A DNA stretch of 64,000 bases from Bacteroidales bacterium (GTDB taxonomy: Bacteria; Bacteroidota; Bacteroidia; Bacteroidales; GCA-2748055): positions 3,269 through 67,268 of the forward strand of contig JAGYMF010000001.1 in NCBI GenBank assembly GCA_018400695.1. The letters run 5' to 3'. A program made the translations under genes and the position numbers. Position 1 is the stretch's first letter. Each line of letters opens with the position of its first letter. Below the pieces are notes generated by a model. It was not told where the DNA came from. It was given only the letters and a program-made list of their open reading frames with translations, and did not search any database. Of this stretch, positions 1 through 64,000 are shown in pieces.

Positions 1-36
1 TACATTTGCCTTTTCAACCATTTAACCTATCCACCT

Positions 37-1116
37 ATGTACACACCGGAATATTTAGAAGATTTTACCATCAGGGTATTTGAAAAGATGGGATGCAGTA
101 CTGAAGATGCGAAAGCTGCTACCAAAGTTTTTATTGCCGCTGAACTGAACGGTCTTCCCTCCCATGGCATGCTGCGCCTCAAAGATTATTTCGAGCTTTG
201 GAAAGCCGGCCGGATCAATGTCCGTCCCGATGTAAAGATCGTTCATGAATCTCCAAGCACCGCTGTGGTGGATGGTGATGGCGCCATTGGAATGATTGCT
301 GCCACGAAATCGATGGAAATTGCCATTGAAAAAGCCAAAATTGCCGGTACAGGATGGGTCTCCACCCGTGGATCCAACCACTACGGCATTGCTGGCTACT
401 ATTCTATGATGGCGCTGGAACACGATATGATAGGGATCTGCATGACCATCGCCAATCCGGTGGTAGCACCCACCTGGTCAGTATCCAAAATGCTGGGCAC
501 CAATCCGATAGCAGTAGCCGTGCCCGCAAAATCCTACCCGCCCGTTGTGGCAGATTTTGCAACCACGCCCATTGCCCGTGGTAAACTTGCAGTTGCAGGG
601 AAGAAAGGGGAGAAAGTTCCTTTCGGCTATGTACAGGACAAAGACGGTGTTCCTTCAGAAAACCCCGACATCCTCAAAGAGGGCGGTTCTATGGTGACCC
701 TCGGCGGTAGCTATGAACACGGCAGTCATAAAGGGTATTGCATGAGTGCAATCGTAGACATATTCTCCTGTGTGCTTTCGGGAGCGAACTTCGGCCCCTT
801 CTGTCCGCCGTCCGTCGCCTACCTCCCTGTACTCGATGAAAAAGTTGGTGAAGGAACAGGACATTTTTTCGGTGCCATGCGGATTGATGCTTTTCAGGAG
901 AAAGGTGTCTTTCTTTCACAGATGGACAAGTGGATTGAGACCTTCAGAAGTGCAAAGCCCGCAAAGGGTTACGACCGTGTGCTAATCCCCGGAGATCCCG
1001 AAAGAGAGAACCGGGAGCGCATTCTGAAAGAGGGTATCCGAATCATTGAACCCATTCAGAAAGAGATGAAAGAGATCGCCGATCACCTGGGCATCTCCTT
1101 TGAAACAGGCATGTAA
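37..1116 (+). CDS. Ldh_2-family oxidoreductase (type-2 malate/L-lactate/ureidoglycolate dehydrogenase family)
   Basis: 359-aa ORF with ATG at 37. LPSHGMLRL and NHYGIAGYY motifs are typical of the Ldh_2 family. A strong hairpin terminator follows. Confidence 0.75.
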   Translation: MYTPEYLEDFTIRVFEKMGCSTEDAKAATKVFIAAELNGLPSHGMLRLKDYFELWKAGRINVRPDVKIVHESPSTAVVDGDGAIGMIAATKSMEIAIEKAKIAGTGWVSTRGSNHYGIAGYYSMMALEHDMIGICMTIANPVVAPTWSVSKMLGTNPIAVAVPAKSYPPVVADFATTPIARGKLAVAGKKGEKVPFGYVQDKDGVPSENPDILKEGGSMVTLGGSYEHGSHKGYCMSAIVDIFSCVLSGANFGPFCPPSVAYLPVLDEKVGEGTGHFFGAMRIDAFQEKGVFLSQMDKWIETFRSAKPAKGYDRVLIPGDPERENRERILKEGIRIIEPIQKEMKEIADHLGISFETGM

Positions 1117-1128
1117 AAACTTATCTGA

Positions 1129-1176
1129 ATCATAAAAAAAGGAGCCTCCACATGGCAGGCTCCTTTTTTTTATGAT
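1129..1176. terminator. Bidirectional intrinsic terminator between convergent genes
   Basis: Near-perfect ~19-bp inverted repeat atcataaaaaaaggagcct / aggctccttttttttatgat with a 9-nt loop. The A-run and T-run flanks give a U-tract on both strands. Confidence 0.75.
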
Positions 1177-1188
1177 TACATGTACCGG

Positions 1189-4100
1189 TTACAGCTCGAG
1201 TTTCCTCCCTGGGGTCCATCCCGCACCGGCCACTTCCAGCTCAGCATCGATGGTGATGATCTCATCCTGTAGTGCGTTGATCTTCTCCACGAGCGGTGGA
1301 AACTGCGCTTTAAGGATCTCATACTGATCGGTCACCGTCTTGTTCAATCCTGCTGTGTTGCTCCAGTGTGTTCTGACAGCCACATTAATTCTCCGGCTCA
1401 GTGGCATCTCCATGGGAGGCAGTTCTTCCCAGCTTGCTTTTGCAGGAGGGCCATGCATAGTGAACTGAATATCTTTAAGCTCCTGTTCTACACGGGTAAT
1501 CCTGTTTTGCAGGGAGAGATCAGCTCCCGGTGTTCTCAGCGCCGCCTGTTTCAGGCTCATCACCCTTGACAGGTCTTCTCTGACCTTTTGGTCCATCCCC
1601 ATAAACATCCTCGACAATTCCGTGATCTTCTCCTGGAAAGCATGCAGCGCCTGCCTGTCGTAAGCGGGCCAGGAGGCCAGTTCCAGCGGCACAGTCTCAA
1701 ACGCTACCGGGTCCACCAACCTGGTAACCTCACCAGCAGCCACCAGGTCCATCGAAACCGTATACGTTCCCGGCATAGCCAGTGTTCCCGATCTTCCCAT
1801 AGAAGAAGAACTGAATTCATCGCTTCTGTTAATGACAGGAGCCGGGTAATGGTACCTCAGGTCCCACGTTATTCTGCTGATCCCCTTCTTCGCCCCGGCC
1901 GTTAATCTTCTTACAGCCATCCCGGAGGCATCATAGATATTAAAAACAAGATAGGGCGCCAGTTCATTCTCTTCAGCACGCAACTGTTCATGTGTAGGCT
2001 GTGGAATGGGTTTTTTATCTTCAAAAAGCGCTTTCTCTTTCTTTCGCCTGGTGTCCCTCAATGTTTTCGGCACCTCCTTAATATAGTATGTAAAAACAGC
2101 GCCCGGTTCGGGATTATCAGCCGTGTAGTACATAGACCCCTGTCCGTATTTCCCCCCTGTTGTGCTGAACATTTTTCCAACGGGAATAGCAAAGATATGG
2201 GCCTGCGCCTCTTTGATCGCAGGTTTTTCAGCGAGCTCCCTCAGCGGACTGTAATCATCCAGGATATAAAAACCCCTGCCGAAAGTGGCCAGTACCAGAT
2301 CATTTTCACGCTCCTGGATCACCATATCCCTCACTGCAATTGCAGGCATACCAGATTTCAGCTGTAGCCATTTGCCACCCCCGTCAGGTGAGAAGTAACA
2401 TCCGAATTCCGTCCCGGAAAAAAGCAGTGACTGCACCTTTGTATCCTGCTCCAGGGTATGTACTGTCTGATTGTCCGGAAGATCGGAAACCACGGAGATC
2501 CAGGTTCGACCCATGTCCGTACTCTTCAGGATATAGGGTTTAAAATCGTCACGCTTCCTGTTATCAAAAGAGACATAGACCGTCTGCTCATCAAACCTGT
2601 CAGCCATGATATCACTGATATAGGTGTATTCCGGGATTCCTTCGAAATGTTGAATTTTCCGCCAGTTTTTTCCTCCATCTTCAGTAACTGAAAGCACACC
2701 ATCATCGGTACCGGCATAGAGCAGGTCACTATTTATTGGCGATTCGCAGAACGACACCCCGGTACCAAACAAACTGGTAGAAACATCCTTTACCACAGCA
2801 TCATAGCTCCAGTAATGCCCCATTGCCGGCCAGCTGTTGCGATCCATTCCGGAGGTCAGGTCATCACTGATCACCTCCCAGCTATCGCCCCTGTCGTCAG
2901 ACCTGAACACCTTATTCGCCATAGCGTAAATTCGCCCCGGCAGGTGCTTGCTCACCACCAGTGGCGCGTTCCAGTTCCATTTATAGGTATCCTCTCCATC
3001 ACGCGGGCGTGGTTTGATATTCACACTCTCTCCACTAACCTTATCGTACCTGTATGAATTTCCGTACTGGTATTCACAGTATACGATATTGGGATCCTCA
3101 TTATCGATGCCAACCCAAAAGCCATCACCACCCAGGATCGCCTTCCACTCTTCACTGGAGACTCCAGCGCTGCTGGTATTGCGCGAAGGTCCCATGAGGG
3201 TATTGTTATCCTGCGTACCACCATACACATTATAAAAAGGAAAATCATTGTCAACATTCACCCTGTAAAACTGGGTTACCGGCAGATTTGTTTTAAACTG
3301 CCATGAGTCCGAATCATCAAAAGTTTCATACACCCCTCCGTCACCACCGATAAGGTAGTGTGCTGTATTATCCGGATCGATCCACAGTGCATGGTCATCC
3401 ACGTGTCTGCTATCCCTGCCAATAGGCTTCCACGTCTTTCCTCCGTCGGTCGTCATATAGGTATAAGTCTCCAGTGAAAAGACACGGTCAACATCCTGGG
3501 GATCGCAGACAATTTCATTGTAATATTGTCCGGAAGCATGGTGATCGCTCATCTTGTTCCATGAAGCTCCCCTGTCGGTCGATCTGAAGAATCCCCCCTT
3601 ATCTTCGGCCGCCTCCATGATCAGGTAGACCACGTTATGGTCGGCCGGGGAGACAGCAATGCCCATTCCGCCAATATCCACTGAGGGAAGACCTTTCATC
3701 GCTTTATTCCAAGTTTTTCCACCATCAAGTGACCGGTATACTGCAGATTCAGGTCCACCACCGATCTTGGTATGGACATGTCTCCTGCGCTGTTCACTTG
3801 TCGCATACATAATATCCGGGTCAACCGGATCCATGACCACATTGTTAACCCCGGTCTCTTCACTGATATCCAGTACTTTTTCCCAGTTTTCACCCCCGTC
3901 TTCCGACCTATATAGTCCGCGCTCACCTCCCGAACCCCACGCCGAGCCTTCAGCAGCTACAAAAACGATATCTGAATTGCGTGGATCAACGACAATGCCA
4001 CCGATCTGCCGGGACGCTTCCAGTCCCATATTCTCCCAGCTCTTACCGCCATCCATTGATCTGTAGACCCCATCGCCGTATCCCAACGCACGCTGGTGAT

Positions 4101-4497
4101 TATTCTCCCCTGTTCCAACCCAGATCACATTATGGTTGTTGGGGTCCATGGTTACCACCCCGATGGAATAGACACCCTGACTGTCGAATACAGGTTTAAA
4201 GGTGGTACCGTTATTTATGGTTTTCCAGACGTGTCCGGAAGCAACTCCCACAAACCATTCGCTGTGATCATCGGGGTTAACGGCAAAATCAGCAATCCGG
4301 CCGGATGTCATGGCCGGCCCAATACTGCGCCATTGAAGTCCACTGTATATGGCGGCATCACCTTTTTCCTCTTTTTCATCATTGTCCTTCGAACGTTTAT
4401 CGCCTTTTGGAGCTGCCTCTGTCGGGCAGAATACAAAAGAGAGGAGCATCATCCCGGCAAAAAGTGTGCGGGGAAAATTGATTTTTGTTAATCTCAT
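1189..4497 (-). CDS. Secreted BNR/Asp-box repeat protein (sortilin/VPS10-like beta-propeller, glycosyl-hydrolase-like)
   Basis: At least 9 SxDxGxxW Asp-box motifs (SMDGGKSWE, SEDGGENWE, SLDGGKTWN, STDRGASWN, TTDGGKTWK, SDDRGDSWE, TEDGGKNWR, STDMGRTWI, SPDGGGKWL). I place the start at the internal ATG at 4497 (MRLTKINFPRTLFAGMMLLSFVF), which gives a signal peptide. The ORF-track start at 4590 adds 31 unlikely residues. Confidence 0.75.
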   Translation of the reverse strand: MRLTKINFPRTLFAGMMLLSFVFCPTEAAPKGDKRSKDNDEKEEKGDAAIYSGLQWRSIGPAMTSGRIADFAVNPDDHSEWFVGVASGHVWKTINNGTTFKPVFDSQGVYSIGVVTMDPNNHNVIWVGTGENNHQRALGYGDGVYRSMDGGKSWENMGLEASRQIGGIVVDPRNSDIVFVAAEGSAWGSGGERGLYRSEDGGENWEKVLDISEETGVNNVVMDPVDPDIMYATSEQRRRHVHTKIGGGPESAVYRSLDGGKTWNKAMKGLPSVDIGGMGIAVSPADHNVVYLIMEAAEDKGGFFRSTDRGASWNKMSDHHASGQYYNEIVCDPQDVDRVFSLETYTYMTTDGGKTWKPIGRDSRHVDDHALWIDPDNTAHYLIGGDGGVYETFDDSDSWQFKTNLPVTQFYRVNVDNDFPFYNVYGGTQDNNTLMGPSRNTSSAGVSSEEWKAILGGDGFWVGIDNEDPNIVYCEYQYGNSYRYDKVSGESVNIKPRPRDGEDTYKWNWNAPLVVSKHLPGRIYAMANKVFRSDDRGDSWEVISDDLTSGMDRNSWPAMGHYWSYDAVVKDVSTSLFGTGVSFCESPINSDLLYAGTDDGVLSVTEDGGKNWRKIQHFEGIPEYTYISDIMADRFDEQTVYVSFDNRKRDDFKPYILKSTDMGRTWISVVSDLPDNQTVHTLEQDTKVQSLLFSGTEFGCYFSPDGGGKWLQLKSGMPAIAVRDMVIQERENDLVLATFGRGFYILDDYSPLRELAEKPAIKEAQAHIFAIPVGKMFSTTGGKYGQGSMYYTADNPEPGAVFTYYIKEVPKTLRDTRRKKEKALFEDKKPIPQPTHEQLRAEENELAPYLVFNIYDASGMAVRRLTAGAKKGISRITWDLRYHYPAPVINRSDEFSSSSMGRSGTLAMPGTYTVSMDLVAAGEVTRLVDPVAFETVPLELASWPAYDRQALHAFQEKITELSRMFMGMDQKVREDLSRVMSLKQAALRTPGADLSLQNRITRVEQELKDIQFTMHGPPAKASWEELPPMEMPLSRRINVAVRTHWSNTAGLNKTVTDQYEILKAQFPPLVEKINALQDEIITIDAELEVAGAGWTPGRKLEL

Positions 4498-4662
4498 TCC
4501 AGTAATTTTGGTTTTACATTGGTTTATCAACTCATCGCTAAAAGAGCATAAAATTATCATATTTACAGTAGGGTGCAATATGCTATTCAATACATTGGAA
4601 AAAACAGGGATGGTATCTTTTTGATATTAGGAAAATAACCGGTCCATTGTAACGTAAATAAC

Positions 4663-4670
4663 TATTTTTG
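4663..4670 (+). promoter_or_regulatory. Candidate Bacteroidota -7 promoter box (TATTTTTG)
   Basis: Matches TAnnTTTG and lies 16 nt upstream of the nitroreductase ATG. Confidence 0.4.
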
Positions 4671-4685
4671 TAAAAAAAAAAGACT

Positions 4686-5435
4686 ATGCAAGTATTGAAC
4701 GGACACAGAACGATCAGGAAATACACCGGAGAAAACATCTCAGAAGCACTGCTCAGGAAGATCCTCTACTCCGGTACACGTGCATCCACAACAGGTAACA
4801 TGCAGGTTTACAGTATTATAGTTACACGTGACGAATCGATGAAAAATCAACTTTCCCCCTGTCACTTCAATCAGCCTATGATAAAAGAAGCACCGGTGGT
4901 TCTGACCTTCTGTGCAGATTTCAACAGGTTTAACAAGTGGTGCAGGATGCGGGATGCTTCCCCGGGTTACGACAATTTTCTCTCTTTCGTTACCGCTGCC
5001 ATTGACGCGCTTCTTGTAGCTCAAAATGTTTGTGTAGCCGCTGAAGATGAAGGGCTGGGAATCTGTTACCTTGGAACAACCACTTACATGGCGGAGCAAA
5101 TTATCAATATCCTGGAGCTACCGCAAGGTGTGGTGCCAATAACTACGGTGACCCTGGGATATCCTGCTGAGGATCCGCCGCTGACCGACCGTCTGCCGCT
5201 TGACGCCATTGTTCATCATGAAAAATACAGTGACTATTCTGCTGACGACATCGACCGGTTATATGGAGAGAAAGAGGCACTTCCTGAGAACATTGCTTTT
5301 GTAAAGGAGAACAATTTGCAGACGCTGGCACAAGTATTTACAGAGGTGAGATATAAAAAATCAGACAACGAAGCTTTTTCAAAAGCGCTGCTTTCAGTAC
5401 TTGAAGGACAGGGATTCATGAATCACCAACGATAG
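4686..5435 (+). CDS. Nitroreductase-family NAD(P)H-dependent oxidoreductase
   Basis: 249-aa ORF. The N-terminal RTIRKYTGE...SGTRASTTGNMQ motif is typical of the NfsA/nitroreductase fold. Confidence 0.8.
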   Translation: MQVLNGHRTIRKYTGENISEALLRKILYSGTRASTTGNMQVYSIIVTRDESMKNQLSPCHFNQPMIKEAPVVLTFCADFNRFNKWCRMRDASPGYDNFLSFVTAAIDALLVAQNVCVAAEDEGLGICYLGTTTYMAEQIINILELPQGVVPITTVTLGYPAEDPPLTDRLPLDAIVHHEKYSDYSADDIDRLYGEKEALPENIAFVKENNLQTLAQVFTEVRYKKSDNEAFSKALLSVLEGQGFMNHQR

Positions 5436-5538
5436 TTATAAAAGAAGAAATCCGTACACATTATGCTAAAATCCCATGAACCAGAAGAACAATTTATTAC
5501 ATACTGATGTCAATATTTTTTTATAACCAATTATATTT

Positions 5539-5546
5539 TATATTTG
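5539..5546 (+). promoter_or_regulatory. Candidate -7 promoter box (TATATTTG) for the mini lipoprotein gene
   Basis: Matches TAnnTTTG and lies 22 nt upstream of the ATG at 5568. Confidence 0.35.
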
Positions 5547-5567
5547 TGGGGAATACCTTTTTGAAAA

Positions 5568-5705
5568 ATGATCATTATGAAAAGAGCAGCAGTTATCATC
5601 CTATTTGCATTTACAATCGGGCTCATTATGAGTTCATGCAGCAGGGAAGTTTGTCCGGCCATGTCTGAAGTGCCGGAGGACAGCAGCGTAGTCTTGCAGG
5701 CATAA
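5568..5705 (+). CDS. Small putative lipoprotein (45 aa), not in the ORF track
   Basis: MIIMKRAAVIILFAFTIGLIMSSCSREVCPAMSEVPEDSSVVLQA has a basic N-terminus, a hydrophobic core and a Cys after ...IMSS (lipobox-like). It is framed by a TAnnTTTG box upstream and a hairpin plus T-run downstream. Confidence 0.45.
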   Translation: MIIMKRAAVIILFAFTIGLIMSSCSREVCPAMSEVPEDSSVVLQA

Positions 5706-5746
5706 CCATTTGGGAATCCTTCCCGGAAGGTATCATGTATTGCTTA

Positions 5747-5776
5747 GATTTACCTAAAGCAGGTAGATCTTTTTTT
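5747..5776 (+). terminator. Intrinsic terminator
   Basis: gatttacct-aaagc-aggtagatc forms a 9-bp stem with one G-U pair, followed by ttttttt. Confidence 0.6.
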
Positions 5777-5836
5777 ATTGAATAGACTTCTCCCGTAAAA
5801 TTTCGTTATACCTTTATAGCGTGATAACGGTTTTAC

Positions 5837-6679
5837 ATGAAATCACTTTTTCATCATATTTTGCTCCTCATGTTTCCGTTCGCGATTGCAAACGGACAAG
5901 GCGTCATGATTGACCAACCAAAGATGTTGTTCAACGATGACCAGACCATTGGTGTTTTTCTGAACAGTAATGGAATAGGGGCCGATTTCAGGTATGCAAG
6001 GTATGTTGATTACCGGAACGACAGGATTTTTGAGTTTTCGTTTGATTATGTCAAGCATCCTAAAGAATACCGTTCCGCAGTTGCCTATGAAATCTATACC
6101 CGCAGGTTTGTCTATGGAAAGGAGAACCTTTTCTGGGAATTCCGTGGCCAGGTTGGAAATCAGCATGAGATCTACCAGAAATATGATTTTTCCTCCATCT
6201 CCATACGTTTATTTTACAGTGGTGGGATCTCACTAGGATTCCAGAAACCAGTTTACTATGAAGTGGTGACTTTTGGTCCGACCGGCCAGATCATCGCCAG
6301 GGATGAAAAAAAATTCGATCCCGCCATACACCTCTATAATTATGGTGGAAACGCCTCCTTTACCATGGGACTGGATGAGCTAAAAGTTATTCCGGGCATT
6401 ACGGTTAATACAGGAGTTAGTTTTGAGTACAGTGAACGCGAACCAATGATCCATGCCCTGGAGGCTGGTATAGGAGCAACACTCTATCCGAAAGATGTCA
6501 GGATCATGGCCATAGAAGAGAATAATTTTTTCTTTTTCAACCTTTATGTTGGTTATCGTTTCGGTTCAATGATAGATATCAGTGAATCAGCCAGGGCAAA
6601 ATCGAGGAAAGAGCGCCGCCAGGAGCGGAAAGATGCGACAGAAGGAGTTCCCATGGTACCCTTTCTTCAGGGACTGTAA
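5837..6679 (+). CDS. Hypothetical secreted protein, outer-membrane beta-barrel-like, with a basic C-terminal tail
   Basis: 280-aa ORF with a signal peptide (MKSLFHHILLLMFPFAIANGQ), alternating hydrophobic beta-strand patterns and an OMP-like terminal strand NLYVGYRFG. About 40 residues rich in K/R/E follow. I recognise no family. Confidence 0.5.
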   Translation: MKSLFHHILLLMFPFAIANGQGVMIDQPKMLFNDDQTIGVFLNSNGIGADFRYARYVDYRNDRIFEFSFDYVKHPKEYRSAVAYEIYTRRFVYGKENLFWEFRGQVGNQHEIYQKYDFSSISIRLFYSGGISLGFQKPVYYEVVTFGPTGQIIARDEKKFDPAIHLYNYGGNASFTMGLDELKVIPGITVNTGVSFEYSEREPMIHALEAGIGATLYPKDVRIMAIEENNFFFFNLYVGYRFGSMIDISESARAKSRKERRQERKDATEGVPMVPFLQGL

Positions 6680-6706
6680 ACATTATATCAAAATCATCTT
6701 TTTTTC

Positions 6707-6738
6707 TTTGCCTCCTTCGTATGGATTGCTTACATTTG
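6707..6738 (+). promoter_or_regulatory. Candidate sigma-A promoter for gap (-33 TTTG and -7 TACATTTG)
   Basis: TTTG at 6707-6710 and TACATTTG at 6731-6738 have a 20-nt spacing that fits the Bacteroidota consensus. ATG is at 6795. Confidence 0.45.
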
Positions 6739-6791
6739 CACTCTTCAAAATCTAAAGACAATCAATTGTTGTTCAACTAATAGTTTATTAA

Positions 6792-7799
<1,008 letters not shown>

Positions 7800-7813
7800 C
7801 CTTTTCTAAAAGT

Positions 7814-7851
7814 AAAAAAAAGCCACTTCTCACTGAAGTGGCTTTTTTTTT
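7814..7851. terminator. Bidirectional intrinsic terminator between gap and the DUF1987 gene
   Basis: agccactt / aagtggct forms an 8-bp stem with a 7-nt loop, flanked by an A8 run upstream and a T9 run downstream. Confidence 0.75.
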
Positions 7852-7889
7852 GGATAGCAACACCGCAGGCTTTCCACGGTATTTCTCAG

Positions 7890-8267
7890 CTAATAAAACT
7901 CGATAATCTCAAAGGGAATTTGCATGGTTTGCTCATAATGCTGTCCCAGCTCCTCGATAGACTCATCGCCCTCTTCGTAATACCACTTCACCAGAATCTT
8001 CCTTCCCTTTTCATGATTCACCTTCAGTATTCTCAACAACTCAAGCATATATTTGGATGAGCCGCTGTTAATATACTCAAGTTTAATATTCATCACCGTC
8101 TCTTCCCTCGGATTCAGAAAATAATCATTCATCCAGTTGATCAGTTTATCAAAAAACTCACCTGGATCTTCAGGGATGGACCTCCCCTCGATATTGAATT
8201 CTCCTGTTGCAGCAACAAATTCCACTTCAGGCGAATTAAATGTCTTTTTCAGATATATGTCCTCCAT
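7890..8267 (-). CDS. DUF1987 / SiaC-like small regulatory protein
   Basis: 125 aa. The N-terminal FNSPEVEF...GEFNIEGRSIPEDPGEFF and LEYINSGSSKYM resemble the DUF1987 (SiaC) family as I recall it. Confidence 0.65.
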   Translation of the reverse strand: MEDIYLKKTFNSPEVEFVAATGEFNIEGRSIPEDPGEFFDKLINWMNDYFLNPREETVMNIKLEYINSGSSKYMLELLRILKVNHEKGRKILVKWYYEEGDESIEELGQHYEQTMQIPFEIIEFY

Positions 8268-8277
8268 ACCAAATCAT

Positions 8278-9525
8278 TTATTCGTATCGCAATGCTATAA
8301 TTGGATCAAGTTTTGATGCTTTTCTTGCCGGAATAAAACCAGATAAGAGTCCGACAATAAAACACAACGTAACTCCCAGGATGATCCAGCTCCAGGGAAT
8401 AATGAAACTTGAACCAATGGCCAAAGATACAGCATTTCCAATTAAAATTCCTAATAAGATTCCTACAACACCACCGATCTGACCAATCACAATGGCCTCA
8501 TAGAGAAACTGGCGGCGAATCATACCAGCTTTTGCCCCAAGCGCCTTACGTGTACCGATCTCCTTGGTCCGCTCTGTTACTGAAACCAACATTATATTCA
8601 TCAATCCGATCCCTGCTCCGAGCAGTGTAATAATCCCGATCGCGACAGCTGCGACCCTGACGAATTTCAGGTTTTCCAGCAACATCTGCGACAATTGGTC
8701 ACTGCTGGTAATATTGAAGTCGCTTTCATCCCTGGGATCCAATCCGCGAACGATCCTGAAAACCCCTTCAGCCTCAGATCTGGCCACATCCATCAGCATG
8801 GGGTCATAGGTCCTCACACTGACCTGGTAATCCATTGACGGACGCGAAAAATATTGTCTTACATTCGTGTATGGCAACAGGCACAACAGGTCCGACCCCA
8901 TCCCCATGGAGGTCCCCCGCGCCTTTAACAAACCAATTACCCTGTATCTTCCATTGCCTATCATGAGAAACTTGCCTATTGGATCCTCATTTTCAGTGAA
9001 CGCTTTTTTGGCCACATCGCTGCCAACCAGCACCACCGGCTCGCTGTTACGGATATCGGCAGAATTAAAATTCCTGCCACGTTCAATTTCATACCCGGCA
9101 GTGAAAATAAAACCATCGTCCACCCCCCGCACCGATACATTGGGATTGGATTTATAGTTCATACGTTTAATTACAGCATTTCCCGATGCCCAACACTGTA
9201 TGGAAACTTCGGCAGGAAAGTCAAAGCGCTCCTTGAATTCCCTGGCCTGTTTGTAATCGATATACGCATAATTCTTGCGCCTGTACGTCTGGTTTCCGAT
9301 CTGTACACGCATGCTTCGCGACTCAATCGTAAAAGTATTCGCTCCCATCAGGCTGAACTGATTCGTGAGGCTTTTCTGTATGGCGTCAATCGCGGTCAGA
9401 ATCCCTACCAGGGCCATAATCCCAAAAGCGATGATCGATACCGTAAGAATTGTTCTCACGAGGCTGGTTCGGATGGCCTTGAAGGCAATACGCAGGTTTT
9501 CCTGGAAATCAACTCCGGTCTTCAT
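8278..9525 (-). CDS. ABC transporter permease, MacB/FtsX type (LolC/E-like)
   Basis: 415 aa with an N-terminal TM helix, a large periplasmic domain and a C-terminal FtsX 3-TM module ([13 protein letters not shown] motif). Confidence 0.85.
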
Positions 9526-9739
9526 CTATAGATTCAATTTTTACAAACCGATGATAAAAAAGCATTGTATACCTACTTCGTCTTTGCACCAAAAAAGTTC
9601 ATTTAATAAAGAAGTGCGGTTATACCGATAAAATTCTGCTTAAATGTAAGAAAAACTGAACAATATGTTTTTCCCGAATGTCAAAGTATTGAAGGTTTTT
9701 TTTATTCTGCCAAGGATGATTATATTCATCTCAAATGGT

Positions 9740-9747
9740 TAATTTTG
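9740..9747 (+). promoter_or_regulatory. Candidate -7 promoter box (TAATTTTG) for aconitase
   Basis: Matches TAnnTTTG and lies 25 nt upstream of the ATG at 9772. Confidence 0.4.
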
Positions 9748-9771
9748 TTATTTCACTAAAAAATATCAGCA

Positions 9772-12036
9772 ATGGCATTCGATCTGGATCTTATCAAAAC
9801 GTATTACGAAGGCTTATCCACTCAGCTTGAAACCATTAAAAAGAAGCTGGGAAGGCCAATGAGCCTAACAGAGAAAATTCTTTACAGTCATCTTCACCAG
9901 CCGGATGCCATCAACGATTTCGTCAGAGGTGGCGATTATGTAAATTTTTCTCCCGACAGGGTAGCCATGCAGGATGCAACAGCACAGATGGCCCTGCTTC
10001 AGTTCATGCAGGCTGGAAAACCGAAGGTGGCTGTTCCATCAACAGTACATTGCGACCACCTGATACAAGCCAAATCGGGTGCTGCAGACGATCTTAAGTC
10101 AGCCTTGAACAATAACAGCGAAGTTTTCGATTTTCTCTCTAATGTCTCCAACAAGTACGGCATTGGTTTCTGGAAACCCGGTGCGGGAATCATCCACCAG
10201 GTCATCCTTGAAAACTATGCTTTTCCCGGGGGAATGATGATTGGAACGGATTCGCATACCGTCAACGCAGGTGGTCTTGGCATGGTAGCAATCGGTGTGG
10301 GGGGAGCTGACGCAGTGGATGTGATGGCCGGGATGCCGTGGGAACTAAAATTCCCGAAACTGATTGGTGTTAAACTCACAGGCAGGCTAAGTGGCTGGAC
10401 CTCTGCCAAAGATGTGATCCTGAAGGTGGCCGGCTTGCTCACTGTCAAGGGAGGCACAGGAAAGATACTTGAGTATTTTGGTGACGGTGCAGAGAACATC
10501 TCCTGTACAGGTAAGGGCACCATCTGCAATATGGGTGCGGAGATTGGCGCAACCACATCACTTTTTGGCTACGATGAGAGGATGAAGGCTTACCTTGCAG
10601 GCACAGACCGCGAAGATGTAGCTGCTGAAGCGGACAAGGTTGCATCCCACCTCACAGGGGATCCGGAGGTATATGCTCATCCGGAAAAATATTTCGACGA
10701 GGTGATCGAAATCAACCTGGATGAGCTTGAACCCCATATCAACGGCCCCTTCAGTCCTGATAAGGCCTGGCCCATCTCTGAGTTTGCAGCTGCCGTAAAG
10801 GAGAATGGATACCCACGGGAGCTTGAGGTGGGACTGATCGGTTCGTGTACCAACTCTTCCTATGAAGATATTACACGTGCAGCCTCTATCGCCAGACAGG
10901 CAGTTGAAAAAGGGCTAAAGGTAGCCACTGAGTTCACCATTACCCCCGGTTCCGAGCAGGTCAGGTATACCATCGAACGTGACGGTCTGCTGGATGCCTT
11001 CGAGAATATTGGTGGTGTGGTCCTGGCCAATGCCTGTGGCCCCTGTATCGGGCAATGGGCAAGGCACAATGCTGATGAGGGAAAAAAGAATTCCATCATT
11101 ACATCTTTCAACAGAAATTTTGCCAAAAGAAATGACGGAAATCCGAATACCCACGCATTTGTTGCCTCGCCTGAGATCGTAACAGCAATGACCATTGCAG
11201 GCGATCTGACCTTTAACCCACTTACCGATACCCTCACGAACAAAAAAGGAGAGCAGGTCAAATTGGCAGAACCGGCCGGATTGGAACTGCCCGCCCGGGG
11301 GTTCAGTGTAGAAGACAGCGGATACCAGGCGCCCGCTGAAAACGGATCGGATATTGACATCAAAGTAGCGCCCGACTCAAAACGGCTACAACTGCTGGAA
11401 CCCTTTGCCCCTTGGTCGGGTGAAGACCTGACGGGAATGAAATTACTCATCAAGGCAGAAGGAAAATGTACGACCGACCATATCTCCATGGCAGGTCCCT
11501 GGCTTCGGTACCGCGGACATCTGGACAATATTTCAAACAACCTACTGATTGGTGCTGTTAACTATTTCAACAAAAAAACGAATGAGGTCACCAACCAGCT
11601 TTCAGGCGAGACCGGTGAGGTTCCTGCTGTAGCCCGCAGCTATAAAGCAGCCGGTATCAGCACCGTTGTTGTGGGAGACGAAAATTACGGAGAAGGATCT
11701 TCGCGGGAACATGCAGCCATGGAACCACGCCATCTGGGTGTTATGGTTGTTCTGGTAAAATCTTTTGCCCGGATACATGAAACCAACCTGAAGAAGCAGG
11801 GAATGCTGGGATTAACGTTCACCGATAAATCAGACTATGACAAGATAAAAGAGGATGACACCATCAATGTAATTGGGCTGAAAGAATTTGCACCTGCCAA
11901 AAATTTGCTGGTCAGACTGGACCATGCAGACGGGACATCCAATGAATTTGAGGTGAGCCACACATACAATAAAACCCAGATTGAATGGTTCAGGGCAGGA
12001 TCGGCACTGAATCTGATCAGGAAACTGAATAACTGA
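9772..12036 (+). CDS. acnA: Aconitate hydratase (754-aa, mitochondrial-type)
   Basis: Fe-S ligand motifs are present ([24 protein letters not shown]). The length and sequence fit the mitochondrial-like aconitase described in Bacteroides. Confidence 0.95.
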
Positions 12037-12052
12037 TAAGACCGGATACAGC

Positions 12053-13126
12053 TTGGAAAAACAGCAAATGATCAACGCCATAGTCGCTGCTGGGAGTTAC
12101 CTGACGCAGCATGCATTAGGGGTACCATCGGAAGATACAGAAACGAAAAAACTGAACAACCGTTTCTACACCACTTTCGAACAGTTCATCTCCGAAGAAC
12201 ATTCCTATAATGGCTGGTTTACTGAAAAATTTGTAAGAACAGCCCTGGGTGCCATCGCAGGTTCACTGGGCAGAAGTGATCTGGAACATTGGTTGAAGAT
12301 GTATCCGGCACTACCAGGAAATAAGGCCCATGCAAAAAGAGTCGGTGTGGTGATGGCTGGCAATATCCCCCTTGTGGGTTTTCACGATATGCTATCCGTG
12401 ATTATGTCAGGAAATATTTTTATCGGAAAAACTTCCTCAAAAGATGACCGCATGTTGAGAAAGGTCGCAGAACTGATCTGTGCCATTGAGCCTGCGTTTG
12501 CCGACAGGATTTACTTTACAGATGGATACCTGAAAAACGTGGATGCCATTATCGCCACGGGCAGTGACAATACATCGCGATATTTTGAGTACTATTTCCG
12601 TGAAAAACCACATATTATCCGCCGGAACAGAAACGGAGTTGCAATCCTTACAGGCAAGGAAACTGAAGATGAGTTATTACAACTCGGTGAGGATATTTTT
12701 ACCTATTTCGGACTGGGCTGCAGAAATGTAACAAAGGTCTATCTTCCGGAAGACTATGATCCCGGCACATTGCTAAAACCCCTGGAAGAATTTACTGAAC
12801 TCCTTGAAAATAACAAGTATTGCAATAACCTGGATTACCATCGCTCTGTCTACCTGATGAACAGTATTCCCTTTCTGGATAATGGTATTCTTCTGTTGAA
12901 AGAGGACCGGGATATTAGCAGTCCTCCAGGAGTTGTATATTATGAAAAATATTCGCAACTTGATAAAGTTATCGAAGATTTGACTGTGCAAGATCACCAT
13001 ATTCAGTGTATTGTCACATCGATAAATGGAATAAAAAACACCATACCACCCGGAACCAGCCAGTCACCTTTATTATGGGATTATGCGGACGGAGTCGATA
13101 CAATGGATTTTTTACAGAACCTCTAA
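12053..13126 (+). CDS. LuxC-like acyl-CoA reductase family protein
   Basis: 357 aa. MAGNIPLVGFHD and GLGCRNV motifs fit the Bacteroidota acyl-CoA reductase (LuxC) family as I recall it. The ORF-track start is TTG at 12053 and the alternative is ATG at 12068. Confidence 0.6.
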   Translation: MEKQQMINAIVAAGSYLTQHALGVPSEDTETKKLNNRFYTTFEQFISEEHSYNGWFTEKFVRTALGAIAGSLGRSDLEHWLKMYPALPGNKAHAKRVGVVMAGNIPLVGFHDMLSVIMSGNIFIGKTSSKDDRMLRKVAELICAIEPAFADRIYFTDGYLKNVDAIIATGSDNTSRYFEYYFREKPHIIRRNRNGVAILTGKETEDELLQLGEDIFTYFGLGCRNVTKVYLPEDYDPGTLLKPLEEFTELLENNKYCNNLDYHRSVYLMNSIPFLDNGILLLKEDRDISSPPGVVYYEKYSQLDKVIEDLTVQDHHIQCIVTSINGIKNTIPPGTSQSPLLWDYADGVDTMDFLQNL

Positions 13127-13132
13127 TGGCGT

Positions 13133-13669
13133 ATGATTTATAAGTTCAGGATCATATCGAATGAGAACAGGGAATTTGCCCGGGAGATGCTTATCAGCAG
13201 CAAACAGACATTTCTTGATTTTCACCAGTGTTTGCAGGAAAACCTCGGGTACGATCCCAATCAGCTGGCTTCCTTCTTTATTACCAACACGGCCTGGGAA
13301 AAAGAGCTTCAGATCACACTGATCGATATGATGGACGATGAGAGTGACAACTGCACTACAATGGAGAAGGCTGTCATGGAAGCGCATCGGTCAGAAAAAG
13401 GTGACCGCATGCTCTATGTTTTTGATTTCTTTTCCGAACGCTCATTCTTTATAGAGCTTACAGATATTCTAAACCTCTCTGAATATAAACAACTTCCTAA
13501 AATTGTTTTTGAAGACGGCGACCCACCGCAGCAGATCAGCCTCTCTATGGATGATGATATCTCCCTGCTTAATGAAGAGCTGGATAATGACCTTTTAAAT
13601 GGCTTTTCAGATGATGATCTGACCGGGGGATTTGATTTCATTGATTCTGAAGAACTTCCGGATGAATAG
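13133..13669 (+). CDS. Hypothetical protein with a strongly acidic C-terminal tail
   Basis: 178 aa, MIYKFRIISNENREF..., with a D/E-rich C-terminus. It may be pRiA4b-ORF3/MM3350-like, but I cannot verify that. Confidence 0.5.
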   Translation: MIYKFRIISNENREFAREMLISSKQTFLDFHQCLQENLGYDPNQLASFFITNTAWEKELQITLIDMMDDESDNCTTMEKAVMEAHRSEKGDRMLYVFDFFSERSFFIELTDILNLSEYKQLPKIVFEDGDPPQQISLSMDDDISLLNEELDNDLLNGFSDDDLTGGFDFIDSEELPDE

Positions 13670-14573
13670 AACACTTGTGGTGATTGGAGGTCCCACAGCA
13701 GTTGGCAAGACTACCGTAGCCATTGCTTTGGCAAAAAGGTACAATACCGAGATTATTTCAGCCGATTCAAGACAGATCTACAAGGAGACTGTCATCGGAA
13801 CAGCAGTGCCTTCACCAGAAGAGCTGCTTGCCGTGCCTCATCATTTTATTCAGACCGTCAACCTGAGCGATTACTACAATGCCAGCATGTATGAGTTGGA
13901 TGCCCTTGAAAAAATAGAGCGTCTTTTCAGAAAACATGAGGTCGTCATCATGACCGGCGGTTCGGGATTATACATTAATGCAGTCTGCTTTGGCATCGAC
14001 GAACTCCCCACGATCGATCAGGAGATCAGGAGCAGGCTCGCCGCTCAGTTCAGAGACCGCGGACTGAAAAGCCTACAGGATGATTTGAAAAAAGCTGACC
14101 CTGTCACCTTTGAGCGGGTCGACCTTAATAACCACTTCAGAATACTAAAAGCACTTGAAGTTACGATACAGACAGGCATACCGTACTCATCGTTCCTGAC
14201 ACATAAGCGTAAAGAAAGAGATTTCAGGATTATCAGGCTTGCACTGGACATGAACAGGGACACACTTTACCACAGGATCAACAGCCGTGTGGATTCCATG
14301 ATCGGCTCCGGGTTAATCGACGAGGTGAAATCATTGGAAGAGTTCAGAGAAAAAAATGCCATGAAAACAGTTGGCTACAGGGAGTTGTTCAGCTACCTTG
14401 ATGGCCGGATTTCCCTTGAGCAGGCTGTGGACCTCATCAAAAGGAATACCAGGAAATATGCAAGAAAGCAGCTGACCTGGTTCAGGAAGGACAATCTCTA
14501 TCCATGGTTTCACCCTGCTGAGATGGAACGCATAGAAACTTACATTAAAACGCAATTAAAACGTTCAGTGTAA
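13662..14573 (+). CDS. miaA: tRNA dimethylallyltransferase
   Basis: P-loop GPTAVGKT and the SADSRQIYKE motif are present. I use the ATG at 13662 (MNRTLVVIGGPT), which overlaps the upstream stop by 8 nt. The ORF-track start at 13632 is less likely. Confidence 0.9.
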   Translation: MNRTLVVIGGPTAVGKTTVAIALAKRYNTEIISADSRQIYKETVIGTAVPSPEELLAVPHHFIQTVNLSDYYNASMYELDALEKIERLFRKHEVVIMTGGSGLYINAVCFGIDELPTIDQEIRSRLAAQFRDRGLKSLQDDLKKADPVTFERVDLNNHFRILKALEVTIQTGIPYSSFLTHKRKERDFRIIRLALDMNRDTLYHRINSRVDSMIGSGLIDEVKSLEEFREKNAMKTVGYRELFSYLDGRISLEQAVDLIKRNTRKYARKQLTWFRKDNLYPWFHPAEMERIETYIKTQLKRSV

Positions 14574-14581
14574 CTAAAAAG

Positions 14582-15532
14582 TCAGCACTGCTCTTCCACC
14601 TGGTAATGGTTACGATCTGTCGCTGTCCGGGAGACCAGTTCTCCTAAAAACCCCCCAATAAATAGTTGGGAACCAATGATCATACAAGTCAATGCAATAT
14701 AGAAAAGTACATTATCGGCCACGAGGCTGTCATATTGATGATGCCGCAGGGCATACAGTTTTTGTAAAGCAATGATCAGCAGCGCTGCAAAACCCAGAAA
14801 AAACATCAGCGTACCGATGAGACCGAACAGATGCATCGGTTTCTTGCTGAATCGTGTAACAAAGCTCACAGATAAGAGGTCAAGAAAGCCATTGATAAAA
14901 CGTTCCATTCCGAATTTAGTTACCCCGTATTTCCGTTCCTGGTGTTGTACCACCTTCTCCCCTATTTTCCGGAACCCACTGCTTTTTGCAAGCACCGGGA
15001 TATAGCGGTGCATCTCGCCATATACCTCAATCCCTTTGATCACTGCATTACGATAGGCCTTCAGCCCGCAATTAAAATCATGCAACCGGATACCACTAAC
15101 CAACCGCGCTGCCCAATTGAACAGTTTGCTTGGCAGGTTTTTGGAAAAAAGGGGGTCATAGCGTTTCTTCTTCCACCCCGATACCAGGTCATACCCATCT
15201 TCCATGATCATCCGGCGCATCTCGGGGATTTCCTCCGGATTATCCTGTAAATCAGCATCCATTGTGATCACCACATCTCCTTCGGCCATCTGAAAACCCA
15301 CTTGTAATGCAGCAGATTTGCCATAATTTCGTCTGAATTTTATCCCCCTTACAGCATGATTGCGATGTTTCAGTTCCAGGATCTTGTCCCAGGAGCCATC
15401 GCTGCTTCCGTCGTCAATCATGATCAGTTCATAGGTAAGTGAATGATCTGTCATCACCTTGTGAATCCAGTCATTCAGTTCGTCAAGAGATTCGACTTCA
15501 TTCAGGAGAGGAATTACGAGAGAAATATCCAT
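14582..15532 (-). CDS. Family-2 glycosyltransferase, GtrB/ArnC-like polyprenyl-phosphate glycosyltransferase
   Basis: VIPLLNE...DDGSSDGS...DADLQD motifs plus two C-terminal TM helices. The ATG at 15532 is preferred over the TTG at 15538. Confidence 0.85.
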   Translation of the reverse strand: MDISLVIPLLNEVESLDELNDWIHKVMTDHSLTYELIMIDDGSSDGSWDKILELKHRNHAVRGIKFRRNYGKSAALQVGFQMAEGDVVITMDADLQDNPEEIPEMRRMIMEDGYDLVSGWKKKRYDPLFSKNLPSKLFNWAARLVSGIRLHDFNCGLKAYRNAVIKGIEVYGEMHRYIPVLAKSSGFRKIGEKVVQHQERKYGVTKFGMERFINGFLDLLSVSFVTRFSKKPMHLFGLIGTLMFFLGFAALLIIALQKLYALRHHQYDSLVADNVLFYIALTCMIIGSQLFIGGFLGELVSRTATDRNHYQVEEQC

Positions 15533-15538
15533 TATCAA

Positions 15539-16126
15539 TTAGATTTGCTGAGGCTCCCTGATTTTTCTTCTTAGAAAAATACCACCCACAAGGCCAATCA
15601 GCAGAGAAGCAAATATGAAGGAGGTAAACGACTGCACCGCAAATTTTACCGGCGAAGATTTCATGATCCTCTCCATGGCTTTTTTACGTGACGCTTCCAT
15701 GGTATTCTCAAAAGATTCGTACTGGTCATCCGACAATTTTTCCTGGTACTTCGCATCAGTCTTTGCCAATCTTTCATCCATCTTTTCAATGGCATAATAC
15801 TTTGTGTCCTGCAGATAACTTTCGTCAGCACTGTAGACTGAAAAAGTATAGATACTTGTAAGCAATCCGGCTACCAGGCCAATCATCAGACTCATCCCCA
15901 CAACACGTCCGTAACTGAGGACCTCCCTGGCATATTCAGAACGGTAGAGCACCAGGGTCAACAGGATCAAACCGTAGCTCACCACTGATCCGAGAATAAG
16001 TGCCCATTTTTCGAACGACTGATCAATAAAATACAGGAGCAAACTAACCACGATCGTTGCGAGTCCAACAATCGCCCCGTATACGAGGGCAGGTTTCATA
16101 ACAGGAACCTTTTCTTGATTTTCCAT
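15539..16126 (-). CDS. DUF4199-like membrane protein
   Basis: 195 aa with 4 predicted TM helices and a charged central loop. Its position upstream of the GT2 gene is common in Bacteroidota, as I recall. Confidence 0.65.
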   Translation of the reverse strand: MENQEKVPVMKPALVYGAIVGLATIVVSLLLYFIDQSFEKWALILGSVVSYGLILLTLVLYRSEYAREVLSYGRVVGMSLMIGLVAGLLTSIYTFSVYSADESYLQDTKYYAIEKMDERLAKTDAKYQEKLSDDQYESFENTMEASRKKAMERIMKSSPVKFAVQSFTSFIFASLLIGLVGGIFLRRKIREPQQI

Positions 16127-16198
16127 TGTATTAAATTTTTAAATGAGAGGAACGAAGGCATGAATTTAAGGAAAATGTACGAAATGCAAAAAAAAAAT

Positions 16199-16295
16199 GG
16201 GCAAGCTACTTATATCGCACCGCTACAACCGTCTACCCTTGCTACCTTCCGGTCCTGGGGGAGTTCAACAGGAGCTGGCCGTATAAGACTTGCCC
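16199..16295 (-). ncRNA. ffs: Signal recognition particle RNA (small/4.5S type)
   Basis: The minus strand reads GGGCAAGUCUUAUACGGCCAGCUCCUGUUGAACUCCCCCAGGACCGGAAGGUAGCAAGGGUAGACGGUUGUAGCGGUGCGAUAUAAGUAGCUUGCCC. The ends pair (GGGCAAG/CUUGCCC). The core CAGGACCGGAAGGUAGCAAGG matches the conserved helix-8 GGAA tetraloop region of 4.5S RNA (E. coli CAGGUCCGGAAGGAAGCAGCC). A TATCTTTG -7 box sits 6 nt upstream and a U10 tract follows the 3' end. Confidence 0.85.
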
Positions 16296-16301
16296 AAGTC
16301 A

Positions 16302-16309
16302 CAAAGATA
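16302..16309 (-). promoter_or_regulatory. -7 promoter box (TATCTTTG) for ffs
   Basis: Matches TAnnTTTG on the minus strand, 6 nt upstream of the first paired G of the SRP RNA. Confidence 0.55.
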
Positions 16310-16439
16310 CGAAAACTACAACATATTTCAAGTAAAAACTACCGCTACATGGTATTATTTCGTGATTGACTGTACACCCTGACCCTGCGCAGATGCACAT
16401 CTGCACGCCAATACAACTATTCAGTTCATCAATAGTGTG

Positions 16440-17486
16440 TTACACATTCTCCGGTCGTAGTTTTCTCACCACGGCACCGGTGCGCCACATCTCGGAATCT
16501 CTCAGCTCTTTCAGCTCTCCGTCCAGCTTCACACGGTAATCTGGCTGACTATTGGAATCGATGGACACCTGTGCTTCTTCGCCTGACTTCACCCGGTCGT
16601 AGAGCTCTGAAAAAACAGGCTGCACAGCATCCCTGAACTTTTTCCACCAATCGAGTGCCCCTCTCTGGGCAGTCGTAGAGCAGTTGGCATACATCCAGTC
16701 CATACCATTCTCAGCAACCAGTGGCATCAGGCTTTGGGTGAGCTCCTCCACGGTCTCATTAAAAGCTTCTGAAGGGGTATGACCATTTTCCCTGAGCACA
16801 TTATACTGTGCGGCGAAAATTCCCTGGATAGCGCCCATAAGTGTACCTCTTTCACCGGTAAGATCAGAAAAGACTTCCCGTTGGAAATCAGTTTCAAACA
16901 GATAACCGGAGCCAACTGCGATACCCAGCGCAACAACCCTGTCATGCGCTTTGCCAGTTGCATCCTGGAAGATGGCATAGCTGGAATTCAGTCCGCGTCC
17001 TTCAACAAAGAGTCTGCGCAGGCTTGTACCGGACCCTTTTGGCGCAATAAGGATCACATCCACATCATCCGGCGGTACGATCCCTGTTCGTTCTTTATAG
17101 GTAATCCCAAAACCATGTGAAAAGTATAGTGCCTTACCGGCGGTAAGGTGCTTTTTCACTGCAGGCCATAAGGTGATCTGCCCGGCATCGGAGAGCAGAT
17201 ACTGGATAATACTCGCCTTTTCGCATGCATCTTCGATCTCAAAAAGATCTTTCCCCTCAACCCAGCCATCTTTGACAGCCTTCTCCCAGGAGGCGGAATT
17301 CTTACGCTGACCAATGATAACATTGATCCCATTGTCCTTCAGGTTAAGTGACTGTCCAGGACCCTGGACACCGTAGCCGATCACAGCGACCGTCTCGTTC
17401 TTAAGCACTTCCTGTGCTTTTGATAGTGGAAATTCTTCTCGTGTTACGACATTTTCTTCAACGCCGCCAAAATTTATTACAGCCAT
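16440..17486 (-). CDS. ilvC: Ketol-acid reductoisomerase (class I)
   Basis: 348 aa with the GYGVQGPGQSLNLKDNG Rossmann motif. It is the last gene of the ilv operon. Confidence 0.95.
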   Translation of the reverse strand: MAVINFGGVEENVVTREEFPLSKAQEVLKNETVAVIGYGVQGPGQSLNLKDNGINVIIGQRKNSASWEKAVKDGWVEGKDLFEIEDACEKASIIQYLLSDAGQITLWPAVKKHLTAGKALYFSHGFGITYKERTGIVPPDDVDVILIAPKGSGTSLRRLFVEGRGLNSSYAIFQDATGKAHDRVVALGIAVGSGYLFETDFQREVFSDLTGERGTLMGAIQGIFAAQYNVLRENGHTPSEAFNETVEELTQSLMPLVAENGMDWMYANCSTTAQRGALDWWKKFRDAVQPVFSELYDRVKSGEEAQVSIDSNSQPDYRVKLDGELKELRDSEMWRTGAVVRKLRPENV

Positions 17487-17519
17487 TTTTAACGTTTTAA
17501 TGCAGGTTATTAATTGTCA

Positions 17520-18080
17520 TCAATTATATGTTAATACTTCATCTTCAGATTCCTTATAATACTGTTCCAGGTCCTTCAGGTAGGAGGTGATCTCCCGGAT
17601 CTGCTTGGTAAGGGCAACCCGTCCTGACCTCGTGAACTGGAGAATTCCAAAAGGCTCCAGCTCCCTGAAAAGCTGTTGTGTATCCTCCTTGTGACCGGTT
17701 TTTTCTACCACGGTATATTCCGGTTCAATGGTAAGTATCCTGGCGTTGTACTTCCTGATCAGGCTCTCCACATCGTCACCGTCAGCAAATGCTTTGGTAG
17801 GCACTTTATACAGTGCGATCTCCTGGTACACAATCTCATCCTCGGTATGATAAAAGGCCTTCAGGATGCCAATCTGCTTCTCGATCTGCCTGGTTACTGT
17901 CTGTACCATTGCCTCGGTTGTATTTACAACGATGGTAAAACGGTAGATTCCGCGAACTTCCGATTCAGAGGTGTTAAGACTGGCAATGCTGAGGTGGCGC
18001 CGTGTAAAGATCACCGTGATCCTGTGCAGCAGACCGATCTTGTTCTCGGTAAATATTGTAATGGTATATTCCTTGTTCAT
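17520..18080 (-). CDS. ilvN: Acetolactate synthase small (regulatory) subunit
   Basis: ACT domain starting YTITIFTENKIGLLHRITVIFTRR. The ATG at 18080 (MNKEY...) is preferred over the ORF-track start at 18116. Confidence 0.9.
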   Translation of the reverse strand: MNKEYTITIFTENKIGLLHRITVIFTRRHLSIASLNTSESEVRGIYRFTIVVNTTEAMVQTVTRQIEKQIGILKAFYHTEDEIVYQEIALYKVPTKAFADGDDVESLIRKYNARILTIEPEYTVVEKTGHKEDTQQLFRELEPFGILQFTRSGRVALTKQIREITSYLKDLEQYYKESEDEVLTYN

Positions 18081-18174
18081 CGCTTTTTTTATTTGAGAAC
18101 TTCCCGTAAATATCATTTCCTTAATTGGAAACAGGATTTTGCAGGAAGCTCCCGGTTCAACTTATTGCATTATT

Positions 18175-19908
18175 TCAGTCAAGTCGCATTTCAGAAACTG
18201 TGCCACCGGCCGGAATCATAGGGAAAATATTTCCCTCTTTCTCAACTTTCACCTCCAGCACAAAGGGACCTTCAAGCACCATCAATGCCTGGAGCTCTTC
18301 TTTCAGACGGTTGCGATCAAACAACTGTTTTCCCGGCACACCAAATCCCTCGGCAATTTTCAGGAAATCCGGATTGACCAGTTCAGTATTGGCGTACCTG
18401 CTCTCAAAGAAAAGCTCCTGCCACTGCCGCACCATTCCGAGGAAATTATTATTCATCAAGATAATCTTAACCGGCAGTTGGTACTGGGCAATCGTTCCAA
18501 GCTCCTGCAGGGTCATTTGAAATCCGCCGTCACCAACGATGACAAAGACAGGTCTTTCCGGTTCTGCCAGTGCAACACCCATTCCCGCCGGAATTCCAAA
18601 TCCCATGGTCCCCAGTCCTCCGGAAGTGATCCACGAATTCTGTTTCCTGTAATTGTAATACCTGGCTGTAGCCATCTGATGCTGTCCCACATCAGAAACA
18701 ATGATTGCTTCTCCATTGGTAATTTCCGACAATGTATTTACCACTTCACCCATCCGCATCTTATCATCCTTGGGGTGGATATCCCTGCTGATTACCTTTT
18801 CAAACTCTGTCTTATGAAGCTCGCCGAATGTTGCCAGCCATTCTGCGTGTGAATTCGGCTTCACCATTGGTATCAGCAACTCAAGTGCCTGCCTCGCATC
18901 GGCATTAATTGCCACATCTGTTTTTACATTTTTATCAATTTCCGACGGATCAATCTCAATATGGATCACCTTCGCCTGTTTGGCATAGGTAGCCAGGTTA
19001 CCGGTCACCCTGTCGTCGAAACGCATCCCAATAGCGATCAGCAGGTCACATTGGTTGGTATTCACATTGGGGGCATAGTTTCCGTGCATCCCAAGCATAC
19101 CGGTATAGAGAGAATGGTTACCCGGGAAGGAAGAGAGTCCCAGCAATGTGCTTGCAACAGGCAGTCCTGCCTTCTCAACGAAAGTCCTGAATTCATCCTC
19201 CGCACCTGAGATGGCAACACCCTGGCCCAGCAGTACCAGCGGACGTTCACAGGTATTGATCAGCTCAGCAGCTGCTTCAATGGAGTTGATCGCAGGTTTA
19301 GGTCTGGGAACATAACTGCTCACGGCTGTCAGCTGTTCATAGGCATACTCCATCTCTTCCATCTGTGCATTTTTTGCAATATCAAGCAATACCGGGCCAG
19401 GCCGACCGGAATTTGCGATAAAGAAAGCTTTTGCAATCGCTTCAGGAATCTCATCTGCTGAGGTGACCTGGTAGTTCCACTTGGTAATTGGCATAGAGAC
19501 ACTTACCACGTCTGTTTCCTGAAAAGCATCGGTTCCCAGGAGGCCGGCAGCTACCTGTCCTGTGATACAAACCAGCGGCGTAGAATCCAGCATGGCATCG
19601 GCCAGTCCGGTTACAAGGTTCGTTGCGCCAGGACCTGAAGTTGTAAAACAGACGCCAGGTTTGCGTTTAATACGGGCATATCCCTGTGCTGCGTGGATGG
19701 CACCCTGCTCATGACGCACCATAACATGTTTGATCCTGTCCTGATAATTATACATCGCATCGTATACCGGCATAATGGCACCTCCGATATAACCAAAGAC
19801 GGTTTCCACATCCTCCGCGAGCAGTGAACGCAGCAGTGCTTCCGCACCGGTAATCTTTGTTACAACCTCGTTTCCGTTTGCACGTGTGGTTTTTGTTTTT
19901 GTTTCCAT
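18175..19908 (-). CDS. ilvB: Biosynthetic acetolactate synthase large subunit
   Basis: 577 aa with ThDP-binding motifs (GGLGTMGFGIPAGMG, VGDGGFQM) and an N-terminal GAEALLRSL...GYIGGAI region. Confidence 0.95.
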   Translation of the reverse strand: METKTKTTRANGNEVVTKITGAEALLRSLLAEDVETVFGYIGGAIMPVYDAMYNYQDRIKHVMVRHEQGAIHAAQGYARIKRKPGVCFTTSGPGATNLVTGLADAMLDSTPLVCITGQVAAGLLGTDAFQETDVVSVSMPITKWNYQVTSADEIPEAIAKAFFIANSGRPGPVLLDIAKNAQMEEMEYAYEQLTAVSSYVPRPKPAINSIEAAAELINTCERPLVLLGQGVAISGAEDEFRTFVEKAGLPVASTLLGLSSFPGNHSLYTGMLGMHGNYAPNVNTNQCDLLIAIGMRFDDRVTGNLATYAKQAKVIHIEIDPSEIDKNVKTDVAINADARQALELLIPMVKPNSHAEWLATFGELHKTEFEKVISRDIHPKDDKMRMGEVVNTLSEITNGEAIIVSDVGQHQMATARYYNYRKQNSWITSGGLGTMGFGIPAGMGVALAEPERPVFVIVGDGGFQMTLQELGTIAQYQLPVKIILMNNNFLGMVRQWQELFFESRYANTELVNPDFLKIAEGFGVPGKQLFDRNRLKEELQALMVLEGPFVLEVKVEKEGNIFPMIPAGGTVSEMRLD

Positions 19909-19970
19909 TGCCTTTTATTTTAGAATTAAGTTAAAACTTTATAGCGTATAGCAGTTTAAGGGTATAGCGA

Positions 19971-21803
19971 TTAGCGGGTTGAAGGGATCACCCTTACAGC
20001 ACCTTTGTCGGCTGATGTGACCATGGAAGCATATGCCTGCAACGCTTTGCTGACGACCCGGTCTCTTTTAGGTTTCCAACCATCAGGCGAAGCATCCATT
20101 CTTTTCCGCCTGGAACCGAGCTCCTCCGGATCCAGCAGCAGTTGAATGCTCCTTCCTGGAATGCTGATTTCGATCAGGTCCCCGTCTTCAATCAGTCCAA
20201 TGGCACCATGATCTGCAGCTTCAGGAGAGATATGACCAATAGACAACCCGGAAGTACCACCTGAGAAGCGACCATCAGTGATGAGGGCACACTTTTCTCC
20301 CAACTGCCGGGATTTGATATATGAGGTCGGATAAAGCATCTCCTGCATACCAGGCCCTCCTTTCGGACCTTCATACCTGATAACCACCACATCACCTGCC
20401 TTAACACGGTTCTTCAAAATGGCCTCCACCGCATCATCCTGCGCATCAAATACCCTTGCCGTTCCTCTGAAATTCAGTACATTCTCATTCACTCCGGCAC
20501 TTTTCACAATACACCCGTCCTCTGCAATATTTCCATACAAAACAGCCAGACCACCATCAGCAGTATAGGCATGTTCCATATTCCTTATGCATCCGGCCGA
20601 CCGGTCTGTGTCAAGCTCAGCGTACACCGATTCCTGAGAGCCCATTTCCAGGTTGAACCTGCCACCCGGAGCTGCCCCAAATATCATTCCGGCCTCAGGA
20701 CTCCGATCCTTACCCATAATATCATAAGCTTTGATGGCCTCACCGAGGGTTTTTCCATCAACACGGTATACATCCGTTGCAATCCGCCCCCCACGATCAA
20801 GCTCCGCAAGAATCCCAAGGATCCCACCAGCCCTGTTCACATCTTCCACATGGTATGAAGAGCTGGGGGCCACCTTACACAATACCGGGGTAACACGTGA
20901 AAGTGCGTCCATATCCTTCATGGTAAAATCCACCTCAGCCTCTCTTGCTATAGCCAGCAGGTGAAGCACTGTATTGGTCGATCCCCCCATGGCAATATCG
21001 AGGGTCATGGCATTCTCAAAAGCCTTCCTGGTGGCAATAGACCTGGGGAGTACAGACACGTTACCCTCCTCATAATATGCCACAGTATTCCTTACCAGCT
21101 GACGGGCAGCATTATGGAAGAGCTCCTTCCTGTATGCATGTGTGGCAACAACAGTTCCGTTGCCCGGTAATGCCAGCCCTATCGCCTCATTCAGACAATT
21201 CATAGAGTTGGCAGTAAACATCCCGGAGCAGGATCCACAGGTAGGACATGCCGCCATTTCAACACGTAAAAGCTGTTCATCACTTACTTTATCATCTACA
21301 GCCATCACCATGGAATCCACGAGGTCAATGGCCTTTCCTCCATCATTTCCTGCTTCCATAGGACCACCGGAAACAAATATGGTCGGAATATTCAGCCGCA
21401 TAGCGGCCATCAGCATTCCAGGGGTAATCTTATCGCAGTTACTAATGCAAAAGAGCGCATCCACCTTATGGGCATTGGCCATGTACTCAATACTGTCAGC
21501 AATCATATCGCGTGAAGGCAATGAATAGAGCATGCCATCATGTCCCATGGCAATCCCGTCATCAATTGCAATGGTATTGAACTCAGCAGCAAAATATCCC
21601 ATGGATTCAATGATCCCTTTAACCTCCTGACCGATATGGTGCAGGTGGGCATGACCCGGCACAAACTGCGTGAAGGAATTCGCTATGGCGATCACCGGCT
21701 TACCCATCTGCTCTTCCTTCATTCCGTTGGCACGCCAAAGACTCCTGGCTCCCGCCATCCGGCGCCCCATGGTTGTTGTATGACTCCTGTACGTATGTTT
21801 CAT
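19971..21803 (-). CDS. ilvD: Dihydroxy-acid dehydratase
   Basis: The N-terminus [27 protein letters not shown] parallels E. coli IlvD, and Fe-S Cys motifs are present. The ATG at 21803 is preferred over the TTG at 21809. Confidence 0.95.
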
Positions 21804-21816
21804 TGTCAACTGTCTT

Positions 21817-21886
21817 AAAGCAGAAAAGCCATCCTCTTTGATGAGAATGGCCTCTTATTTTTTAAAATAGTCTACACCATTCTCAT
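21817..21886 (-). promoter_or_regulatory. ilv operon transcription attenuator (alternative antiterminator/terminator hairpins)
   Basis: On the minus-strand RNA, segment A is AUGAGAAUGGU (21886-21876, overlapping the leader stop codon), segment B is GCCAUUCUCAU (21851-21841) and segment C is GAGGAUGGC (21836-21828). A:B pairs over 11 bp. B:C pairs over 9 bp with a 6-nt loop and is followed by UUUUCUGCUUU, 14 nt before the ilvD ATG. B is shared, so the two structures exclude each other. Confidence 0.7.
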
Positions 21887-21948
21887 GTTGGAAAGATCAC
21901 GATGACCACCACTAGTACGAGAATAATATGTAGACAATCTAGTTTCAT
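21883..21948 (-). CDS. ilv leader peptide (21 aa)
   Basis: The sequence ATG AAA CTA GAT TGT CTA CAT ATT ATT CTC GTA CTA GTG GTG GTC ATC GTG ATC TTT CCA ACA TGA translates to MKLDCLHIILVLVVVIVIFPT. Thirteen of the 21 residues are Ile/Leu/Val, including 11 consecutive. The stop codon lies inside antiterminator segment A. Confidence 0.65.
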   Translation of the reverse strand: MKLDCLHIILVLVVVIVIFPT

Positions 21949-21966
21949 ATGCTGTATAACATGGAC

Positions 21967-21997
21967 CAAAGATAAAGATAAAATCAATACACAAAAA
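21967..21997 (-). promoter_or_regulatory. Candidate ilv operon promoter (-33 TTTG and -7 TATCTTTG)
   Basis: On the minus strand, TTTG lies at 21997-21994 and TATCTTTG at 21974-21967, with a 19-nt spacer. The leader ATG is 19 nt downstream of the -7 box. Confidence 0.5.
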
Positions 21998-22098
21998 CTT
22001 TTTAAGAAAAAATTACAATTTAATTAACAGTTGAAAGCTTGGATAGCTGTAATACAATCAGAATGAAAGTAAGTTACAGGAATTGTGTCTGTAAAAAT

Positions 22099-24501
22099 TT
22101 AATCAACCTGAATAGAATCGTAATAATCACACGGCCTGATAAAAGCCTCTCTAAAACCCTTTGCCCTTACCTCTTTAAGTATGTGGCGGGCCTCATTGAT
22201 TCCGCTATAATTGCCATATACATACCGGTACATACCGTCCGAACCCTTAAATACCCGGACACCCTCCAACTGGCTGAAATAGGATAACTCTACCGGATTT
22301 TTCAGGGCCATGATCTGGATAGTAAAACCATCTGCCCTGCGCCCCTCCTCTAAACGCTCATCTTTGAAACCACTCCTTTCCTCCACAACCTGTTCAAACC
22401 TGCGGTTCTCAATTACACCGGCATCCCTGTACCCTTCATCAATAACCTCTTCGAGCGCCTTCTGGGCTTCAGAACGCGTTTCAAAATTATCGAGTGTATA
22501 CATTACCGACGCCCCTGTCAGGATCAGTGTAATATCCCTGTCATACAGAAAAAGCGGAATGGTATCGTTAAAATCAAAGGTTTCCAGAAGCAGAATGGAA
22601 TATACTTTATCCTGTTCTGGCACAAGATGCAGGGGAACGAAAAGTTCTGCCAGGCGCACCCTGTTATGTCCCTGTTTATCTATTCTCACAGAGACATTCC
22701 GGTTCAGCGCCCGCCCTTTCGGGGCATCGGTGCCATCTGCATAGGTATTGATTGCTACAGGATTATGTTCGCCGGCAGCAACAACCTTTATCCGGTCACC
22801 GGAGACACCCTTACCAACCAGGTAATCCTTTACACCCAGAGCCCGCTTCTCCGAAAGTATTTCATTGTACGCCGAAGATCCCTTTGAATCAGCATGCCCT
22901 ACAAGCTCTATCGTTATATCCCGGAATGCCTTCATCATATCGGCAACATAACCGACCTCTTTTTCAGCCTCCTCACTGAGCGCTGTCGAATTGTAGTCAA
23001 AAAGTATCCTCCCGGAAATATAATAGTAAGATCCGTCCTTCTTCTCCGGATCTGAAACTCTAATAGGTTTTTCAGCTGAAAGCGCTTCAGTTTCCGTCAC
23101 TGCCCGGTTCACCGTGGGTGTTATCCCGCCGGCAGAGGAATCTCTCTCCGCCTCAGCAAGGAGCGATCCCTGCCCGGTCAACGCAACCGTATCTTCTTCC
23201 TCCAGCCAGACAACAGCGTAGATGCCATCGGTGCTTTCATTGCTTTCCCTTCCCCGTGCGTAGTAGTTCTTATTTTCATCCCAGCCGGGATTATAAAACA
23301 GGTCATCACCGGGTGTTGAAATCGGGAAACCGAGATTTCTGACATTGGAAAATGTACCATCCCTGTTTTTCTGTGCTGTAAATACATCAAATCCTCCCAT
23401 GGTTTCATGTCCCTCAGAACTAAAATAGAGGATCGAGTCGTTCCCCAAAATAAACGGTGTTTCCTCCTGGTAATATGTATTGACCTCGGCACCCAGGTTT
23501 TCTGGTTTACTCCACCTTCCCCGTTCATTGCGCACAGACATATATATATCCATTCCACCCCAACCATTTTTCCTGTCACTGGTAAAATAGAGCGTCTGGT
23601 TATCTGCACTGATGCTTGCATGTGTTTCAGAATAACCCGTGTTAATCGGGGATCCGATGCTTTTTGCTGCAGACCAGGATGCTCCGTCATAAACACTTGT
23701 ATAGATATCAGGAGTAAATCCTGAAGTAGAAACCAGATACAACTCTTTTCCGTCCCACGACAGGGAGGACGGGTAATAACTTCCTGGCATATCCAGCTGA
23801 TCATCAATAATAACCGGGTCTGACCAGACACTATCCTTTTCTAGTAACATCGCCGTTTGGGTTCCTTCGCTACCTGTAATCCTCATTACCATTACCGAAC
23901 CATCGCCTGAAATAACAGGGTGGCTGACGCTTTTTCCTTCAACCCGGGTATGTGTAAGCGGAATAAATTCAACCCTGCGCGGATCCTGAACCATCTCCCG
24001 GGCAAGTTCACTGGAGTTAATGAACATATTTGTATATTCGATTTCGGCAAAAGAGAGTTTGTCTAACATGTTTTTGTAACTGTTGAATGCCCCGATGGCC
24101 TTGTCGAATTCATAGTTACGCAGGTAACTTTTCCCCAGCAGGAAAAATGCCAGTGGCGGTGCGCTGGTCTCAAAGTGCGACCCCTCCCTGTAATATTCAT
24201 TGATCGATAACACAGCTTTCTCGAAATGGCGGATGGTCACATCCGGCGGGCTGCCAATTTTCATTTGACAGTAGCCGGTCAAAAAATGAATATTGCTGTT
24301 CAGTGAATCGATATGCAGTATCTGTCTGTAAACATCCAGGGCACTGTGGTAATCCTTTTCTATAAAGTGGGCCTCAGCATCCCTGAACAGGTCACGAAAC
24401 ACCCTGGGATCCTGCGCCCCGATATTGCCTGCAATAAACAGCAGGGATACGAACAGCATAAGGAAAATACCAGGTTTCTTCCGTGTGTTCTCTGTTTTCA
24501 T
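22099..24501 (-). CDS. Multidomain envelope protein: TPR + TolB-like PD40 beta-propeller + OmpA-like peptidoglycan-binding domain + C-terminal SPOR-like domain
   Basis: 800 aa with a signal peptide and N-terminal TPR-like repeats. PD40-type repeats are present (SISADNQTLYFTSDR, ILYFSSEG). The OmpA_C motif is GHADSKGSSAYNEILSEKRALGVKDYL...RALNRNV. The C-terminal FTIQIMALKNP...YRYVYGNYSGINEARHILKEVRAKGFREAFI resembles SPOR. Confidence 0.75.
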   Translation of the reverse strand: MKTENTRKKPGIFLMLFVSLLFIAGNIGAQDPRVFRDLFRDAEAHFIEKDYHSALDVYRQILHIDSLNSNIHFLTGYCQMKIGSPPDVTIRHFEKAVLSINEYYREGSHFETSAPPLAFFLLGKSYLRNYEFDKAIGAFNSYKNMLDKLSFAEIEYTNMFINSSELAREMVQDPRRVEFIPLTHTRVEGKSVSHPVISGDGSVMVMRITGSEGTQTAMLLEKDSVWSDPVIIDDQLDMPGSYYPSSLSWDGKELYLVSTSGFTPDIYTSVYDGASWSAAKSIGSPINTGYSETHASISADNQTLYFTSDRKNGWGGMDIYMSVRNERGRWSKPENLGAEVNTYYQEETPFILGNDSILYFSSEGHETMGGFDVFTAQKNRDGTFSNVRNLGFPISTPGDDLFYNPGWDENKNYYARGRESNESTDGIYAVVWLEEEDTVALTGQGSLLAEAERDSSAGGITPTVNRAVTETEALSAEKPIRVSDPEKKDGSYYYISGRILFDYNSTALSEEAEKEVGYVADMMKAFRDITIELVGHADSKGSSAYNEILSEKRALGVKDYLVGKGVSGDRIKVVAAGEHNPVAINTYADGTDAPKGRALNRNVSVRIDKQGHNRVRLAELFVPLHLVPEQDKVYSILLLETFDFNDTIPLFLYDRDITLILTGASVMYTLDNFETRSEAQKALEEVIDEGYRDAGVIENRRFEQVVEERSGFKDERLEEGRRADGFTIQIMALKNPVELSYFSQLEGVRVFKGSDGMYRYVYGNYSGINEARHILKEVRAKGFREAFIRPCDYYDSIQVD

Positions 24502-24676
24502 TGGTATAACTAAACAATCATATGGACAGTTAGATCATATAACTCTGCAACAATATATTAGAATGGTTTTTAATGTTTATTTTGCAACAAAACAACATTT
24601 TTGTTTTACCTTTTTCCTTTTCCTTAAATCAACCTGTTGATAATCAATCCTCCATAATAGTGTTACACCAACTGTA

Positions 24677-26233
24677 TTATTCAAGAATCAACTGCTCGAC
24701 GGCAACATCTTCACCCCGGATTTGTATATACTCAGTGACCATATCATTCAACCGCCCTTTTTCTTTATCAGCCAGGTTCACTTTCTGACCGATATCATTG
24801 CCAAGGTTGTAGAGCTGGTATTCTTCAGAATTTCCTAGTTCAATATCCACCAATGTATTGATGGCCGGCCCATCATAGGGAGGAATCATCACCCAGTCAC
24901 CCTTCCTGAACGCTGTACGGCTTGTAGCCTCGATGACCAATGCCTCCCGACCCTGTTCAGAATTTCCCATAAATACATCCAGCAAATTCTCACTGTCAGG
25001 TCCTTTCATGTCACTTCCCACGAGGCTGGCAATTGAACTCAGCAGGTCAAGGTGACAAACCAGGGCGTCCGATACTTTTGGTTCAATCCGTCCTTTCCAA
25101 TATACTACAAACGGAACCCTCGTCCCAGCCTCAAAAAGGCTGTATTTCCCACCGCGCAAAGGTCCCGACGGCCGATGATCCCCCAGTTTCTCTACTGCGT
25201 CATCATAATATCCATCATTCAGCACCGGTCCATTATCACTACTAAAAATCACCAGGGTATTCTCCAGTAAACCCTCCTCCTCCAACGTTTTTATAAATTG
25301 TCCGACACACCAGTCAGCCTCCACGATCACGTCCCCCCTTGGTCCCATTCCTGATGATCCAACAAAACGGGGATGGGGTGTTCTCGGCACATGCGGCTGT
25401 TGCAAAGCATAATAAAGAAAAAATGGCTCATCTTTATGCTGCTTTACAAATTCTCCGGCCTTCTCCAGGAAATGATCGGCCATATCCACGTCACTCCATT
25501 TCGCTTCTTCACCACCCTTCATATACCCAATCCTCGGAATACCGTTCACGATACTGCTGTTATGACCATGATGCCAATGCATTGTAAGTAGTTCGGGATT
25601 CTCCAGTCCGGTGGGTTCCCCTTCAAAATTTTCTTTGTAATTGACCTGTATCGGATCTTCAGGATCCTGTCCGACGACATATCCATTTTCGATATAGACT
25701 GTCGGAACACGGTCCTGCGTAGCAGCCATGATATAGGAATAATCAAAGCCCACCTCGTTCGGTCCCGGACCAATTCTATTATTCCAGTCCACCACACCAT
25801 CACCCAATCCAAGATGCCATTTTCCCACGATACCGGTAATATAGCCCTCCGCCTTCAGCATTTTTGGCAATGTGACCTGTGCTGTATCAATGATCAACGG
25901 AGCCGTTCCCGGAAGAATTCTTGCATTCTTATTCTTCCATGGATACATGCCGGTCAGCAATCCATACCTGCTCGGTGTACATGTCGCAGAGGTCGCATAG
26001 CCCTCGGTGAACATGATCCCTTCTGTAGCCAGTTTGTCAATATTTGGTGTTTCCAGTGAAGTTGCACCATAAGCTCCTATATCTCCATACCCCAGATCAT
26101 CCATATAAATCACCACGATATTGGGCTGTTCCGGTGCGACATTGCAGCCCGGCAAAACCAGCAAACCAACAAAGAAAAAAACCAAACCCAATAACACGAT
26201 CTCTTTAATACCTGATTTTCCGTTCATCTTCAT
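24677..26233 (-). CDS. Sulfatase (formylglycine-dependent, S1 family), lipoprotein
   Basis: 518 aa with the lipobox-like LVLPGC, the metal site MDDLGYGD and the formylglycine signature CTPSRYGLLTG. Confidence 0.9.
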   Translation of the reverse strand: MKMNGKSGIKEIVLLGLVFFFVGLLVLPGCNVAPEQPNIVVIYMDDLGYGDIGAYGATSLETPNIDKLATEGIMFTEGYATSATCTPSRYGLLTGMYPWKNKNARILPGTAPLIIDTAQVTLPKMLKAEGYITGIVGKWHLGLGDGVVDWNNRIGPGPNEVGFDYSYIMAATQDRVPTVYIENGYVVGQDPEDPIQVNYKENFEGEPTGLENPELLTMHWHHGHNSSIVNGIPRIGYMKGGEEAKWSDVDMADHFLEKAGEFVKQHKDEPFFLYYALQQPHVPRTPHPRFVGSSGMGPRGDVIVEADWCVGQFIKTLEEEGLLENTLVIFSSDNGPVLNDGYYDDAVEKLGDHRPSGPLRGGKYSLFEAGTRVPFVVYWKGRIEPKVSDALVCHLDLLSSIASLVGSDMKGPDSENLLDVFMGNSEQGREALVIEATSRTAFRKGDWVMIPPYDGPAINTLVDIELGNSEEYQLYNLGNDIGQKVNLADKEKGRLNDMVTEYIQIRGEDVAVEQLILE

Positions 26234-26315
26234 TTTTTATTGATAAAATTAGCAATTAAGTTCCAGATTTCCAGTCTGACACCTCACCTTTCGCTCTAAA
26301 AAATGACAACTCCGG

Positions 26316-28352
26316 TCAGAAACCGATGCTGATCCGCTGCCATCCACGAATCCATGCCACAATATCATGCCGCTCATCAGCAGTTAGTGCGGGTCGCTCC
26401 TCCTCCTGCCATCCCCACTCCTGCATTTCTGTTCCCTTTCGTCCGACCGAAATGGTCGCCAGAAAGTACCCGTTTGAGGCTGCACTCAACAATTCCTGGT
26501 TGTTCAGGGCAGGCGCCTGGTCTCCCTCTCCATGCTGACCATGACACTCGGCACAGTGCAGTCGATAGAGCGGTGCACCCCGCTCATTGTCGCCCGGATT
26601 CCGTCCTGCATAAATGTAATCAGGAGATTTAGAGGCCTCTTCCCGCATATATGCCAGCAGGTTTCCTATATCCTGATTTGTAAGCCGCTCAGCATTATAC
26701 ACATCCGTGCTCCATCCAAACATGGCAGTATGTGAACGGCCAAATGCAATGGTACGGTACAACAGATCGTCCGTTGCCACCGAAAGAAAATCCTCATTGA
26801 TAATTGCAGGTCCTGTCTGACCTTTTCCCTGTTCACCATGACAGCGGGAACACATAAACCGAAATTTAAGTTTTCCTTTTTCAGCATCTGCCTCGTCTAT
26901 AATAAACCTTTCATTTATAGGGATATAGGTTTGCCATGAGCGCATATATTTCACCAATGCATATAGCTCCTGAAGCTGAAGGTTTTGCCAGTCAGGCATC
27001 ACCGCCTCAGCCCTTCCGGTCTGCAATGTATGAAGCAGGAAGCTGTTGTCGGCATTAGAGAGAAGGTCTGCCTGATTCAGTCGCAGCGCAATACCTCCTG
27101 ACCCTTCTGTTCCGTGACATGTTGCACAGTATCTTGTAAACAGTGTTTTTCCCTCTTCAACCCCTGCCCGCTGAAAAGCCGCAGCATCATAAACCGTTCT
27201 CCCAGCTTTTCGGTCGGGCCGTATCATCCTCGCAAGATCAGCAATCTCCGTCTCCCGCAAACCTGAAATATCCGGGTTCCATGAAGCCATTTCACGCTGA
27301 CTTCGCCCCTTCAGCAAAGTAAACACAATAAAATCTTCAGAAACAACTCTTTGGAAATCTTTACCAAGCAATGCCGGCGTACCCATATCATACTCCTCAT
27401 AGCTTTTGCCAATTCCCTCCTTCCCATGACACCCCGAACAGGCCATGGAAAAGGTTCGCTCCCCCTCCATTGACTGTCTGTTGCCTTTAAATTCGTTCAG
27501 GGTCTCCAGGGAAAAATACTCAAATGCGATGTCGGGCTTTGCCAACCCCAATACGAAGGTTGTCAATGCATCAAGCTCCTGTTCGGGCAGATCAATTTTC
27601 AGCATCTGCGAACCCGGAGAGACCATTTCGGGATCCCTGAAATGCTCCTTCAGCCAATTTGAGATGGTCTGTTCCGCATCAATATTCTGGAAGCTGTACT
27701 CGTGACGGGTCTTTTCTCCCTGCTCCGTAAGATCCGGACCGATAATACCTCCTACACCCCTTGCTTTATGACAACCAAGGCACCCTTCACGGTTAAATAT
27801 TTCCTGGCCCTGACGGAACACATCGGTGTGGGAAAAATCTGCATTCTCCGAAAAAATTGCAAGGTGGCACTGTCCACAGGAAGACTGGATATAGGGATCG
27901 GAAAGCAGCGGATGGTCCCAATGTGTGTCCAGTTCGGTCCCATGTGCCTCACGGGAATTCAAAGCCCTCCCCTGTCCGCCGTGACACACCGTACAACCAT
28001 ACTGGTCAGGCGGATGATCATCAAAGAAACCCTCCGGATGGTATGTGAAAGGCTGAGGTGCATCTTTCATTCGTGGGTCCTCGAGGCCCAGATGACAGGT
28101 TACACAGCGGTCGATACGGTTAAGCCCGTTGCTCTCAAACTGCTGGATCCCCTTTCTGAAAAAATGCGATGTGGCCATACCATCTCCAGTATCGAGAGCC
28201 TCAGAATATTTGTGATATTCCCGTTGTAGCTTCTTCCATTCGAGGGCTGTACCCGAAAGGATCGAGGCCATAATAAGGAAAAAGATCAGCAAACCAGAAG
28301 CGATGGCTACAGTCCATTGGTATCTTTGTATGGTTTTCTCTTCTTTCAACAT
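26316..28352 (-). CDS. Membrane-anchored octaheme c-type cytochrome (3 N-terminal hemes plus 5 class-I monoheme domains)
   Basis: 678 aa with an N-terminal TM helix. There are eight CXXCH motifs (CVTCH, CTVCH, CGQCH, CLGCH, CSGCH, CATCH, CSRCH, CAECH). The last five sit in CxxCHG..G context with downstream Met-x-x-W-type distal ligands. It lies 21 nt downstream of the cytochrome b gene. Confidence 0.85.
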   Translation of the reverse strand: MLKEEKTIQRYQWTVAIASGLLIFFLIMASILSGTALEWKKLQREYHKYSEALDTGDGMATSHFFRKGIQQFESNGLNRIDRCVTCHLGLEDPRMKDAPQPFTYHPEGFFDDHPPDQYGCTVCHGGQGRALNSREAHGTELDTHWDHPLLSDPYIQSSCGQCHLAIFSENADFSHTDVFRQGQEIFNREGCLGCHKARGVGGIIGPDLTEQGEKTRHEYSFQNIDAEQTISNWLKEHFRDPEMVSPGSQMLKIDLPEQELDALTTFVLGLAKPDIAFEYFSLETLNEFKGNRQSMEGERTFSMACSGCHGKEGIGKSYEEYDMGTPALLGKDFQRVVSEDFIVFTLLKGRSQREMASWNPDISGLRETEIADLARMIRPDRKAGRTVYDAAAFQRAGVEEGKTLFTRYCATCHGTEGSGGIALRLNQADLLSNADNSFLLHTLQTGRAEAVMPDWQNLQLQELYALVKYMRSWQTYIPINERFIIDEADAEKGKLKFRFMCSRCHGEQGKGQTGPAIINEDFLSVATDDLLYRTIAFGRSHTAMFGWSTDVYNAERLTNQDIGNLLAYMREEASKSPDYIYAGRNPGDNERGAPLYRLHCAECHGQHGEGDQAPALNNQELLSAASNGYFLATISVGRKGTEMQEWGWQEEERPALTADERHDIVAWIRGWQRISIGF

Positions 28353-28373
28353 ATTGCTTTTCTCCTGAACAGG

Positions 28374-29738
28374 TCAAATCAATCCGAATTCCCAATTCTC
28401 CACCCTGAACCAGATACCGATAACGGTAAAAATGATCAGGGCCACAATCGCTGCTGTGAACAGTGCAATGGCCGACATCCTGGTCGACCCGGTTCTGCTC
28501 CTGACAATCATTGCATAAACGATAAAGACAACCACAGTGAAGGTAGCCGGATTGAGCAACATCACGAACCATTGCGAAATCCCGGGAAACCAATCTCTGA
28601 TTCCTCCATACTTAACCAAAACGAGTAACTGTAGCAGCACTACCACAATAGCAAATACTGCTGATCGAACCGTCAGCCGCAGTCCGACCGAACCGGAAAA
28701 CCACTGACCAATATATTGATCTTCCCTGTCTTTATAAGGGATAGAGAAGAGGAACCACATAAAGAGTACCGGCACGACCAGTCCACCCATGAATGCAGAA
28801 TAGGAAACCAGTTCCTGGATTCCAAGGAAATACCAGGGCGATTTTGCAGGGTTCTCCGGGTGGGATGGATTGGCAGCTTCCAACAGTGGTGCCTCAATAA
28901 AGAATGAGAGGAACAGCAGCAGGGCCACTACAGCGATAAAGATCCCCAGCTCGGTCCACATTAAAACCGGCCATGCATACCATTTTTCCTGTTCTTTCAG
29001 CTCCTTTGCGACTGGTCTGCTCAGTCCTCCATCCTTCCTGATACGCCAGAAATGAAGAGCGCTCAGCACAATAAGCGCCAGGGGAAGGAAGACTACATGC
29101 AGCATAAAGAAACGCGTCAGGGCTGTCTGACCCACCTTCTCGTCACCGATCAGTAATTGCTGAAAAAAACCGCCTGCATCGATAAAAGATGTAATACCCA
29201 GCAGATCCGTCAACTCCCTTGCAGATGCTGCAATGTTCGAACCGATGGTTACGGCCCAGTAGGAGAGCTGGTCCCACGGCAGCAGGTAACCACTGAAACT
29301 CATCAGTAGCACAAGCACAAACATCACCACACCGAAAACCCAGTTGAGTTGCCTTCCTCCGAGATAAGCACCTGTATAAAAGGTCCTCAGCAGGTGCAGG
29401 AAAACCACGATAACCATAGCGTGTGAAGCCAGCCGATGGATGTTCCTGATAATTCTTCCCCCGGGAACCACATGCACAATATCCTTGACAGAATTGTACG
29501 CATCTGCAACAGAAGGAGTGTAATGGAGCATCAGCAAGACGCCGGTAAGAATCATGATCAGAAAAAGAAATACAAGTATCACTCCCAGTCCAAACGTAGT
29601 TGTTAGCTTCATGGAATGAGGGTGCACCCGTGGGGCATGGATATGCAGAAAGAAATTTTGCGTAATATTCCTGATTCGCTGTCTTCTGTAGGAATCAGCA
29701 TTTTTTGGGGATCTGGTCTTCTGTGAATTCTGCTCCAT
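28374..29738 (-). CDS. Cytochrome b of a Rieske/cyt b complex (fused b6 + subunit IV type with extra C-terminal helices)
   Basis: 454 aa. The helix-B heme ligand pair is H-x13-H (IHRLASHAMVIVVFLH) and the helix-D pair is H-x14-H (LHVVFLPLALIVLSALH). LLPWDQLSYWA and a PEWY-position SPWYF motif are present. Confidence 0.85.
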   Translation of the reverse strand: MEQNSQKTRSPKNADSYRRQRIRNITQNFFLHIHAPRVHPHSMKLTTTFGLGVILVFLFLIMILTGVLLMLHYTPSVADAYNSVKDIVHVVPGGRIIRNIHRLASHAMVIVVFLHLLRTFYTGAYLGGRQLNWVFGVVMFVLVLLMSFSGYLLPWDQLSYWAVTIGSNIAASARELTDLLGITSFIDAGGFFQQLLIGDEKVGQTALTRFFMLHVVFLPLALIVLSALHFWRIRKDGGLSRPVAKELKEQEKWYAWPVLMWTELGIFIAVVALLLFLSFFIEAPLLEAANPSHPENPAKSPWYFLGIQELVSYSAFMGGLVVPVLFMWFLFSIPYKDREDQYIGQWFSGSVGLRLTVRSAVFAIVVVLLQLLVLVKYGGIRDWFPGISQWFVMLLNPATFTVVVFIVYAMIVRSRTGSTRMSAIALFTAAIVALIIFTVIGIWFRVENWEFGLI

Positions 29739-29750
29739 GCTATGAAAAGA

Positions 29751-30239
29751 TCATGTGAAGATCAGCTTATCATCCGGACCGGTAACTGCATCAAGGTCTA
29801 CCATCAGTCTTCCGTCGGGCAGACGACTCATTTTGTACCAGACAAGGTCGGTAGGGGCCGGACCTGAAATGACACTGCCGTCATTGGCATAATATGACCC
29901 GTGGCACGGACATTCAAAGCCGTCGGTGGTTCTCTGCACGGTACATCCGAGGTGCGTACAAACTGCCGAAACAGCCTTGACCGATTCATGATCCCTGTAG
30001 ACAAATATGTTATGCTCCTCGATAAAAGTGTATGTATCTACAGGGAAATCCGATAATTCCCCCAGTCTTACCTGCTTAACAGAACCGGCTCTTTTATGGG
30101 AAAACTGACGAAAAAAAACAATGCCGATAATTGCTCCGGCTATGGATGACAGGGTAATGGCCAGTTTACGAACAAACAATCTGCGCTTCACGAAATTTAA
30201 TTTTTTTAATACTAACGAACAATTGCGGCATTCATCCAC
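29751..30239 (-). CDS. Rieske [2Fe-2S] subunit of a Rieske/cyt b complex
   Basis: Cluster boxes CTHLGC and CPCHGS are present. The N-terminal KRRLFVRKLAITLSSIAGAIIG is a Tat-like RR motif plus a TM anchor. The start is uncertain: GTG at 30239 (ORF track) or GTG at 30191, which gives MKRRLFVRKL. Confidence 0.85.
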   Translation of the reverse strand: MDECRNCSLVLKKLNFVKRRLFVRKLAITLSSIAGAIIGIVFFRQFSHKRAGSVKQVRLGELSDFPVDTYTFIEEHNIFVYRDHESVKAVSAVCTHLGCTVQRTTDGFECPCHGSYYANDGSVISGPAPTDLVWYKMSRLPDGRLMVDLDAVTGPDDKLIFT

Positions 30240-30316
30240 AATGATAAAACAGTCGTAAAAATAAATAGAATCCTTTTGAATAGTACCCTAAACCGCAATT
30301 ATATAATGGAAAACCT

Positions 30317-30324
30317 TAAATTTG
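30317..30324 (+). promoter_or_regulatory. Candidate -7 promoter box (TAAATTTG) for the octaheme HEAT/TPR cytochrome gene
   Basis: Matches TAnnTTTG and lies 30 nt upstream of the ATG at 30354, in the 114-bp divergent intergenic region. Confidence 0.4.
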
Positions 30325-30353
30325 AAATAATTTAATATTAGTTCAATGCTGTT

Positions 30354-32693
30354 ATGAGCGGAATATTCAGGGTCACATTTTTACTTGCAGTTTTATTTTT
30401 TTTCGGGTCGGTTTTTTTGCTTAACTGCAAGAGCAACAAGGAATCGGGCGTTTATTCGCCTGGGTCCGGACAATCAGAACTTTCAGAAACGTATGTCGGG
30501 CGGGACGCGTGCAAGGAGTGCCATGAAATGGAATATGATCTGTTCCAGCATTCGGACCACGACCTGGCCATGGATGTTGCGACCGAGGAGAGCGTTCTGG
30601 GCGATTTCAACAATGTAACGTTCACCCATTATGGCGTCACCTCCAGGTTTTACAGAAGGGACAGTAGCTTTTATGTGCATACAGAGGGTCCTGACGGGGT
30701 GATGCAGGATTACAGGATCAGCTATGTATTTGCAGTCAGACCTCTCCAGCAATACCTCATAGAATTTCCGGGAGGTGCATACCAGTGCCTGCCTATTGCC
30801 TGGGACACACGGCCGGAACCGGAAGGTGGACAGCGTTGGTTCCATCTTTACCCGGATGAAAAGATTGCCCATGATGACATCCTTTACTGGACCCGCACAA
30901 CCCAGAACTGGAACTATATGTGTTCTGAATGTCATTCCACCAATCTAACCAAGAACTACGATTACGAGACCAAAACATACCATACCACATGGAATGAGAT
31001 CGATGTATCCTGCGAAGCGTGCCATGGACCGGGCTCATTACATGTTGACTGGGCCAATAAAGTGGAGGAAGGCGCCAGTCCGGATATCTACCCGGATCTC
31101 GGGCTGGTGGTAAGGCTGAAGGATACCGACAATGCCACCTGGGTGTTTGACCCCGATTCCACTACAGCACGCAGATCAATTCCCCGGCAATCCGATGAGC
31201 TGGTGCAAATGTGCGCCCGTTGTCATTCAAGGAGATCTGTCATCACAGAAGACTATTATCACGGTGGCTCCCTGTTGGAAACGCACTGGCCTTCACTGCT
31301 GGATGAAGGGCTCTATTTTGCCGATGGTCAGATACAAGACGAAGTCTACGTTTATGGCTCTTTCCTTCAGAGCAAGATGTACAAAGCGGGGGTCGTCTGC
31401 AAGGACTGTCATGAACCCCACAGTGGAAAGATCTATGTCGATGGAAATGCCTTGTGCTACAGGTGCCACATGGCATCTGACTATGGCGGAAGGGAGCACC
31501 ACTTTCACGATCCGGCCGATGAGGGTGCCAGCTGTATGGAGTGCCACATGCACGAACGCACCTATATGGTAGTTGATCCCAGGAGGGATCACAGCATCCG
31601 TATTCCCCGACCAGACCTTTCAGACAAGCTGGGAACCCCCAATGCATGCAACCAATGTCATACCGATAAAAGCAATGAATGGTCGGCCCAATATCTTGAG
31701 GAATGGTATGGGAAAACACTCCTGGAAACCGAACATTACGGAGAAGCATTCTGGTCAGCCCGCCAGGGGTACCCTGAAGCCCTTCCAAAGCTTATCAGTC
31801 TGGCAGATGATCATCAGAATGCACCCATGGTCAGGGCCACAGCAATCTCTCTGCTCAACAACTACAGTGATCCCATGGTTGTTCCACTGCTGGACAAAAC
31901 AATACGCGATACTGATCCGCTGATCAGGTATGCCACATTGAACGTGATGCAGAACTTGAACGACCAGTCGGCCATGAACCATATCATCAACAGCCTTGAC
32001 GACACCACCAAGCTGGTCAGAATTATGGCCGCCAATGCCCTTACGCGGTACAACACGGACAATATTCCGTCAAGCAAGAAAAAGCTATTTGAGAAAAGCC
32101 TGGACGAATACAAGGAATCCCTGCTGATCAATGCTGATCATCCCGGAACGCACGTCAATTTTGGCAACCTTCACCTCAACCGCGGCGACCTTGCCAGGGC
32201 CGAAGCCTCCTACCTGAAGGCCATCGAGATCGAACCTGGACTGGTAACGGCCTATATCAACCTGGCAGACCTCTACAGGAGGGTGGAGCGGGATGAGGAG
32301 GGTGAAAAGATCCTGCTCAGTGCGCTTGACAAATACCCGGATCTTGCTGCGATAAACTATTCCCTCGGTTTGCTGAAAATACGCAGAGGCAACCAGGAAG
32401 GGGCGATGAAGTACCTGCAAAGAGCAGCTGAGCTTGAACCCGGCGAAGCCCATTACAGTTATGTGTATGGTATCGGTCTGAACTCAACACAGCAATCCAA
32501 AGATGCGATCTCTTTTTTGGAAATAGCCTTACAGAATCACCCTTATAACAGGGATATCCTCTACGCACTCACCACACTGCACCTGGAGCAGCAGCAACTT
32601 TCCAAAGCGAAAGAGTATGCCAGCAGGCTGGTTGAATACTATCCTGCAGATGAGAACTACAAACAGGTACTGCAGTACCTCGAGCAGCAATAG
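30354..32693 (+). CDS. Secreted octaheme c-type cytochrome fused to HEAT-like and TPR repeats
   Basis: 779 aa with a signal peptide. There are eight CXXCH motifs (CKECH, CSECH, CEACH, CARCH, CKDCH, CYRCH, CMECH, CNQCH) in the first ~440 residues. HEAT-like repeats follow (DTDPLIRYATLNVM, DDTTKLVRIMAANAL), then several TPR units (GDLARAEASYLKAIEIEPG, GNQEGAMKYLQRAAELEPG). Confidence 0.8.
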   Translation: MSGIFRVTFLLAVLFFFGSVFLLNCKSNKESGVYSPGSGQSELSETYVGRDACKECHEMEYDLFQHSDHDLAMDVATEESVLGDFNNVTFTHYGVTSRFYRRDSSFYVHTEGPDGVMQDYRISYVFAVRPLQQYLIEFPGGAYQCLPIAWDTRPEPEGGQRWFHLYPDEKIAHDDILYWTRTTQNWNYMCSECHSTNLTKNYDYETKTYHTTWNEIDVSCEACHGPGSLHVDWANKVEEGASPDIYPDLGLVVRLKDTDNATWVFDPDSTTARRSIPRQSDELVQMCARCHSRRSVITEDYYHGGSLLETHWPSLLDEGLYFADGQIQDEVYVYGSFLQSKMYKAGVVCKDCHEPHSGKIYVDGNALCYRCHMASDYGGREHHFHDPADEGASCMECHMHERTYMVVDPRRDHSIRIPRPDLSDKLGTPNACNQCHTDKSNEWSAQYLEEWYGKTLLETEHYGEAFWSARQGYPEALPKLISLADDHQNAPMVRATAISLLNNYSDPMVVPLLDKTIRDTDPLIRYATLNVMQNLNDQSAMNHIINSLDDTTKLVRIMAANALTRYNTDNIPSSKKKLFEKSLDEYKESLLINADHPGTHVNFGNLHLNRGDLARAEASYLKAIEIEPGLVTAYINLADLYRRVERDEEGEKILLSALDKYPDLAAINYSLGLLKIRRGNQEGAMKYLQRAAELEPGEAHYSYVYGIGLNSTQQSKDAISFLEIALQNHPYNRDILYALTTLHLEQQQLSKAKEYASRLVEYYPADENYKQVLQYLEQQ

Positions 32694-32700
32694 CAGAAAA

Positions 32701-33363
32701 ATGGAAGAGAAGAGACGCATCTTCAGAAGCCTTTTTTTTCCAGTCTCCTTCCTGGTCCTTATCTGTTTTGTAAAATTCTTCGAGATCTCCATGGAGATCA
32801 ATTTTATACATTCCGGGGTCATGCCCAGAAAACTCAGCGGACTACAGGGCATCCTCTTCTCCCCGCTCATCCATAGTGACTGGAAACACCTGTTCGACAA
32901 TTCCATTCCCGTTTTCCTGCTGAGTTTCGCACTTTTCTATTTCTACAGGGGCATCTCCTACACAATCTTTCTCTTCCTGTACATCATCAGTGGTATACTA
33001 CTCTGGTTCATCGGCAGGGATGCCTACCATATTGGCGCCAGCGGAATCATATACGGACTCGCGGCCTTTCTATTCCTAAGCGGAGTAATCAGGGGTGTCA
33101 GGCACCTGATGGCCATTTCCCTGCTGGTAGTTTTCCTCTATGGAAGCCTTATCTGGGGCCTGCTGCCATTCGATTACAAGGTATCGTGGGAAGGCCATCT
33201 TAGCGGAGCCATCGTTGGCATAGTGCTTGCCCTTCTTTACCGTGACCAGGGCCCGGAACCTGAAAAACCAAGCTGGGAGCTGGAAGAGGAGGAGAATAAA
33301 GAGCGAGAAGAGTATGATGAACGTGATGAAGAGAGCGATGAAGAATTTCAAAAAAACCACTAA
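32701..33363 (+). CDS. Rhomboid-family intramembrane serine protease
   Basis: The catalytic GASG is in HIGASGIIYGL and the His is in WEGHLSGAIVG. The protein has multiple TM helices and an acidic C-tail. The ATG at 32701, 8 nt after the cytochrome stop, is preferred over the overlapping ORF-track start at 32617. Confidence 0.8.
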   Translation: MEEKRRIFRSLFFPVSFLVLICFVKFFEISMEINFIHSGVMPRKLSGLQGILFSPLIHSDWKHLFDNSIPVFLLSFALFYFYRGISYTIFLFLYIISGILLWFIGRDAYHIGASGIIYGLAAFLFLSGVIRGVRHLMAISLLVVFLYGSLIWGLLPFDYKVSWEGHLSGAIVGIVLALLYRDQGPEPEKPSWELEEEENKEREEYDERDEESDEEFQKNH

Positions 33364-33390
33364 TTTTAGCGGGCTGTATAAGAAACCAAT

Positions 33391-34002
33391 ATGATCGTCA
33401 AACTATATGAAAAAAATCCGGATCCACACGTGATCCTTGAAATTGTGGACCTGCTTGAAAGGGGCGGGGTAATCATCTATCCCACAGACTCTGTCTATGG
33501 CATCGGATGTGATATTACAAAGACGAGGGCTGTTGAACGGGTAGCCAGGATCAAGGGGGTTAAACCAGAGAAAGCTGATTTTGCCTTCATCTGCTCCGAC
33601 CTGAGTCACCTGGCCGACTATGCCAAACAGGTGGACAACAACACCTTCAAAATGATGAAATCCTATCTTCCGGGACCCTACACCTTCATATTAAATGCAA
33701 GCAACAACGTACCAAAAATTCTGAAGCAGAAGAAAAAGACTGTGGGTATTCGGATTCCAGACAACAACATCATCCTTGAAATTGTTCGTCAGCTTGGTCA
33801 TCCGATACTTACAACATCACTAAAGGAGGATGATGAGATCCTGGAATATTCCACCGACCCGGAAATCATCCATGACCAATACAAGGATCTGGTCGACCTG
33901 GTGATTGACGGAGGATATGGCGGACTGATTCCCTCCACAATAATCAACTGTACAGGCGATGAACCGGAATTGATCCGGGCAGGACTGGGAGAAGTAGATT
34001 AA
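33391..34002 (+). CDS. tsaC: L-threonylcarbamoyladenylate synthase (YrdC/TsaC type)
   Basis: 203 aa with YPTDSVYGIGCD and GIRIPDN motifs of the Sua5/YrdC family. Confidence 0.9.
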   Translation: MIVKLYEKNPDPHVILEIVDLLERGGVIIYPTDSVYGIGCDITKTRAVERVARIKGVKPEKADFAFICSDLSHLADYAKQVDNNTFKMMKSYLPGPYTFILNASNNVPKILKQKKKTVGIRIPDNNIILEIVRQLGHPILTTSLKEDDEILEYSTDPEIIHDQYKDLVDLVIDGGYGGLIPSTIINCTGDEPELIRAGLGEVD

Positions 34003-34103
34003 GTACCATTTACCGAAAATTCACCAGAAAAAACAAGGAGAAAAGTAAAATACATATACATCTGCTTTACTTTGTATAACGATCAGGAACAAAAAAACCA
34101 GAA

Positions 34104-34571
34104 ATGAAGAAAACAATCGATGCTTTTATAGCATCCCGGAACATCGCAGTTGCAGGTGTTTCTCCAAGAAAAGGAAATTGGGGCCTGATGCTGATGCAGG
34201 AACTCAAAAAAAAGGGCTACTCCGTCTACCCTGTAAACCCAAAATTTGCCGAAATTGAAGATGCAAAGTGTTACGGATCATTGGCTGACCTTCCCCGGGA
34301 GGTTGAAAACCTGATCCTGGCCGTTAATCCGCAACGTTCAATTGAGATGATCGGGCAACTCCCTGTATCCGGCATTAAGCGTGTCTGGATGAACCAGGGA
34401 ATCGGTCAAGGAGCATTTTCGGAAGAAGGGCTGGATATGCTGAAAGCAAAAAAGATGGAGTATGTCTATGGATTCTGTCCAATGATGTTTTTTGGTAAGG
34501 GCATGCACAAATTCCATTACTGGATGAGGAGAAAACTGGGGAAAACACCGGTAGAATTCTCCCTGAATTAA
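34104..34571 (+). CDS. CoA-binding domain protein (YccU-like)
   Basis: 155 aa with the IAVAGVSPRKGNWG...GYSVYPVNP Rossmann-like CoA-binding signature. Confidence 0.75.
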   Translation: MKKTIDAFIASRNIAVAGVSPRKGNWGLMLMQELKKKGYSVYPVNPKFAEIEDAKCYGSLADLPREVENLILAVNPQRSIEMIGQLPVSGIKRVWMNQGIGQGAFSEEGLDMLKAKKMEYVYGFCPMMFFGKGMHKFHYWMRRKLGKTPVEFSLN

Positions 34572-34636
34572 TTTTAACTGCAGAACAAGGTTTTCCCGTA
34601 AAAAAACCAGCTGTAAGAAGGAGGAGGTCTTTCGTC

Positions 34637-36085
34637 TCAATCCTTCCAGAAAGCTGGAGAAAACAGTACAAGCACTGTAAATAGTTCAAGCCTTCCGACC
34701 AGCATCAGGAAAGAAAGAAACCATTTACCGGCAACAGCAATATCATTAAAATTTGCTGCAGGACCAACGTTGCCGATACCGGGACCAATATTTCCCAGGG
34801 TAGCTGCCACTGCACCTATGGAGGTCTCAAAATCGTTTCCCAGGAGGGACATCACAACCATGCTTACCACTGCAATGACCACATAGAAAGCCAGAAAAGC
34901 CAATACATTGGTAACCACGACATTATCAACTGCTATTTTATTCATTCTTACCGGGATAACAGCATTTGGATGGATCAGCCTTTTCAGTTCCTGCGTCGAA
35001 TTTTTTATCAGGATCATGATCCGCATGATCTTGGGACCACCACCGGTAGAACCGGCTGAACCACCGAAAAACATCAGAACGAAGATCACTGTAGTAAGCG
35101 CAGGCATCCACAGAAGATAATCATCGGTAGCATATCCTGTTGTTGTGATGATTGAGACCACCTGAAAAAGCGCAGTCCTGAATGATTCCTCTGCTCCCCT
35201 GTTGCTACTGAAGAATAACCCTGCAGCAATCAGTAACGTAAAAACAAAAATAAAACCGAGGTAATATCTGAACTCTTCATTCTGCCAGACCTTTCTGAAC
35301 CGGAGATGAAAACCAAAATAGGAAAGGGTGAAATTGACACCGGCCAGGAACATAAACACCGTGATAACATAATGAACATAAGGTGAATCCCAGTAGGCAA
35401 TACTTGACTGTTTTGTAGAATAACCACCTGTAGCCATGGTGGTCAGGGCATGACAAACAGCATCGAAAAGATCCATCGGTCCGATCCAAAGCAGCAAAAC
35501 TTCTGCCAGGGTAAAAATCACATAAATACTCCATAGCCTCTTTGCGGTTTCCTTAACACGAGGATGCAACTTATCTGGCATCGGACCGGGCACCTCCGCT
35601 GCAAACAGCTGCATACCACCTATACCCAATACAGGCAAAATAACCAATGTAAGCACAATGATTCCCATCCCGCCCAGCCATTGTGTAAGGCTGCGCCAGA
35701 AAAGAACGCCATGCGAAAGTTCTTCAATGTTGTTCAGCACAGATGCCCCGGTTGTCGTAAAACCTGATATGGTCTCAAAAAACGCGTTCGTAAAACCGGG
35801 AATAGAACCTGTAAGAACAAATGGCAGCGTACCAAAAAAAGAGAATGCCAGCCATCCGGAAGTAACAATCACATACCCGTCACGCTTCGTAACTTCCAGC
35901 TTTGCCTTCCGGGTAGAGAAGAAAGAGAGGAAACCAGTAAATGCAGTAATGGCGCCGGCCAGGATAAAATGAGGCGCGTCATTTTCCCCATAGATAAGAG
36001 CAACCGGCACTGCAAGCCACATACAAAAACCCTCCACCATCAGTAGAATACCAAGAATGCGCAATGCGGTTTTCGGATTGGGCAT
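34637..36085 (-). CDS. trkH: TrkH-family potassium uptake membrane subunit
   Basis: 482 aa polytopic membrane protein with repeated GFTTTGAS / TTTGYAT selectivity-filter-like motifs. It lies directly downstream of trkA. Confidence 0.9.
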   Translation of the reverse strand: MPNPKTALRILGILLMVEGFCMWLAVPVALIYGENDAPHFILAGAITAFTGFLSFFSTRKAKLEVTKRDGYVIVTSGWLAFSFFGTLPFVLTGSIPGFTNAFFETISGFTTTGASVLNNIEELSHGVLFWRSLTQWLGGMGIIVLTLVILPVLGIGGMQLFAAEVPGPMPDKLHPRVKETAKRLWSIYVIFTLAEVLLLWIGPMDLFDAVCHALTTMATGGYSTKQSSIAYWDSPYVHYVITVFMFLAGVNFTLSYFGFHLRFRKVWQNEEFRYYLGFIFVFTLLIAAGLFFSSNRGAEESFRTALFQVVSIITTTGYATDDYLLWMPALTTVIFVLMFFGGSAGSTGGGPKIMRIMILIKNSTQELKRLIHPNAVIPVRMNKIAVDNVVVTNVLAFLAFYVVIAVVSMVVMSLLGNDFETSIGAVAATLGNIGPGIGNVGPAANFNDIAVAGKWFLSFLMLVGRLELFTVLVLFSPAFWKD

Positions 36086-36094
36086 GAATCACGC

Positions 36095-37435
36095 TTAGTT
36101 AAATAGTTTTCCTATGGTATATATTTCAGAGGGAAGGGCAAAAACAACCACCCGGTCATACGGTTTTATCTGCGTCTCTCCGTGGGCAATAAAACTGTTC
36201 TTTCCCCTGATCACCCCACCTATAATTGCCTCATCAGGAAAGTTCAGATCTTTCAGTGGAGCTTTGGTTACCCTGGCCTTTGGTTTTACATAGAACTCCA
36301 TTACTTCAGCCTCAGTGCCGGTAAGACATTTTATGGAAGAAACCTCTTCACTCATTGTAAATCTGAAAATGCGGCTGGCTGTGATCAGTTTCTTGTTGAT
36401 AATGGTATCGATACCGATATTCTCTGCCAGATGGATATAGTCTATATTCTCCACCTCGGCGATGGTCCGCTTCACGCCCAGATGCTTGGCCAAAAGACAG
36501 GAAAGGATGTTCGTATCGGAATTCCCTGTAACGGCAATGAAAGCATCCATCTTTTCCAGCCCTTCATCCTTGAGCAGCTCCATATTTGTTCCGTCCCCGT
36601 TGATCACCAATGTGTTGGACAGCATGCTTGATAACCTGTAACTCTTCTGCTTATCGATCTCGACCATCTTAACATAATGCTGATTACCCAACTGTCGGGC
36701 TGTCTTGATTCCAATCCTGCTTCCTCCGAGTATCATGATGTTACGAACATCAAAATGCTGCTTTCCGGTATACTTGTAGAGTTCCTTCATACCGGCCTGA
36801 CTGCTGATGACATAGACCAGATCACCCTCTTCAAAAGCATCATCACCACCCGGAATAATTGTCTTTCCGCTTCGGGTCATCGCCACAGCACGAAACTCAA
36901 GGGCATGCTTGTCGGGAGTCAGATCCCGCAACTTCTGCCCAAGGATAGGGGCCTTGTCATCCAGTCTGACAACGAACATCTGCAGCTTACCACCGGTAAA
37001 TTCAACGACCTCTGTGCTTCCGGTCTGGGCAAGTAACCCAACAATCTCACGGGCGGCAATCTTCTCCGGATAGATCATATAATCGATTCCGAGATTGGAA
37101 AAAATTTCCTTGTTGGCCTGGAGAAGATACTCATCATTATCAATGCGGGCAATCGTTTTCTTTGCTCCAAGCTTCTTACTGAGAATAGCGGAAGTGATAT
37201 TCACTCCTTCAGAAAAGGTAACTGCAATGAACAGGTCAGCTTTTGACACCTTCGACTCTTTCAGTATACTAATGGAATTTGCATTCCCCTCCAGTGTCAT
37301 CACATCCATGGATGCCCCGATTGACCTAAGTCGCTCAGGATCATTGTCGATTACAATGATGTCATGGTCTTCATTGCTCAGCATCTTAATCAGATGCGTT
37401 CCTACTTCCCCTGCCCCTGCAAGTATAATTCTCAT
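36095..37435 (-). CDS. trkA: Trk system NAD-binding subunit TrkA
   Basis: 446 aa with two RCK/TrkA-N Rossmann domains (IILAGAGEVG and IMILGGSRIG). Confidence 0.9.
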   Translation of the reverse strand: MRIILAGAGEVGTHLIKMLSNEDHDIIVIDNDPERLRSIGASMDVMTLEGNANSISILKESKVSKADLFIAVTFSEGVNITSAILSKKLGAKKTIARIDNDEYLLQANKEIFSNLGIDYMIYPEKIAAREIVGLLAQTGSTEVVEFTGGKLQMFVVRLDDKAPILGQKLRDLTPDKHALEFRAVAMTRSGKTIIPGGDDAFEEGDLVYVISSQAGMKELYKYTGKQHFDVRNIMILGGSRIGIKTARQLGNQHYVKMVEIDKQKSYRLSSMLSNTLVINGDGTNMELLKDEGLEKMDAFIAVTGNSDTNILSCLLAKHLGVKRTIAEVENIDYIHLAENIGIDTIINKKLITASRIFRFTMSEEVSSIKCLTGTEAEVMEFYVKPKARVTKAPLKDLNFPDEAIIGGVIRGKNSFIAHGETQIKPYDRVVVFALPSEIYTIGKLFN

Positions 37436-37523
37436 AAAGATTCTGCTGTATATTGAACAGGTAAATTAACAGAATATCTTCCAAATAGAACAAGGTTTAC
37501 CTTAATTTCTACAATTCAGCAGT

Positions 37524-39692
37524 TCATTTTTTACGAGGAGCACTTATTGACAGATTATCAAAAGCATTCTTCCGCAACAAAACAGTGGTCAGCTCTATTT
37601 TAACTGCGCCCTTCTTACGCATAATATGTATATTATCAAAATGTTTTTCAAGGGACCTTACCTCATGCCTTTTTAACGTCCCGTCCCCCACCAGAATTGC
37701 TCCTGTCGGCAATTCAGGTACTGAAGACAGCCATGGGAATCCGCTCCTGAATACGATCACCTCCCATCTTTCGGCACCAACCACAGCAGAAAAATCTGTT
37801 TCGGAACAATCTCCGGCAAGCAGAATACCAATACCCCCTGCAGAGATCCCCCACAAACCATCAGCAATCCTGAAGCTGCAATGATCTGAAGCGTTTTCAT
37901 CCATTCCGAGGTACGACACAGTATGGTGAAAAACCTTTCCAGGTATACGGTTTAGTGAACTGATAAAATCCCCAACATATGGGTCTTTTGCAGACTCCTC
38001 CTGCAGCACATATGTGGTCCGTGCTGAACCGGAATAGTAAGTGATGACTGATGCACTGCTGAAATTACATATATCCAAAAATTCTTTTTCGTGCATGGAC
38101 CGTGCAACGGCAGAAGAAAGCCCTGTAGTAACAGCAATCAGGAAAGCTAAAATAAGCAGGTAGGCAACCCTTTTGTATATCAGCAATCCGACAAACGAAA
38201 TAATGATGGCCATAACACCAAACGCAACAAGAGGATGAAGTGGAACATCACGGATCACTGCATAGGGAAGGGATGATATATAACGGATCAGCAAATCCAG
38301 CATACCGGCAACATTAAGAAGCAATGATGAAAACAGGGCACATTCAGGAACCATGATCAAAAATGGAGAAAAAAGTACAAAAGCTCCGAGAAGCAGGCTG
38401 ACAATGGGTATCGCTGTGATGTTTGTCAAAATAAACCACACCGGAAACTGGTGAAAATACAGAAGCACAAGAGGCAATGTACTCAACTGTGCCGCAATAC
38501 TTACAGCAATCAGGTCCATCACTTTTTTTAATGGTTTTTTCCATGAACGGTACAATTCTGCAATTCCGGGCTGAATGGTCACAATACCGAAAACTGCCAT
38601 ATAGGACAATTGAAATCCGGGTTCCCTGATCCTGCCTGGATCCAGCACCAACAATATCATAGCAGAAAGAAGCAGGGTATTGAATATGTTGCTCTGCCTG
38701 TTAAGTGTCCTGGAAAAAGCAACCAGTGAAAACATGGTCACAGATCTGGTTACTGAAACTGAAAAACCGGTGATCGCAGCATAGAACCACAGGATGAACA
38801 GGATCATAAGCAGTTTCAAGGTTCGCCAGAACCTTGAGCTTTTTGGAAATTTCAGCAACAGATCCAGTATCATCCATACCATCCCGACATGGAGTCCGGA
38901 AACAGCCAACAGATGCATCGCGCCAGCATTGGAGAAAGCCGTTTTCGTCTCCCTGTCGAGAAATGACTTGTATCCCAACGTGATGGCGCTGAGGATGGCC
39001 GTTCCAGCATGATCAGGATCCCAGTTCGATATGATCTTCATCCTTATCCTCTGTGGCAGGTATGCAGGATCAGGGTGCAGTCCTTCAATGGGAAGTGCAT
39101 GGCCGGAAGAGGAGACAAACAGGTTGTACCTGAAATTTTGTCGCTGCATGTATCGCTTATAATCAAACTCGCCCGGATTGCCCCGATTAACAATTTCCTT
39201 TATTTCACCAGCGAAAATCCATGTTTTGCCAGGAATCATTTCGGGCATAACCGTGTCGCTCATTAACCAAACCTGCATGTTTTCCTTCATGCTGAAACTG
39301 GTACTATCATCCGAATAATATAATGCTTCAACCTGCACTGCTACAGAATATTCCTTTTCGACTGGTCCATCCATGATTTTTCCCACAACAAATCCTTTTT
39401 TACCTAATTGGTAGTCCGGAAAGTCAGCATCTGACATATTGCCAAAGATGGTTCCGTTCAACAAAAAAAACAGTATTGTTCCTGTGCTGAAAAGAGTATT
39501 GAAAATACCGGACTTTATTCTGACAAGAAGATGTGCAGAAGACACAACAAGCAAAAGAAACATGATTCCGAACAATAACCAGGTTTCTGCTTTGTCATGC
39601 TCCAAACCAAATGACATTATAAGTCCTGCGGCAAAAGGGAGTACCACACGGGCTACTGGTGTTTTTCTCAGATCAAAGATAAATCCCCGCAA
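37524..39692 (-). CDS. comEC: ComEC/Rec2-family DNA internalisation channel protein
   Basis: 722 aa with an N-terminal OB-like region (DUF4131-like) and a polytopic competence domain (HLLAVSGLHVG motif). The start codon is TTG and the start is uncertain. Confidence 0.8.
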   Translation of the reverse strand: MRGFIFDLRKTPVARVVLPFAAGLIMSFGLEHDKAETWLLFGIMFLLLVVSSAHLLVRIKSGIFNTLFSTGTILFFLLNGTIFGNMSDADFPDYQLGKKGFVVGKIMDGPVEKEYSVAVQVEALYYSDDSTSFSMKENMQVWLMSDTVMPEMIPGKTWIFAGEIKEIVNRGNPGEFDYKRYMQRQNFRYNLFVSSSGHALPIEGLHPDPAYLPQRIRMKIISNWDPDHAGTAILSAITLGYKSFLDRETKTAFSNAGAMHLLAVSGLHVGMVWMILDLLLKFPKSSRFWRTLKLLMILFILWFYAAITGFSVSVTRSVTMFSLVAFSRTLNRQSNIFNTLLLSAMILLVLDPGRIREPGFQLSYMAVFGIVTIQPGIAELYRSWKKPLKKVMDLIAVSIAAQLSTLPLVLLYFHQFPVWFILTNITAIPIVSLLLGAFVLFSPFLIMVPECALFSSLLLNVAGMLDLLIRYISSLPYAVIRDVPLHPLVAFGVMAIIISFVGLLIYKRVAYLLILAFLIAVTTGLSSAVARSMHEKEFLDICNFSSASVITYYSGSARTTYVLQEESAKDPYVGDFISSLNRIPGKVFHHTVSYLGMDENASDHCSFRIADGLWGISAGGIGILLAGDCSETDFSAVVGAERWEVIVFRSGFPWLSSVPELPTGAILVGDGTLKRHEVRSLEKHFDNIHIMRKKGAVKIELTTVLLRKNAFDNLSISAPRKK

Positions 39693-39830
39693 CTTTTTTA
39701 GTTATTAATGTGCTCAGGCAGAAAAATATCTGTTTTTTATTCAGAAATAATGAACCTTTCTTGCGAGAAAGAGGTTTAAAGGATATATTTAAGGAACTAT
39801 TTACGCGAAACACAAAAACAAAATAGACAC

Positions 39831-40838
39831 ATGGCAAATCTCACAACCAAGCACATGGGTATCTCTTTAAAGAACCCAATTATTCTCGGATCCAGCAACC
39901 TGGTTGGAAACGTTGATAACCTTAAAAAAGCTGAAGATGCGGGCATCGCTGCCATCGTCTACAAGTCACTCTTTGAAGAGCAGATTCAGTTGGAAGATTA
40001 TGACCTGGGAAATCAGCTGGAAGCTTATGATGAAAGGCATGCCGAGATGATCAACCTCTTTCCCAACATGGAGCATGCAGGTCCCAAAGAACACCTTTTA
40101 AACCTCAGGAAAGCAAAGGAAAGTGTCAGTGTACCCCTGATTGCCAGTATCAATGCGCTCTACAAAGAATCATGGGTTGACTACGCAAAACAGATCGAAG
40201 AGACTGGTGTGGACGGGCTCGAGCTGAACTTTTTTGCTGTACCGAGAGACATGAACAGATCGGGTCATGATATCATTGCCGGACAGCTGGAATTTCTCAA
40301 AGCAGTGAAAAATGCAGTCAAAATTCCTGTCAGCGTGAAGTTAAGTCCCTTTTATACCAATATTCTTAAAACTGTTGTTGACTTAAATGAGGCAGGGGCC
40401 GACGGATTCGTACTCTTCAACCGTTTGTTTGAACCTGATATTGATGTAGAAGCAGAAAAGCACGCATCACCCTGGAACCTAAGCACACCGGGCGATCACA
40501 GGCTGGCTGTTCGTTATATTGGTTTGCTGTATGACAATGTTAAAGGTTCGCTCGTAGCCAATAACGGAGTATACGAAGGAACAGATGTTGTGAAAATGAT
40601 CCTCGCAGGTGCAGATGCCATTGAGGCGGTCTCCACCATCTATCACAATGGAATCAGGCACATTCCGGTCATGCTAAAGGAACTTGAAGAGTGGATGGAC
40701 CGAAAAGGATATGCAGCCATCGATGAATTCAAAGGCAAGCTGTCTGCCAAAACGATCAACGATCCTTTCGTTTACAAAAGAGCGCAATACATCGATATGA
40801 TCCTGAAATCAGAAGACTATTTTAATCCGATTGTTTAA
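39831..40838 (+). CDS. Dihydroorotate dehydrogenase-like (class 1 DHOD/DHPD-like TIM-barrel flavoprotein)
   Basis: 335 aa with LKNPIILGSS, ELNFF and the C-terminal GADAIEAVS motif typical of the DHOD-like fold. There is no adjacent electron-transfer subunit. Confidence 0.75.
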   Translation: MANLTTKHMGISLKNPIILGSSNLVGNVDNLKKAEDAGIAAIVYKSLFEEQIQLEDYDLGNQLEAYDERHAEMINLFPNMEHAGPKEHLLNLRKAKESVSVPLIASINALYKESWVDYAKQIEETGVDGLELNFFAVPRDMNRSGHDIIAGQLEFLKAVKNAVKIPVSVKLSPFYTNILKTVVDLNEAGADGFVLFNRLFEPDIDVEAEKHASPWNLSTPGDHRLAVRYIGLLYDNVKGSLVANNGVYEGTDVVKMILAGADAIEAVSTIYHNGIRHIPVMLKELEEWMDRKGYAAIDEFKGKLSAKTINDPFVYKRAQYIDMILKSEDYFNPIV

Positions 40839-40863
40839 TAATTGAAGAGAGATTACATAGAAA

Positions 40864-40897
40864 AGCTGTCGCCACAATACGTGCGACAGCTTTTTTA
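40864..40897. terminator. Bidirectional intrinsic terminator between the DHOD-like gene and def
   Basis: agctgtcgc / gcgacagct forms a 9-bp stem with a 10-nt loop, flanked by aaa upstream and tttttt downstream. It overlaps the def stop codon. Confidence 0.7.
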
Positions 40898-41458
40898 TTT
40901 CTTTACAGGATATATGATCTTGTAGTCGCAGTCGACATTCCCCTTTGAAATGGCTTTCAGCCTGCTTGCAATGAGCTTTTTGCGCAAGGGATTGATCAGA
41001 TCAACAAACAGCCTCCCATTGAGATGGTCATATTCATGCTGAATGATCCTGGCCCTTACCCCGTCATATTCCTCTTCGCGAAAATTCCAATGTTCATCGT
41101 AGTATTCTATTCTCACATTGGAATGCCTGCTCACGTCCTCCCTTATATTCGGAATGCTGAGGCATCCTTCTGTAAAACTCCATTTCTCACCCCACTCGTC
41201 TGTGATTTGCGGGTTAATAAAAACCTTTTTAAAGTCCTTCAGGTCCGGTTCATCATCAATATCCTCCATCCTGGAAGCATCCACCACAAAAATACGGATC
41301 GATTTCCCAATCTGTGGAGCAGCAAGCCCAACACCATCACTGGCCACCATGGTCTCATACATGTCATCTATCAACTGGTCCAATCCCTCATAATCCTTAT
41401 CGATCTCCAGCGATACTTTTCTCAGAACCGACATCCCGTACACAAATACGGGTAACAT
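40895..41458 (-). CDS. def: Peptide deformylase
   Basis: GVGLAAPQIG, EGCLS and QHEYDHL metal-binding motifs are present. The ATG at 41458 (MLPVFVYGMSVLRK) is preferred, with upstream alternatives at 41473 and 41497. Confidence 0.9.
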   Translation of the reverse strand: MLPVFVYGMSVLRKVSLEIDKDYEGLDQLIDDMYETMVASDGVGLAAPQIGKSIRIFVVDASRMEDIDDEPDLKDFKKVFINPQITDEWGEKWSFTEGCLSIPNIREDVSRHSNVRIEYYDEHWNFREEEYDGVRARIIQHEYDHLNGRLFVDLINPLRKKLIASRLKAISKGNVDCDYKIIYPVKK

Positions 41459-41511
41459 TTTTGCCTCAATCATAATACACTGATAACTGTCATACAATAC
41501 ATTAACAGAAT

Positions 41512-41934
41512 TTAATTCTTTTTGTTCTGTGTATCCATATAAGATCGCAGAATCAAAACCGCACTCATCTTATCCACATTTTCCCGTTTTCTCCTCTCCG
41601 ATTTCTTTAATCCACCCTCAACCATGGCCTGCACAGCCATTTTTGAAGTAAAACGCTCATCCTCCCAGGCAACCTCAATTCCAGGAAAACGTTTCCTGAA
41701 CGCATTTACGAACCGCTCAACCAAAATAAATGATTCACTGGGCCTGTTATCGTGTTGCAGAGGTTTACCGACAACCACACATTCCACCTCTTCCTTTTGA
41801 ATATATGCTGCAAGGAATGTCATCAGAGAATGTGAAGCAACAGTTTCCAATCCGCTGGCTATCATCTTCATTGGATCACTCACCGCGATGCCACACCGCT
41901 TACTTCCGTAATCAATTGCCAGGTATCTTCCCAT
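41512..41934 (-). CDS. ruvX: Holliday junction resolvase-like RuvX (YqgF)
   Basis: 140 aa. The sequence MGRYLAIDYGSKRCGIAVSD and DERFTS are YqgF family signatures. Confidence 0.9.
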   Translation of the reverse strand: MGRYLAIDYGSKRCGIAVSDPMKMIASGLETVASHSLMTFLAAYIQKEEVECVVVGKPLQHDNRPSESFILVERFVNAFRKRFPGIEVAWEDERFTSKMAVQAMVEGGLKKSERRKRENVDKMSAVLILRSYMDTQNKKN

Positions 41935-42006
41935 CCGGTTATTTCCTCGCTACAAAATTAATAAAACTACGCATTTAGAAAAGCATTCAAAATGAGTTTA
42001 TTGCGA

Positions 42007-42038
42007 AAAGGCCGCTCCGGAGTTTCGGAACGGCCTTT
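42007..42038 (-). terminator. Intrinsic terminator downstream of nifJ
   Basis: aaaggccgctccg / cggaacggccttt pairs at 12 of 13 positions with a 6-nt loop. On the minus strand it is followed by UUUUCGC. Confidence 0.55.
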
Positions 42039-42085
42039 TGTACTGGTCAAGGAGTCGGGGTAACACCTGAATCCCTAATTAATTG

Positions 42086-45000
42086 TTATTTATTTACTTG
42101 TGTAAAATCCATGGCAGCCATTCTAACATAACTGTCGTACCTCCACTTAGAATTTTCCTGTGCAGCTTTGAACAGAACAGCAGCCTCTTCGGGGAAAGCT
42201 TTCTGCAGGGAAGTATAACGCACCTCGGATTTCAGGAAGCTTTGGAACTGGTCCCATTGCGGCTCCTTGGAATCAAGCACAAACGGGTTTTTCCCCTCCT
42301 CTGCCAGGGCAGGATTGTAACGATACAGGTGCCAGTATCCAGATTCAACGGCAAATTTTCCCTGGGCCTGTGTCTTGCCCATGCCCTGACGAAGACCGTG
42401 GTTGATACAGGGTGAATAGGCAATAATCAGTGAGGGTCCCTTGTAAGCTTCAGCTTCTCGCAAAGCTTTCAGGTATTGCGACTGGCTGGCGCCCATGGAA
42501 ACCTGTGCAACGTATACGTAACCGTATGACATGGACATCACGCCGAGATCCTTTTTTCTGATCTTCTTACCCGATGCGGCAAATTTAGCTACAGCTCCTA
42601 CCGGTGTTGACTTCGATGCCTGTCCGCCGGTATTGGAATAAACTTCCGTATCCATCACAAGGACGTTCACATCCTCACCAGAGGCAAGTACGTGGTCCAA
42701 TCCACCATATCCGATATCATATGCCCATCCGTCACCACCGAAAATCCATACAGATTTTTTCACAAGGTATTGTTTCAGCTCCAGGATTTCCTTTGCGACC
42801 GGGTCCTTCTCTTTCTCAAGTGCAGTTACAACGGTCTTTGAAACCTCCCTGGATGAATCCAAATCATCTGCAGCCAACCATGCATCAAATGCCTCTGCAG
42901 TTTCTTTGGCCACATTACTTTTGCAATCTGCCATCAACATGGCAATCCTCTCCCGCATTTTATTAATACCTGTTGCCATACCAAATCCATATTCCGCATT
43001 GTCTTCAAACAATGAGTTTGCCCAGGCAGGACCCTGTCCGTTCTCGTTGGTACAATATGGAGTTGAAGGCGCTGATCCTCCGTAGATCGATGAGCAACCA
43101 GTTGCATTGGCAACCACCATCTGATCTCCGTACAATTGTGTAATCAGCTTGATATAAGGAGTCTCACCACAGCCAGCACATGCACCAGAAAACTCAAACA
43201 GCGGTTGGGCAAACTGGCTGTTCTTAACTGTTTTCTTCTTATCAACAAGTGCCTCTTTGTTCGTGACATTTTTCCTGATATGGTCCCAGTTTGCATCTTC
43301 ATGAAGCTGAGTTTCCAGCGGTTTCATCACCAGTGATTTCTCCTTGGAAGGACATACATCCACACAATTATCACATCCGGTACAGTCGAGGGCTGAAACC
43401 TGTATTCTGTAATGATATCCTTTAAGATCTTTCCCAATAGCATCGATTGTATCCACACCTTCAGGCAATGCCTCCTTCTCCTTATCATCCAAAAGGAAAG
43501 GACGTATACAGGCGTGCGGACAAACATAAGCACACTGGTTACACTGAATACAATTTTCGGGTATCCATTCAGGAACGTTCACTGCAATACCACGCTTTTC
43601 AAAAGCAGTGGTTCCTGCCGGGAATGTTCCATCCTCCCTTCCAACGAATGCACTTACCGGGAGGTCATCCCCCTTCTGCGCATTGATCGGGTCTACCACT
43701 TTCCTGATAAATTCCGGCTTATTCATATCCTCCTTCTCGTCACTCAATTTAAGTTTAGCCCATTCAGCAGGCACTTCGATCCTGGTAACATCGCCGCCTT
43801 TTTCGATGGCTGCAAAGTTCATGTTCACTACCTCCTCACCTTTTTTCCCGAAACTCTTGACGATGAACTTACGCATCTCCTCAACTGCATGCTCATAAGG
43901 AATGATATTGGCAATCTTGAAGAAGGCCGACTGCATGATTGTGTTTGTGCGATTTCCGAGTCCGATCTCCTGTGCCAGTTTTGTGGCGTTGATGGTATAA
44001 AAATTAATCTTGTGTTCAGCAAGGAACTTTTTCATATGGTCGGGCAGGTGCTTTTTTGTCTCCTCTTCATCCCATATGGCATTGAGCAGGAATGTACCAC
44101 CATCTTTAAGTCCCTTCAGCATATCATATTTATTCAGATAAGATGGAACGTGGCATGCCACAAAATCAGGTGTTCCTACGAGGTATGGCGCCTTGATCTT
44201 CTTATCACCGAATCGGAGGTGTGATGTAGTAATACCGCCTGATTTCTTTGAATCGTAAGCAAAATATGCCTGACAGTATTTATCGGTCGACTCCCCGATG
44301 ATCATGATCGAGTTCTTGTTTGCACCTACGGTACCATCGGAACCCAGCCCATAGAATTTTCCTTCAAACGTCCCTTTCTTCACAACAGAGATCTCCGGAA
44401 GAATGGGGAGAGAAAGAAATGTAACATCATCCACGATTCCAACAGTGAACCTGTTTTTGGGCTCTTTCAGTTTCAGATTTTCATAAACAGAATGAATCAT
44501 TGCCGGAGTCGTGTCTTTGGACGACAGTCCATACCGTCCACCGACTATTGTTGGAGCATTCTCCTTGCCATAGAAAACATCCCTTACATCCAGGTAGAGC
44601 GGTTCACCATTTGCTCCCGGTTCTTTCGTTCTGTCGAGTACAGCGATCCTTTTCACAGTTTTGGGAAGCACCTTCAGGAAATATTTCTCAGAAAACGGCC
44701 GGTAAAGATGCACAGTAACAAGTCCAACTTTCTCACCCTTATCGAGCAGGTAGTCGATCACTTCCTGAATCGTCTCAGTAACCGAGCCCATGGCCATGAT
44801 AATATTTTCAGCATCAGGTGCACCATAATAGGTAAAAGGATGATACTCCCTGCCTGTAATTTTTGTGATCTCCTGCATATACTCTTCAACCACATCAGGA
44901 ATCACATCATAAAATTTATTGGCAACTTCACGCGTCTGGAAATAGATGTCGGGATTCTGCGCCGTTCCCCTTGTCACCGGATTTTCAGGATTCAGTGCAT

Positions 45001-45622
45001 TGGCACGGAAAGCCTTCAGCGCATCCATATCGATCAGGTCGGCAAAATCCTCATTTGAGGGGATCTCAACCTTCTGAATCTCATGAGATGTACGGAAGCC
45101 GTCGAAGAAATGAAGGAAGGGGATCCTGGTTTTGATAGCGGCAAGGTGTGCAACAGCAGCCACATCCATGATCTCCTGAACACTCCCGGTAGCCAACATG
45201 GCAAACCCGGTATTTCTTGTTGCCATCACATCACTGTGGTCGCCAAAGATCGACAATGCCTGGGCGGCAAGGCTCCTGGCAGAAACATGAAAAACTGCAG
45301 GCAACAACTCACCTGATATTTTATACATGTTCGGTATCATTAGAAGCAATCCCTGCGATGCAGTAAAAGTACTTGTCAGCGCACCCGACTGCAGCGAACC
45401 GTGCACTGCACCGGAAGCCCCGCCTTCAGATTGCATCTCAGTAACCTCAACAGTTTGTCCAAAAATATTCTTCCGTCCGTGAGATGACCACTCGTCAACA
45501 TTCTCCGCCATATTGGATGATGGAGTAATCGGGTAGATGGCAGCGACTTCACTGAACATGTAGGCGATATGTGAAGCAGCATAGTTGCCATCGCAGGTGA
45601 TGAATTTCTTTTTATTAGCCAT
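42086..45622 (-). CDS. nifJ: Pyruvate:ferredoxin (flavodoxin) oxidoreductase
   Basis: ~1178 aa with two 4Fe-4S ferredoxin motifs (CIQCNQCAYVCP, CTGCDNCVDVCP) and the ThDP motif GGDGWAYDIG. The ATG at 45622 (MANKKKFITCDGN) is preferred over the TTG at 45631. Confidence 0.95.
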   Translation of the reverse strand: MANKKKFITCDGNYAASHIAYMFSEVAAIYPITPSSNMAENVDEWSSHGRKNIFGQTVEVTEMQSEGGASGAVHGSLQSGALTSTFTASQGLLLMIPNMYKISGELLPAVFHVSARSLAAQALSIFGDHSDVMATRNTGFAMLATGSVQEIMDVAAVAHLAAIKTRIPFLHFFDGFRTSHEIQKVEIPSNEDFADLIDMDALKAFRANALNPENPVTRGTAQNPDIYFQTREVANKFYDVIPDVVEEYMQEITKITGREYHPFTYYGAPDAENIIMAMGSVTETIQEVIDYLLDKGEKVGLVTVHLYRPFSEKYFLKVLPKTVKRIAVLDRTKEPGANGEPLYLDVRDVFYGKENAPTIVGGRYGLSSKDTTPAMIHSVYENLKLKEPKNRFTVGIVDDVTFLSLPILPEISVVKKGTFEGKFYGLGSDGTVGANKNSIMIIGESTDKYCQAYFAYDSKKSGGITTSHLRFGDKKIKAPYLVGTPDFVACHVPSYLNKYDMLKGLKDGGTFLLNAIWDEEETKKHLPDHMKKFLAEHKINFYTINATKLAQEIGLGNRTNTIMQSAFFKIANIIPYEHAVEEMRKFIVKSFGKKGEEVVNMNFAAIEKGGDVTRIEVPAEWAKLKLSDEKEDMNKPEFIRKVVDPINAQKGDDLPVSAFVGREDGTFPAGTTAFEKRGIAVNVPEWIPENCIQCNQCAYVCPHACIRPFLLDDKEKEALPEGVDTIDAIGKDLKGYHYRIQVSALDCTGCDNCVDVCPSKEKSLVMKPLETQLHEDANWDHIRKNVTNKEALVDKKKTVKNSQFAQPLFEFSGACAGCGETPYIKLITQLYGDQMVVANATGCSSIYGGSAPSTPYCTNENGQGPAWANSLFEDNAEYGFGMATGINKMRERIAMLMADCKSNVAKETAEAFDAWLAADDLDSSREVSKTVVTALEKEKDPVAKEILELKQYLVKKSVWIFGGDGWAYDIGYGGLDHVLASGEDVNVLVMDTEVYSNTGGQASKSTPVGAVAKFAASGKKIRKKDLGVMSMSYGYVYVAQVSMGASQSQYLKALREAEAYKGPSLIIAYSPCINHGLRQGMGKTQAQGKFAVESGYWHLYRYNPALAEEGKNPFVLDSKEPQWDQFQSFLKSEVRYTSLQKAFPEEAAVLFKAAQENSKWRYDSYVRMAAMDFTQVNK

Positions 45623-45679
45623 ATTAATCAACTTAAGTATTTATATAACAAGTATTTAAGTATTTCGTTATTGGTATAA

Positions 45680-45687
45680 CAAAATTA
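45680..45687 (-). promoter_or_regulatory. Candidate -7 promoter box (TAATTTTG) for nifJ
   Basis: Matches TAnnTTTG on the minus strand, ~58 nt upstream of the nifJ ATG. Confidence 0.4.
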
Positions 45688-45747
45688 TAATTTTTGATTG
45701 GATTTGCAGGTGGTTCCTACTAATATAAAATCATTACAAATAAAGTC

Positions 45748-45776
45748 AAAAAAAGACGGAACCTGGTAGTCCCGTC
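45748..45776 (-). terminator. Intrinsic terminator downstream of rho
   Basis: The minus strand reads gacggga-ctaccagg-ttccgtc (7-bp stem with one G-U pair), followed by ttttttt. Confidence 0.65.
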
Positions 45777-45804
45777 TTCAATCATTCAGACCGCTAAGCG
45801 TCAT

Positions 45805-47688
45805 TTACTGACTGTTCATTGAAATCAGGAACTCCTCGTTGCTGGAAGTTTTCATCATCCTGTCTTTAAGGAATTCCATGGCCTCCACGGGATTCATATC
45901 CGAGAGGTAATTCCTGAGGATCCATATCTTGTCCATCATGGGTTTGTCCAGCAGGAGGTCTTCCCTCCGTGTACTTGAAAGGTTCGGATCCACTGCGGGC
46001 CATACACGCTTGTTGGCAAGTTTACGGTCGAGCTGCAGCTCCATATTTCCAGTTCCCTTGAACTCTTCAAAGATCACATCATCCATTTTTGAACCTGTCT
46101 CTGTAAGTGCTGTTGCAAGAATCGTAAGTGAACCTCCGCCTTCAATATTTCTGGCGGCACCAAAAAAGCGTTTTGGCTTATGCAGCGCATTGGCGTCCAC
46201 ACCACCGGAGAGCACCTTTCCTGATGCGGGTGATACAGTATTATATGCACGTGCCAGGCGTGTAATAGAATCAAGAAGGATCATTACATCGTGACCACAT
46301 TCCACCAGTCTTTTAGCCTTCTCCAAAACGATGCTTGCGACCCTGACATGGCGTTCGGCAGGTTCATCAAACGTTGAAGAGATCACTTCGGCATCGACAT
46401 TTCTTGCCATATCCGTAACCTCTTCAGGACGTTCATCCACCAATAATACCATCATATAGACCTCAGGATGGTTGGCAGCGATGGCATTGGCAATACTTTT
46501 AAGCAGTACAGTCTTACCAGTCTTGGGCTGTGCGACGATTAGTCCGCGCTGTCCCTTGCCAATGGGAGCGAACATATCCACCACCCTGGCAGAAAGATCG
46601 GCACGTCCTTTGCCTACAAGATTGAATTTCTCTTCAGGAAACAGGGGGGTAAGGTAGTCGAATGGTACCCTGTCGCGAATATAATCCGGACTGCGGCCAT
46701 TGATCTCTTCCACTTTTATCAGCGGAAAATATTTCTCACCCTCCTTGGGAGGCCTGATTGAGCCTGTGACAGTGTCACCGGTTTTCAGCCCAAACAATTT
46801 TATCTGACTCTGAGAAACATAAATATCGTCTGGGGAATTCAGATAATTGTAATCAGCTGAGCGAAGGAAACCGTATCCATCGGGCATAATTTCCAATACA
46901 CCTGAATTGATGATCAGTCCTTCAAAGTCATATTTATCAACTGCCCGACGCTCCTGCCTGGGTTCCTGATGCCTTTCGCCCCGGTCATTGAAGCGGTCAT
47001 TGCGGTCGCCTTTTGGATAGTTTGGCTTCCGCTGTTCGCGGTCATGCTGTCCCCCTTTCCTCTGTGGCTGATCATCTCTGGGATGCTGGGAATCACGCTC
47101 CTGACGCCGCTCCTCTTTCTGAGCCGGAGCAGAAGACTGAGGTGCACGGTTTTCACGTGACCGGTTATCCTGCGGACGATTATCTTTCTGACGGTTGCCT
47201 GGTGATTGGTTATCCTGCGGACGGGTATCTTGCTGACGGTTATCCTGCGGACGGGTATCCTGCGGACGGGTATCTTGCTGACGGCCACCTGCAGGTTGAT
47301 TATCCTGTGAACGATTCTCTTTCTGCCTCCTAACAGCCCCGGCTTTGTCCCCGGCAACTTTTTCCGCTACCCCGGAATCCCTCTTGGTTCCCGCCTGCTT
47401 ATCTTCAATCTTCTCAGACTTTGGCGGACGTCCACGGCGCTTCTTCCGTTCCGGTTTCGCCTGATTGCTTTCAGCAACTTGCCCGGCCTTTTCACCCGGC
47501 TTTACACCTCCGGAAGGCTCTTTTCTCTTTGCCGTTTTTGTTTCTGAGGCCACAATAGCCTGCATGTCCAGGATTTTATAAATCAAATCCTGCTTGCGAA
47601 ATGACTCTACTTTTTTGACGTTCAATTCCTTAGCAATTTCCCGCAATTCAGCAAGAAGCTTTTTGTTCAATTCAAGAATATCGTACAT
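45805..47688 (-). CDS. rho: Transcription termination factor Rho with a ~200-aa disordered N-terminal insertion
   Basis: 627 aa. A Rho_N helix bundle ([22 protein letters not shown]) is followed by an R/Q/D/P/K-rich low-complexity region from about residue 50 to 255. Then come the CSD-like RNA-binding domain ([14 protein letters not shown]) and the RecA-type ATPase ([15 protein letters not shown]). Confidence 0.95.
47163..47312. repeat. Imperfect 15-nt tandem repeat (~10 units) inside rho
   Basis: Plus-strand units ggttatcctgcggac / gggtatcttgctgac / gggtatcctgcggac repeat head to tail. They encode the pentapeptide-like RPQDN/RPQDT/RQQDT repeats of the Rho insertion. Confidence 0.8.
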
Positions 47689-48040
47689 ATAGATGTTAAG
47701 TGAATGGATTAATTATACGAAAAAGGAAATAATTTGAGAAGTTACAGACCTGTCTCGGCCTTAATTCCTTGCAATATTAAAGAAATTAAATGGACTTCCA
47801 AAATAATTTTGGGATGCTTTAATCATTTTTATTTTCCTAACCTGCTCTTTATGAGGTATTAATAGGAATTGATCAATTAATATCCATGCTCTAAAACATT
47901 GAATATCATAACGATATACGACAAATAATTAAAATTCAGGCATAATAAATGGTTTTTTATTTTTAAAAAGTAATTTCATACGATATTTTACAGACTTTTT
48001 TGTAACCTTACAATCAGGAACAGATAATCTTTATTGAATT

Positions 48041-48904
48041 ATGCGTCAGCTGAAGATCATCAAGCAGGTCACCAACAGGGAGACTCCATCGCTGGATAAA
48101 TACCTGTATGAGATCGGTAAGGTTGACCTGATCTCAGCCGAAGAAGAAGTTGATCTGGCACGGCGTATCAAAAAGGGTGATACGCAGGCAATGGAAAAGT
48201 TGATCAAAGCCAATCTGCGGTTTGTGGTCTCGGTCTCCAAGCAATACCAGAACCAGGGACTTAGCCTGCCCGATCTGATCAACGAAGGCAATCTTGGACT
48301 GATTAAAGCCGCTCAGCGGTTTGACGAAACCAGGGGGTTCAAATTCATCTCCTACGCTGTGTGGTGGATCAGGCAATCCATTTTACAGGCACTGGCTGAG
48401 CAGGCCCGCATCGTGAGGTTGCCTCTGAACAAAATCGGGTCAATCAATAAAATTAATAAGACCTATGCAGAGCTGGAGCAGAAATATGAACGTGAACCCA
48501 CCGTACTGGAGATCGCCAAGGTACTGGAGATTGCTCCCGAAGATGTAAAGGAAGCCATCAGGAGCTCCGGCCGGCATGTATCCATGGATGCCCCGCTGCT
48601 GGACGGAGAGGACGGGAACATGTATGATGTACTGCTGAACGATGATCAGCCCGGGCCTGACAAGGGATTGCTCAATGACTCCCTACGGAAGGAGATTGAA
48701 AGGGCATTGTCAACCCTCACCTATCGTGAAGCGAGCATCATCCGTCTCTATTTCGGACTCAATGGTAAACATCCCCATACACTGGAAGAGATTGGTGAAG
48801 AGTTCAGTCTAACCCGGGAACGGGTCAGGCAAATCAAAGAAAAAGCGATCAAAAGGCTGAAGCATACCAGCAGAAGTAAGATCCTGAAAAGCTATCTTGG
48901 ATAA
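48041..48904 (+). CDS. rpoD: Primary RNA polymerase sigma factor (sigma-70 family, Bacteroidota short form)
   Basis: 287 aa with region 2 ([26 protein letters not shown]) and region 4 ([23 protein letters not shown]). Confidence 0.95.
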
Positions 48905-48925
48905 GGCTGATTTCAGTATATCACA

Positions 48926-48961
48926 GATTTATATTATACCATCGATTTATATTATACCATC
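48926..48961. repeat. Perfect 18-nt tandem direct duplication
   Basis: gatttatattataccatc occurs twice back to back (48926-48943 and 48944-48961) in the convergent intergenic region after rpoD. Confidence 0.9.
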
Positions 48962-48976
48962 CGCTTAATACAATTT

Positions 48977-49696
48977 CTATTTTTTTACAATATTCCCTGC
49001 ACTGGAGGTCCTACTGCGTAATACCACTGCATCGCCCTTATAATAAATATTACCGGCACTGGTGGCTGCCATGGATATCTCTTTGTTGGCAGTCACCCTG
49101 GCATTACCGGCACTTGACACCTTTACAGTAAGGTAATCAGCAATAAGGTCGTAGGCATTGAGTCCCCCTGCACTTGAAAGATCAGCCTTCATGGAATATG
49201 CCGAACCACTTAGATTACAGTCACCACTTGAACTAATGGATACACGAATCTCATCGGCATGAACATTCAGGTCCAGATCACCTGCACTGCTGATATCAAT
49301 ATCAATATCATCACAATCAAAAGTACCCTGTCCCCTAACATCGCCTGCGCTGCTAATACGGACGCCCGTAAGCTCCGGTAAGGAAACATTCACCCTCCTC
49401 GATGAAGCACGGAAAATGTTTCGTTTCGATCCGATCTTCAGCATGTGCCCCTCTTTTTCAACAGTAATATATTCATGAAGGTTTTCATCTGCCACGACCT
49501 CCACGAAGAAATCACCCTGCGAAATAAAGACATCGATTCCTGAACTGGCATGCACACCAGTGAAGCCATGAACATTGACCTGTTCGGAGATCACATCACC
49601 TTTACCGACAATACCATTATCCCAGTCACCTATGATACAGGATGATAACAGCAGCAAGGATGATATAACAAAAAAAGCAGCAATCTTTCTAATCAT
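48977..49696 (-). CDS. DUF2807 / head-GIN-domain protein (putative adhesin-like beta-helix lipoprotein)
   Basis: 239 aa with a signal peptide and Cys (LLLSSC). The SSAG[DN] motif recurs about every 20-25 residues (SSAGDV, SSAGDL, SSSGDC, SSAGGL, SSAGNA, TSAGNI, SSAGNI). Confidence 0.75.
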   Translation of the reverse strand: MIRKIAAFFVISSLLLLSSCIIGDWDNGIVGKGDVISEQVNVHGFTGVHASSGIDVFISQGDFFVEVVADENLHEYITVEKEGHMLKIGSKRNIFRASSRRVNVSLPELTGVRISSAGDVRGQGTFDCDDIDIDISSAGDLDLNVHADEIRVSISSSGDCNLSGSAYSMKADLSSAGGLNAYDLIADYLTVKVSSAGNARVTANKEISMAATSAGNIYYKGDAVVLRSRTSSAGNIVKK

Positions 49697-49796
49697 ATTG
49701 ATTCTTTTTTAGGATTCTAATTCTTCTACTGCATATAAGGACGATCAAAATCACAGAATGTTACACCAATGAATAAGCTGGCACCCCCTTGATCGG

Positions 49797-50984
49797 TTAA
49801 TCTACTTTAACTACCAGCCCTTTAAGATATTCTCCCTCGGGATGATAGATGCTTACCGGATGGTCGGCAGGTTGCGACAGCTGGTGAAGAATCTTCACCG
49901 CTCTACCGGTATTGGCCGCTGCAGCGAAGACGGATTTTCTGAAATTTTCTCGGCTTACAGCCTGGGAACAACTGAATGTGAAGAGCAAACCTCCTGGACG
50001 GATTTTTTCAATGGCATTCTGGTTCATCTTTTTATATCCCTGCAGTGCATTGTTCAGCACACGCTGGTGTTTGGCAAATGCCGGCGGATCCAGTATGATA
50101 AGGTCATATTTCTGATCAATATCCTCCATAAACTTAAAGGCATCCGTTGCAAATTCTGCGTGGTTATCCCGGTCAGGAAAGTTGCGTTCCATATTTATCT
50201 TTGCAAGTTCGATGGCATGCACCGAACTGTCAACACTGTGCACAATTTTTGCGCCACCACCCATAGCGTAAACACTAAATCCACCCGAAAAGCTGAACAT
50301 ATTGAGGACCTCCCTGCCAGCGGCATAATGGCCAACAAGTTTTCGGTTCTCGCGCTGGTCCACGAAAAAGCCTGTCTTCTGTCCACGTTCCCAATTCACC
50401 CTGAACTGGTAACCATTTTCAAGCACTTCGCCCTCACCCTGTTCACCCAACAGCCAGGTATCTTCAGGACGCAATCCTGTTTGCAGGTGCAATGTATTCC
50501 TGCTTTTGCTGTAGACTGTCTTAACAGGGAGTCCCGGCAATGCTGTAAGCACCTTCAGAATATCATTAAGATGATGGTACATCCCGGTGGAATGGGCCTG
50601 GATAACTGCCGTACCATTGTAGTAATCAATGATCAGCCCGGGCAGTCCGTCTCCCTCTGCATTCACCAGGCGAAAAACGTCGGTCTTTCCGGGAAGATAA
50701 ACGCCCTCCTCAGTGCGATGGTTCCAGGCCTGGGTTATCCTGTTACGGAACAGATTCTCTCCCACAGGTTCTTCGCCAAGGGTAAGCATCCTGATAGAGA
50801 TAGATCCCTCCTGGTAGTGTCCTGACCCCAGCTTTTCATCCTTGTTGTCATACACATCAACAACATCACCCTCAACGGGGATGCCAACTATTTTTTTGAT
50901 TGCACCTGAGAACACCCACGGATGTCTTCTGCGCAGCGACTGGTCTTTTCCTGATTTCAGGACGATCTTCACACGTTCACTCAT
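49797..50984 (-). CDS. rlmI: Class I SAM-dependent rRNA (cytosine-C5) methyltransferase, RlmI-like
   Basis: 395 aa with an N-terminal PUA-like region and the SAM-binding VLNMFSFSGGFS and DPPAF motifs. Confidence 0.8.
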   Translation of the reverse strand: MSERVKIVLKSGKDQSLRRRHPWVFSGAIKKIVGIPVEGDVVDVYDNKDEKLGSGHYQEGSISIRMLTLGEEPVGENLFRNRITQAWNHRTEEGVYLPGKTDVFRLVNAEGDGLPGLIIDYYNGTAVIQAHSTGMYHHLNDILKVLTALPGLPVKTVYSKSRNTLHLQTGLRPEDTWLLGEQGEGEVLENGYQFRVNWERGQKTGFFVDQRENRKLVGHYAAGREVLNMFSFSGGFSVYAMGGGAKIVHSVDSSVHAIELAKINMERNFPDRDNHAEFATDAFKFMEDIDQKYDLIILDPPAFAKHQRVLNNALQGYKKMNQNAIEKIRPGGLLFTFSCSQAVSRENFRKSVFAAAANTGRAVKILHQLSQPADHPVSIYHPEGEYLKGLVVKVD

Positions 50985-51568
50985 TTGTAATTATTTAGGG
51001 ATGTTCTCAGTTTGTTGTATATCTCAAGACAGACCCATGCATCTGTCGCCGCATACCTGAGCTGCGGATCCCTGAGTTCATCCGATTCCCAGTTAGACAT
51101 CTGCTGTGATTTGGAAATCTTGTATCCAAGGACAATGGCCACAAGCTTCTTTAGACTTTTAGATTCAATTTTAAACGCCTCGACATATTTCTGCAGGTCA
51201 AGAAACCCTGCAGGGTTTATTGCAGTAATCTGCCTCATTCTGCGCATATCGTCATGAAGCCCTGCGCCAATCTTAAGAATAGCTTCATCTTCGAAAAACT
51301 CTTTTAACGCTTCGGGGATGCCGATCCTGTTGACCCTGAACAGCCATGCCACATGGCTATTAGATATCTGTATAAGCGCGATCTTATGGTTGACACCCTT
51401 TTTAAAGGAGGGCTTCGTTTCGGTATCAAATCCAAGTACAGGATAATTCCTGATCTCCCCAATAGCTTCGTGAAAAGACTGCATATCACCCACGACCCTG
51501 ATCTCCCCCTCAAACTGCCTGACTTCCAACTGGTTGATCTCCTCCTTCGTAACCTCACTTCTGAACAT
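50981..51568 (-). CDS. 3'-5' exonuclease domain protein (RNase D / DEDD family)
   Basis: VLGFDTETKP (ExoI) and a C-terminal YAATDAW (ExoIII) are present. The ATG at 51568 overlaps the upstream stop by 1 nt, and the stop overlaps the rlmI-like ATG by 4 nt. Confidence 0.8.
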   Translation of the reverse strand: MFRSEVTKEEINQLEVRQFEGEIRVVGDMQSFHEAIGEIRNYPVLGFDTETKPSFKKGVNHKIALIQISNSHVAWLFRVNRIGIPEALKEFFEDEAILKIGAGLHDDMRRMRQITAINPAGFLDLQKYVEAFKIESKSLKKLVAIVLGYKISKSQQMSNWESDELRDPQLRYAATDAWVCLEIYNKLRTSLNNYK

Positions 51569-52206
51569 CAAATATCCTCCTCATTTAAATCCTGCAACCG
51601 GGTAAAAAAGGAGTTATCGTAAGTAGGGCCCTGCTCCTCAACATCCATTTCACCCGGAGTCCCATCCCCTGCTGTTGGATCTGTTTTAGCAACATACAGG
51701 CCGTGCAGCGCACGCAATGCATACAACAGTTTTTCGCCCCAGAAATTCTCGAAATTGTCGATCACTTCCCAGACTGCATCGTTCATAATCTCTTCAATCC
51801 CCTGCCTGTACTGAAGGGTGAAATCCTTCAGATCCTGGTAGATGTCAGCAAGATCTTCAGAAATATTGTGCGTAACCAGGTCTGAACGGTCATATTCATC
51901 TTCTTCTGCGATGCGAAGGTATTCATTGTGCTTCCCCAGTAGTTGCAGTACTCTTTGGAAGACAGCAGACCATTCCTGTTCGGTAACAAACTTCTCATTA
52001 CCACTCTCCATAACAGGTTCCGGCGGTTCCACGGAGACGATCTGATAGTAGACCCTTGATAATAATGGAAGAGAAGATTGAATAAATTCCAGGCCACTCT
52101 CATGCGGCTGTTCCAGCCAGCTACAGTAATCATTGGCTGACCTCACGAAGTCGATCACCTCAGAAGCATATACTCCTGATCCCTGTATGTCATCTTCCTC
52201 TTTCAT
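51568..52206 (-). CDS. Hypothetical acidic protein (DUF5063-like)
   Basis: 212 aa. I recall that Bacteroidota DUF5063 genes sit upstream of a 3'-5' exonuclease, but I cannot verify this here. Confidence 0.5.
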   Translation of the reverse strand: MKEEDDIQGSGVYASEVIDFVRSANDYCSWLEQPHESGLEFIQSSLPLLSRVYYQIVSVEPPEPVMESGNEKFVTEQEWSAVFQRVLQLLGKHNEYLRIAEEDEYDRSDLVTHNISEDLADIYQDLKDFTLQYRQGIEEIMNDAVWEVIDNFENFWGEKLLYALRALHGLYVAKTDPTAGDGTPGEMDVEEQGPTYDNSFFTRLQDLNEEDI

Positions 52207-52249
52207 ACCGCAAAATTACAAAAAAAGAATGGTTATGTGAAAAATCCGG

Positions 52250-54154
52250 TTATTTACAAATCCTAAACACCAGGTCCTCTCCCCTGCTGATCCTCCCCTC
52301 CTCCAGCAGCATATCGACGACAGCGGTGACATCCTCTTCCTCCCTGTCAATCAGTCCGATAATCGCAGCCAGTCCGGCCGGACCGTCCTTTAAAACCTTA
52401 AGCACCGCATCAGCAATCCCTTCGAATACCTGCTGTGAGACACCTTTATCCTTTTGTCCGAGACAAACGTCACATTGGCCACACCGGCCTGCCCCCTTTT
52501 CACTGAAATAGGAGAGCAGGAACTGGCTACGGCATTTCGTTTCTGTCCCGGCATAATCAAGCATTTGTGTGACACGCTCAATATAGCGCTCCTTACGGAA
52601 TATATAGCGTTCAGCAGAGATCCGTATATTTCGCTCTTCCAGGCGTTCTTCCAGCAGGGTAATTACCGGATTGTTCTTCTTCGGAATAAAACTGATCAGC
52701 TTCATACCGGAAAGCTTAACAAGGTACTTATATACTTCATCCTGGTTCAGTCCGGAACGGCGTGAAAGCGTATATTCATCGATCGCGACATACTGCGAGA
52801 AGAGTCCGGTATAGGACCGCAGCAGCAGTTTAATGAAGGCGTCGAACTCCGGGTTACGGACCTGGAATTTGTAGAGTTCTTCACGGCCCACCGTAAAGTG
52901 GATCCGGGAAGGATTATTGATCTCGTCGGTAATCTCAAAATAGCCCTCACGTGCCAGGATACTCAACGCACTGGTGACCGTCATCGCATTGAATTTATTC
53001 TTCGAAAGAAACTCCCCGAGGATAAAATCCATGGACAATCCCTTGCCACTGCCAACCGGCACCTGCAGATGATTAAACAGAGCCTTGTAGATCTCCCTGA
53101 GGGTAATGAACCCCGGAAAATTCACGTCTATACGCTTCTCCGCCTGCCGCTTATCTGCATTGCTGTAGAGCAGGATGGCCCACGCTTTCTCCTCATCCCT
53201 GCCGGCCCTTCCGGCTTCCTGGAAATAGGCCTCGGGTGAATCCGGCAGGTCGATATGGATCACGAAACGCACGTCGGACTTATCGATCCCCATGCCGAAA
53301 GCATTGGTCGATACCATGATCCGTATTTTACCCTGCTGCCACTCCTCCTGCTTCCTCATTCGTTCCTCGAACTTCAACCCGGCATGGTAATAATCGGCAC
53401 GAACTCCATGCTTCACCAGTAATTGCGAGAGCTCCCTGGATTTTCTCCGGTTGCGGACGTACACCACGCCAGTGCCCTGCACCTTTTCCGCAATTTTCAA
53501 CATCTCCCGGTGTTTGTCTTCTGTTTTTCTGACTACGTAAACCAGGTTGGTCCTTTCAAAACTCTTTTTCAGCAGTTTCCCATTTCTGAATGCCAGTCTG
53601 TCCATGATATCCTTTGCAACCCGGGAAGTTGCTGTCGCTGTCAGCGCAAGCACCGGAACATCCGGCAGAATCTCCCGCAGTTCCGAAATCTGCAGGTAAG
53701 AAGGGCGGAAATCATATCCCCACTGAGAGATGCAATGGGCCTCATCTACAGCGATCAGGTTCACATTCATCTGCTGAACCCTTGACCGAAAGATCTTGGT
53801 GACCAGCCGTTCCGGAGAGAGGTAAAGAAATTTATAGCCACCAAAAATACAGTTGTCGAGTGCAATGCTGATCTCATCCCTGGTGAGCCCGCTGTGTATG
53901 GCCATAGCCTTGATGCCCCTTGCCTTGAGATTCTCCACCTGGTCCTTCATCAGGGCGATCAGCGGGGTGACCACCAGGCAGATGCCATCCCGGGCCAGAG
54001 CAGGAACCTGGAAAGTAATGGATTTACCACCTCCCGTGGGCATCAGGGCCAGCGTATCAACCCCGGAACCTGCAGATTCCACAATATCCTCCTGCAGGGG
54101 ACGAAATGAAGAATACCCCCAGTACTGCTTGAGTATATCATGATAGAGACTCAT
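52250..54154 (-). CDS. recQ: RecQ-family ATP-dependent DNA helicase
   Basis: 634 aa with helicase motifs (PTGGGKS, DEAHCISQWGYDFRP, TATAT, QEAGRAGRD). The C-terminus has CxxC pairs. Confidence 0.9.
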   Translation of the reverse strand: MSLYHDILKQYWGYSSFRPLQEDIVESAGSGVDTLALMPTGGGKSITFQVPALARDGICLVVTPLIALMKDQVENLKARGIKAMAIHSGLTRDEISIALDNCIFGGYKFLYLSPERLVTKIFRSRVQQMNVNLIAVDEAHCISQWGYDFRPSYLQISELREILPDVPVLALTATATSRVAKDIMDRLAFRNGKLLKKSFERTNLVYVVRKTEDKHREMLKIAEKVQGTGVVYVRNRRKSRELSQLLVKHGVRADYYHAGLKFEERMRKQEEWQQGKIRIMVSTNAFGMGIDKSDVRFVIHIDLPDSPEAYFQEAGRAGRDEEKAWAILLYSNADKRQAEKRIDVNFPGFITLREIYKALFNHLQVPVGSGKGLSMDFILGEFLSKNKFNAMTVTSALSILAREGYFEITDEINNPSRIHFTVGREELYKFQVRNPEFDAFIKLLLRSYTGLFSQYVAIDEYTLSRRSGLNQDEVYKYLVKLSGMKLISFIPKKNNPVITLLEERLEERNIRISAERYIFRKERYIERVTQMLDYAGTETKCRSQFLLSYFSEKGAGRCGQCDVCLGQKDKGVSQQVFEGIADAVLKVLKDGPAGLAAIIGLIDREEEDVTAVVDMLLEEGRISRGEDLVFRICK

Positions 54155-54230
54155 ATTTTACTGATTTTCAATCCCCTGAATAATAATTGTTAACAATTCT
54201 TAAACCATGGGAAAGTAGCCTGTTTATTGA

Positions 54231-55751
<1,521 letters not shown>

Positions 55752-55796
55752 TAAGCACTTGATTAAACCGTTTCTTAACTATAAACACGCTGAACC

Positions 55797-57749
55797 ATGA
55801 TCAAACCACGCATCTTTCTGTCTCTTTTGTTCCTCACTGCCCTCCTGTCAAATATTTTTTCACAGGATATACTGATGACCATCGGTGACAAAGAGATTTC
55901 GCTTGACGAATTCGAAAGAATCTATAATAAAAATAACAGTAGCATCACAACAAACAAACAGACACCGGAGGAGTACCTGGATCTGTTTATCAACTTCAAG
56001 TTAAAAGTAATTGAAGCTGAGAACCTTGGCATGGATACCACCGAAAAATTCCTCCAGGAATTTAATTCCTATAAAGATCAGCTCGCACAGCCCTATATGA
56101 CCGATGAAGAGACAAAAATGCAACTAATGGAAGAGGCCTATGAGCGGATGAAATGGGACATCCATATCAGTCATATCCTGTTGGGTATGGACAACCAGGC
56201 TACCCCTGAAGATACGTTGGAGCTATACGAGAAGGCGATTGAGATCAGAGACCGGATTATCGAAGGTGAAGACTTCTCCGAAGTCGCCCGTGCCACATCC
56301 GACGATCCCAGTGTAAGAATGAATGGCGGTGACCTGGGATATTTTACTGTTTTTATGATGGTCTATCCGTTCGAAACGGCTGCATATAACCTGGAGAACG
56401 GAGAGATTTCCATGCCGGTGCGGACGGAATACGGTTACCATATCTTAAAGAAACACGAGAAACGCCCGGCTGTAGGAGAAGTCTTGCTTTCCCACATCTT
56501 TCTCGCAACACCAGAAGGATCGCCTGAACAAAAAAAGGAGGCAGCAAAGTCACTGGCTATGGCACTGGGCGACAGTATCCGAATGGGAACTGACTTTGGT
56601 GAGCTGGCCATGCGGCACAGTGACGACAGAAACAGTGCCGTCAAAGGAGGTGAACTGCCATGGCGGGGAACCGGCAGATATTTCAAAGAGTTCGAAGAAA
56701 AGGCCTTTGCCCTGAAAGAGCCGGGAGATATTACCAAACCTTTCCAATCATTTTACGGTTGGCACATCATTAAGCTGCTGGATAAAAAAGAGATTGGCAC
56801 ATTTGATGAAATGAAATCAACCCTGGAATCGAGGGTAGGCCGTGGAGACCGCGACAGGGTCAAAAGAAAAAAATACCTCGACAAACTGAAAAGCGATTAT
56901 AATTTCTCTCTGAATGAAGCAGGATACAAAACGCTGTACACCATGGTAGACTCCTCTGTTTTCAAAGGAGAATGGAAGATCTCAGGAAATGACCTCGGTA
57001 TAAATGAACCCCTCTTCACCATCACCGGAAAAAAGATCACACTCGGCGATTTTGCCGCACACATCGAAAAGACCCAGAGAAAACGCAATCCCATCCCGAT
57101 CGAGAACTACGTGGATATGAAGTTTAATGAATACCTGGAAGATTTTCTGCTTAAAGTGGAAAAAGAGAGCCTGCCGGAAAAATATCCCGGGTACAAACAT
57201 ATCCTTCAGGAATACCACGACGGAATCCTGCTCTTCGATCTGATGGACCAGAAAGTGTGGACCAAAGCAGTGAAAGACACTACAGGACTGGAAAAATTCT
57301 TTGCAGAGCACCGTACAGATTATATGTGGAGTGAACGAATGAAGGCGCTGGTGGTTACCGGCGACAGTACAGTAAATATGCGCAAGGTTCAGCGGAAGGC
57401 GAAAAAAATTGCCTCTGGAAGATGGGATGAAGATAAGCTGAATAAAAAATTCTGCGATGATACTACGGCCTGTATTTCGGTTGAGGAGGTTATTGCCGAA
57501 CCGGGTAAGAACAAACATATCGATGCACTGAACAGTACCCCGGGAACAGGCAATATATACGAAGAAGATGGAAACTTCCGGTTCGTTATTGCTACGGAAA
57601 AACTTCCCCCAATGGAGAAAGAGCTCCATGAAACGCGGGGACAGGTAACATCCGACTACCAGGATTACCTGGAGAAAAACTGGATCGAAGAACTCAGAAT
57701 GAAGTACCCGGTAGTTGTAAACAAGGAACTTTTATCGGAAATAGAATAA
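55797..57749 (+). CDS. Periplasmic peptidyl-prolyl isomerase (parvulin type, SurA/PpiD-like, two rotamase domains)
   Basis: 650 aa with a signal peptide. There are two parvulin signatures (GGDLGYF...YGYHILK and GGELPW...YGWHIIK). Confidence 0.8.
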   Translation: MIKPRIFLSLLFLTALLSNIFSQDILMTIGDKEISLDEFERIYNKNNSSITTNKQTPEEYLDLFINFKLKVIEAENLGMDTTEKFLQEFNSYKDQLAQPYMTDEETKMQLMEEAYERMKWDIHISHILLGMDNQATPEDTLELYEKAIEIRDRIIEGEDFSEVARATSDDPSVRMNGGDLGYFTVFMMVYPFETAAYNLENGEISMPVRTEYGYHILKKHEKRPAVGEVLLSHIFLATPEGSPEQKKEAAKSLAMALGDSIRMGTDFGELAMRHSDDRNSAVKGGELPWRGTGRYFKEFEEKAFALKEPGDITKPFQSFYGWHIIKLLDKKEIGTFDEMKSTLESRVGRGDRDRVKRKKYLDKLKSDYNFSLNEAGYKTLYTMVDSSVFKGEWKISGNDLGINEPLFTITGKKITLGDFAAHIEKTQRKRNPIPIENYVDMKFNEYLEDFLLKVEKESLPEKYPGYKHILQEYHDGILLFDLMDQKVWTKAVKDTTGLEKFFAEHRTDYMWSERMKALVVTGDSTVNMRKVQRKAKKIASGRWDEDKLNKKFCDDTTACISVEEVIAEPGKNKHIDALNSTPGTGNIYEEDGNFRFVIATEKLPPMEKELHETRGQVTSDYQDYLEKNWIEELRMKYPVVVNKELLSEIE

Positions 57750-57753
57750 CATT

Positions 57754-58614
57754 TTGAAGAAATACCTTAACATTGGATCAATGGCCATCATGGCCCTCAT
57801 GCTTGCCTTCGCATCATGCAGCCTCATCGAACCTGAAAAAGGAACCAGACCTGTAGCACGGGTATTTGAAACGTACCTGTACGAAGACGACATTAAATCC
57901 TTTATTCCTGAAGACGTCAGTGCAGAGGATTCGGTCGCAATTGTTCACAGCTACATCGATAAATGGGTGCGTAAGCAGTTAATGCTCAGCAAGGCAGAAG
58001 AGGCCCTTACGGAAGACCAGAAAGATGTTGAGAAGAAAATTGAAGAATACAGGTCCTCCCTGCTGATCTACTCTTACCGACAGAAGCTCCTCCTTCAGAA
58101 GATGGATACCATTGTCACTGATGAGGAGATCCAGGAATACTATAACAACAATATCGATAATTTCATGCTCTCTGCCGAGATCGTGAAAGCGACCTTCGTG
58201 AAGGTCCCCCTTACTGCTCCCGATCTCAGTAATGTGCGCAGTTGGATCAGGTCAGAAAAAGTTGAAGACCTGGACAAACTAGAAAAGTATTGTTTTAATT
58301 ATGCAGAAAAATTTGACAATTTCAATGATTCCTGGATCTATTTCAAGACGTTGATGAAACAGTTTCCGCTGGCCATCGACCAGCCGGGAAGATTTTTAAG
58401 ATATAACAACAACATTGAGACGAGTGATTCGATGTTCCACTATTTCCTCCATATTTCGGACCATAAATCCGAAGGAGAGGTCACACCCCTGGAACTCATC
58501 AGGGATGATATCATCAGTATCCTGCTAAACAAGCGCAAGATCGAATTTTACAATGACCTGGAAAAAAAGGTATACAATGAGGGGGTAAACCGACAACAAT
58601 TTGAAATCTATTGA
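57754..58614 (+). CDS. Hypothetical lipoprotein, SurA-N-like chaperone domain without a rotamase domain
   Basis: 286 aa with a lipobox-like LAFASCS. It is embedded between two PPIase genes. The start is TTG at 57754, or the ATG at residue 10. Confidence 0.45.
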   Translation: MKKYLNIGSMAIMALMLAFASCSLIEPEKGTRPVARVFETYLYEDDIKSFIPEDVSAEDSVAIVHSYIDKWVRKQLMLSKAEEALTEDQKDVEKKIEEYRSSLLIYSYRQKLLLQKMDTIVTDEEIQEYYNNNIDNFMLSAEIVKATFVKVPLTAPDLSNVRSWIRSEKVEDLDKLEKYCFNYAEKFDNFNDSWIYFKTLMKQFPLAIDQPGRFLRYNNNIETSDSMFHYFLHISDHKSEGEVTPLELIRDDIISILLNKRKIEFYNDLEKKVYNEGVNRQQFEIY

Positions 58615-58618
58615 AAGA

Positions 58619-59974
58619 ATGAAAAAGCTAGAATACCTGTTTATAATACTGATCATCCTGGGAGGTGTCCGCAACGTCACCTCACAGGAGAATGCTTATA
58701 TACTGGACAGGGTAGTGGCCGTAGTAGGGGATTTTCATGTGCTGCAATCGGATATTGAGGAGCAGTATCTTCAGATAAAAATGAACCAGCCCTACCTGCC
58801 AAAAGAGGTTAGATGCGAAATACTGAATTATTTCATTGAGCAAAAGCTGCTGATGACCCAGGCCAAGATCGATAGCATTGAGGTATCTGAAGGACAGGTA
58901 GAGATGTCGATGGAATCCAGACTGAACATGTTTATCAGTCAGTTCGGCAGCGAAGAGGAGATGGAGGAATATTTCAACAAGTCAATTTTCGATATCAGGG
59001 ATGATCTCAGAAAAACCATGAAGGAGATGATGATCACCCAGCAGGTCGAACAATCGATCGTGGGTGAAATAAACCCAACTCCTTCGGAAGTGAAAGAATT
59101 CTACAGATCGCTCCCTAAAGACAGCATCCCCTATATAGATTCTGAAGTTAAAATTGCCCGTATCATCGCCTATCCTCCAGTAAATGAGGATGCCATTTTT
59201 GATGTCAAGGAGCGGCTGCTAAAACTGCGGGAAAGAATTATCAACGGTGAAAGCATGTCAACACTGGCCATTCTCTACTCAGATGACCCTTCTGCAGCAT
59301 CCAATTTCGGTGAAATCGGTTTCCTGAATAAGCGCGATCTCGATCCAGCCTATGCTGAAACAGCCTGGGCACTGAAAGATGGCCAGGTATCCAAGATCGT
59401 CGAATCATCCTTCGGCTACCATATCATCCAGTCGGTGGAGCGCAGAGGAGAACGGCTCAACACCAGGCATATTCTGTTACAACCCAAGGTAGACGCTTCA
59501 GCCAAAGGAAAAGCACTGTCGAAGCTGGACAGCCTTAGAACGGCCATTATCTCCGATTCCATAACATTTCACCGGGCTGCCATCTTCTACTCTGAAGATG
59601 AAAAGACCAGGGCCAACGGCGGTATTGTAGTTAATCCGTCAAACCAGGCTGCAACATTCAGGCTGGATGAGCTTCAGACGAAAGACTACTATACCATCAG
59701 GGAGATGGAGGTGGGCGATATCTCAAAACCTTACGAATCGACTGATGAAAATGGCAAGCTCTGCTATAAGATGGTCAAACTGATATCCAGGACCGAACCA
59801 CACCGGGCCAACCTTGAACAGGACTACCTGCTCCTGCAGAATATGGCACTGACGAAAAAGCAGAATGAGATTATGTCAGAATGGTACCGTGACAAGAAGA
59901 AGAAAACCTACATACGGGTCGACGAATCATTCCAAAACTGTCTGAACAGTAACGATGAGCTTTCAACCCTGTAA
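58619..59974 (+). CDS. surA: Periplasmic chaperone/peptidyl-prolyl isomerase SurA
   Basis: ~452 aa with a signal peptide, a SurA N-domain and two parvulin domains (GEIGFL...FGYHIIQ and GGIVVNP). The ATG at 58619 is preferred over the TTG at 58601. Confidence 0.8.
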   Translation: MKKLEYLFIILIILGGVRNVTSQENAYILDRVVAVVGDFHVLQSDIEEQYLQIKMNQPYLPKEVRCEILNYFIEQKLLMTQAKIDSIEVSEGQVEMSMESRLNMFISQFGSEEEMEEYFNKSIFDIRDDLRKTMKEMMITQQVEQSIVGEINPTPSEVKEFYRSLPKDSIPYIDSEVKIARIIAYPPVNEDAIFDVKERLLKLRERIINGESMSTLAILYSDDPSAASNFGEIGFLNKRDLDPAYAETAWALKDGQVSKIVESSFGYHIIQSVERRGERLNTRHILLQPKVDASAKGKALSKLDSLRTAIISDSITFHRAAIFYSEDEKTRANGGIVVNPSNQAATFRLDELQTKDYYTIREMEVGDISKPYESTDENGKLCYKMVKLISRTEPHRANLEQDYLLLQNMALTKKQNEIMSEWYRDKKKKTYIRVDESFQNCLNSNDELSTL

Positions 59975-61509
59975 TGAAATCCCTGTCCAAACCGGCCCGT
60001 TACCTTAAGTCCCTTGCGGTATTTGTTATATCACTACTGACCGCTACAGCGATCCATGCACAGCAAGTCAGGCAGATAGAAATCCTCAACGCTGATATCA
60101 TCCGTTCAGACCGATCACTTGGCAAAGGAGCACAGAAATTATTGGGTAACGTAAAATTCAGTCACGAAGATGCCATTATGACGTGCGATTCGGCCTACTT
60201 CTATTCGGAAACTTATTCAATGGATGCATTCAGCAACGTGACAATCGAACAGGGAGATACACTGTTCCTCTACGGTGACCGGGTACACTACGAAGGTGAA
60301 GCACGCATCGCAAAGGTCAGGGACAATGTAAAGCTTATTGATGACAGTACAGTGCTGATAACCGAATTCCTCGACTACAACAGGGAAACCGATATTGCAT
60401 ATTACTATAACGGAGGGGTCATCACCGAAGGGGAAAACAGGCTCACCAGTGAAGAGGGCCAGTATAATACACAAACCAAGATCTTTCATTTCAAGGACAG
60501 CGTGGTGATCGTTAACCCTGATTATACCATGCTTTCCGACACGCTGCATTACCATACCATCACAAAAATATCCTACTTCTTTGGTCCCACAGAGATCATC
60601 GGGGAAGACAACTTCCTTTATTGTGAGAGCGGATGGTATGACACAGAGAAGGATGTCTCCCTGATGTACAACAATACATTTCTGAAACGGGAAGGGAGAA
60701 CCCTGAAAGGAGACACCCTCTATTATGAAAGAGAATCCGGTTTTGGCAGGGCAGTTTCAAATGTGGAACTATTCGATTCAACACAAAATGTTATCCTCAG
60801 GGGCAACAAGGGTTTGTATTACGAGGTGAAGCAACTGGCAACACTCACTGACAGTGCGCTGATGATCCAGATAGAAGGAGCTGATTCCCTGTTTGTTCAT
60901 GCTGACACCCTGCGATCTATTCTTGATACAGCAAGCACCTCCGAACAAAAGATTCTGCTGGCATATTACAAGGTCAAATTCTTCAGAAAAGATATCCAGG
61001 GAATGTGCGATTCCCTGGCATACATAGAGAAGGACAGCACCTTTCACATGTATGGGGAACCCATCATATGGGCAGATGAAAACCAGATTAATGCCACAAA
61101 GATCGAACTGCAGACCAGCAACGAGCAGCTGTACCGCCTTTACCTCCGCGATATCGCATTGCTCATATCACGCGAAGATTCTTCCATGTATAATCAGATC
61201 AGGGGCAAGAGCATGACAGGTTACTTCAAAGACAACGACCTCGTGAGGCTGGATGTAACCGGTAACGGACAATCTGTCTACTACGCAGATGACAACGGTG
61301 AGATCATAGGCGTAAACCGTTCTGAATGCTCCGATCTTATCATTTACCTGGAAGACAATAAAGTCAGCAGAGTGAATTACCTGGTCAAACCCAGTGGAAA
61401 ATACTATCCGCTGGATATGTTTCCGGACGACCAAAAAACCCTTGACGGATTCAGCTGGAACCAGGAATGGCGGCCGTTAAAGTTCAGTGATGTCTTTTTA
61501 TGGAAATAA
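59974..61509 (+). CDS. OstA-like (LptD N-terminal/LptA-fold) repeat protein
   Basis: 511 aa with a signal peptide and repeated beta-jellyroll-like segments. Its ATG overlaps the surA stop (TAATG). This context is typical of Bacteroidota OstA-like genes. Confidence 0.65.
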   Translation: MKSLSKPARYLKSLAVFVISLLTATAIHAQQVRQIEILNADIIRSDRSLGKGAQKLLGNVKFSHEDAIMTCDSAYFYSETYSMDAFSNVTIEQGDTLFLYGDRVHYEGEARIAKVRDNVKLIDDSTVLITEFLDYNRETDIAYYYNGGVITEGENRLTSEEGQYNTQTKIFHFKDSVVIVNPDYTMLSDTLHYHTITKISYFFGPTEIIGEDNFLYCESGWYDTEKDVSLMYNNTFLKREGRTLKGDTLYYERESGFGRAVSNVELFDSTQNVILRGNKGLYYEVKQLATLTDSALMIQIEGADSLFVHADTLRSILDTASTSEQKILLAYYKVKFFRKDIQGMCDSLAYIEKDSTFHMYGEPIIWADENQINATKIELQTSNEQLYRLYLRDIALLISREDSSMYNQIRGKSMTGYFKDNDLVRLDVTGNGQSVYYADDNGEIIGVNRSECSDLIIYLEDNKVSRVNYLVKPSGKYYPLDMFPDDQKTLDGFSWNQEWRPLKFSDVFLWK

Positions 61510-61536
61510 AAAAGGAGCCGGTAATGGCTCCTCATC
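61508..61536. terminator. Bidirectional intrinsic terminator
   Basis: aaaaaa-ggagcc-ggtaat-ggctcc forms the hairpin. On the minus strand the stem is followed by UUUUUU. It sits between convergent genes. Confidence 0.6.
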
Positions 61537-61538
61537 TT

Positions 61539-61760
61539 TCAATATTCATCTTCGTTGAAGAAAAAATCATCCTTGCTCGGATAATCAGGCCAGATATCTT
61601 CTATACTTTCATAGATCTCACCTTCATCTTCAATCTCCTGCAAGTTTTCAATTACTTCCAACGGAGCGCCTGACCTGATGGCAAAATCGATCAGTTCATC
61701 CTTGCTCGCCGGCCATGGCGCATCCTCTAATTTCGAAGCTAATTCAAGTGTCCAGTACAT
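61539..61760 (-). CDS. DUF2795-like small protein
   Basis: 73 aa. The WPASKDELIDFAIRSGAPLEVIENLQEIEDEG motif is typical of DUF2795. Confidence 0.65.
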   Translation of the reverse strand: MYWTLELASKLEDAPWPASKDELIDFAIRSGAPLEVIENLQEIEDEGEIYESIEDIWPDYPSKDDFFFNEDEY

Positions 61761-61838
61761 AGTATTAAGTAATTGCCAGTATGATTATAGCACCTATTTA
61801 CCAAGCCGCAAATATAGAATTTTTTTTTATTAAACCAA

Positions 61839-62396
61839 TTACGGTTTCCATGGGATTTCCTTTTTTCCGGAAATATGCATTAACCACCTGGATAACAGGA
61901 AGTAATAATCCGAAAGCCGGTTAAAATATTTTAAAGTAATCTCATCCACCGGCTCTTTATCATTGAGCATCAGGATATTTCTCTCCACTCTTCTGCATAC
62001 CGTCCTGGCAATGTGTGCCTGCGAAGAGGATTGTTCACCGCCCGGAAGGATAAATGAACTGAGTTTCGGAAGCTCATGGTCCATCACATCGATGGCCTCT
62101 TCCAGGAAATGAACATCCTTCTCATACAATGATGGCATATTTTCCGGGAGGTCATTACCATCTGCTGCGATTACCGATGCGGCCGACATTAATCGTTCAA
62201 GCACCACCAGCAGCTGGTCCCTGACCTCTTCACGACCAACCATATCACGCAGCAGCGCAGTATGGGCCATCAACTCATCGATGGTCCCGTAGGCCTCAAT
62301 TCTCTGGTGATACTTGGAAACCCTTCTTCCTCCCAGCAGTGAAGTCTTTCCCTGGTCCCCCTTCTTCGTATAAATGGATGATTTTTCAATACTCAT
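61839..62396 (-). CDS. PduO-type ATP:cob(I)alamin adenosyltransferase
   Basis: 185 aa with IYTKKGDQGKTSL and the RIEAYGTIDEL motif. Confidence 0.9.
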   Translation of the reverse strand: MSIEKSSIYTKKGDQGKTSLLGGRRVSKYHQRIEAYGTIDELMAHTALLRDMVGREEVRDQLLVVLERLMSAASVIAADGNDLPENMPSLYEKDVHFLEEAIDVMDHELPKLSSFILPGGEQSSSQAHIARTVCRRVERNILMLNDKEPVDEITLKYFNRLSDYYFLLSRWLMHISGKKEIPWKP

Positions 62397-62475
62397 TCTG
62401 ACAGGTTTTATATAAAGACCTATACGGAAATGTTTTGTTCACAAAAAAAATCAGGATATGTACAAATGTGGAAAA

Positions 62476-63189
62476 CTAAGCGGAGACATGCTTTTCGGCA
62501 ATATTCGTATTCAGCTCATCCCTGGCCACCTCCCCATCTATCAGCCTGATGATCCTGTGTGCATGGCGTGCAATCTCCTCTTCGTGCGTCACCAGGATAA
62601 TGGTGTTCCCCAATGCGTGGACATCATCCAGGAGGTTCATAATATCGAGGGATGTTTTGGAATCCAGGTTGCCTGTTGGCTCATCGGCAAGGATAATAGA
62701 TGGCTTGTTCACCAGTGCCCTGGCCACGGCAACGCGCTGGCGCTGACCACCCGATAATTCATTGGGCTTATGATCCATCCTGTCTGTAAGCTGAACGCTT
62801 TCAATCACTTCCCTGGCCCGTTCTGTTCTAAGCTGTTTATTTACACCTGCATAAACCATTGGAAGCATGACATTTTCCAGTGCAGTATAGCGGGGGAGCA
62901 GGTTGAAGGTCTGAAAAACAAACCCTATCTCACGGTTGCGTATCTCTGCCAGTTCATTGTCCTCCATCTTACTAACGTCGGTGCCATTGAGGATGTATTT
63001 CCCATTGGAGGCGGTATCCAGGCATCCGATGATATTCATCAATGTGGATTTTCCGGAGCCGGAGGGCCCCATGATCGCCACATATTCATTTTTTTTCATA
63101 TTGATGGAGATCGTACGCAAAGCTGGTACCACAATGGATCCTACATAGTAGTTTTTTCCGATGTCCTGAAGTTGTATAATATATTCCAT
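62476..63189 (-). CDS. ABC transporter ATP-binding protein (MacB/LolD-like)
   Basis: Walker [10 protein letters not shown], the signature [15 protein letters not shown] and Walker [12 protein letters not shown] are present. The ATG at 63189 is preferred over the GTG at 63210. Confidence 0.9.
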
Positions 63190-63248
63190 TTCTTTTCTGA
63201 ATAATAACACGAATGTAGGAATAATACGAAATATTCACCTGAAAATTG

Positions 63249-64000
63249 TCAAAAAAACACGTTAAAATGCTGTTTGGCAATCCCGGGCCTGACAAAAAGT
63301 ATTCCCATATGAAAAAGATCCATGGAGATATTCACCCTTTGATCTGCAACCAACGCTTTCCAGGCCTTCTCCATCTCGTCCGACCAATAGATGTCATCCA
63401 ATATGATCATCAACTCCCTGATCCCGTCCCCCTTCATCTGAAGAAGTGCCTGTACCTTTTCGATGGTTGGCTGGTACCTGTGGTCGCCATCGATAAAGAT
63501 GATCGTCTTATCAGATATCCGCTCCAGCAACGGCGGAAAACAGCGATCGAACCCTCCCATGATGAATTCAGTTACCCCCTCATTAAAAGCCGGTTGGTGC
63601 GCGATGGCAAAGGCATATTTCTCAGGACTGCCTTCGATACTGACAACCGGGGAACTTCCGGCTCCTGCAGAGAGATAAGCTGTGCTGATGCCGAGTCCTG
63701 ATCCCAGCTCTGTCACAAGCGAAGGTCCGTACCACCTGCAAAGCCTGTACAGCAATGCTCCCTGCTTTTGTGTCACGGATGACCTTTTCACGACAGAAGA
63801 AATTCTTCTCTCCTGCTGTGTCGTTACCCTGCTGCCGGCACCCTGTCCTGTGATCCGGATGTGCGCTTTCATCCCGGCCAGCTCCCTGTGATAGCTTTTC
63901 ACGGCCTCCGGAACACGCAGCCCACTTCTGTTGAAGACCACATTCCTGACCAGGTCATAGACAAACGGACTGTGAATCCCGTGACCGCCGCGATATCCTG
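63249..64000 (-). CDS. Class I SAM-dependent methyltransferase, 5'-partial (continues beyond the window)
   Basis: The SAM motif LVTELGSGLGIST and IFIDGDHRY are present. The frame stays open upstream of the ORF-track GTG at 63941 to the window edge and encodes a plausible ...HGIHSPFVYDLVRNV segment. Confidence 0.65.
   Translation of the reverse strand, partial: GYRGGHGIHSPFVYDLVRNVVFNRSGLRVPEAVKSYHRELAGMKAHIRITGQGAGSRVTTQQERRISSVVKRSSVTQKQGALLYRLCRWYGPSLVTELGSGLGISTAYLSAGAGSSPVVSIEGSPEKYAFAIAHQPAFNEGVTEFIMGGFDRCFPPLLERISDKTIIFIDGDHRYQPTIEKVQALLQMKGDGIRELMIILDDIYWSDEMEKAWKALVADQRVNISMDLFHMGILFVRPGIAKQHFNVFF

Follow-up and report, generated by a model that had tools for sequence, protein, structure and literature searches.

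The window that we analysed, a 64,000-nucleotide stretch of DNA from a Bacteroidales bacterium, carries a branched-chain amino acid operon on its minus strand. The first structural gene, ilvD (dihydroxy-acid dehydratase, 19971..21803; NCBIfam NF009103, 1027 bits), is followed by ilvB (acetolactate synthase large subunit, 18175..19908; TIGR00118, 705.8 bits), ilvN (acetolactate synthase small subunit, 17520..18116; TIGR00119, 101.2 bits) and, as the last gene of the operon, ilvC (ketol-acid reductoisomerase, 16440..17486; TIGR00465, 321.8 bits). These identities come from NCBIfam equivalog models and agree with the ilvD-ilvB-ilvN-ilvC order given in the original prediction for this locus. The ATG of ilvD is at 21803, a start set by N-terminal agreement with relatives. 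An Rfam gathering scan of the whole window placed a separate SRP RNA gene (Bacteroidales_small_SRP, 16195-16302, minus strand) after ilvC; the operon therefore comprises four genes, and its host lies within the Bacteroidales.

The likely source DNA run for this sequence is a salt-lake metagenome (0.64 of sampled words shared). A single metatranscriptome match (0.04) yielded contigs that fall on short and divergent stretches of ilvD coding sequence belonging to other organisms, with the leader uncovered.

A leader ORF and a candidate promoter precede ilvD

Upstream of ilvD on the minus strand, sequence reading identifies a 21-codon leader ORF, MKLDCLHIILVLVVVIVIFPT (21883..21948, stop codon included). 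The ORF begins with an ATG at 21948 and ends with the TGA at 21885-21883. As described in the original prediction, 13 of its 21 residues are isoleucine, leucine or valine (Leu x4, Ile x4, Val x5), and codons 8-18 specify 11 of these in succession. Of the 681 ATG-started ORFs of 10-60 codons in the window, the one that comes closest has a run of 6, and no run of 11 arose when the window was shuffled 100 times under a first-order Markov model. To our knowledge, Bacteroidota do not rely on Shine-Dalgarno-led initiation, and we therefore infer translation of the leader ORF only from its conservation, which is described below.

Two candidate elements of a Bacteroidota-type promoter were read from the sequence further upstream on the same strand: a -33 element, TTTG (21992..21995), and a -7 element, TATCTTTG (21967..21974; consensus TAnnTTTG), which ends 18 nt upstream of the leader ATG. 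Both are present as first described, with a spacer of 17 nt rather than the 19 nt that had been proposed. The GTTTTTG..TATTGATTTTAT stretch is kept in same-genus relatives, and TAnnTTTG occurs in relatives at an equal position, as TATATTTG or TATCTTTG. These features suggest that TTTG and TATCTTTG act as a promoter. A generic promoter scan, a tool unsuited to Bacteroidota promoters, returned chance-level sigma-70 matches only.

Four RNA segments with alternative pairings

The minus-strand transcript between the leader ATG and ilvD contains four segments with the capacity to form alternative helices. Segment 1 (GUCUACAU-AU-UAUUCUCGU, 21917..21935), identified in the minimum free energy (MFE) fold, lies inside the leader ORF over codons 5-11 and is made up of His-Ile-Ile-Leu-Val codons. 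Segment 2 (AUGAGAAUGGUGUAGAC, 21870..21886), identified by reading and by the MFE fold, has as its first 11 nt the originally described segment A (AUGAGAAUGGU, 21886-21876), which encloses the stop codon of the ORF, just as had been claimed. Reading and folding likewise define segment 3 (AGAG-GCCAUUCUCAU, 21841..21855), which is the earlier segment B (GCCAUUCUCAU, 21851-21841) plus 4 nt, and segment 4 (GAGGAUGGC-UUUU, 21824..21836), which contains the earlier segment C (GAGGAUGGC, 21836-21828) and forms the 3' arm of a putative terminator hairpin. A U-rich tract, UUUUCUGCUUU (21817..21827, by sequence reading), comes after the terminator stem.

Segment 2 has two alternative partners, segment 1 and segment 3. 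Helix 1:2 comprises 17 bp (21935-21917 with 21886-21870; -23.9 kcal/mol). Helix 2:3, the predicted antiterminator, comprises 11 bp (10 Watson-Crick and one G-U; -15.8 kcal/mol). In helix 3:4, the predicted terminator, GCCAUUCUC pairs with GAGGAUGGC in a 9-bp core (-13.3 kcal/mol), and pairing of AGAG with CUUU lengthens the stem to 12-13 bp (-17.5 kcal/mol). The MFE structure of the 166-nt leader combines 1:2 (17 bp) with 3:4 (13 bp) at -47.5 kcal/mol; the mean for shuffled sequences was -32.7 kcal/mol (z = -4.2), and none of 200 shuffles was as stable. A generic terminator scan left the attenuator site unflagged; its U-tract is interrupted.

The original prediction thus gave the A-B pairing (11 bp) and the B-C pairing (9 bp) correctly, the latter even understating the length of the stem, and it was right about the presence of the U-tract UUUUCUGCUUU, the end of which is 13 nt rather than 14 nt from the ilvD ATG. 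Its description of a compact three-segment attenuator has to be revised: it had missed segment 1 (21935-21917). Pairing of this in-ORF segment with segment 2 gives the locus the classical 1:2 / 2:3 / 3:4 layout.

A model for control of the ilv operon

These features very probably make up a ribosome-mediated attenuator of ilvD-ilvB-ilvN-ilvC transcription with the classical four segments, and the leader most likely switches the ilv operon on when isoleucine, leucine and valine run short. In our model, the transcript would start a few nucleotides past the TATCTTTG box, and the leader ORF would be translated at once. With charged Ile, Leu and Val tRNAs plentiful, the ribosome would reach the UGA and cover segment 2; segment 3, left free, would pair with segment 4, and polymerase would stop at the U-tract before ilvD. 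With any of these tRNAs scarce, the ribosome would stall at about codons 8-15 and cover segment 1, such that 2:3 could form once segment 3 had been made, the terminator would be blocked and the operon would be transcribed. If no ribosome were present, segment 1 would sequester segment 2, both 1:2 and 3:4 would form, and transcription would be expected to terminate.

The positions of a ribosome along this leader were modelled by folding a transcript ended before segment 4 with a 30-nt ribosome footprint masked. When no ribosome was placed, 1:2 formed and segment 3 was free. An A site at codons 9-15 covered segment 1, and the 11-bp 2:3 helix formed; an A site at the stop codon masked segment 2. 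These folds follow the textbook scheme. When the complete leader is folded at equilibrium, the antiterminator loses to the terminator even with the mask of a stalled ribosome in place, so the predicted switch would be kinetic and would depend on co-transcriptional order. Enterobacterial attenuators depend on co-transcriptional order in the same way.

The leader is conserved upstream of ilvD across a family of Bacteroidales

By DNA search, 10 of 12 same-genus genomes have the leader (76-87% identity), and five further genera have parts of it. We then scored genomes with a covariance model, R1, that was built on an alignment of 17 leaders; the window sequence, which scores 140.7 bits against R1, was itself among the 17. 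Within the same family, R1 matched 87 of 91 genomes (53 of the 54 of high quality), with all 14 genera represented. Matches were found in 39 of 151 genomes sampled across the families of the order, and in 3 of 150 genomes from the rest of the phylum (E <= 1e-4). The single convincing match at the phylum level lies before an ilvE-first operon with an apparent second leader ORF behind it; the other two are plain terminators. A second match in the genome under study (window 7732-7854, E 0.86) is a terminator after a GAPDH-like gene.

Linkage to ilvD was checked for 41 R1 matches from beyond the genus of the window; this set includes one second copy that occurs in a same-genus genome. Thirty-eight are directly upstream of an IlvD homologue (69-89% identity), and the remaining three precede a distant dehydratase paralogue, leuA and gltB, respectively. 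Together, these observations define a Bacteroidales ilvD-leader RNA family to which the leader in the window belongs, characterized by an Ile/Leu/Val-rich ORF, a UGAGAAUGGU / GCCAUUCUCA / GAGGAUGGC core and a position adjoining ilvD.

The ORF is preserved in a manner that reflects its codons. The 17-sequence alignment shows nine codons in a row in which the second position is always T and the third position varies, indicating selection on hydrophobic codons and not on the peptide sequence. All 17 family-level leaders have an Ile/Leu/Val-rich ORF whose UGA is inside UGAGAAUGGU or UGAGGGUGGU. At the level of the order, the stop falls within segment 2 in most leaders and a few nucleotides up- or downstream of it in a few. 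Conservation of the mini-ORF in relatives, one of the comparisons proposed for this locus, is therefore evident as Ile/Leu/Val-rich ORFs with a stop at or beside segment 2.

Both the default and the alternative helices are maintained

To evaluate the helices, we used an alignment of 54 leaders (A3), with pairing to a slid partner as the control. The three helices have 89-98% of their cells paired, compared to 39-62% in the slid controls. Helix 1:2 is 89.4% paired, with 7 pairs changed on both sides, and helix 3:4 is 98.5% paired, also with 7 pairs showing compensatory change; for the resulting 14 compensatory pairs, the observed covariation scores were reached by none of 500 shuffles. Helix 2:3, which was not part of R1, is 96.5% paired over its 10-bp core (39-52% with the partner slid) and shows changes on both sides in 3 of 10 core pairs, or 4 of all 11 pairs. 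Informative changes occur in distant members, in which, for example, GUGGGAG is found with CUUCCCAC, and UGGGAAUG with CAUUCCCA. Compensatory change, which had also been proposed as a check, is thus seen in 1:2, 2:3 and 3:4 across the 54 leaders. It is modest overall because the helix cores are near-invariant, and this near-invariance is itself likely due to segment 1 consisting of the sensed codons (AUU AUU CUC GU), which the other segments must match.

The RNAalifold consensus of the family alignment is 1:2 plus 3:4, and the U-tract is present in all aligned relatives. When the 54 leaders were folded individually, the MFE structure contained the terminator in 52 and paired segment 2 with an upstream segment in 51; masking of the upstream part allowed 2:3 to form in 51 of 54. 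If the transcripts of relatives are ended before segment 4, 2:3 exceeds 1:2 in stability in 33 of 54, and default termination in these leaders would therefore rest on kinetics.

Leader codon content follows the downstream gene

A search of about 185,000 species genomes with nothing but the RNA core (TGAGAATGGT..GCCWTTCT..GRAWGGC) yielded at least 119 loci. Among the matches listed, almost all are in Bacteroidales, chiefly Prolixibacteraceae, Mariniphaga and Draconibacterium, with a few in Cyclobacteriaceae. Core matches in an Anaerolineales MAG, an Armatimonadota MAG and Chelatococcus are accompanied neither by an Ile/Leu/Val-rich ORF nor by an ilv gene, and were set aside as chance matches or plain terminators.

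Leaders that precede ilvD among the matches listed (n=31) encode 17% Ile, 18% Leu and 22% Val. Those that precede leuA, again among the matches listed (n=60), encode 25% Ile, 23% Leu and 1% Val. A peptide that needed only to be hydrophobic would not shun valine solely before the leucine branch, and this contrast speaks most strongly for an ORF that is read codon by codon. Before gltB (glutamate synthase), the core is combined with an ORF of about 17 codons that is rich in Asn and Lys, not Ile, Leu or Val. One could imagine that the core of segments 2-4 is a reusable Bacteroidales cassette, retargeted by exchange of its leader ORF to give ilvD, leuA and gltB versions; we put this idea forward tentatively, and it is more probably wrong than right. 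Were it true, the ilvD, leuA and gltB leaders would constitute one paralogous cis-regulon. If the gltB version does sense translation, it would be an undescribed attenuator that ties nitrogen assimilation to a charged-tRNA signal.

Alternative explanations

The strong hydrophobicity of the leader peptide raises the question of whether the mini-ORF is instead an independent gene for a small membrane peptide, with the hairpin serving as its terminator and no sensing involved. Pfam and NCBIfam searches with the peptide returned sub-threshold hydrophobic matches only, among them a faint TatA-type transmembrane-helix similarity (best E 0.005, 16 bits versus a cut-off of 54). However, what relatives have in common is the Ile/Leu/Val codons and a stop placed in segment 2, rather than the sequence of a peptide, and composition tracks the operon (Val 22% before ilvD versus 1% before leuA, among the matches listed). 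Furthermore, the 13 nt from the U-tract to the ilvD ATG leave no space for a second promoter, so that an ilvD transcript needs read-through of the terminator, and the conserved antiterminator would be purposeless if the ORF simply encoded a membrane peptide. We judge this explanation to be very improbable. A terminated leader transcript that acts chiefly in trans as a 5'-derived small RNA, with control of ilv secondary, appears equally far-fetched. The best Rfam match to the leader is the Bacteroides small RNA GibS, but this match is non-significant (E 1.3; 22 bits versus a gathering score of 115) and driven by the terminator; the element is also tied to ilvD in 38 of the 41 matches checked outside the window's genus and carries a conserved ORF, both of which argue against a role primarily as a small RNA.

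Mechanisms of this type all involve alternative terminator and antiterminator structures, and the hairpins could in principle be switched not by a ribosome but by a trans-acting factor, such as an RNA-binding protein, an uncharged tRNA as in T-boxes, or a small ligand. Yet no T-box, riboswitch or other relevant Rfam match was obtained at E up to 10 for positions 21500-22300, and the leader is only about 140 nt long and, its ORF aside, has no conserved unpaired motif. Codon-periodic conservation and a stop codon in segment 2 are specific to sensing by a ribosome. A trans-acting switch is therefore improbable. Ribosome-mediated attenuation through an Ile/Leu/Val leader peptide, the mechanism named in the original prediction, is the explanation best supported by the conservation of the leader, the maintenance of its helices and a codon composition that tracks the pathway.

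Implications

A widespread branched-chain cis-regulator of Bacteroidales that lacks an Rfam, Pfam or NCBIfam model represents a gap in annotation. With models of this leader, its ORF and premature terminator would be flagged across thousands of genomes and MAGs. Bacteroidota, whose promoters differ and whose initiation is not Shine-Dalgarno-led, apparently also use enterobacterial-type coupling of transcription and translation, and the leader opens a simple test of such coupling in this phylum.

Comparison with known attenuators

The reference systems for this type of control are the ilvL (ilvGMEDA), ivbL (ilvBN) and leuL (leu) leaders of E. coli and Salmonella, in each of which a short ORF is loaded with codons for the end products of the pathway. 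These enterobacterial leaders form a 1:2 helix, a 2:3 antiterminator and a 3:4 terminator with a U-tract, and ribosome position determines the outcome. The Bacteroidales leader resembles ilvL in its multivalent Ile/Leu/Val content. In contrast to all three, the Bacteroidales leader belongs to another phylum, has a Bacteroidota-type promoter, does without a Shine-Dalgarno sequence and precedes an operon of the order ilvD-ilvB-ilvN-ilvC. Its segment 1 is built of the regulatory Ile-Ile-Leu-Val codons, and its stop codon is inside segment 2. There is also no sequence relation to the enterobacterial leaders, as judged from Rfam, Pfam and NCBIfam, in which no leader model matched. An Rfam scan, which had been suggested for this locus, assigned the leader to no catalogued family: none reached its gathering score there in the scan of the whole window, and none relevant was returned at E up to 10 for 21500-22300.

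Attenuators were reportedly predicted in some Bacteroidetes/Chlorobi by Vitreschak et al. in 2004. Our literature search found no paper on the Bacteroidales ilvD leader and no mechanistic experiment on branched-chain leaders in Bacteroidota. A transcriptome paper on B. thetaiotaomicron treats leader-like sORFs in general terms only, and ilvD is absent from its supplements. The original prediction, which was aware of no experimental characterization of such leaders in the phylum, is nearly right; the exception is Flavobacterium psychrophilum, in which a 'leader peptide attenuation element' has been called before ilvE-ilvD-ilvB from transcriptome maps (Guerin et al. 2021, PMC9723704, SI D9, Table S7). 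That ilvE leader contains an Ile-rich 25-aa ORF, MRKFNIIPSIIIAIVIITTAKGML, in a structured 437-nt 5' region, and similar elements were described for his, phe and trp operons (PMC9723704). Going by the published description, the two leaders are alike in belonging to one phylum and in preceding branched-chain operons with ilvD and ilvB among their genes. They differ in that the F. psychrophilum leader is from the Flavobacteriales, has a far longer 5' region (437 nt) and is followed by ilvE as the first gene.

The mechanism is textbook, and the ilvD leader is an uncatalogued example of a well-known kind of regulator; given this and the comparable Flavobacterium element, it will not surprise a specialist. 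A further attenuator candidate for an amino acid operon in Bacteroidota is the Bacteroid-trp leader (RF01692), which was proposed from comparative genomics (Weinberg et al. 2010, PMC2864571). It differs in having Trp codons and trp genes, and it produced no match at the ilvD leader locus in the Rfam scan.

Among the elements compared here, the leuA leaders of Prolixibacteraceae and other Bacteroidales, for which we found no catalogue entry, have an identical segment 2-4 core and an ORF that also ends at the segment 2 TGA. They differ from the ilvD leader in being Ile/Leu-rich and almost Val-free, and in the gene that lies downstream, which encodes 2-isopropylmalate synthase.

Leaders with the same RNA core ahead of leuA and gltB

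The RNA core of the ilv attenuator, in which segments 2 and 3 pair as antiterminator and segments 3 and 4 as terminator, also precedes genes other than ilvD. Among the matches listed from our scan of ~185,000 species genomes for this core (L079-L196), leuA is preceded by a paralogous leader at no fewer than about 60 loci, examples being L088, L106 (Gaoshiqia hydrogeniformans), L182 (Tangfeifania diversioriginum), and L128 (Saccharicrinis sp.). The ORF of these leuA leaders is rich in Ile and Leu and nearly devoid of Val, as in MKNIINISILSLTLGIILLIKKK. Cultured strains carry this leader, and these could serve for experiments.

The same segment 2-4 core and terminator were found in other genomes, among the matches listed, upstream of gltB, encoding the large subunit of glutamate synthase (loci L082, L091, L096, L103, L110, L138, L140, L141, L157, L167, L168, and L172, as well as L071). 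Here an ORF of ~17 codons lies downstream of a TAnnTTTG box and terminates at the TGA of TGAGAATGGT. Among the matches listed, this ORF is Asn/Lys-rich (N 14%, K 17%) rather than ILV-rich (example, MKNFDKKYSANNKNDTA), and the gltB leader may use the shared scaffold for a distinct attenuator.

Genomic surroundings of the ilv operon

A Bacteroidales small SRP RNA gene (16195-16302, minus strand; 107 bits), with a TATCTTTG box immediately upstream, lies directly 3' of ilvC. This gene delimits the operon on its downstream side and supports assignment to Bacteroidales. The flanking regions (22099-24501 and 15539-16126, both minus strand) bear no relation to amino-acid synthesis: upstream is a gene whose PorE/OmpA-like outer-membrane protein has 800 aa, no terminator being evident between this gene and the candidate ilv promoter, and downstream of the SRP RNA are a DUF4199 protein and a glycosyltransferase.

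Additional matches to the ilvD leader

The covariance model of the ilvD leader (R1) gave one weak match elsewhere in the window (7732-7854, plus strand; E 0.86), which we rejected as only an intrinsic terminator behind a GAPDH-like gene (AAGCCACTTCTCACTGAAGTGGCTTTTTTTT) that resembles the attenuator 3:4 hairpin in sequence.

One genome of the same genus contains a second, diverged leader (MIKNHTILLVLVVIVLIEMMK; L017, G007:C105:10022-13078), on the contig that carries the first, the two being separated by 7.5 kb. It lies 178 nt upstream of a second ilvD gene, and the protein encoded there shares 73% identity with the window IlvD. Either ilvD has been duplicated here, the copy having an attenuator to itself, or the contig was chimerically assembled.

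A genome from another order of the same class yielded an R1 match (MIKSNIISIVISVVIIGS plus terminator; L198, G344:C1:1580469-1583607) followed by a second ILV-rich start (MKLSIVIIRVI...), with ilvE 317 nt downstream. This arrangement may constitute a tandem leader pair ahead of an ilvE-first operon, as in Flavobacterium, where the F. psychrophilum leader likewise precedes an operon beginning with ilvE (ilvE-ilvD-ilvB; PMC9723704).
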